From positions 1,380,001 to 1,412,000 of the forward strand of contig NZ_CP047931.1 in the NCBI RefSeq assembly GCF_014280175.1: DNA of 32,000 nucleotides, written 5' to 3'. Position numbers and translations under genes: made by a program. The first letter of the stretch is position 1. Every line of letters begins with the position of its first letter. Source of the DNA: Synechococcus sp. A15-28 (GTDB lineage Bacteria > Cyanobacteriota > Cyanobacteriia > PCC-6307 > Cyanobiaceae). The notes under the pieces were generated by a model, which was not told the DNA's origin, did no database searches, and was given only the letters and a program-made list of their open reading frames with translations. Below, piece after piece: positions 1 to 32,000 of this stretch.

Positions 1-67
1 TGGATCAAAACTGTGTCTTTGGGTCACAACAGCCGCTTAGAGCACTATCCCTAGTGCTTCAGGGCAC

Positions 68-97
68 AAAAAAACCCGGTGTGACTCGCACAACGGG
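68..97 (-). terminator. Rho-independent terminator candidate (minus strand)
   Basis: CCCGGTGTG (75-83) pairs with CACAACGGG (89-97): 9 bp with 1 mismatch and a 5-nt loop. The A7 run at 68-74 gives U7 after the stem on the minus strand. Confidence 0.5.
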
Positions 98-290
98 CTG
101 GGTGATGGGGGAAACCTAAATATGGCCTAACCACCTAGTACTGACCAGCCCCACATATGGTGTCAACAAGCGCAGCTCAGATCTGCACCACACAATTGAG
201 GAACCGTCCTGTTTTGGCACAAATGAGTCCAACGAGGTTAGTTTTGTCGAGTCCGGCCGGGTGATGGGGATCAGCCGAATGGATTAAAGA

Positions 291-319
291 CCTCGGGGAT
301 CTCTCCGGGGTTTCTTTTT
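291..319 (+). terminator. Rho-independent terminator candidate (plus strand)
   Basis: CCTCGG (291-296) pairs with CCGGGG (305-310): 6 bp including one G:U, with an 8-nt loop. It is followed by TTTCTTTTT (311-319). Confidence 0.5.
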
Positions 320-381
320 GTCCGCCTCGTCGCCGATGTAGATCCAGGCAGCACCCTCCAGGGCCTAACGGCTCCAAGGGA

Positions 382-768
382 GGGGGGCTACTGAGGCCGC
401 GAGAAGAACGCTGTCCTTCCCGAGCGATACGACCATCTGCACAACCAAGTTCGCAGCGCTACTGAGCTTCTCGGCGAACGCACCAAGTCTTTTCAAGATT
501 CCATTGCACAGAACAGTGTCTCCCACGATCGCTCTCGCAGGAGACAGGGGTTCTGCCAGCTTCGGATCGCTCTCCCGAGGCCGTCGCGTGTGGATGAACT
601 CCACATGTCCGCACAGAGCAAATATGGAGCCAAGCAGCGTGTTTGGCAACACGTCTTTTGGTCATTTTTGGATTCCAGGAAACGTTAGTGAAGGCTTGTG
701 AATCAGGTATAAGACAACACTGAAAGCTGGAAGTTCACCCTTTTACTTCAGCTCTGTGGTCTTAACCG
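382..768. repeat. Copy A of a ~390-nt structured non-coding repeat (candidate ncRNA, strand unresolved)
   Basis: Homologous to 6785-7176. The core (about 505-690) is near-identical; the 5' part is more diverged. Indels break every reading frame between the copies. Two hairpins carry compensatory substitutions. Confidence 0.7.
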
Positions 769-772
769 TCGA

Positions 773-988
773 TCATGTTTGACGTTCCAGACTCAGCAGA
801 CTGCGCCTGGCTTGAGCGTCCTCTTGCTTTGCCTCTTCAGCTTCGGCGCGTAGAAAACGCTTTCTTTGAGCGGATTCATAGCCACTCAGGTCTGGCTGCT
901 TCTCCTCGGCTGGTTTGGGCTTTGGCTTAAGAACTGGCTTGGGCTTATCCAAACCCATCAAAAGTGGGTGGATTCCTCTACGACTCAT
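773..988 (-). CDS. Hypothetical small Lys/Pro/Glu-rich protein (71 aa)
   Basis: Open frame with a plausible charged composition. No recognisable family. Confidence 0.3.
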   Translation of the reverse strand: MSRRGIHPLLMGLDKPKPVLKPKPKPAEEKQPDLSGYESAQRKRFLRAEAEEAKQEDAQARRSLLSLERQT

Positions 989-1344
989 TTGTTTGATTTG
1001 TTACGCGGTTATCGCGACGTGATCTTCCCGACCCAATCGCATGAATAGATCATGTTGGATCAAAATTTTATTCGTGGTATTGATGAAGACATTTGAAGAC
1101 AACTGTCGACGGCTTAGCGCCTAGGGCGGGGTTAATGGCTTCGCTGTGCTCTCTGGTGCTGGTCCACCACTTTTTTGGAGGATCTTGAACGCCTCGGATC
1201 TATCTGAGAGGCGTGTAACCCTTCTCTCGGTCATCTAGGTCGAGTCGGATAAGACTCTCCGCTCGCCGTAGCCACTTCTGTCTTGATGGACCTGGCGACC
1301 CAAGTCAAAACCCTCTAAAAAACATTTACAGGTTCGGTGTAGCA

Positions 1345-1518
1345 ATGGCTCTTCCCAAGTGGGACACCATGACTGACGAGAGTCAGGCCATGGTCAAGAA
1401 GGTCGGCCTCATCGGTGGTGGAGGCCTCCTCCTGCTTGCCTTCAGCAAGATGCTTTTACCTCTGACCCTGCTCGGCGGAGGTGGCTACGTCGCCTGGCGT
1501 GCCCTCAACAAGAAGTAG
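1345..1518 (+). CDS. Hypothetical small membrane protein (57 aa, Gly-rich TM segment)
   Basis: ATG-initiated ORF below the track cutoff: MALPKWDTMTDESQAMVKKVGLIGGGGLLLLAFSKMLLPLTLLGGGGYVAWRALNKK. It has a hydrophobic core with basic flanks. Confidence 0.4.
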   Translation: MALPKWDTMTDESQAMVKKVGLIGGGGLLLLAFSKMLLPLTLLGGGGYVAWRALNKK

Positions 1519-1523
1519 GCGGC

Positions 1524-1670
1524 GTGGAAGACAGCACCAATAAGGCCAGACGAAGACTTCTCATCTGGGCCATCAGCATCAATGTCGTCGCTTGGGGCGG
1601 CTACTTCTATCTGACCAAGGTCATGGGATTCGACTACGAGCTGATGAGGCAGGCCAGGCTGGACGGTTAA
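1524..1670 (+). CDS. Hypothetical small membrane protein (48 aa, GTG start)
   Basis: It starts 6 nt after the previous stop. A single TM segment (RRRLLIWAISINVVAWGGYFYL) is followed by a charged tail. Confidence 0.3.
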   Translation: MEDSTNKARRRLLIWAISINVVAWGGYFYLTKVMGFDYELMRQARLDG

Positions 1671-1772
1671 GGAGCTAGAGCACGTCGGGCCTTAGCTGAT
1701 TACCTGTTAAGGGGTTTGAGAGGAGATCAGCAGCTGCCAGGCCTTCTCCTTTGCTGGGGGTTGATTTCGGAA

Positions 1773-1826
1773 ACGCCCCTGATGGATTCGAACCATCGAC
1801 CGACTGCTTAGAAGGCAGACGCGCTG
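1773..1826 (-). pseudogene. Partial tRNA-Arg(UCU): 3' portion only (anticodon arm, variable loop, T-arm, acceptor 3' strand). Probably an att-site-type remnant.
   Basis: The reverse complement reads GCGCG-TCTGC-CTTCTAA-GCAGT-CGGTC-GATGG-TTCGAAT-CCATC-AGGGGCG. The T-arm and the U33-UCU-A37 loop are canonical. No matching 5' acceptor strand (CGCCCCT) or D-arm lies upstream. Confidence 0.7.
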
Positions 1827-2073
1827 TCAGTAGTGCCAGTGCTTATGAGGCACTTTTTCATGCTTGCACGGAACATTTATCTCAGACCTGCCCGTAGTTC
1901 TCGGTAGTTGAACAAAGCCACCTGCCTGCACAAGCATGTGTGCACTTGTTTCCATAGTCCTGAGAGTCAATTGCACCAGCTGATTTCGGGCGTGGTTTGA
2001 GCAGGTGCCGCTGCGGGCTTGAGCAGACCCATCAAGCCGTCATACATTGGTACTCATGTACTGGTATTGAGTT

Positions 2074-2322
2074 ATGGGTTCAGAGGGCTTCCTCCAAGAT
2101 CCATCGTCCAAGGAAACCAAGCGTTTCCATCGGGACGAGAAGAGCTGGCTCAGAGACCCGAAGGTCTTTGTCGACACAGGGATACCGATACCGGGAGAAC
2201 CACCACTCCTCAAGACAAGCGTGCACCTACGTAGGGACGCTGCAGAGCAGCTCTGGAAGGAGTTGCATCGCGTTGGCTGGCAGCAGGTGGAGCCTTGTTG
2301 GGGAGCTTCTGCTGAGCCGTAA
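2074..2322 (+). CDS. Hypothetical protein (82 aa)
   Basis: The most protein-like of four mutually overlapping ORFs in 1997-2422 (mixed charged/hydrophobic composition). The choice of frame is uncertain. Confidence 0.3.
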   Translation: MGSEGFLQDPSSKETKRFHRDEKSWLRDPKVFVDTGIPIPGEPPLLKTSVHLRRDAAEQLWKELHRVGWQQVEPCWGASAEP

Positions 2323-2461
2323 AGCGAAGGGGGTATGGGGTCAATCAGCGTCTTGTATAAACGTAATGACTTCTCAGAAATATTTTTTAAAAATTGTTGA
2401 GAAAGCCAATACAATAAAATAGTAATAAAGATTCGACTCTGGAGTCAAAGCTCTAAAAACC

Positions 2462-2602
2462 ATGGCTCAACTCTATCTAGTCGCTTTCAAAGAAAACAAT
2501 AACGGCACCGAACCTGAAGAAAATTACGCACTGCGTGAGCTACTAGATGAGCACTGCAGCTACTGCATACCAGCAGGCAAGACCGAAGTATTCGGTCCTT
2601 AG
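2462..2602 (+). CDS. Hypothetical small protein (46 aa)
   Basis: ATG ORF MAQLYLVAFKENNNGTEPEENYALRELLDEHCSYCIPAGKTEVFGP, lying immediately upstream of the next same-strand ORF. Confidence 0.3.
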   Translation: MAQLYLVAFKENNNGTEPEENYALRELLDEHCSYCIPAGKTEVFGP

Positions 2603-2617
2603 ACACCAAAGCAAAAG

Positions 2618-2983
2618 TTGGCTGAAATCTGCTGGCTCACTCAAGAGATCGAGTACTACAGCAACGATTACTGGGAACCAACTGATGCTGCGTCTCAGCT
2701 GACTGTGAAGTGGGGGTGCAGCAGGCGAACGAGTCTGCGTGACCTAGAAATCGCTCAGAGTGAACTAGCGAACGCCTTGGACTCGGTTGAGCTTCAGCAG
2801 ATGGTGGGTTGGTTGGCAACGCAGTATCAACGCCTGGCGGCCAAGGCTGAACGCGATGGTCAGCACGCCTCAGCTGTTGGTGCGTTGAACGCATTGCGAG
2901 CAATGGTTGTGCAGCCACAACTGGATGCGCAGTTTGCTGCTCACTTCCGTGGACGCTTCACGCACCAAACGCACTGCAGGTAA
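2618..2983 (+). CDS. Hypothetical protein (121 aa, non-ATG start)
   Basis: Helical, Ala/Gln/Leu-rich sequence. The opposite-strand ORF 2637-2918 looks like a shadow ORF. Confidence 0.5.
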   Translation: MAEICWLTQEIEYYSNDYWEPTDAASQLTVKWGCSRRTSLRDLEIAQSELANALDSVELQQMVGWLATQYQRLAAKAERDGQHASAVGALNALRAMVVQPQLDAQFAAHFRGRFTHQTHCR

Positions 2984-3020
2984 ACATCGGTTTAAAATAA
3001 TAAGTCAATGGGATGAGGGA

Positions 3021-3236
3021 GTGGAGATTAAATCCTTTCTGATTATTGTTGGCGCGATAATCACTGTTGCATGTCCAGTAGCTAAAGCTGCTGAAGAAGA
3101 TGACCAACAAAAGCAAGAACCAAAAATATATGAAAGATGTGTGCTGGCCGCTTCTGAAAAGAATACAAAGTGGACTCAGTACAGAGTCGACGTCAATAAC
3201 TGCAGAGCTGAATTCGGTATACCAGATGAGTACTAA
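3021..3236 (+). CDS. Small secreted protein or lipoprotein candidate (71 aa, GTG start)
   Basis: Within ORF 2907-3236. After the GTG there is a signal-like segment (EIKSFLIIVGAIITVACPVAKAAEE), then a polar mature part containing Cys residues. Confidence 0.45.
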   Translation: MEIKSFLIIVGAIITVACPVAKAAEEDDQQKQEPKIYERCVLAASEKNTKWTQYRVDVNNCRAEFGIPDEY

Positions 3237-3278
3237 TTTATTGGTTTCATTCGGTGAGTTGCCACGAAAAATATGACG

Positions 3279-3521
3279 CTAACTATTTTTTGCATGGAAT
3301 TGATGTTTTTCCTCAGAGGGAATCCAGCCGGCATCTGCCAATGGATCACCTGAGCTTTGCTCTAGCTGCTCAAGATGATCAGTCGAAGGCAACATGGCCA
3401 AGCGCCACTCCAGCTCCTGCAGGTATTTTTTGCATTGGTCAGCGCGTTGTTGATCACCAACACTGGTGAAATATTCAATTCGAACTTTCTCCCAGAGAAC
3501 TGCATACCCATAGTCGGACAT
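3279..3521 (-). CDS. Hypothetical protein (80 aa from the MSDYGY start)
   Basis: ORF 3279-3548. The internal ATG at 3521 begins a well-composed sequence. Confidence 0.45.
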   Translation of the reverse strand: MSDYGYAVLWEKVRIEYFTSVGDQQRADQCKKYLQELEWRLAMLPSTDHLEQLEQSSGDPLADAGWIPSEEKHQFHAKNS

Positions 3522-3819
3522 GCTTCTGAGCCGTACTCGAGAGCCCATTGAGATAAATTAGTGGTTTTTGACCCTAGTTATCGGAGAACCGCTGCAAAAT
3601 GCTTTTTGTCACAAAACATTTTCGTACTATCCGTACTGAGATTAAACAGAGCACTCCTGTAACAAACGATACTACGCAAAAAGACTGCACTGTCTGAAGC
3701 TAGCCACGATTATTCCAATTAGTTTCCAATGCTCATACGTGTAGTAGTTTGATGAGTATAGATACCTGTTGCTATTCAGCTATTTTAAGGGGCAGAACGT
3801 AAACAGCGATATCCAGCCA

Positions 3820-4002
3820 ATGGCGAAGCGCCGTTTCTTAGACAACCGTCCGCTGACCGACGAGCAGGGACTGACTGCGCTGATCGTGATGGGCGTTGGC
3901 TTGACCACCGGAGCCATCTTTACGACTTGCTTTTTGGCACTGAGCTCGTCTCCTGCTGCGATGTGGCACGAGCTATGGCTCTCAGGGCAACTCAACTTTT
4001 GA
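3820..4002 (+). CDS. Hypothetical small membrane protein (60 aa from the MAKRRF start)
   Basis: ORF 3769-4002. The ATG at 3820 is followed by a basic N-terminus and one TM segment (LTALIVMGVGLTTGAIFTTCFLAL). Confidence 0.4.
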   Translation: MAKRRFLDNRPLTDEQGLTALIVMGVGLTTGAIFTTCFLALSSSPAAMWHELWLSGQLNF

Positions 4003-4303
4003 GCGTCTGCAGCTATAGCTCAGAAGGCTGTCGTCGATTGATTAGTGGATGCTAAGGCGTGAGCACGAGAATGGCTGGTGCCCGGAGGTGGCTTGATGTG
4101 AGAAGGATGGTTGATCGACGCCAACGACTATTAGGTGTGGCGGTTCTAAAGGGATGAATCTGCTTGGGTCAGTAATCCAAAGGTTTTCGCCGACTGGCTC
4201 GCCTGTGCACTGCTCAGGGCATCATCAGCAGGGTTTGGTGGATAACCAGAAGCAATCCAACGTCTGCTGACCTGATTGGACGCCCAAAGAGCGATCAAGC
4301 ACC

Positions 4304-4327
4304 AAAAAAGGGGCACCGAAACACCCC
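4304..4327 (-). terminator. Terminator-like hairpin (minus strand) inside a ~630-nt non-coding stretch
   Basis: On the minus strand GGGGUG pairs with a partner strand ending in CCCC: 4 G:C plus 2 G:U pairs and a 6-nt loop, followed by U6 (the A6 run at 4304-4309 on the plus strand). Confidence 0.35.
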
Positions 4328-4634
4328 TGAATTCCGATTTGGGTCTGTTAATCCGTTACCAGGACCTCGCTACTTCTAACCAGATCCACAAAACGGAGCG
4401 TATGACTGGAGTTTAGAGATACAGACAATCCAGAACAACGTGGTTATGGTCCTGAAAACACCATCCCCTGCATCCACGAGGCAAAGTCATATGTAAGAGA
4501 AAATCAAACTTGAATACCAGGCAGACATCCTCTTCTATAAATGTGCCTCTGTTGGGGAGGACTGGGAGGAAGAGTGATCTTTGAAACATTTTCTTTTTGC
4601 TATGGATGATATGATCGTTATCATTTAATCGATT

Positions 4635-4937
4635 ATGTCGTTTCTGACTTCTGTTCGGACAATAGTGAAGGAGGGCGAGGTCGAAAAGTATGTCGAGGCA
4701 GTTCGCGCGTGGGAAGCACCTACAGATATGAATGGGTATTTTGCCCAAACAGGTGAACGATCCTTTGTCTTCACGGGGGTCTTCAAGGAAAAGGAGTCTC
4801 TTGTGGCGGCAAGACCTCAGATGATTGCTCATCTGGATTCTGTAAGAGACCTTCTTGAAGAGATCTCTGCTGATCTTGGTGTTACGGATCCTGTTTCCGG
4901 TCCAGTACTTGTCGAAAAACTGAACTGGTGCACCTGA
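4635..4937 (+). CDS. Hypothetical protein (100 aa), possibly an ABM/Dabb-fold small protein
   Basis: Clean composition (MSFLTSVRTIVKEGEVEKYVEAVRAWEA...). The overlapping minus ORF 4413-4832 is Cys/His/Arg-rich and looks spurious. Confidence 0.6.
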   Translation: MSFLTSVRTIVKEGEVEKYVEAVRAWEAPTDMNGYFAQTGERSFVFTGVFKEKESLVAARPQMIAHLDSVRDLLEEISADLGVTDPVSGPVLVEKLNWCT

Positions 4938-5045
4938 ATCAGTGCAACGTCGTTATGCCTTGGGAAAGAGAAGATTGGGAATGAACGGAAAACTACTGGT
5001 CATCGGAATTGTCTTCTTCTTCCTTCTCATCTTTATGTATGAGTC

Positions 5046-5276
5046 TTGGATGATGCGAGGTCTTCCTCACTGATTAGACCTTCACCCTTTAATTACTTGT
5101 CAGTGCATATTAAAAACAAGTGGATTAGGTCTGCTCTATTCGCATCATCAGGTCTGATGCTTGCGATTGGCATCACCAAAACGGGAGACCAGGCAAGTGC
5201 CCTGATAGTGATAACCGGAGGATTAATATCTCTCGCCGCCCTAGTGAGTCGAGTTCCCGATCAAGAGCAAGAATGA
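5046..5276 (+). CDS. Hypothetical membrane protein (up to 76 aa, start uncertain)
   Basis: Two hydrophobic segments. Its stop overlaps the next start (ATGA at 5273-5276). Confidence 0.4.
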   Translation: MDDARSSSLIRPSPFNYLSVHIKNKWIRSALFASSGLMLAIGITKTGDQASALIVITGGLISLAALVSRVPDQEQE

Positions 5277-5587
5277 AAAACGTCTTGGTCGCCATTCCCT
5301 TACTCTTGATTGCTAGTCCTTCGATGACGAGACCTCTAGCCCCCGATTCGTGTGCTTCTTACGCACAATCATTTCACAGCGTTGTGGATCAGATCAAAAG
5401 ATTTAATGGCATGGCATTGACTTACCCAGGAGTCGAGGCAGAGCGCAATCGATTAAGATTTTATAACCAGATGAATAAGAAATTAGCACCCTTAATATCT
5501 TGTCTAGAAGATCACGAAAGCGAGATTTTGAAATATTACCAACAGGTTAAAGGCATGACAGATACTCAGATCAATAGTTTTCAATGA
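5273..5587 (+). CDS. Hypothetical secreted protein (104 aa)
   Basis: N-terminal signal-like segment (MKNVLVAIPLLLIASPSMT) followed by a polar helical mature part. Confidence 0.55.
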   Translation: MKNVLVAIPLLLIASPSMTRPLAPDSCASYAQSFHSVVDQIKRFNGMALTYPGVEAERNRLRFYNQMNKKLAPLISCLEDHESEILKYYQQVKGMTDTQINSFQ

Positions 5588-5765
5588 AAATAGATGACGA
5601 TCTTTTTCAAGCACGGCAACCAGATTATGCCGCTGTGAATATCAATCCCTCCCAATAGGTATCACTAGGAACCATTCTTCATTATTTCTTTAGTAAAAGT
5701 CCTTTCGTAGTGGGGACTTTTATGGTTTTCAACCTCTTAGGTTCGATGCCCCAAAACCTACGTCC

Positions 5766-5978
5766 ATGTCCCCCACTGACCTCTCATCGCTCAAGTGGGG
5801 CGACGACGGCGAATTGTCTTCTCAAGACACCTGGAACCTGGTCAACCGACTCACCAAGGTGGAGGATGAGACCAAGGCATCAAACCTGCTGCACCTCTCC
5901 TCAAAGCACTCTCATGGGGAGCACCGCAAGAAGCGGAGCACTCTGGAGTTTGCGCTTCCAACAGTGGCCGGTTGTTGA
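5766..5978 (+). CDS. Hypothetical protein (70 aa)
   Basis: ATG ORF with hydrophilic composition. The overlapping ORF 5710-5997 is Pro/Ser/Arg-rich and less protein-like. Confidence 0.35.
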   Translation: MSPTDLSSLKWGDDGELSSQDTWNLVNRLTKVEDETKASNLLHLSSKHSHGEHRKKRSTLEFALPTVAGC

Positions 5979-6014
5979 GGAGCCGGTCCCGCCTTAATCA
6001 CAAACAGGCGACAG

Positions 6015-6248
6015 ATGAACCGCGACTACATCGACTGGCTTACTTCAATGCTAAATAACCGTGGTGTCTGGGATCGGCAGATCAACGTCTGGATGTCGGG
6101 CTATGCGCCGCTACCCGAAGAGATCGACTTACAGCACTGCAAGGAAATGCAGCAGCGGTGTGTGGTGCGGGACTGCCCTGACGGCGTGCTGGGAATGTTA
6201 TGGCGGTGCCAGGAACCCAAAGGTTCCAACGTTGTTTCAGGTGGCTGA
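6015..6248 (+). CDS. Hypothetical Cys-containing protein (77 aa). Its C-terminal half has a truncated paralog at 8118-8231.
   Basis: ATG ORF. The frame is supported by the paralog fragment, which stays open in the same frame (LP[E/D]EIDL[Q/E]HC...VVRDCPDGVLG). Confidence 0.55.
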   Translation: MNRDYIDWLTSMLNNRGVWDRQINVWMSGYAPLPEEIDLQHCKEMQQRCVVRDCPDGVLGMLWRCQEPKGSNVVSGG

Positions 6249-6279
6249 CGTCGATACCGGCACCATCAACTGGATCAAC

Positions 6280-6315
6280 GCTGACCTGGTGACCCACATC
6301 TGTCCAAGGGTCTGA
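6280..6315 (+). repeat. 36-nt repeat, copy 1. Reads ADLVTHICPRV-stop in the +1 frame relative to the upstream gene.
   Basis: GCTGACCTGGTGACCCACATCTGTCCAAGGGTCTGA versus 6694-6729: 32 of 36 bases identical. Confidence 0.8.
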
Positions 6316-6398
6316 TCGACACCGCTATTGGGGTAACCAGCACGACATCGCTTTTGCGCTTGTCAGGCCAAGGTCGCGGGGAATTTAAGTGCTCTCTT

Positions 6399-6698
6399 AT
6401 GGCCCGCTTCTTGATCCATTGGTGCGCTCCAGATCCCACCAACGAGAAGTACACGCAGGCGATCGTTGACTACATCAAAGGCGGAAAGCCTATGGATGAG
6501 TACGCGGGCTTCAAGGTGTTGGCACGTCAGATCCACCCTCACCTCGGTGGTGGCTGTCTTTTGGTAGAGGCCGACAACCTCGTAACAGTCCAGAAACACA
6601 CTTACCCCTGGACCAAGGGTCTCGGCGTTACCGCGACGATTACTCCTGGTCTCAGCGATGAGGAGTATGTCGAGCTTGAAGAGAGCATGAGCAGCTGA
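6399..6698 (+). CDS. Hypothetical protein (99 aa from the MARFLIHW start)
   Basis: ORF 6354-6698. The ATG at 6399 is followed by well-composed sequence (MARFLIHWCAPDPTNEKYTQAIVDYIKGG...). Confidence 0.55.
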   Translation: MARFLIHWCAPDPTNEKYTQAIVDYIKGGKPMDEYAGFKVLARQIHPHLGGGCLLVEADNLVTVQKHTYPWTKGLGVTATITPGLSDEEYVELEESMSS

Positions 6699-6729
6699 CC
6701 TCGTGACTCACATTTGTCCGAGGGTCTGA
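6694..6729 (+). repeat. 36-nt repeat, copy 2. It overlaps the stop codon of 6399-6698.
   Basis: GCTGACCTCGTGACTCACATTTGTCCGAGGGTCTGA. All four differences from copy 1 fall on third positions of the LVTHICPRV frame and are synonymous. Confidence 0.8.
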
Positions 6730-6784
6730 CAGCCCCTTCTATCGGCTGGGCTGACTCTCTGCAGCCTTACCGAAGCAATGATGT

Positions 6785-7176
6785 GGGGCGGCGGAACCGC
6801 GAGGAGAACGCTGTTCTCCCCGAGCGATGCGGTGTCTGCATTCACAAGCTCGTACTGATGTAGAGCTGTGCATCAAATGCACTAACTCTTTTCAGGTTTA
6901 TGGCACAGAACGTTGTCTCCCGCGATCGCTCACGTAGGAGACAGGGGTTCTGCCAGCTCTCGGATCGCTCTTCCGAGGCCGTCGCGTGTGGATGAACTCC
7001 CCATGTCCGCGCAAAGCAAATATGGAGCCGATCCGCGTGTTCGGCAACAGTCTTTTGGTCATTTTTTGATTCCAGAAAATCTCCCATGAAGCCCTATGAA
7101 TCTGGTATGGGAGGACACAGACAACAGGACGCTCATCCTGCAAGTCACCCTTCACGACTGACTTCTCATAAGGTCT
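6785..7176. repeat. Copy B of the ~390-nt structured non-coding repeat
   Basis: Collinear with 382-768 in the same orientation. Copy B contains stops in the frame that is open in copy A. Confidence 0.7.
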
Positions 7177-7516
7177 GATGATTTGGGTTATCAGCTGTGC
7201 CCAGCCGACAAGCCTAAATCACCATGGGCGTTCCACCCTCGATTTGTTCCATGACTGATCTGTTGGCACGGATCTGATCCTGGTGTTTCTTGTCGATCAC
7301 GCCCTGGCTTGAGACGAAAAATTAGGCACCGGTTTGATTTTCGGAACTTGCAAGTTCCATCTGCAATATCTCTATTTTTCGCAAAATAGGTCCACAATGC
7401 TCGCAGGCGTAAGGATCTGGAGGTAGAAATACATCTCGATAGAGCATCGATCGGTAGATCTCGATCTGCTCAATTAGGAAATTGCAATAGGAACTCACAA
7501 CACACTCCTAATCGTA

Positions 7517-7744
7517 CTAAGCGTAATGCCGAGAAGGTCTGGCAAAACGCAGTTCACGTTCCTCCATCTGACGCTGAATACTCATCAGACGGTGATAAGC
7601 CGACTTACAACGTGGGCATTCACAAGGAATGCCACATTCTTCAAGCTGACGAAAGGCAATCATTGCTTGCTTATGCTCTTGAAGCGAATATTCAGCCACC
7701 GCAAGTAAGGCGGAGAACAAATGAATAATGCACAAAAGCTGCAA
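7517..7744 (-). CDS. Hypothetical small Cys-rich protein (48-75 aa depending on start)
   Basis: Contains CGIPCECPRC followed by a basic helical tail. TTG, GTG and ATG starts are all possible. Confidence 0.35.
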   Translation of the reverse strand: MQLLCIIHLFSALLAVAEYSLQEHKQAMIAFRQLEECGIPCECPRCKSAYHRLMSIQRQMEERELRFARPSRHYA

Positions 7745-8117
7745 ATTTTTCTGTACCAGACAGCCAATGTCCTGAATTCAACAATTCAAACTGTGTGCTT
7801 TGTCACACAGCGATCACGTCGGGCGGACCAACCAAGGCTCATGGGTCTGGACCTCGTCCATCCAATGTATGCAACCGCTTCCGTTCCAACCGCAGGTAGC
7901 GCTTGCGTTGAGCTGAGCAGAGCGCATCGGCCTCCTCCAGGTCGACGTGCCAGCCAGCGGCTGGTCGATGGTCGGCTTCCTCATGCGTCATGAACCTCCA
8001 CTGGCATCGGCACGCGCCCCCTGCTGGCTGATGATGGCTTCTTCTTAATCTGTTGCGAGTCCTAAACTATTGGTTTTTAAAAAGTTGTGCCGAGTACAGG
8101 CCGCATTAGAGGTATAG

Positions 8118-8231
8118 CCGCTACCCGATGAGATCGACTTAGAGCACTGCGAAGAGATGCAGCAGCGGTGGGTGGTGCGGGACTGCCCTGACGGCGTGCT
8201 GGGAAGGTTCAGGCGCTGGGTTAGTCGTTAG
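8118..8231 (+). pseudogene. 5'-truncated paralog fragment of the 6015-6248 gene
   Basis: About 90 nt (8121-8210) align to 6108-6197 with scattered substitutions. It is open in the same frame, but a TAG lies directly upstream (8115-8117) and there is no start codon. Confidence 0.6.
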
Positions 8232-8337
8232 GTCTGGAGCGGGGAACACTTCTGGCAGTCACGTCTGACCCATGCCTCAAAATACCGCATTGTACTGTTC
8301 CTCTAGGAGGGGTAATATCAAGAAATAGTGACATTGA

Positions 8338-8365
8338 TTGACTCGGCGTAAGTCAATTCTAATAT
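8338..8365 (+). promoter_or_regulatory. Sigma-70-type promoter candidate for the protease gene
   Basis: TTGACT (8338-8343), a 16-nt spacer, then TAATAT (8360-8365), about 22 nt upstream of the ATG at 8387. Confidence 0.4.
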
Positions 8366-8386
8366 TTTGTATGTTGCAAATTATCA

Positions 8387-9550
8387 ATGAAACAGATTAA
8401 GCCAATTGAGCTAATTATGTCTCAAGTCGAAATTGACGATATGAAGTCTGTTGTCGGCAGCGACTTAATCCTGAACATATATATATCACCAGGAGGAGAG
8501 CCTCACACAGCATGGGATGATAGAGCGCAAGAGGACGTGAAAACTATAACTAAAAAGCCGGCTGAATGGCAATATAAAGTAATGCGTGAAGCCATGGAGA
8601 GAGTCAACAGGGAATTTGATATTACCCTTAACGAGGTGGAATATGAACAGCTTTCAGACACACAAATAAAGCTAACGACCGTTCCTAATGCGGATGCCGT
8701 TAATGGCTGGTGGATTCGTCCCTGGGACGGCATTACTGATATTTATTTATCAATGACATATCAATCCGGCCTGGACGGTACTAAATATCAAGATGCCCAT
8801 GACAATCCCGATAATTACACGCATGACGAATGGGAAAAATCCGAGTGAAAAAAGATTTTTATTCATGAACTTGGCCATTTGCTTAGCCTCGAACATCCTT
8901 GGGACAAAGATGATGGAGACTGGGCAGTTGATGGACCAGACGATATGACTGAATACACATTAATGGGATATGAAAGTTTAGATGCCAGCGGTAAAACGAT
9001 GGATTGGTTCCAGGATGTAGATCAGCGCTCTTTGAGACACATATGGGATGCATCAACAGTTACTCCAGAACCAACTCCTGCTCCGGTTCCAACACCTACT
9101 CCAGAACCTGAACCTGAGCCCAACCCAGAAGCTAAGCCGGAACCTTATGACGGCATCATTGAATCGGTTAGTGGCAAAGGCAAGTTAAAAGGAACGAAGG
9201 TTGCAGATGCCTTCACTTTCGATTCATTTGAAGCATTCACAAAGCAATCTGCTGACAATATCATTGGATTTAATGCGTCGCAAGGCGACACAATTGCCGT
9301 CAGTTCCATTGCTTTCCCTGGATTGAAAGGTGTCTCCGATATCAGCTTTGCATCGACTAGGAGTAAGAAGGAATTCAAGCAAATGTCCAAGGAGGATTAC
9401 GACTTTGTATATTTTGCGAAGAAAGGTCGCCTCTACTTCGATGGAAATGGCGCAGAGAAGAACTGGGGAAACAGTGATGAAGGCGGTCTTGTGGCAATCC
9501 TGAAGGGAAAGCCTGAGCTAACTGTTGAAGACATCACACTGCTGGCTTGA
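8387..9550 (+). pseudogene. Metzincin-like zinc metalloprotease with a Pro-rich linker and a C-terminal exoprotein-type domain. One in-frame TGA (8846-8848) interrupts it.
   Basis: ORFs 8387-8848 and 8879-9550 share one frame and only the TGA separates them. Read-through gives ...HDEWEKSE*KKIFIHELGHLLSLEHPW..., with the HExxHxxxxxH motif at 8864-8896. The TPEPTPAPVPTPTPEPEPEP linker is followed by a tail containing LYFDGNG...GGLVAILKG. Confidence 0.75.
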
Positions 9551-9783
9551 TAAACCCTTAATTTAGAACTTGTGGCTTCGTCAATTATGGCGGGGTTTTT
9601 TGGTATTTCTAATGGAGATGCGTGGGTCGTTCGTATCTTGAGCGCGGAGAAATACCTTTACTGAAATCTTCACACCTTCCTAGTGAGTTGTCGGCCCACT
9701 TCTTGAACTCTTCTACTTCTCGTTTGTAGGAGTCGGACATTGGTTCATTCATTTCTTTGAATCCTTTGTTTTTGTATCAATGA

Positions 9784-9816
9784 GGTCTAGCAATGAAGGT
9801 AGACCAGATTTTTTTT
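9784..9816 (+). terminator. Terminator candidate (plus strand)
   Basis: GGTCTA (9784-9789) pairs with TAGACC (9800-9805) across a 10-nt loop. A 3-nt spacer is followed by T8 (9809-9816). Confidence 0.4.
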
Positions 9817-10125
9817 GTTTCTTACTGGCTTCTGCTTGAGCAAGTACTATTAGTTGGCGAAGTGCCTCTAAATGGGGTTCAGAAGTATAATTGTTGGTCA
9901 TTATTTTGTGATTGTGAAATGTATTGGTCTTTTACGGCACGTTGGTTAGATGACGTCTGCCATTACGTCGTGAACATTTCATAGGTGCAAAAGGTTAGGG
10001 CTGGGGAAGACCAACCAACCAGCCCTAGAGCCTGCACTAAGTCAAAATATCGCTATCCCATCAGGGACGGCTTTTTTATGCCGGTATAGCTTTTAACGAC
10101 TTCAATACCATTGGTCTGGATTGGC

Positions 10126-10566
10126 TTAAGCGTCAAACCCTTCTGCAGGGTGTACTGTTGATTCAACGATATGAAAAGACAAAAAACACTTGCCTAGATC
10201 TTGAATTTGTAGATGACCTACCACCTGGACAAATTTATATTGTAGTTCGTGGTCATGCGTAAGATCTGATAAGTTGCCTTCTAATTTAGGAGCAAGCAGT
10301 GACTCAAACTTTATTTGGGTTCCATAGATAATCCTATCTGTAAGGGTCGAAGTCGCCGCTGACTCAAGAGTCAGAAATGATTGAGGCTTTGAATACTTAT
10401 GCTCTTGTTTTAACTGCTCAATCCTGTCTTCTAATGTATAGAACTCATAAGAATCATATGGTGTAAGGTAAAGCTCATATTTAGGTGCTTCATCTCCCCA
10501 TTTCCAATGTGGCTCAAACACATTGGCGTTCATTACATAGCCTTGAATCCTAGTGAGTGTCTTCAT
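10126..10566 (-). CDS. Hypothetical protein (146 aa). Weak motif-level resemblance to phage gp2.5/DUF2815-type OB-fold ssDNA-binding proteins.
   Basis: Clean ORF in the integrase-side module. The N-terminal pattern ...NANVFEP...G.EAPKYEL.L... resembles that family, but this rests only on recall. Confidence 0.6.
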   Translation of the reverse strand: MKTLTRIQGYVMNANVFEPHWKWGDEAPKYELYLTPYDSYEFYTLEDRIEQLKQEHKYSKPQSFLTLESAATSTLTDRIIYGTQIKFESLLAPKLEGNLSDLTHDHELQYKFVQVVGHLQIQDLGKCFLSFHIVESTVHPAEGFDA

Positions 10567-10580
10567 TTTAGTTGGTCTAT

Positions 10581-10820
10581 TTAGGTTTGATTGGAAGCCA
10601 CCATTTCCTGTGATTCTGTTTGATCAATCAATGATGGGTGTAGCAAGTCCGTTGGCATACCAACATTGTGGAAGTGCCTAAAGGCAAAGACGCCAAGTAC
10701 ATAGAGTTCATTTCTCAGATCTCTATCACTAAAACCGTATTTTTCCATAGTCGCTATCGAACAACACTTGCTGTTGTTCCAGTTGTAGTCTTTTGGTGTT
10801 AAGCCTTGGTTTGATGCCAT
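10581..10820 (-). CDS. Hypothetical protein (79 aa)
   Basis: ATG ORF that ends 14 nt before the start of the downstream co-directional gene. Confidence 0.5.
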   Translation of the reverse strand: MASNQGLTPKDYNWNNSKCCSIATMEKYGFSDRDLRNELYVLGVFAFRHFHNVGMPTDLLHPSLIDQTESQEMVASNQT

Positions 10821-11143
10821 AGGTGAATACTTGGTTTAAGTAGTGGATACAAGGGTTCAACGTATGTAGAAACATGATGAATATGATGTCCATTCATCGG
10901 ACATCGCTTTCATCTAGTTTCACCTGCGGTTGAACCCTATTAGTTGTTAGTAAATCAATTCGACAATCCAATCGCTTCGCTCTTGGTGTCTCATTGACTT
11001 CTCGCTTCGCTCGAAGACAGGAAATGATTGTCTTTTAAGGAGTTTTTCCCCCTGTTTGTGTCTGGTTAAACAATCTCATTATCAAAACCCATTGCGATGA
11101 CAGGGATTGTGTCAACAAGTGGTATCGATTGTGTCAGGCGACC
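10821..11143. promoter_or_regulatory. Repeat-rich intergenic region: nested inverted repeats plus two pairs of direct repeats. Candidate operator, origin or recombination site.
   Basis: GGGTTCAAC (10853-10861) pairs with GTTGAACCC (10929-10937). These enclose GATGTCC (10885-10891) paired with GGACATC (10899-10905). TCGCTTCGCTC occurs at 10972 and 11002. GATTGTGTCA occurs at 11105 and 11127, and a partial GATTGTC at 11026. Confidence 0.5.
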
Positions 11144-11980
11144 TTATGAGGCTGAGTTCTGGTCAGAACATTTTGGCTTTCCGAACAGTTCGTCATATCG
11201 TTTTTGACGCTCCTCTTCTCGGTCCTTCAATTTTGTCATCTTCTGTTCCATCAATGCACAGAACTCTTCCGTTTCTGCCTCATCCCAATATTCAATCGGT
11301 ATGCCTTTGGCATGTATGAACTCGTAACCGACATCTAAAAACTTAGATGGCTGCTCATATGGTTTGTAATACTTAGACGTGCGTTGTTCTAATGGGAGTT
11401 CTTCATTGCGTAGATATTCCTCTCTGGCAAGTTTCTTCTGTTCTCTTTGTTCTGGTGTTAATGGCTTGTAATTCAGGCAAAGAGACTGGAATATCTGACT
11501 CATTGAACGCTCTGTTGCAGTGCTATGGCAATGAATCTTGTTCCAAGCAGTGCTTGTGATATCCATAGTCAATCTTTTTTCAGCCTTCCCACTTCGGTAT
11601 TGAATCCTCTTGATAATCGGCTCTACATATAGGACGTTCCACTTATAACGATCAATTGCTTCTGGACTTCTCAACTCCGCATAGCCTGCACTGAGAATTC
11701 CAGGCAAGGATTTCAAGATCATCCTGCTTGCCATTTCCCACTTATGTATTTCAGCATTACTTGCCATTTGTTGAAGCCGTTCAGCTGCTTCGTTTGATAT
11801 GTAGAAAGATATTTGCTTTCTGGTGACTATTACCCCATTGGGTTTACCATCTTTTGCGACCTTTCTGAAGTCACGACTGCCATCTTTTCTTCGTTTTCGG
11901 TTGTATTTTTGGTGTTTGGTGAGTTTTTTAGGCATTGGTATAGGTAATGAATTTTTCTGTGTGACTTTTTTGCGCGTCAA
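11144..11980 (-). CDS. Basic DNA-binding protein candidate with two ribbon-helix-helix-like motifs (278 aa; alternative ATG at 11935)
   Basis: Lys/Arg-rich N-terminus. Two strand-helix-helix patterns (KQISFYISNEAAERLQQMA... and KRLTMDITSTAWNKIH...SMSQIFQSLCLNY). Acidic, coiled C-terminus. It lies directly downstream of the integrase. Confidence 0.65.
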   Translation of the reverse strand: MTRKKVTQKNSLPIPMPKKLTKHQKYNRKRRKDGSRDFRKVAKDGKPNGVIVTRKQISFYISNEAAERLQQMASNAEIHKWEMASRMILKSLPGILSAGYAELRSPEAIDRYKWNVLYVEPIIKRIQYRSGKAEKRLTMDITSTAWNKIHCHSTATERSMSQIFQSLCLNYKPLTPEQREQKKLAREEYLRNEELPLEQRTSKYYKPYEQPSKFLDVGYEFIHAKGIPIEYWDEAETEEFCALMEQKMTKLKDREEERQKRYDELFGKPKCSDQNSAS

Positions 11981-12129
11981 CAGCGCTTTCTGATCATTGC
12001 AAGCCGAGCAGCTAATGTGCCTCTAATCGCGAGCGGAGAGCCGCTGCAGGATGCTTTGGTGATTGTGAATATGGGATTCATCGTTCTCTCCATTTGAGGC
12101 GGGTTGTGGGCGATCCTGAGCGGAGCTGG

Positions 12130-13458
12130 TCAAAACAGTTCGATCACTTTCTTTTGAACTTTCTTCCTTCCGATCGGGAGCTTCGTCAGATCTCTACTCT
12201 TTCTAAGGACATCAAGTCTGCTGTAGTGCTTCATCAAGATCTTCGGGTCGTGTCCCGTCATCATTGAAAGAACAGCGATCGGAGTGTCTTGCATCAACTT
12301 GTCATCTACGAAAGATGACCGGAGTGAATACAGTGTGTATGGCTTGTACGAAGCCCAGTGTCCTTGCAGCTCTAGGTTCCTCATCGCAAAAGCCCAGCAA
12401 CGGCTGTACTGGGTGTAGTCAAACGGACGACACTCGTTGTAGAAGTTTCCAAATACGTGAGCATTCTTGTTCCATATCTTTGAAACCGAAGATGAGAAAT
12501 GACGCTCCGCGTACTCCTTCTGGTACTGAAACCATTCAGCCAGTTGAGTCCCACAGTTCGCAGGAACCTGCCTTGGCTCACCTGTCTTGGTCTTTCTGAC
12601 GCTGATCTCAGCCACAAGATGCTCCCTATTGTCTGAGCTGCTCCGGGGACCCATAGAGATGATGTCCACGTCACTCCACCTCAGGCTCTGTAACTCCTTA
12701 GGTCTCAGCCCAGAGTTTTTACCCGTCATCACGAACGCATAAAAACACCTCCTCCAGTACGGCGATCGGTGATTGTTGACGCGATCTGACTCGCGGATGA
12801 ACACCTCTCTGATCCAGGTGTGAATCTTGCGCCAATCCTCCGGACTGATCGGAGGGTTTGCCATCAGGTCCTCAGCTCTGACTCGGACAGACGGCACGAG
12901 TTTGAGGGCTGCGACATCAGGCTTGATCTGACGCTGCTTCTTGCACCAGTTGAGCCAGTTGGTGATGACCGTGGTTTCGTTCCGCTGATTGACCTTGGTG
13001 GTCTCCTTGCGGAACAGCACGTAGTCGTCAAAGGTCGTCTCAGTGATCTCCTGCGTGTAGGCCACGCCCTTCCACTTCAAGTAGGCAGAGACGTGTCGGA
13101 GCTTGAACTCCTTGGAACTGAGAGAAAGCTTGGAAATGATCTCGGCATCAACTCTCCGCCTCTCCTCTGACAGGAAGGCATCAATCGAGGCATCAACGGT
13201 TGCCTTTTTGGTGCGACGAGTTGGCTTGACCTGTACCTGACCGCTCGTGATGAGCTGCTGAGTGGTCCTCATCTCAGACCAGACGTTCATTGCCATCGCA
13301 ACGGCGTCGGCTTCAGAGAGGGCTTCCTTCAGTCGCCTCTGTCGATAGCCACCTGAACCGTCAGGTTCTCGGTAGTACCAAGCCGATTCATCACGTGAAT
13401 AGGTGATGACCTCAGCTCTCCCATCAAGGACCTTTCGGCGCTCTGCAATCTTCGGCAT
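12130..13458 (-). CDS. int: Site-specific tyrosine recombinase / phage-type integrase (442 aa)
   Basis: Catalytic-domain landmarks: GLRPKELQSLRWSDV (Arg I), a VRKTKTG hairpin Lys, YSLRSSF (Arg II) and MTGHDPKILMKHYSRL (His and the Tyr nucleophile). A long N-terminal DNA-binding region precedes the catalytic domain. Confidence 0.9.
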   Translation of the reverse strand: MPKIAERRKVLDGRAEVITYSRDESAWYYREPDGSGGYRQRRLKEALSEADAVAMAMNVWSEMRTTQQLITSGQVQVKPTRRTKKATVDASIDAFLSEERRRVDAEIISKLSLSSKEFKLRHVSAYLKWKGVAYTQEITETTFDDYVLFRKETTKVNQRNETTVITNWLNWCKKQRQIKPDVAALKLVPSVRVRAEDLMANPPISPEDWRKIHTWIREVFIRESDRVNNHRSPYWRRCFYAFVMTGKNSGLRPKELQSLRWSDVDIISMGPRSSSDNREHLVAEISVRKTKTGEPRQVPANCGTQLAEWFQYQKEYAERHFSSSVSKIWNKNAHVFGNFYNECRPFDYTQYSRCWAFAMRNLELQGHWASYKPYTLYSLRSSFVDDKLMQDTPIAVLSMMTGHDPKILMKHYSRLDVLRKSRDLTKLPIGRKKVQKKVIELF

Positions 13459-13556
13459 CAGTCGGCAGTAGCAGTCAAGTCTTAGAGAACTAGACTGGTC
13501 AAATAACTGGTCCAGCTCCTACAAAGGTTCTAGAGAATCCAGTCCACCACTGCAAG

Positions 13557-14168
13557 TCATGGTGTGCGATAGATCCGCTGCAGCAGCCACAGCGAGAACA
13601 GCAGCCCGATCAGGTGGGCGAACAGCACCTGGGTATTGCTCAGCACCGAGAGGATTTCCAGCGACGTGATCGGCAGGTTTTCGGCTGACCCCCGTCCGAT
13701 CACAGCCAGACCCTGCGTCTGATTAGCCGCCTGGATGAACAGCGGACCAACCAAGGCCTGGTAGCCCACAGACGCCAGGACCAGCCCCAGCAGATCAGCG
13801 AACAAGCCGCGTTTGATCAGCCGCGAGGTCTCACCGCGTGAGGGGCGGGCCTCACTGCTCAGGGCCCGGCCATTGCGCACGATCAACCAGCCCTGCCAAA
13901 GGCTGTAGAGCAGCACCAGGAAAGCCAGGGTCGTCAGGGAAATTCCAGGACCGAGACCAACAGCGCGATCGGCATTGCGCGTGAGGCTGCCACCGATGGC
14001 GGTGAACAGCAGGACGCCCAGGACAACCGCCCCCAGAACCACCTGAATCCAGAAGCGGATCCAGCCCATCCGGCGGAGCCCGGCGGACAACAACTGGAAA
14101 TCGAGGCGATCCGCCATCTCTCCGGAGGTCAGTCGTTCAAACTTGCCACCAAAGTGCATCGCACGCAT
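13557..14168 (-). CDS. Conserved cyanobacterial membrane protein (DUF3611-like)
   Basis: Four hydrophobic segments in a GC-rich frame. The start overlaps the divergent ribF ORF, so one of the two starts is probably internal. Confidence 0.7.
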   Translation of the reverse strand: MRAMHFGGKFERLTSGEMADRLDFQLLSAGLRRMGWIRFWIQVVLGAVVLGVLLFTAIGGSLTRNADRAVGLGPGISLTTLAFLVLLYSLWQGWLIVRNGRALSSEARPSRGETSRLIKRGLFADLLGLVLASVGYQALVGPLFIQAANQTQGLAVIGRGSAENLPITSLEILSVLSNTQVLFAHLIGLLFSLWLLQRIYRTP

Positions 14169-15104
14169 CCCGCGTTGATCCCCCTCTGTTCACCACAGGA
14201 CGCCCGCCGACCGACCGCGCTGGCGCTGGGCAGTTTCGATGGACTGCATGCCGGCCACCGCCGTGTGATCGCCCAGGCCATTGCGGGAGCAGCAGCGGTG
14301 CCCACGGTGGTGAGCTTCTGGCCCCATCCGCGGGAGGTGCTCTTCGGTGAAGCCCGGCTGCGGCTTGATCTGCCGAGCGAAAAGCTGGAGCTGCTTCAGC
14401 CCCTGGGCATTGAGCAGCTGGTGCTGGTGCCTTTCACCCCTGAACTGGCCCAGCTGAGTGCCGAAGCGTTCGTCAACACCGTGCTGCTCGACACCCTGAA
14501 GGCCGAGCGGATCACCGTTGGGGCCAACTTCCGCTTTGGCAAGAACCGCGGCGGTGACGCCGACCTGCTGCGTCAGGTGGCCGCGGCCCGGGGGGTGGAG
14601 GTGCTGGTGACGGAGATCGTGGAGGACGACGACGGACGCATGAGCAGCAGCCGCATCCGCGGCTGTCTGGAGAGGGGAGATCTGGACACGGCCCGAACCC
14701 TGCTGGGGCGCTCCTACCGCTTCCAGGGACGGGTGGTGCGAGGCCGTGGTCTGGGCCGGGAACTGGGCTGGCCCACCGCCAATCTGCAGGTGGACGGCCG
14801 CAAGTTCCTGCCGGCACTGGGGGTCTATGCCGCCTGGGCCTGGGTGGACGGAAACGATCAGCCCCTGGCGGCCGTGATGAATCTTGGTCCGCAACCGACG
14901 GTGGATCCCACCTCCCCCTCAGCTGTGGAGGTGCACCTGCTGGACCGCACGATCGAACTGGAGGGCCGTCAGCTGACGGTGGAGCCCGTGAAGCGGCTCC
15001 GCGGTCAGCAGCGCTTCAGCGGACTGGAGGAACTCAGCGCTCAGATCGGCCGGGATGCCGACCAGGCCCGGTCGCTGTTGTCGGTTCAGACCGGTGTTGG
15101 GTAA
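14154..15104 (+). CDS. ribF: Bifunctional riboflavin kinase / FMN adenylyltransferase
   Basis: LALGSFDGLHAGHRRVI nucleotidyltransferase motif and the C-terminal kinase region (GRVVRGRGLGRELGWPTANL). The start is uncertain (GTG at 14154). Confidence 0.9.
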   Translation: MHRTHPALIPLCSPQDARRPTALALGSFDGLHAGHRRVIAQAIAGAAAVPTVVSFWPHPREVLFGEARLRLDLPSEKLELLQPLGIEQLVLVPFTPELAQLSAEAFVNTVLLDTLKAERITVGANFRFGKNRGGDADLLRQVAAARGVEVLVTEIVEDDDGRMSSSRIRGCLERGDLDTARTLLGRSYRFQGRVVRGRGLGRELGWPTANLQVDGRKFLPALGVYAAWAWVDGNDQPLAAVMNLGPQPTVDPTSPSAVEVHLLDRTIELEGRQLTVEPVKRLRGQQRFSGLEELSAQIGRDADQARSLLSVQTGVG

Positions 15105-15205
15105 GCGTTGGCCAGGCCCCAGACGATGAACACGCCGATTCCCCCCAGCAACACGATGCCCCAGACAAGAACGTGCATGGGGCTGTCGGAACCACCGTTC
15201 TCCAT
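15086..15205 (-). CDS. Candidate small membrane protein (39 aa)
   Basis: MENGGSDSPMHVLVWGIVLLGGIGVFIVWGLANAYPTPV. It lies in the ribF-thiE gap and overlaps the ribF 3' end by 19 nt. Below the track cutoff. Confidence 0.3.
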   Translation of the reverse strand: MENGGSDSPMHVLVWGIVLLGGIGVFIVWGLANAYPTPV

Positions 15206-15247
15206 CACTCAAAGGGGTGCGATCCTCCAAAGGGTGCCACGAAACTG

Positions 15248-16297
15248 ATGGGTTGCGAGTCGTCCCTGGATCCCCGTGTGGCAAGGCTGATCGATGCCAA
15301 TCTCGATCGGGCCCGCGAAGGGCTGCGGGTCGTGGAGGACTGGTGCCGTTTCGGCCTGGAACGGGATGATCTGGTGATCAGCCTCAAGGATTGGCGGCAG
15401 CGTCTCGGCAAGCTGCACCGAGAGCACTACAAGCAGGCCCGCTCCACCGCCACCGACCCCGCGGCTGGACTGGACCATCCGGCCCAGCTTGACCGTCACA
15501 GTCCCCGCCAGGTGGTGGAAGCCAACTGCGGCCGGGTGCAGGAGGCCCTGAGGGTGCTGGAGGAGTACGCACGCAGCGTGGATGCTCCTCTGGCCGCTGA
15601 GGCCGCCGCCATCCGCTACGGCGTCTACGACCTGGAGGTGACCTGCCTGAAGGCCACGGGTGGGAACAGCCGTCGCAACCGGCTGCAGGACTGCCAGCTG
15701 TGCCTGATCACGGCTCCCTGCCCTGATCTGATCGAACGTGTGACGGCAGCCCTGCGCAGTGGTGTGGCCATGGTTCAGCACCGCTGCAAATCAGGAAGCG
15801 ACCTGGAACGACTGGCGGAAGCCAAAGCCCTGGCGGCCCTCTGCCAGGACCACGGCGCTCTGCTGATCATCAACGACCGCATTGATCTGGCCCTGGCCGT
15901 GGATGCCGACGGTGTGCATCTGGGGCAGGACGACCTGCCCACGGAGGTGGCCCGTGGCTTGATCGGACCCGACCGACTTCTTGGACGCAGCACCCATGAG
16001 CTGGACCAGGTGGCGGAAGCGAACCGAGAGGACTGCGACTACCTCGGCCTTGGCCCCGTCAACACCACCGCCGTGAAGCCGGAGCGTCCAGCCATCGGTG
16101 CTGAGCTGGTGGGTCAGGCGCTGGCCATCGCTCAGAAGCCGGTGTTTGCCATCGGTGGCATCACCCAGGCCAATCTTTCGCAGCTCACGGCAGTGGGATG
16201 CCGGCGTGTGGCGGTGATCGGGGCAATCATGGGGTCCAACACCCCAGCAGAGTCCAGCCAAAGCCTGCTGAACAGCCTGTCGCGCCTCAACCACTGA
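15248..16297 (+). CDS. thiE: Thiamine-phosphate synthase with the cyanobacterial N-terminal extension
   Basis: The C-terminal half carries ThiE motifs (LIINDRIDLALAVDADGVHLGQDDLP, GRSTH, YLGLGPV, FAIGGI). The ATG at 15248 lies inside ORF 15173-16297. Confidence 0.9.
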   Translation: MGCESSLDPRVARLIDANLDRAREGLRVVEDWCRFGLERDDLVISLKDWRQRLGKLHREHYKQARSTATDPAAGLDHPAQLDRHSPRQVVEANCGRVQEALRVLEEYARSVDAPLAAEAAAIRYGVYDLEVTCLKATGGNSRRNRLQDCQLCLITAPCPDLIERVTAALRSGVAMVQHRCKSGSDLERLAEAKALAALCQDHGALLIINDRIDLALAVDADGVHLGQDDLPTEVARGLIGPDRLLGRSTHELDQVAEANREDCDYLGLGPVNTTAVKPERPAIGAELVGQALAIAQKPVFAIGGITQANLSQLTAVGCRRVAVIGAIMGSNTPAESSQSLLNSLSRLNH

Positions 16298-16300
16298 TCC

Positions 16301-16519
16301 ATGGCCCTGAAGCTCACCGTCAATGGCGAGGTCCGCTGCCTGGACCCTGAGCCGACGCCCCCCACCCTGGACAAGGTGATCGCCGCCCTGGGCCACAACC
16401 CGCAGCTGGTGGTGACGGAGCACAACGGTGTGATTGCTCTTCGAGGGAGCTGGGCGACCACAACAGTGGGTGAAGGCGACAGCTTGGAGATCGTCACCAT
16501 CGTTGGAGGCGGTTCCTAG
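16301..16519 (+). CDS. thiS: Sulfur-carrier protein ThiS
   Basis: 72 aa, a ubiquitin-like pattern (VNGE...LVVTEHNGVI...GDSLEIVTIVGGG), starting 3 nt after the thiE stop. Confidence 0.85.
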   Translation: MALKLTVNGEVRCLDPEPTPPTLDKVIAALGHNPQLVVTEHNGVIALRGSWATTTVGEGDSLEIVTIVGGGS

Positions 16520-16539
16520 AGTTAAATCAGCTTTCTGTT

Positions 16540-17490
16540 GTGGTTGTGGCCGTTCGGAACCAAAGCTGGACCCGCAGGCTTCTGGCAGCTGTCCTGGTGC
16601 CGCTGGTGGTGTTCAGCCTCGGTCTGATCACGCCGGAGCCCGCCGATGCAGCCCGCGGTGGCCGGATGGGCGGCGGCAGTTTCCGCGCCCCATCCATGCC
16701 CCGCAGCGGCGGCGGTGGCTACCGACGCGGCGGTTACGGCGGCGGTTACGGCGGTGGTTATCGCGGTGGCGGCTTCGGATTCCCGTTCATCATTCCGATC
16801 TTCGGCTTCGGTGGCGGCGGACTGTTCGGCCTGCTGATCCTGATGGCCGTGGCCGGTGTTCTGGTGAATGCCGTCCGCGGTGGGGGTGGTGCCCCTTCCA
16901 TCGGTGGCGGCTCACCGATGCCGGCGGTGCCCAGCAAGGTCAACATGATTCAGGTGCAGGTGGGGATGCTGGCCAGCGCCAAATCGCTCCAGGAGGATCT
17001 GCGCCGGCTGGCGGCCTCCTCAGACACCTCCAGTTCCAGCGGCCTGCAGCGGCTGCTGCAGGAATCCACCCTGGCCTTGCTGCGGCAACCTGAACTGTGG
17101 GTCTACGCCAACGCTGAGAGCGGCAGTGTGCCGTTCAGCAGCGCGGAATCCACGTTCAACCGTCTGTCGATGAACGAGCGCAGCAAATTGGATGCTGAGC
17201 TCACCAGCAACGTCGGTGGCCAAAGCATCAACAGCTCATCCGCCAATGTGGGTGAGGCCGACGCCACCAATGAATTTATCGTGGTCACCCTGCTTGTGGC
17301 GTCCACCGCTGCAGCCAGCCTCAAGGGAGCCAGCACAGGCGAAGACCTGCGCCAGACACTGCGCATCCTCGGCTCAACGGCCTCCTCTGAACTGATGGCC
17401 CTCGAGGTGATCTGGCAGCCGGAGGGACGCGGCGATGTTCTCAGTTCCGAGGAACTTCTCACCGCCTACCCGAATCTGCAGCACCTCTGA
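16540..17490 (+). CDS. DUF1517-family membrane protein with a Gly/Tyr/Arg-rich segment
   Basis: Signal or TM segment, then GGRMGGGSFRAPS and (GGY)n repeats, a TM segment, and a conserved C-terminal domain ending VIWQPEGRGDVLSSEELLTAYPNL. Confidence 0.8.
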   Translation: MVVAVRNQSWTRRLLAAVLVPLVVFSLGLITPEPADAARGGRMGGGSFRAPSMPRSGGGGYRRGGYGGGYGGGYRGGGFGFPFIIPIFGFGGGGLFGLLILMAVAGVLVNAVRGGGGAPSIGGGSPMPAVPSKVNMIQVQVGMLASAKSLQEDLRRLAASSDTSSSSGLQRLLQESTLALLRQPELWVYANAESGSVPFSSAESTFNRLSMNERSKLDAELTSNVGGQSINSSSANVGEADATNEFIVVTLLVASTAAASLKGASTGEDLRQTLRILGSTASSELMALEVIWQPEGRGDVLSSEELLTAYPNLQHL

Positions 17491-17607
17491 GGATCTGAAG
17501 ATTTTCTTCCGCAGATCAAACGCAATATGAGCACTTTTTCTCAGGATCAACACCTAGTTTTCGAATAAGAACATCCGTCGAATTCATTGGCTCCCAATCC
17601 CCGCGCA

Positions 17608-17745
17608 ATGGAATGGCAACAGGACGGGGAGCTGTCGCGATCGGATTGGAATGCCCTGCTGAGCACCCTGCAGCAGGTGGAAACCGATCACAACTCCGCT
17701 GAACTGGAGCGATTGGGTGAGGTCGATTTCGACCAGGCTGTCTGA
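17608..17745 (+). CDS. Candidate small acidic protein (45 aa)
   Basis: ATG ORF MEWQQDGELSRSDWNALLSTLQQVETDHNSAELERLGEVDFDQAV in the gap before the convergent larB. Below the track cutoff. Confidence 0.3.
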   Translation: MEWQQDGELSRSDWNALLSTLQQVETDHNSAELERLGEVDFDQAV

Positions 17746-17748
17746 CCC

Positions 17749-18399
17749 TCAACGCCCCCTCAGCATCCGCAACGCCGCCATGGCGGCTCCGTAACCGTTG
17801 TCGATATTGACCACGGTCAATCCCGGTGCGCAACTGGCCAGCATCCCATCGAGGGCGGTTCTTCCACCAGCGCTGACGCCGTAACCCACCGACACCGGCA
17901 CACCGATGATCGGCTGAGGCACGAGGCCAGCCAGCACCGTCGGCAGGGCCCCTTCCATGCCGGCGCAGGCAATCAAGACAGCGGCGGACTCCAACCTGGG
18001 GAGCTGATCCAGCAATCGGTGCAGACCGGCCACCCCCACGTCCATCAACGGATCCACCGCAATGCCATGGCAGCGCAGGGCAAGGGTCGCCTCAGCCACG
18101 ACGCTGCGGTCGCTGCTGCCACCGCTGAGCACCGCCACCGGCGGCGGTCCCGGTGGCAAGGCAGGCAGTTCCCCAAGGGTCAGACAACGGGCATCGTCAT
18201 GAACCACCACAGCAGGCAGGGCTGCTAGCACTGCATCGGCTTTCTCCGGTGCCACCCGGGTCACCAGACCCAGCTCATCACCGGCGGCAAACCGTTTCAG
18301 GATCGCGATGATCTGCTCAGCGGTCTTGTGCTCCCCCCACACGGCTTCGACCATGCCGAGCCGTGCCCGTCGCTTCAGGTCCAGACGGGCGTCGATCAT
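17749..18399 (-). CDS. larB: LarB / CpmA-type AIR-carboxylase-like (PurE-family) protein
   Basis: RLDLKRRARLGMVEAVWGEHKT..., followed by a PurE-like Rossmann part (VAVLSGGSSDRSVVAEA...GVAGLHRL...GMEGALP). The ATG at 18399 overlaps the upstream stop (ATGA). Confidence 0.85.
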   Translation of the reverse strand: MIDARLDLKRRARLGMVEAVWGEHKTAEQIIAILKRFAAGDELGLVTRVAPEKADAVLAALPAVVVHDDARCLTLGELPALPPGPPPVAVLSGGSSDRSVVAEATLALRCHGIAVDPLMDVGVAGLHRLLDQLPRLESAAVLIACAGMEGALPTVLAGLVPQPIIGVPVSVGYGVSAGGRTALDGMLASCAPGLTVVNIDNGYGAAMAALRMLRGR

Positions 18400-18800
18400 T
18401 GGGACGGCAGCAGCTGGGCCTGCAGTTCGCCTTCCGCCAGCAACGGGAACAGCGGTGCTGAGCCTGGATCCCGATTCAGAGCTTGATTCACCCGAGCCTC
18501 GAAGACCTCCTGCACCCGCTGGACCTCCTCGGAGGGGATCGCCTTCCACTGCTCACGGCTGCTCCAGCGGATCAGCAGCAGACCCTCCTCTCGCTCTGGA
18601 TCCCAAAACAGCTCACGCCCCTCAAATCCCGCCTGCTGCTCCAACCAGGGCTGCCAGCTGCTGGCCTCGGCCTGCAGCCAAAGCTCACGATGGGATGCCG
18701 GCACCGCCAGTCGCAGCTGCTCAATCACCCCCTGCTCCGCCATGACCGGTGCTGCAACGCTGAGCAGCATGGCCAGAAGCAGTGCCATGGCGCGACTCAT
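18396..18800 (-). CDS. Secreted small protein, TIGR03792-like (Dabb/ABM-type fold)
   Basis: The ATG at 18800 begins a signal peptide ([21 protein letters not shown]), followed by [10 protein letters not shown]...WLQAE...W.PWL. The start overlaps the trmD-ispF stop (ATGA). The family label is from recall. Confidence 0.7.
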
Positions 18801-19996
18801 GGCTGGCCCAGCAGCACAACGGCCTGACAACTGATGCCTTCCTCCCGTCCCTCCGGTCCCAGCCGTTCGTTGGTGGTGGCCTTCACACCGACGGCCTCGG
18901 CGGCAATGCCGATGCGGGATGCGATGTTGCCGCGCATCGCTTCGATGTGGGGCTTCAGCTTGGGCCGCTCGGCGATCACCACCGCATCGACGTTCACCAC
19001 CTGCCAACCCCGTTGACTCACCAGGGCCACCACCTGCTCCAGCAGCTGAAGGCTGTTGGCCCCCTTCCATTGCGGATCCGTGGGCGGGAAATACTTGCCG
19101 ATGTCCCCGAGCGACAGGGCACCGAGCAGGGCATCCATCACCGCATGCACCAGCACATCGGCGTCGCTGTGGCCGTCGAGGCCCAGGCCATCGGGATGCT
19201 CCAGGGTCACACCACCGAGAATCAGCGGTCGGCCCGACACCAACCGATGAATGTCATAGCCATTGCCGATCCGCAATGTCATGGCCGCTCCGGAGTCATC
19301 GCTCGCCATTCTCCAGCGTGCGTAGAGATCCGGTCGACGATCCCGCGTGCGTTGCTCCCGCTGCTGCTGCCGCCAGGCCTCGATGGCGCCATGGTTTCCG
19401 CCCCGCAGCACCTCCGGCACCGCCATGCCCTGGAACTCCGCCGGTCGGGTGTAGTGGGGATGCTCCAGCAGCAGCGTGCTGTGGCTTTCCTCCACCAGTG
19501 ACTGGGCCGTTCCCACGGTGCCCGGCAACAGCCGCACCACCCCATTGATCACGGTCATCGCCGGCAGCTCACCACCGGTGAGCACGAAATCACCGGCGGA
19601 CACCTCCTCATCGGCAAGGCTGCGGATGCGTTCATCAAACCCTTCGTAATGGCCGCAGAGCAGCACGAGCTGATCGTGCTCCTGGGACCAGCGCTGCAGG
19701 TCTCTCTGCTGCAGTGGTCGCCCCTGCGGTGACATCAGCAGCACCCGGCTGCGGGGACTACGGGGGATCGACTCCACCGCGGCGAACACCGGTTCCGGCT
19801 TCAGCACCATGCCGGCGCCGCCGCCATAGGGCTCATCGTCCACCTTGCGGTAGCGGTCGGTGGCGAAATCGCGGGGATTGTGGAGATGCAGCTCAGCGAT
19901 GCCGTTGCCGAAGGCACGGCCGATCACCCCCAGCTCGAGCAACGGGGCAAAGGCCTGCGGCGCCAGGCTCACCACATCGAGGCGATAGGACGCCAT
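18797..19996 (-). CDS. trmD/ispF: Continuous TrmD-IspF reading frame: tRNA (m1G37) methyltransferase fused to MEcPP synthase
   Basis: Residues 1-230 are TrmD-like ([34 protein letters not shown]). Residues 239-399 are IspF-like ([29 protein letters not shown]). No stop separates them. An internal ATG at 19282 could also start IspF alone. Confidence 0.85.
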
Positions 19997-20002
19997 CGCG
20001 GC

Positions 20003-20467
20003 TCAGGCGGCAGGTTTGGACACCCGGCGGATGTCCGTGCAGAAACTGCCCTGCAGCGGTGTTCCCTCCTGATCCGTCGCCGTGGTGCTGCGCAACCGCA
20101 GGTTGGCGCGGGTGAACCAAATCCGCTCCTGCACCGACGTTCCATCAGGCTGCGACAGGTTCAACTCCATGCTGCCGTCAGGCCAGAAGCGCCACTGCCC
20201 GGCCGATGCTCCGTTGATGGCCAAAGCACCATCCCGCTGAAACCGCAGGGTGGTGGTCGCTCCCCCCGGTGCGGTCACCACCAGCTCTCCCTCCACCTCA
20301 TCTGCAGGTGCACCGCAGCGCACCACCAGCTCCCCGCGTTCGCTGCTGTGCCAGTCGTCATCGCCGCCGCTGGAGAGCTCAAAGCTGCTGCGCAGGCTCA
20401 TCCACTCGCCGGCACAGAGACCGATAAACGCTGCGGCATCAGCCGGCGGGAAGGGTTGGTCGCTCAT
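20003..20467 (-). CDS. Short CpcS/CpeS-family (phycobilin-lyase-like, lipocalin-fold) protein, 154 aa
   Basis: N-terminal F..L.AGEW.SLRS pattern and C-terminal ERIWF...NLRLRSTT...SFCTDIRR pattern, both characteristic of that family. Confidence 0.65.
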   Translation of the reverse strand: MSDQPFPPADAAAFIGLCAGEWMSLRSSFELSSGGDDDWHSSERGELVVRCGAPADEVEGELVVTAPGGATTTLRFQRDGALAINGASAGQWRFWPDGSMELNLSQPDGTSVQERIWFTRANLRLRSTTATDQEGTPLQGSFCTDIRRVSKPAA

Positions 20468-20489
20468 CCATCCATCTTCTCAGCCGGCT

Positions 20490-21392
20490 TCACCAGGTGA
20501 GTGGCAGAAACGGATAGGGACGGTTCCAGCCGTACAGGGCCAGACGCTGGCGTCCCGGCAGGGCCGCACCGCGGCGGTGGAAGGCAAACACATCCGCCAG
20601 CACCAGGGTGTTGGCCTGGCAGGGCAAGGCCACCGGCGCCGGAAGGCCCAGGGATGCCAGCTCCGTCTCGGGGATCCGAAACGAGCCGGAAACATCCGGC
20701 TGCTGCTGCTGACGGATCGCGGCATTGGCGGTGGCCTGTTCCCAGCGCAGCCGTTCTGGGCTGAGCCGATGGCTGCCGGGAACCACTTCAAACGGGCCAT
20801 CGTCCGCCGTGACCGGCCGCAGAAACAGCCAGAACTTGAGCGCCCGAAAGAACGTGTCGCGGTGCAGGTCCTTCTGCAGGTCCGGCGTGCGGCTCTCCTC
20901 GCCATGCACAGTGAGATAAATGTCCAGCTTGCGCGGATCCATCGGCAGTCCGATCACATGGCGGGACCAGCGGCTGAGGCGTGGGTCGCGGCTCAGCGCC
21001 GCCGCATGGGGCAACCGTGCCGGATCAATGTGCAGAAAGCGGTTGAGGGTGCCGCCGTCGTAGCGATCGAAGCCTCCGGGAAACGGTTGCTTCGGCTGGA
21101 ATCCTGTTTTGTCGTTGGCGGCCATCGGATGCTGAGCATTCGCGGCGGCCAGATGAGCCTCCACCTCATCCCGCAAGGAACTGAAGGCTGGTTCGGGCAA
21201 AACGTCTGGCACCACCAGAAAGCCATCCCGCTCCAGCTGACGCTCCTGGACCGGTCTCAACCAGCGCCGCCAGCGGCAGAGCGCTTCCGCCAGCTGCACG
21301 CGACGGCGATGCAACTGCCAACGCTGATTGAGCGCAGGCTGCCCCACCCATGGGTCACGGAAGCTCTTGGTGCGGCTCAGCAGCGACAGCAT
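20490..21392 (-). CDS. Phytanoyl-CoA dioxygenase (PhyH)-family Fe(II)/2-oxoglutarate oxygenase
   Basis: An HxD motif (LHRDTF) with a distal His (AFHRRG), within PhyH-like sequence (GPFEVVPGSH). Confidence 0.7.
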   Translation of the reverse strand: MLSLLSRTKSFRDPWVGQPALNQRWQLHRRRVQLAEALCRWRRWLRPVQERQLERDGFLVVPDVLPEPAFSSLRDEVEAHLAAANAQHPMAANDKTGFQPKQPFPGGFDRYDGGTLNRFLHIDPARLPHAAALSRDPRLSRWSRHVIGLPMDPRKLDIYLTVHGEESRTPDLQKDLHRDTFFRALKFWLFLRPVTADDGPFEVVPGSHRLSPERLRWEQATANAAIRQQQQPDVSGSFRIPETELASLGLPAPVALPCQANTLVLADVFAFHRRGAALPGRQRLALYGWNRPYPFLPLTW

Positions 21393-22348
21393 CAGGCGTC
21401 GCCCCCGTAGCCCAGCTCAGCAAGCCGGGCCGGTTTGCTGCGCCAGTCCGGCACCACCTTCACGAACAGCTCCAGATACACCGGCCCATCGATCAGGGTC
21501 TGCATCTGCAGCCGGGCGCCCTGGCCGATCGTCTTGAGCATGGCGCCGCCCTTGCCGATGAGAATCCCCTTCTGGCTTTTGCGCTCCACCAGCACAGTCG
21601 CAAGCACAGCCGTGCGCCCGCCGCCCTTGCCGGTCGCTGGCAGCTCCTCCACGCGATCGATCGTCACCGCAACGCTGTGGGGGATCTCCTCGCGGGTGTG
21701 CAGCAACACCTGCTCTCGGATCAGCTCACCCATCAACACCCGCTCCGGTTGGTCAGAGACCATCTCCGGGGGATAGAGCTGCGGACCCCGGGGCAACTGG
21801 TCCGCCATGGCCTGCGTGAGCGCAGTGCACCCGTCGCCGGCCAGGGCACTGCAGCGGTGAACCGGCCAAGCCGTTTCGCTCAGCAACGCGCTGTAGGCCG
21901 ACGCCGACTCCTCTTGCCGCTCCTCCGGCACCTTGTCCCATTTGTTCAACGCCACCAACACCGGCAACGGTTGTTGCCGCAGCAGATTGACGATGAATGC
22001 GTCGCCACGGCCGGGGCGCTCACAGCCCTCCAGCAGCAGCACCACAAGATCCACTTCGCCGATGGCGCTGCGGGCGCTCTGCACCAACCGCTCCCCCAGC
22101 AGGTGATGGGGCTTATGGATGCCAGGGGTGTCCACCAGGACCATCTGGGCGTCCTCTGTGGTGAGGATGGCGCGCAACCGGTTGCGGGTGGTCTGGGCCA
22201 CGGGCGAGGTGATGGCCACCTTCTCCCCCACCAGCTGGTTCACCAGGGTGGATTTGCCCACGTTGGGCCTGCCGATCAGTGCGATGAAGCCGGAGCGGTG
22301 GTCCTCCGACGACGGAGTGGAAAGCATCACGCAAGTCTGCGCCGTCAC
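21392..22348 (-). CDS. era: GTPase Era
   Basis: GFIALIGRPNVGKSTLVNQL (G1), DTPG (G3), NKWD (G4) and a C-terminal KH domain. The start is either GTG at 22348 or ATG at 22327. Confidence 0.95.
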   Translation of the reverse strand: MTAQTCVMLSTPSSEDHRSGFIALIGRPNVGKSTLVNQLVGEKVAITSPVAQTTRNRLRAILTTEDAQMVLVDTPGIHKPHHLLGERLVQSARSAIGEVDLVVLLLEGCERPGRGDAFIVNLLRQQPLPVLVALNKWDKVPEERQEESASAYSALLSETAWPVHRCSALAGDGCTALTQAMADQLPRGPQLYPPEMVSDQPERVLMGELIREQVLLHTREEIPHSVAVTIDRVEELPATGKGGGRTAVLATVLVERKSQKGILIGKGGAMLKTIGQGARLQMQTLIDGPVYLELFVKVVPDWRSKPARLAELGYGGDA

Positions 22349-23196
22349 TGCCCCTGATTCGTTTCCGCCTCCTCCAGGGCTGCAGTGGGATCAGCTGTGA
22401 GATCAGCCGTCAGGAATTCGCGCGTCTCCGGCAGCGCCAGTCGCAGATTCGACTGAAAGTCAAAGTCGACATCGAGGGATGCGGCTTTCAGATCGAGAAG
22501 ATGACCACCATGCCGATGGTCGTCCGACAGGAAGTGCAGGTGATATCCGGGGATGTTGAGGCTGCTGGCATGGGTTGGACTCCAGAACCCCACCAACGTG
22601 CCGCTGATGGCCTGGTGAGAGAATGTGGTCTGTGACCGGGTGGCATCCAGAAGGGTTGCGCCCGCCTCCACACGGGACACCGAGCGGACGAGCAGTTCCT
22701 CGAACATGCCTCGGATGCGCAGCGCCACAAAAAGATTCGCGCCCGGGCGATGGGGATCCAGCAACGCCCCGAGCTGCTCAAAGCTGCTCACCGGACCGAG
22801 CTGCACTCGCTGCTCGCTTTCGAAATGTGTGGCGATCCAGAACGGAATGCCCTCCTCCGGAGGCGCCTCACGAAGACGACCATCAGCACAGGCCTGCCAG
22901 CAGACGCCATCGAGAAGAATCCCTTCACCGTCGAGCTGCTCGAAGGTCCCGATTCCAAAGTCGCCGTGATCGGCCAGGTCGCGCACATGCAGCGCATCGC
23001 CGAACACCCCTTCCACCACCGCAGTGGAGGTGGATAGTTGCCAGAGGGTGTGATGCTCCAGATCCAGATAATCCGCCAGAGCCTTTCGGATCACGGCGCT
23101 GTAACTCTCACCAGTCCTGCTCGCATGAGCTTGTAAAGCCGACCAATGGCCAGAGGGCAGGTTCACGTGGAGCCCATGGCAAGACGTCTCTGGCAT
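22345..23196 (-). CDS. budA: Alpha-acetolactate decarboxylase with an RHH-like N-terminal extension
   Basis: LWQLSTSTAVVEGVFGD...HGDFGIGTFEQLDGEGILLDG matches the AlsD core. An upstream ~45 aa (HVNLPSGHWSALQAHASRTGESYSAVIRKALADYL) precedes it. The ATG at 23196 was chosen to avoid overlap with the divergent gene. Confidence 0.8.
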   Translation of the reverse strand: MPETSCHGLHVNLPSGHWSALQAHASRTGESYSAVIRKALADYLDLEHHTLWQLSTSTAVVEGVFGDALHVRDLADHGDFGIGTFEQLDGEGILLDGVCWQACADGRLREAPPEEGIPFWIATHFESEQRVQLGPVSSFEQLGALLDPHRPGANLFVALRIRGMFEELLVRSVSRVEAGATLLDATRSQTTFSHQAISGTLVGFWSPTHASSLNIPGYHLHFLSDDHRHGGHLLDLKAASLDVDFDFQSNLRLALPETREFLTADLTADPTAALEEAETNQGQ

Positions 23197-23240
23197 CGTC
23201 TGAATCCAACTTGCCCATAGCCTGGCCTCAAGGTCGGACC

Positions 23241-23768
23241 ATGGCGATGCCTGAACAGCAACCCACCTTCCAGCAGGCAATGGAGATCACCGCTGCCTGG
23301 TTGCAGCAGTGGGAGAACGAGGAGATCAGCGATGAGGTGCTGGCGGACCGAATCGGTGAGATGGTGTCCAGCCGCGATGGCGCCAGGGGCTTCTTTGTGG
23401 TGAGCCTGGCTGGCGACAGCGTTCTGATGGATCGACTGCCGGATGCCGTTGTAGGGCAACTGCGCGCTGCAGGCGCTGGGGTTGTGGATCTGAGCGTGCG
23501 CAACCTGGCCATGAGCACCGCCATGGCGGTTGCCCACCACCGCTCCGGTGACAGCGCCCAGCAGGAAGGCTCGCAACGGGTCAGAACCCGCTGCACTGAA
23601 CTGCTGCGGCAACTGGAGCCGGGCCTGGTGAAAGAACGGCTGGAGCAACTGCTGGAGGCTGCTGTCGACAACACTGGAGCTGATGTCTCCTTTCTGGAGA
23701 AATGGGGCTACGACGTCGAGCAGCGTGATGCCATCCGCCAAAGCGTTTATGCCGTCGCCGACGAGTGA
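23241..23768 (+). CDS. Conserved hypothetical protein (175 aa)
   Basis: The ATG at 23241 lies inside ORF 22623-23768. The part upstream of it is the antisense shadow of budA. Helical, acidic composition. Confidence 0.7.
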   Translation: MAMPEQQPTFQQAMEITAAWLQQWENEEISDEVLADRIGEMVSSRDGARGFFVVSLAGDSVLMDRLPDAVVGQLRAAGAGVVDLSVRNLAMSTAMAVAHHRSGDSAQQEGSQRVRTRCTELLRQLEPGLVKERLEQLLEAAVDNTGADVSFLEKWGYDVEQRDAIRQSVYAVADE

Positions 23769-23785
23769 AGGGTGAAGACAACCAA

Positions 23786-23815
23786 CAAAAAAGCCCCGGA
23801 AGTACCGGGGCTTTT
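23786..23815. terminator. Bidirectional terminator between convergent genes
   Basis: GCCCCGG (23793-23799) pairs with CCGGGGC (23805-23811) across a 5-nt loop. It is flanked by an A7 run upstream and T4 downstream. Confidence 0.7.
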
Positions 23816-23861
23816 CGAGTGGATGATGTCGATCGGACCAATCCAATCGGACTCAATCGTG

Positions 23862-24593
23862 TCAGTCGCGGCGACCACCGCCATTGAGCACGATGATCAG
23901 GCGCAGGATGAAGATGAACAGGTTGATGTAGGTGAGGTACATGCTCAGGGCACCTGCCAGATACTGCTCATCCCGGTAGGCGCGGGGCATCGTGTAGAAG
24001 TCGACGAAGGCGGCGCCCACAAACAGCACGGTGCCGAAACCGGCGATCATCAACTCGAAGCTTGTGCCTTGGAATATCGCCGGAGCGAAGATTCCACCGA
24101 TGAATTGCACCACCATGGCGAGAATCAGGCCGATCAAGCCCAGTCCCACCACACCGGACAGGGCCTGACCGACGCTGTCGCTCATGCGACGCCCAACAAT
24201 TGAGGCGATCACAAAGGTGATGCCAGTGGCCAGGGCAGCGGTGCCGACGGCCCCGATCCCTGCAACCGCTCCGGCCAGGGCCACCAGACCGCTGAGGGTG
24301 AAGCCTGTGATCAGGCTGTAAACGGCCAGGAGTGGCAATGCCGTGGCGTTGTTGCCCTTCATCGCCACGTTTTGGGCAACAAAGAAGAGAACCAAGTTGC
24401 CGATCACGGCCGCCCAGAACAGGGGCATGAACATCGGCGTCGCCATCATCGACAGGCCGCCGATCACCCCGACAGAGGTGAGCACCATGCCGCCGCCCAC
24501 ATAGGGGAGCGCCTTGTTGACCACGTTGGGGCCCACCAGAGCGCTGGACTGCGCATCGCGGATGGCCTGCTGAAAATTGCTGCTTGCTGGCAT
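23862..24593 (-). CDS. Bax inhibitor-1 / YccA-family membrane protein (243 aa)
   Basis: Seven hydrophobic segments and the family-typical C-terminus (DEQYLAGALSMYLTYINLFIFILRLI). The ATG at 24593 lies inside ORF 23862-24749. Confidence 0.85.
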   Translation of the reverse strand: MPASSNFQQAIRDAQSSALVGPNVVNKALPYVGGGMVLTSVGVIGGLSMMATPMFMPLFWAAVIGNLVLFFVAQNVAMKGNNATALPLLAVYSLITGFTLSGLVALAGAVAGIGAVGTAALATGITFVIASIVGRRMSDSVGQALSGVVGLGLIGLILAMVVQFIGGIFAPAIFQGTSFELMIAGFGTVLFVGAAFVDFYTMPRAYRDEQYLAGALSMYLTYINLFIFILRLIIVLNGGGRRD

Positions 24594-24660
24594 GTCGACC
24601 AGACCACAATCACTCCAAATATCCTGCCAGCACTGACAAGGGTCTGGGGTGCGGATCTCC

Positions 24661-25656
24661 CTATCGACGCAAAGGACGTGACGAGCGCTGATCATCGAGG
24701 CGGGCATAGGCCTCCACCACCCGCTGCACCAAGGGATGTCGCACCACATCAGCCGATGTCAACCGACAGACGGCAACCCCTTCAACGCCATCCAGCACAT
24801 CCGAGGCTTCCACCAGACCGCTCGGGAGGCCATTGGGAAGATCCACCTGGGTGACATCACCGGTCACCACCATGCGGGAGCGTTCCCCCAGACGGGTCAG
24901 CACCATCCGCATCTGAGCCGGTGTGGTGTTCTGCGCCTCATCGAGGATCACAAAGGCGTCGCTGAGGGTGCGGCCACGCATGTAAGCCAACGGAGCCACT
25001 TCGATCACCCCTTTTTCGAGCAACACCGTGGTCTTGTCCGGCCCCAGCAGGGTGTGCAGAGCGTCGTAAAGCGGTCGCAGGTAAGGATCCACCTTCTGCT
25101 GCAGATCTCCCGGCAGAAACCCCAGTCGCTCCCCCGCCTCCACGGCCGGTCGGGTCAGGATCAGTCGCTCCACCTTGCGCTCCGAGAGCATCCGCACCGC
25201 CAGGACCGTGGCCAGGAAGGTCTTACCCGTTCCCGCAGGTCCCAGAGCGAAGGTGAGGTCATGCCGCTCCATGGCATCGACGTAATGCTTCTGACGCAGC
25301 GTCCGCGGCCTCAGCATCGAGCCGGTCTGACTGCGCGCCAGCACCTGCTCTCCCATTGCCGCATGGTCATCCTCCCGACCACTGCTGAGGGCGCCAAGGG
25401 CCGCCTGGAGATCAACGCTGGACACGGCTTGTCCGTCCTGCCAGATCGGACGCACCAGCTCAACCACCGCTGCAGCCCGCTCGATCTGCGTTGGTCTTCC
25501 GGTGATCATCAACTGGAGACCCCGCAACACCAACGAGGCTCCGGTCAGAGCTTCAAGGCGATGCAGGGTCGATTCGGCAGCTCCAGCGAGAGCCAGAGCT
25601 GCCTCAGGATCCGGTAAATCAAAAACGAAGCGGCTGCGTGCGCCGTCCTCAGACAC
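24661..25656 (-). CDS. phoH: PhoH-like ATPase
   Basis: Walker A motif (ALGPAGTGKTFLA), a DEAQN-type Walker B motif (FVILDEAQNT) and GDVTQVDLP. Confidence 0.95.
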   Translation of the reverse strand: MSEDGARSRFVFDLPDPEAALALAGAAESTLHRLEALTGASLVLRGLQLMITGRPTQIERAAAVVELVRPIWQDGQAVSSVDLQAALGALSSGREDDHAAMGEQVLARSQTGSMLRPRTLRQKHYVDAMERHDLTFALGPAGTGKTFLATVLAVRMLSERKVERLILTRPAVEAGERLGFLPGDLQQKVDPYLRPLYDALHTLLGPDKTTVLLEKGVIEVAPLAYMRGRTLSDAFVILDEAQNTTPAQMRMVLTRLGERSRMVVTGDVTQVDLPNGLPSGLVEASDVLDGVEGVAVCRLTSADVVRHPLVQRVVEAYARLDDQRSSRPLRR

Positions 25657-25664
25657 CGGGGAGA

Positions 25665-26087
25665 TCAGCTTTCGCTGGATTCGGCCTCAGCTTCTGGGGC
25701 GTCTTCAGCGTTGGAAGCCTCAGCAGCGGCAGCGGCTTCCGCTTCAGCAGCAGCCTTGGCCTCGGCGGCTTCCTTGGCAGCCTGCTTGGCCTCTTCCTCG
25801 AGCTTGGCAGCCTGCTTGGCTTTACCGACGGTTTCCGCAGGGCGGATGGTCTTCTCGATCAAGCCGCCGCGCTCGAGCAGCGTGCGCACCACATCCGTGG
25901 GCTGGGCCCCTTGGCCAAGACGCTCCCGAATCGCTTCGGTGTCGAGGCGGGTTTCCTTGGTGCGGGGGTTGTAGAAGCCAAGTTCCTGGAGCGGACGCCC
26001 ATCCCGACGGGAGGTGCTGTTGCAGGCCACGAGGCGGAAGCTTGCTTCCCGCTTCTTGCCGAACCGCTTCAGGCGGAGCTTGATCAT
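25665..26087 (-). CDS. rpsP: 30S ribosomal protein S16 with an Ala/Glu/Lys-rich C-terminal tail
   Basis: [21 protein letters not shown]...GFYNPRTKE from the ATG at 26087 (inside ORF 25665-26282). The tail reads [30 protein letters not shown]... Confidence 0.95.
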
Positions 26088-26166
26088 CGTGGACCTGCTG
26101 TTGAGAACGTCAGTGAATCCGGCAGCACGAATTCGGCCGCCAAACGACCACCATACCGTCTGACCC

Positions 26167-27648
26167 TCAAAGGTCCCCGAATCCCCGTTTCTTCTTGCCC
26201 GGCTTGCTTCGCTTCGGACCACCGCCCTTGCCGCGGCGGGCCGGTGCCTGTCCAGGCATTCCCGGCATGCCACCCATTCCATGCATCCCTCCCATTCCTG
26301 GCATCCCTCCCATTCCTGGCATCCCTCCCATTCCTGGCATCCCGGGCATGCCGCCCTGACTCATCTGCTGCATGAAGCCACGCATCTTCTGAAAATCCGC
26401 CAGCACCTTGTCCACATCCGCCGGTTGATGACCGCTGCCGGCAGCGATGCGACGACGACGGGAGGGCTGACCGGCCAGCAGATCGGGGTTCTCCCGTTCC
26501 TTCGGCGTCATTGAGCCGATCATCGCCTCGATCCGTTTCAACTGCTGCTCTCCTTGCTTGAGCATGCCGTCGTCGATCTTGTTCATGCCCGGGATCATTT
26601 TCATCAGACCCCCCAGCGATCCCATGCGCTTGATCAAGCGCATCTGCTTGACGAAGTCCGAGAAATCAAACGTCGCCTCCTGCAGCTTCTTCTGCATCTT
26701 TTCGACGTCGGCGAGTTCGACCTCCTTCTGGGCCTTCTCCACCAGCGTCAGCACGTCCCCCATGCCGAGGATGCGGCTGGCCATCCGTTCGGGATGGAAG
26801 GGCTGGAGAGCCTCCACCTTCTCGCCGGTGCCGATGAACTTGATCGGCTGACCGCTCACCTTGCGGATTGAAAGGGCGGCACCACCGCGGGAGTCACCAT
26901 CAAGCTTGGTGAGCACCGCTCCGGTGATGCCCACCTGGTCGTGGAAGGCGCGGGTGAGTTCGGCCGCCTCCTGACCGATCATCGAATCCACCACCAGCAG
27001 CACCTCATCGGGCTGCACGGCGGTGCGGATCCGCACCATCTCCTCCATCATCTCGCTGTCGATCTGGAGGCGACCGGCGGTGTCGACCAGGAGCGTGTCG
27101 AATCCCTCCTCTTTCGCCTTGGCCAGACCAGCGGCTGCGATGTCTTCCGGCTTGGCCTCAGCACCGAGGCTGAACACCTCCACATCGATCTGAGCACCGA
27201 GTGTTTTCAACTGCTCGATGGCAGCTGGTCGGTAGACGTCGGCACCCACCATCAGGGCACGGCGGCCCTGATCCTTGAGGTGGAGTCCCAGCTTGGCCGT
27301 CGCGGTGGTTTTACCGGCACCCTGAAGGCCGGCCATCAACACGACGGTGGGAGCGTCAGCCGCCTTGGCCAGAGGAGCGTTATCACCCCCCATGACCTCC
27401 ACAAGCTGCTCGTGCACCACCTGGATGAACTTCTGGTCCGGACTGACGCCGCGCACCACCTCGGCGCCCACGGCCTTCTCGCGCACATCGGCAACGAAGT
27501 CCTTCACCACCGGCAGGCTCACATCGGCCTCCAGCAAGGCCCGACGGACGTCCGTTAGGGCTCCATCGACGTTGGTTTCGCTGATGCTGTCTTGGCCACG
27601 CAGCCCCTTGACCGCATCCTCAAAACGGGCTGACAGCTCATCGAACAT
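26167..27648 (-). CDS. ffh: Signal recognition particle protein Ffh
   Basis: N-terminal and G domains ([19 protein letters not shown]) and an M domain, with a Met/Gly/Pro-rich C-terminal repeat. Confidence 0.97.
26290..26343 (-). repeat. Three perfect 18-bp tandem units inside ffh, encoding a (GMPGMG)n-like repeat
   Basis: TCCCATTCCTGGCATCCC occurs three times in tandem, with degenerate copies on both sides. Confidence 0.9.
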
Positions 27649-27706
27649 CGGGGCGGCTCTTTGGAATCAATCACCCGATCGTAAAAAGCAAGGCTGCGGG
27701 GCAGGA

Positions 27707-29671
27707 TCAACCCTGCGGGATGTAAGCCGTCAGCCTCCACTGATCGCCGTCTCGTCCAAGGATGTAGGTGATCGTGAGACTGCCCGGTTCCGTGCGGTCC
27801 ACCACCGAGCCTGATCTGTCCGTGGTGCTGTCGCTGTAAGCCACTTCCGCCTTCAGTTCAATCCGACGGGGCTGCCGGCTCACCACCTCAAGGGATGTCA
27901 CCGAAGCCTTCACAACCGTGGTGTTGCCTGCGGCGACAGCCGCAGCCCTTTCCTGATCAACCTGATCAATCAGACGCTGCCTCGCCACCACAGGAAGCAT
28001 CGAGGCTTGGCCCTGAAGAGCTAGGGCCTTGTTGTCGAGCCAGCCCTGAACAAGCAACCGCAGCTGAGCTTCATCGGGAGCATCGCTGAGGAGCGGTTCC
28101 AGCTGGCCCCTGCCCGTCGACGCCTCCGGTTGAAGCGTCGCTGCCGGTGACAGGTTGGCTGGATCAGAGCTGGACGACTTGGATTCAGTGGCGTCCTGGA
28201 GTTCCGGCTGCGGTTGCCGCGCCACAGGAGCCGTTGCCCGGGGCCGCAGCATCACTGCGGCCGCCAGAGCGGCCACCAAACCCACCACAGCAGAGGCCAC
28301 CAGCAAGCGCAGACGGCGGGGTGATCCGGTGGATGCCGCATCCGCCGATTGGACCTCCTCCGCCATCGATGGAACATTGTCCAGCTCTGCGGCCTGCAGC
28401 GAGCTGGCATCGGCCAGAGCCCAGGTTTCCAGTCCGGCGTTCGTCTCAATCGCAGCAACGTCCTGACGGGCCGTCTGGCGATCGATGCGATCGACGTAAG
28501 CCTGCACATCCCGGTCGGCGAACCAGGCATCAAGGTCCACTCCGGTGGCATCAACATCCCGGTAACCAGGGAGCACATCCCGTTCAAGCCAGACCCGGCA
28601 GTACTCGCACTGGGCCGCCAGGTGATCGCCGGGATGCTCCGCCAGCCAGCGCAGGAGTTCCTGATCGCGAATGGCGCTGAAGTGCAGGGAGGCATCCGAG
28701 ACATTGCCCAGGAGCAGGTCCAGGCAGCCCAGAAGGGGCATCGGATCCAGATCGGAGGCAGCTAATTGCTGCAACTGATCACGGGCCTGCTCAAGGAACT
28801 CCGGCTTGCGCCGTGAGTACCCCGCAGCCGCCAGGGCGAACACGGCAAGACAACCGGCTTCGATGGAGCCCTCTGCGAACCAGCCACGGAACAGATCGAT
28901 CTGCTCCTGAACGGTGAGAAAGCGGCGGATCTGCTGGAAAAACGACTCAAAGTCGGCCTGCCCCATGGCGGCAGCTGGAGGATCGGCATTCAGACCCTCG
29001 GGATCCAGGCCACCCCGATCGCGCACCAATCCATCCAGCAGGGAGATACCCTGCTGGCGAGCCTCGGCATCGGAGAGATCTCGACTCAGAAGATCCAGCA
29101 CCCGATAGGGGAGCAAGTCATCCAGCTCCTGCTGCAGACCGGCCTGTTGATCCGGCAACTTGCCCATCCTCTGCTGCAGTTCAATGCCTTCCCGCAGCAG
29201 CTGAGCCGCGGACTCGTAACGCCTCTGCTGCTGTTCATCCCGCGACGCATCACGACAGGCGAGGGCCGCCAGCAGGGTGAGGTCCGCTTCGCGGCCACTT
29301 CCGAGGGCTGGCGCCTGAGGCGGCTGAAGTCCCTGACGGGCGAGCTGAAAAGCTTCGTAGGCCGCTCCCGCCTCCCAGAGCAGGATCAGCCCGGCCACTT
29401 CGCTGCTGGCCGCCAGATCCAGGCCGACGGTTTCATTGGGGTGGGATGAACTCAACGACAGGAGCGCTGCCTCGTAGTCAGCCCTTGCACCAGGATCCGT
29501 CAGCAGATCGGCCGCTTGGCGCAACAGCGCCTGACGTTGCAGCAAACCCTCATGGGTGAACCCATCGTCCGGCGGACTGTCGCTGCGGGTCTGGAGACGC
29601 CGAAGGATGGAGGCAGGATCAGCGGAAGGACTGACACCCAGCAGCCGGAAATGATCGATGGGCAGATCCAA
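27707..29671 (-). CDS. ftn2: Ftn2/ZipN (plant ARC6-like) cell-division protein with a DnaJ-like N-terminus
   Basis: N-terminal [15 protein letters not shown]-like motif, a long helical middle region, one TM segment ([20 protein letters not shown]) and a conserved C-terminal domain. Non-ATG (TTG) start at 29671. Confidence 0.85.
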
Positions 29672-29772
29672 CGTCCACAGGTCCCCAGAGGGCGAACTTT
29701 AGTCAGTGTCTGGGATTTTGCCCATCTCTCAACGGCTGGCCCTTACAGTCACCTTCATTGATTAGGACGGTC

Positions 29773-30858
29773 ATGGGTCAGGACCTCGCGGTCGACACAG
29801 CTCCCATCGTCAGCGCGGCCGCCGGTCCTCACGCGGAACGTCTGTCCAACCTCGTCACAGCCCAGCGGGCAACGGTGGACCGCGAGACCGGTCTGGAGCT
29901 GTTCCGGGACATGACCCTCGGACGACGCTTCGAGGACAAGTGCGCGGAGATGTACTACCGCGGCAAGATGTTCGGTTTCGTTCACCTCTACAACGGCCAG
30001 GAGGCTGTGAGCACCGGGGTGATTGGCGCCATGAAGCGTCAGAACGATTGGTTCTGCAGCACCTACCGCGACCACGTCCATGCCCTGAGCGCCGGTGTTC
30101 CGGCTCGGGAAGTGATGAGTGAGCTGTTCGGCAAGGAAACAGGCTGCAGCAAGGGACGAGGTGGATCCATGCACCTTTTCTCCAAGGAACACCACCTGCT
30201 GGGGGGCTTTGCCTTCATCGCCGAGGGCATCCCCGTCGCCCTGGGGTCAGCCTTCACCAGCCGCTACAAACGTGATGCTCTCGGCGATGCCTCAAGCAAC
30301 GCTGTGACGGCAGCCTTCTTTGGTGATGGCACCTGCAACAACGGCCAGTTCTTCGAATGCATGAACATGGCGCAGCTCTGGAAGCTGCCGATCCTGTTCG
30401 TCGTGGAGAACAACAAGTGGGCGATCGGCATGGCCCACGACCGCGCCACCAGTGATCCGGAAATCTGGCGCAAAGCAGCGTCCTTCGGCATGGCTGGCGA
30501 AGAAGTCGACGGCATGGACGTGCTTGCCGTTCGTGCTGCGACCCAGCGAGCCCTGGAGCGGGCTCGGGCCGGGGAAGGTCCCACCCTTCTGGAGTGCCTC
30601 ACCTACCGCTTCCGCGGTCACTCCCTCGCTGACCCGGACGAACTCCGCGCCGAACAGGAGAAGCAGTTCTGGGCCCAGAGAGATCCACTCAAGGCTTTGG
30701 AACGGGACCTCTGCAACGCCAATTTGGTGAGCAGCGATGAGTTGCGAAGCATCGAGAAAGAGATCGATGCCATCGTTCAGGACTGTGTGGAGTTCGCCCT
30801 TTCCGCCCCGGAGCCCGATCCAGCGGAGTTGACCCGCTACATCTGGGCCGAGGACTGA
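29773..30858 (+). CDS. pdhA: Pyruvate dehydrogenase E1 component, alpha subunit
   Basis: [29 protein letters not shown], a TPP-binding region ([17 protein letters not shown]), [13 protein letters not shown]. The ATG at 29773 lies inside ORF 29758-30858. Confidence 0.95.
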
Positions 30859-30879
30859 TAAGGCAGCCGTCCCGGCAGC

Positions 30880-31821
30880 TCAGATCCCGCTTGGCAGCCG
30901 CCGGGTCAGATTGCGCAACTTGCGCAAGGCCTTGAGCTCCACCTGACGCACACGCTCTCTGGAGACATCCATCAAGCGTCCGATCTCAGCCAGGGTGTGA
31001 CGCTCGTTGCCCTCAAGACCGAAGCGAAGCTTCAACACGTGCTGTTCCTGCTCGCTGAGGTGACTGAGCCAGCGTCCGAGCTGCTCGTGGTGAATGCGTT
31101 GCTCAACGATGTCAAGCGGCTCATCCAGGGAGGAGTCGGCAATGAGATCACCGAGGAAGCTGCGACCCTCCTCCCCGTTCACAGGAGCATCGAGACTGCT
31201 GGTGGTGAGGGCCTGTCTCAGGAGTGAATCAAGCTCATCCAAAGGGATGTCCATCGCCTCAGCGATTTCCACACGGCTGGGCATGGCACCGAGCTTGTGG
31301 GCGAGATCAAGACTCACCTTGCGGATTGTGGTGAGTCGCTCGCTGAGATGCACCGGAAGCCTGATGGTGCGGGACTGACAGGCGATGGCACGGGTCATGC
31401 TCTGACGGATCCACCAGAAGGCATAGGTCGAGAATTTGTAACCGCGGGTGGGATCAAATTTCTCGACGGCACGCTCAAGCCCCAGGGAACCTTCCTGGAT
31501 GAGATCGAGAAGTTCCAGGCCCTTTCCCTGATATTTCTTGGCAACGCTCACAACCAGGCGGAGGTTGGCTTTCATCATCCGTTCCTTGGCCCGTCGACCG
31601 ATGCGAAGCATCCGGCGCTGCTTACCGGTCAGCTCGTGGTCTTCAAACGTTTTGGAACCGTCTTCCGTCAGAGCCATCATCGACTGGACCTGATTGCCCA
31701 GTTCGATTTCTTCGGCAGGGGTGAGCAGCGGGATGCGGCCGATGGTGGCCAGATACCAGCTGACAGGGTCACTGCTGCGGCGGCGCTGGGAATCGATGGT
31801 TTTCTGAGCTGATGAAACCAT
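30880..31821 (-). CDS. Group-2 (RpoD-like) sigma-70 factor
   Basis: Region 2 (RLVVSVAKKYQGKGLELLDLIQEGSLGLERAVEKFDPTRGYKFSTYAFWWIRQ), region 3, and region 4.2 (TLAEIGRLMDVSRERVRQVELKALRKLR). Confidence 0.92.
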   Translation of the reverse strand: MVSSAQKTIDSQRRRSSDPVSWYLATIGRIPLLTPAEEIELGNQVQSMMALTEDGSKTFEDHELTGKQRRMLRIGRRAKERMMKANLRLVVSVAKKYQGKGLELLDLIQEGSLGLERAVEKFDPTRGYKFSTYAFWWIRQSMTRAIACQSRTIRLPVHLSERLTTIRKVSLDLAHKLGAMPSRVEIAEAMDIPLDELDSLLRQALTTSSLDAPVNGEEGRSFLGDLIADSSLDEPLDIVEQRIHHEQLGRWLSHLSEQEQHVLKLRFGLEGNERHTLAEIGRLMDVSRERVRQVELKALRKLRNLTRRLPSGI

Positions 31822-32000
31822 TGCGTGTCCTCCGCCGTGGTGAGAGAACCTTCTTACGAAGATCAGAAAAACAGAAGTGTTTTCAGCAACCTTTCAGATT
31901 TGTGCGAGCGAATCGAAACACTTCATGTTTCCCTCGCAATTGAGAACAATGTCCTCATCGGACCATTAAATTTTTCGTATTGAAAGCCTCATCAATCAAG

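Follow-up and report, generated by a model that had tools for sequence, protein, structure and literature searches.

Two segments of the window, i.e., the whole 32,000-nucleotide stretch of DNA analysed here, are very probably each a complete and independently transcribed Cyano-2 gene (Rfam family RF01702) on the minus strand, a conclusion to which both the family identity and the predicted anatomy of the genes contribute. The Cyano-2 family was catalogued in 2010 and both copies are ordinary members of it. However, the structured unit seems larger than the Rfam model, as it takes in a leader hairpin, 3' tails of two types and a complementarity between loop and bulge.

Two copies of a known non-coding RNA

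The earlier note on this DNA had described two collinear copies of an element in the same orientation, some 6.4 kb apart, and this pair was recovered both by alignment (300-1000 against 6700-7400) and by a repeat finder (families D2 and D5). Copy A (382-768) and copy B (6783-7164) are 74.6% identical, with flanks of 35-40% identity on either side. The central part is indeed the best conserved, and 382-504 is more diverged (67% identity), as had been claimed, but the core is not near-identical, since identity over 505-690 is 87%; over 691-768 it is 56%. Six indels of 1-2 nt each separate the copies, the 61 substitutions fall 25/20/16 by phase and thus show no 3-nt periodicity, and a 95-aa minus-strand ORF at 365..652 is open in copy A only, being in another frame or interrupted in copy B. 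Taken with the alignment, these features show that the repeat is real and non-coding, and the earlier statement that no reading frame is shared was correct.

A decayed or unrecognised protein gene, e.g., one represented by the 95-aa ORF, is on these grounds next to impossible. What can be said for it is that the ORF stays open in copy A and that long stop-free runs do occur, the longest stop-free frame having a median of 106 codons across homologues, which is what GC-rich sequence gives. Against it stand the short indels, the aperiodic substitutions and the frame lost or interrupted in copy B, as well as 22 helix pairs with compensatory types and the fact that the regions of variable length are hairpin loops. 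Codon-periodic change together with an intact ORF, the pattern by which the earlier note proposed to recognise a decayed gene, was not seen between the two copies.

The family of the element became clear when the whole window was scanned against Rfam, as the earlier note had recommended. With cmscan, copy A matched RF01702 at 585..383 on the minus strand (170.6 bits, E=4e-42) and copy B at 6983..6784, also on the minus strand (192.9 bits, E=3.5e-48), each over model positions 1-204 of 204 and with a gathering threshold of 40 bits. The core of copy A is 90.2% identical to the WH8102 seed member NC_005070.1/1848644-1848441, and that of copy B is 95.0% identical to the Global Ocean Sampling seed member JCVI_SCAF_1096627192266/3116-2919, a scaffold that bears three Cyano-2 copies. 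Given these full-length matches and seed identities, both copies belong to a known family as ordinary members. A clean match to a known family was an outcome that the earlier note had itself set against its reading of a family without a name, and that part of the reading falls, while its proposal of a structured non-coding RNA gene in two copies is borne out by the Rfam match and by the covarying helices. The comparison of the ~390-nt element with the size class of tmRNA or RNase P RNA was wrong, since this length is made up of a predicted transcript of ~270-330 nt and ~115 nt of promoter and upstream DNA. tmRNA and RNase P RNA were both rejected as candidates: ARAGORN, run as had been suggested, reported 0 genes for tRNA or tmRNA, and no such Rfam match was obtained in positions 1-8500 even at E<=1.

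Immediately upstream of the copies there is no large gene, only small conserved ORFs (773..988; 7322..7498; 7517..7744) that also have homologues at other loci. Such small ORFs frequently stay unannotated. Cyano-2 was reported from marine cyanobacteria and rated as a likely RNA that is neither cis-regulatory nor a riboswitch (Weinberg et al. 2010, Genome Biol 11:R31, PMC2864571). The portions of that paper and its supplement drawn on here give as its traits GCGA in the terminal loops, a strongly conserved bulge within the second structured region and an upstream 1 kb that is usually without annotated genes, and list 5 seed copies per genome in both CC9605 and WH8102, those of WH8102 lying near 372286, 1051140, 1129611, 1132490 and 1848644 of NC_005070.1. 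The window copies share the sequence traits, with GCGA in both terminal loops and a conserved unpaired bulge, they too are multiple and come from a marine Synechococcus, and their core does not differ in any respect from Cyano-2 as described. The conserved unit, on the other hand, exceeds the 204-nt model. To the core are added a leader hairpin at the 5' end, which covaries, a structured 3' tail that comes in two types, and the ~115 nt of promoter and upstream DNA; family-wide conservation spans ~728..349 in copy A coordinates, i.e., ~380 nt. No mention of leader hairpin, structured tails or conserved promoter was found in the same portions of the paper and supplement (PMC2864571).

Further copies were collected, a step that the earlier note had also called for, and comprise 7 in Synechococcus genomes and >40 in marine metagenomes. 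The first genome pattern, with 19 fixed bases and a wide gap, returned 120 loci that were mostly chance matches in unrelated bacteria, 7 of them with Cyano-2. From the collected copies, 45 distinct cores were used for strand and fold tests, 43 leaders and 42-43 distinct upstream regions for the parts outside the core, and 49 loci for a check of tRNA neighbours. With regard to phage origin, blastn gave no match in 50,697 phage records, and a pattern match in IMG/VR (L121) was discarded as chance after an nhmmer profile did not confirm it.

The RNA is the minus strand. The earlier note had instead read the element as a ~390-nt RNA of a new family on the plus strand, ending at a T-rich tract at ~655-670, and this reading is rejected. 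On the plus strand a small hairpin is followed by a T-tract at 637-663, a similar dyad and T-run recur in several subfamilies, and the helices of a structured RNA pair on the complement too. However, the Rfam model matches the minus strand only, and over the 45 homologues the RNAalifold consensus energy is −31.7 kcal/mol for the minus strand vs. −9.5 kcal/mol for the plus strand. Paired positions of the minus strand hold 182 G·U cells against 23 A·C cells in these homologues, and read on the plus strand the 182 would be A·C mismatches. The fold z-score of copy A is −2.0 on the minus strand and −1.0 on the plus strand, and that of copy B is −3.8 on the minus strand. What was taken for a T-rich 3' end is the opposite strand of A-tracts that precede the minus-strand −35 box, and with Cyano-2 already described the family is not new. 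We therefore regard a new plus-strand RNA as extremely improbable.

The core consensus contains 33 pairs, 22 of which have compensatory types (RNAalifold), and RNAalifold on the 45 homologues independently recovers helices P1, P2 and P3 and an unpaired linker. These are arranged as P1 and P2, both of which end in a GAGCGA(U) loop, followed by the unstructured linker and by P3 with a 7-nt bulge, AUCGCUC, which is invariant among homologues collected with search patterns that fixed this sequence, and which is unpaired in the model alignment of both copies. On the minus strand of copy A the GAGCGAU loops lie at 572..566 and 534..528, the P2 stem pairs 546..540 with 523..517, the bulge occupies 428..422 and the P3 apex 421..398; in copy B the loops are at 6970..6964 and 6931..6925 and the bulge at 6828..6822. 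The first loop (572..566; 6970..6964) is also given as AGAGCGA. Two stems drawn in the earlier note thus find their place in the fold, as its stem 403-409/413-419 is the apex of P3, with an A:T to G:C double change that is truly compensatory, and its invariant stem 517-523/540-546 is part of P2. Pairing is also kept where an A407:C415 mismatch was said to become A:T, but on the minus strand the mismatch is a G·U pair, which in itself points to the minus strand as the RNA.

Structure beyond the Rfam model

The P3 bulge AUCGCUC is the exact complement of the P1/P2 loop GAGCGA(U), giving 6-7 Watson-Crick pairs. GAGCGA is present in at least one of the P1 and P2 loops in 44 of 45 sequences, both 6-mers occur in only 0.3% of shuffled sequences, and the loop-bulge duplexes are predicted at −11.6 to −16 kcal/mol. 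In the seed bulge variants AUUGCUC and AUCGCUU a C is replaced by U, so that a G·U pair can still form, and the loop variant GAGCGG of locus L209 likewise keeps a G·U pair; in two seed members the pairing would be broken by the loops AGAGCAA and AGACUGA. From the complementarity of the sequences we infer that the GAGCGA(U) loop may form a tertiary contact with the AUCGCUC bulge. An alternative was put forward by Weinberg et al. (PMC2864571), in which the GCGA loops are GNRA tetraloops, and no mention of loop-bulge pairing was found in the portions of their paper and supplement drawn on here.

Ahead of the model lies a 5' leader hairpin, P0, at 586..613 on the minus strand of copy A (GUGCGGACAUGUGGAGUUCAUCCACACGC) and at 6984..7011 on the minus strand of copy B, as taken from the fold of that copy. 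With +1 placed at the seventh base past the −10 hexamer, the leader up to model position 1 is 28-38 nt long. Nearly all of the 43 leaders, from all five leader classes, form a hairpin, usually two-tier, with an outer stem that sets in within 0-2 nt of the predicted +1; the leader sequences are unrelated between classes. In the L100-type class 95.8% of P0 cells are paired and 8 cells carry double changes, a result matched by 0 of 500 shuffles; for the L034 and L161 classes, which were out of register in MAFFT, single-sequence folds replaced RNAalifold. That the hairpins begin at the predicted +1 supports both an unmodelled leader hairpin and the assignment of the start site.

At the other end the two copies carry tails of different types. 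The type II tail of copy A (347..389, minus strand) is a hairpin of the form AGC..CCCUCC...GCC-GUUA-GGC...GGAGGG.GCU, with a putative 3' end at ~345 to 285, and the 10 tails of this type share one long hairpin of 15 pairs, of which 3 show compensatory changes (RNAalifold). In the type I tail of copy B (6728..6783, minus strand), T1 pairs UCGGU (6773..6769) with GCCGA (6746..6742), T2 pairs GGCUG (6766..6762) with CAGCC, and T3 pairs CAGCCC (6753..6748) with GGGCUG (6735..6730). Across 22 type I tails T1 (UCGGY with RCCGA) is 93% paired with 3 covarying pairs, the exchanges being C-G to U-A, G-C to C-G and U-A to C-G, and T3 is 94% paired and invariant; the score of the type I tail was reached by 0 of 500 shuffles. 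Because the 3' arm of T1 lies inside the T3 loop, T1 and T3 form either a pseudoknot or alternatives, with T2 as a third hairpin. A T-run follows T3 in L128, L016, L098 and L132, and copy B is without one. From these boundaries a transcript of ~287 nt is predicted for copy B (7012..6726) and one of 270-330 nt for copy A.

The predicted promoter and its upstream DNA

Of the conserved part outside the model (586-728), the upstream portion is not folded RNA but DNA that we take to bear a promoter. In copy A a predicted sigma-70-like promoter at 621..649 on the minus strand consists of a −35 box TTGCCA (649..644), a 17-nt spacer and a −10 box CATATT (626..621), and is the only such site found by a promoter scan of 200-1000; transcription would start at ~614-612. 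The corresponding promoter of copy B (7019..7066 with its A-tracts at 7066..7052, minus strand) has TTGCCG at 7047..7042, a 17-nt spacer and CATATT at 7024..7019, with a predicted start at ~7012-7010; it falls one match short of the scan's 9/12 cut-off and was placed by alignment with copy A and the family. All subfamilies keep a −10 box (CATATT, CATCAT, TATCAA or CATAGT) in which the A and T at the centre hardly vary. The TATCAA subfamily is without the canonical T at the end of this box, and subfamilies other than that of the window copies have a weak −35 box.

Upstream of the −35 box, the homologues conserve a TTCACGGAAGA-type block. In copy A this is CTTCAC... with A-tracts, at 654..693 on the minus strand, delimited by column conservation over 45 rows, and it resembles an UP element; the A-tracts themselves (AAAAATGACCAAAAG) lie at 669..655. 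Within the ~117 nt of upstream sequence RNAalifold found no consensus RNA pair on either strand in 42 distinct regions, so that the stem 629-633/643-647, which the earlier note had presented as a hairpin with a compensatory change, was dropped as an RNA helix together with the dyads over the −35 box. This stem spans the −35 box and the spacer, and its arms are not kept complementary in the 42 homologues.

Some 100 nt upstream of the predicted start is a GT-N10-AC box that resembles the dyads bound by NtcA and CRP, at 707..720 in copy A (GTGTTGTCTTATAC) and, aligned with the family, at 7105..7118 in copy B (GTGTCCTCCCATAC), both on the minus strand. Its ends are conserved (G in 39/44, T in 40/44, A in 44/44 and C in 37/44), the 8-mer between them is variable, and in 35 of 43 distinct upstream regions the centre of the box and the −10 box are 84-89 nt apart, mostly 87-88 nt. 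The rigid spacing, variable middle and lack of RNA structure fit DNA to which a protein binds, and the box is thus a candidate protein-binding site.

The NtcA consensus is GTA-N8-TAC, and the classical activator site is centred at −41.5. As in NtcA-dependent cyanobacterial promoters, the GT(A/G) and (T)AC ends flank a variable 8-mer; unlike in those promoters, the box is centred at ~−100 rather than at −41.5 in place of the −35 box, and both window copies read GTG, not GTA. The strict GTA-N8-TAC form is present in 11 of 43 upstream regions, compared with 35 of 43 for GT-N10-AC. Position and sequence together are the reason why the box is labelled NtcA/CRP-family-like and regulation is put forward as a hypothesis. 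A class II NtcA-activated promoter was rejected, as the box centre lies 87-88 nt upstream of the −10 box and no conserved TAN3T occurs 22 nt downstream; an upstream, class I-like site is possible, and another CRP-family factor is an equally possible ligand.

Genomic setting and possible function

GC content is 41-56% over positions 1-13,000 and 60-67% past 13,500. A tyrosine integrase (PF00589) at 12130..13458 marks the border, past which lie core genes (DUF3611, Ffh/SRP54 and ARC6/Ftn2). The cyanobacterial genes of the neighbourhood include ARC6/Ftn2, DUF3611, DUF3104 and DUF3303, and an identical DUF3611 protein with the same adjoining integrase is found on a metagenome contig from BATS (Sargasso Sea). 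From the low GC, the integrase border and the core genes beyond it we conclude that both Cyano-2 genes lie in a mobile island of ~13 kb in an open-ocean Synechococcus. A second, unclassified RNA-like element of ~290 nt was also noted in integrase-bordered islands; in the window it occupies 27-320 on the plus strand.

Such a setting could suggest that the element is an island repeat or recombination module, MITE-like or att-like, conserved as DNA and without RNA function. Cyano-2 has several copies per genome (5 in each of CC9605 and WH8102), both window copies are within the integrase-bordered island, they are mosaic (the 5' part 87% and the 3' domain 67% identical), the second copy of a tandem pair at locus L134 is without a promoter, and as double-stranded DNA the element contains GAGCGAT three times, twice forward and once inverted. 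We nevertheless consider a module of this kind highly improbable. The helices covary strongly and the strands are clearly asymmetric, each copy has its own conserved promoter, paralogues of the same genome are old and divergent, unlike the products of recent transposition, neither terminal inverted repeats nor target-site duplications were noticed, and no tRNA adjoins any of the 49 Cyano-2 loci, which leaves an association with tRNA or att sites unsupported.

The possibility that the RNA acts in cis, or is processed from a longer transcript, arises from the 71-aa ORF of the MSRRGIHPLLMGLD... family at 773..988, which lies directly upstream of copy A in the same (minus) orientation and ends 45 nt before the conserved element, an arrangement that recurs at L125, L137, L144 and L154. 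The RNA would then be a 3'-UTR product of this ORF or, alternatively, the leader of a downstream gene. However, the ORF is found within 3 kb at only 7 of ~43 loci, in two of which it is placed elsewhere, and a conserved promoter lies between ORF and RNA. When ORFs within 3 kb of the ~43 loci were clustered, no protein family held a fixed position across subfamilies, upstream or downstream, and the neighbours of copy B differ from those of copy A; the families that do recur near the loci are small picocyanobacterial ones (DUF3303, DUF3104, DUF1651 and the unannotated MSRRGIHPLLMGLD... protein). The lack of a fixed neighbour speaks against cis regulation and in favour of an independent gene, and in the parts of their study used here Weinberg et al. 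also scored the motif as not cis-regulatory (PMC2864571). A cis-acting or processed RNA is thus very unlikely, and an independent Cyano-2 gene is the reading we retain.

Of comparable kind is Yfr103, an abundant multi-copy ncRNA of ~290-328 nt in marine picocyanobacteria with seven copies in CC9605, whose starts are mapped there, in the part of the study drawn on here, at 520624, 523498, 745088, 946997, 1038850, 1437033 and 2396316 (PMC5069720). The two share their size class, several paralogues per genome, occurrence in marine Synechococcus and an own promoter with a conserved upstream element. Yfr103 differs in occurring also in Prochlorococcus, and its conserved upstream element, an imperfect palindrome spanning −29 to −58, is absent from the window copies. 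Identity with Yfr103 was rejected, as the seven starts coincide with none of the five Cyano-2 loci on the same CC9605 record (534921-535123, 913565-913767, 1290872-1291073, 1429118-1429312 and 1587566-1587776). In the part of the Red Sea mdRNA-seq tables drawn on here (PMC5069720) no start site is given near these five loci. Cyano-1, or Yfr2-type RNA (RF01701), is likewise a multi-copy picocyanobacterial small RNA, but it is ~70 nt long, of a single domain and unrelated in sequence and structure, and the Rfam scan gave no Cyano-1 match in the window. At locus L027 a Cyano-1 lies 140 nt from a Cyano-2.

The mode of action that we propose begins with transcription of the minus strand from a sigma-70-type promoter with UP-like A-tracts and an upstream dyad. 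This would yield a transcript of ~270-330 nt made up of P0, the 204-nt core and a structured tail, which is of type II for copy A and of type I for copy B. The RNA would act in trans through its folded shape and its invariant single-stranded motifs, with pairing between the GAGCGA(U) loop and the AUCGCUC bulge keeping the 5' and 3' domains together, and the upstream dyad may govern its expression, possibly in response to nitrogen status. As a large multi-domain RNA with covarying helices, invariant unpaired motifs and no fixed neighbour, it would be better suited to a scaffold role than to an antisense one. We therefore tentatively favour a protein-binding or scaffold function, with domains docked via loop and bulge, over a short-seed antisense regulator, while rating this function as possible rather than likely. 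The most specific version, a multi-domain RNA of ~290 nt that is clamped by loop-bulge kissing, has a pseudoknot-like type I tail and is switched by NtcA or CRP from a strong UP-type promoter, is improbable in all its parts together.

Since 2010 Cyano-2 has counted as an orphan RNA, and the present comparison suggests a functional unit that exceeds the Rfam model. What is added is a prediction of promoter and start site, a candidate regulator site and a specific hypothesis of a tertiary contact between loop and bulge. The finding of Cyano-2 among small unannotated genes in integrase-bordered islands provides a context in which its function can be sought. If the most specific version were true, Cyano-2 would be a nutrient-responsive RNA scaffold, present as several mosaic copies in the islands of marine Synechococcus.

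Low-GC island and its border

Positions 1-13500 of the window form a genomic island of low GC content (41-56%), while the adjoining core genome has a GC content of 60-67%. A tyrosine integrase ORF on the minus strand (12130..13458; PF00589) marks the border of the island and is adjoined by a DUF3611 gene (13557..14168). This DUF3611-integrase junction was also found on a metagenome contig from BATS (L241), and at another locus, L242, the genes beyond DUF3611 differ from this arrangement. Within the island, a partial tRNA-like sequence was detected on the minus strand at 1781-1838 (Rfam tRNA, 29.5 bits, model positions 8-63), with an Arg-UCU-like anticodon loop, CUUCUAA. ARAGORN made no call for this sequence, which may be an attachment-site remnant from integration of the island.

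Protein-coding neighbours of the Cyano-2 copies

Small ORFs lie upstream of both Cyano-2 RNA genes of the window, copy A and copy B. A conserved 71-aa ORF (773-988, minus strand; MSRRGIHPLLMGLDKP...GYESAQRKRFLRAEAEE...) ends 45 nt upstream of the conserved region of copy A and has the same orientation. It had no Pfam match, and its homologues occupy an equal relative position at four loci from other Synechococcus genome or marine metagenome records (L125, L137, L144 and L154) and are placed elsewhere in L034 and L175. Upstream of copy B there are two small Cys-containing ORFs of 58 and 75 aa with CxxC-type motifs (7322-7498 and 7517-7744, minus strand), likewise with no match in Pfam. Homologues of these are found near Cyano-2 at other loci, one at L155, L098 and L172, and the other at L125.

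On the other side of copy B, a DUF3303 gene (114 aa; 6354-6698, plus strand) is convergent with the RNA gene, and ~30 nt separate its end from the RNA's predicted 3' end, a layout also observed at L059 and L200. A DUF3104-family ORF (6061..6315, plus strand) contains the first unit (6107-6208) of a 102-nt direct repeat, the second unit of which, at 8117-8218, is 90% identical. DUF3104 homologues also occur near Cyano-2 in L100, L178, L144, L185 and L238.

Other non-coding elements beside Cyano-2

A conserved non-coding element of ~290 nt (27-320, plus strand), the upstream side of which is cut by the window start, is convergent with copy A. It includes two occurrences of the motif GGGTGATGGGG (101-111 and 260-270) and a hairpin, CCCGGTGTGACTCGCACAACGGG, and is closed by an intrinsic terminator, CCTCGGGGATCTCTCCGGGG followed by TTTCTTTTT (288-320). 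The element had no match in Rfam at E<=1; homologues of the same extent were found at seven other Cyano-2 loci (L168, L122, L185, L154, L148, L219 and L125), directly preceded in L168 and L185 by an imperfect palindrome, ATCCAC-N7-GTGGAT. This size and palindrome recall what has been published on Yfr103, a multi-copy ~290-328-nt ncRNA of marine picocyanobacteria (PMC5069720). At L027, a distance of 140 nt separates a Cyano-1 RNA (Yfr2-type, RF01701; 5801-5865) from an opposite-strand Cyano-2 copy.

Tandem copies and mosaic paralogues

Two Cyano-2 copies stand in tandem at L134 (561-1075), 312 nt apart. The downstream copy is without the promoter, the 5' leader hairpin P0 and the first few nucleotides; it represents a duplicate truncated at its 5' end or else points to within-family recombination. 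Copies A and B have a promoter, P0 and core helices P1 and P2 of one type (87% identity) and differ in the type of P3 and of the structured 3' tail (67% identity), each P3/tail type being matched by a different member of the founding alignment (Weinberg 2010, PMC2864571). The paralogues are mosaic, and this suggests that domains have been shuffled among them.
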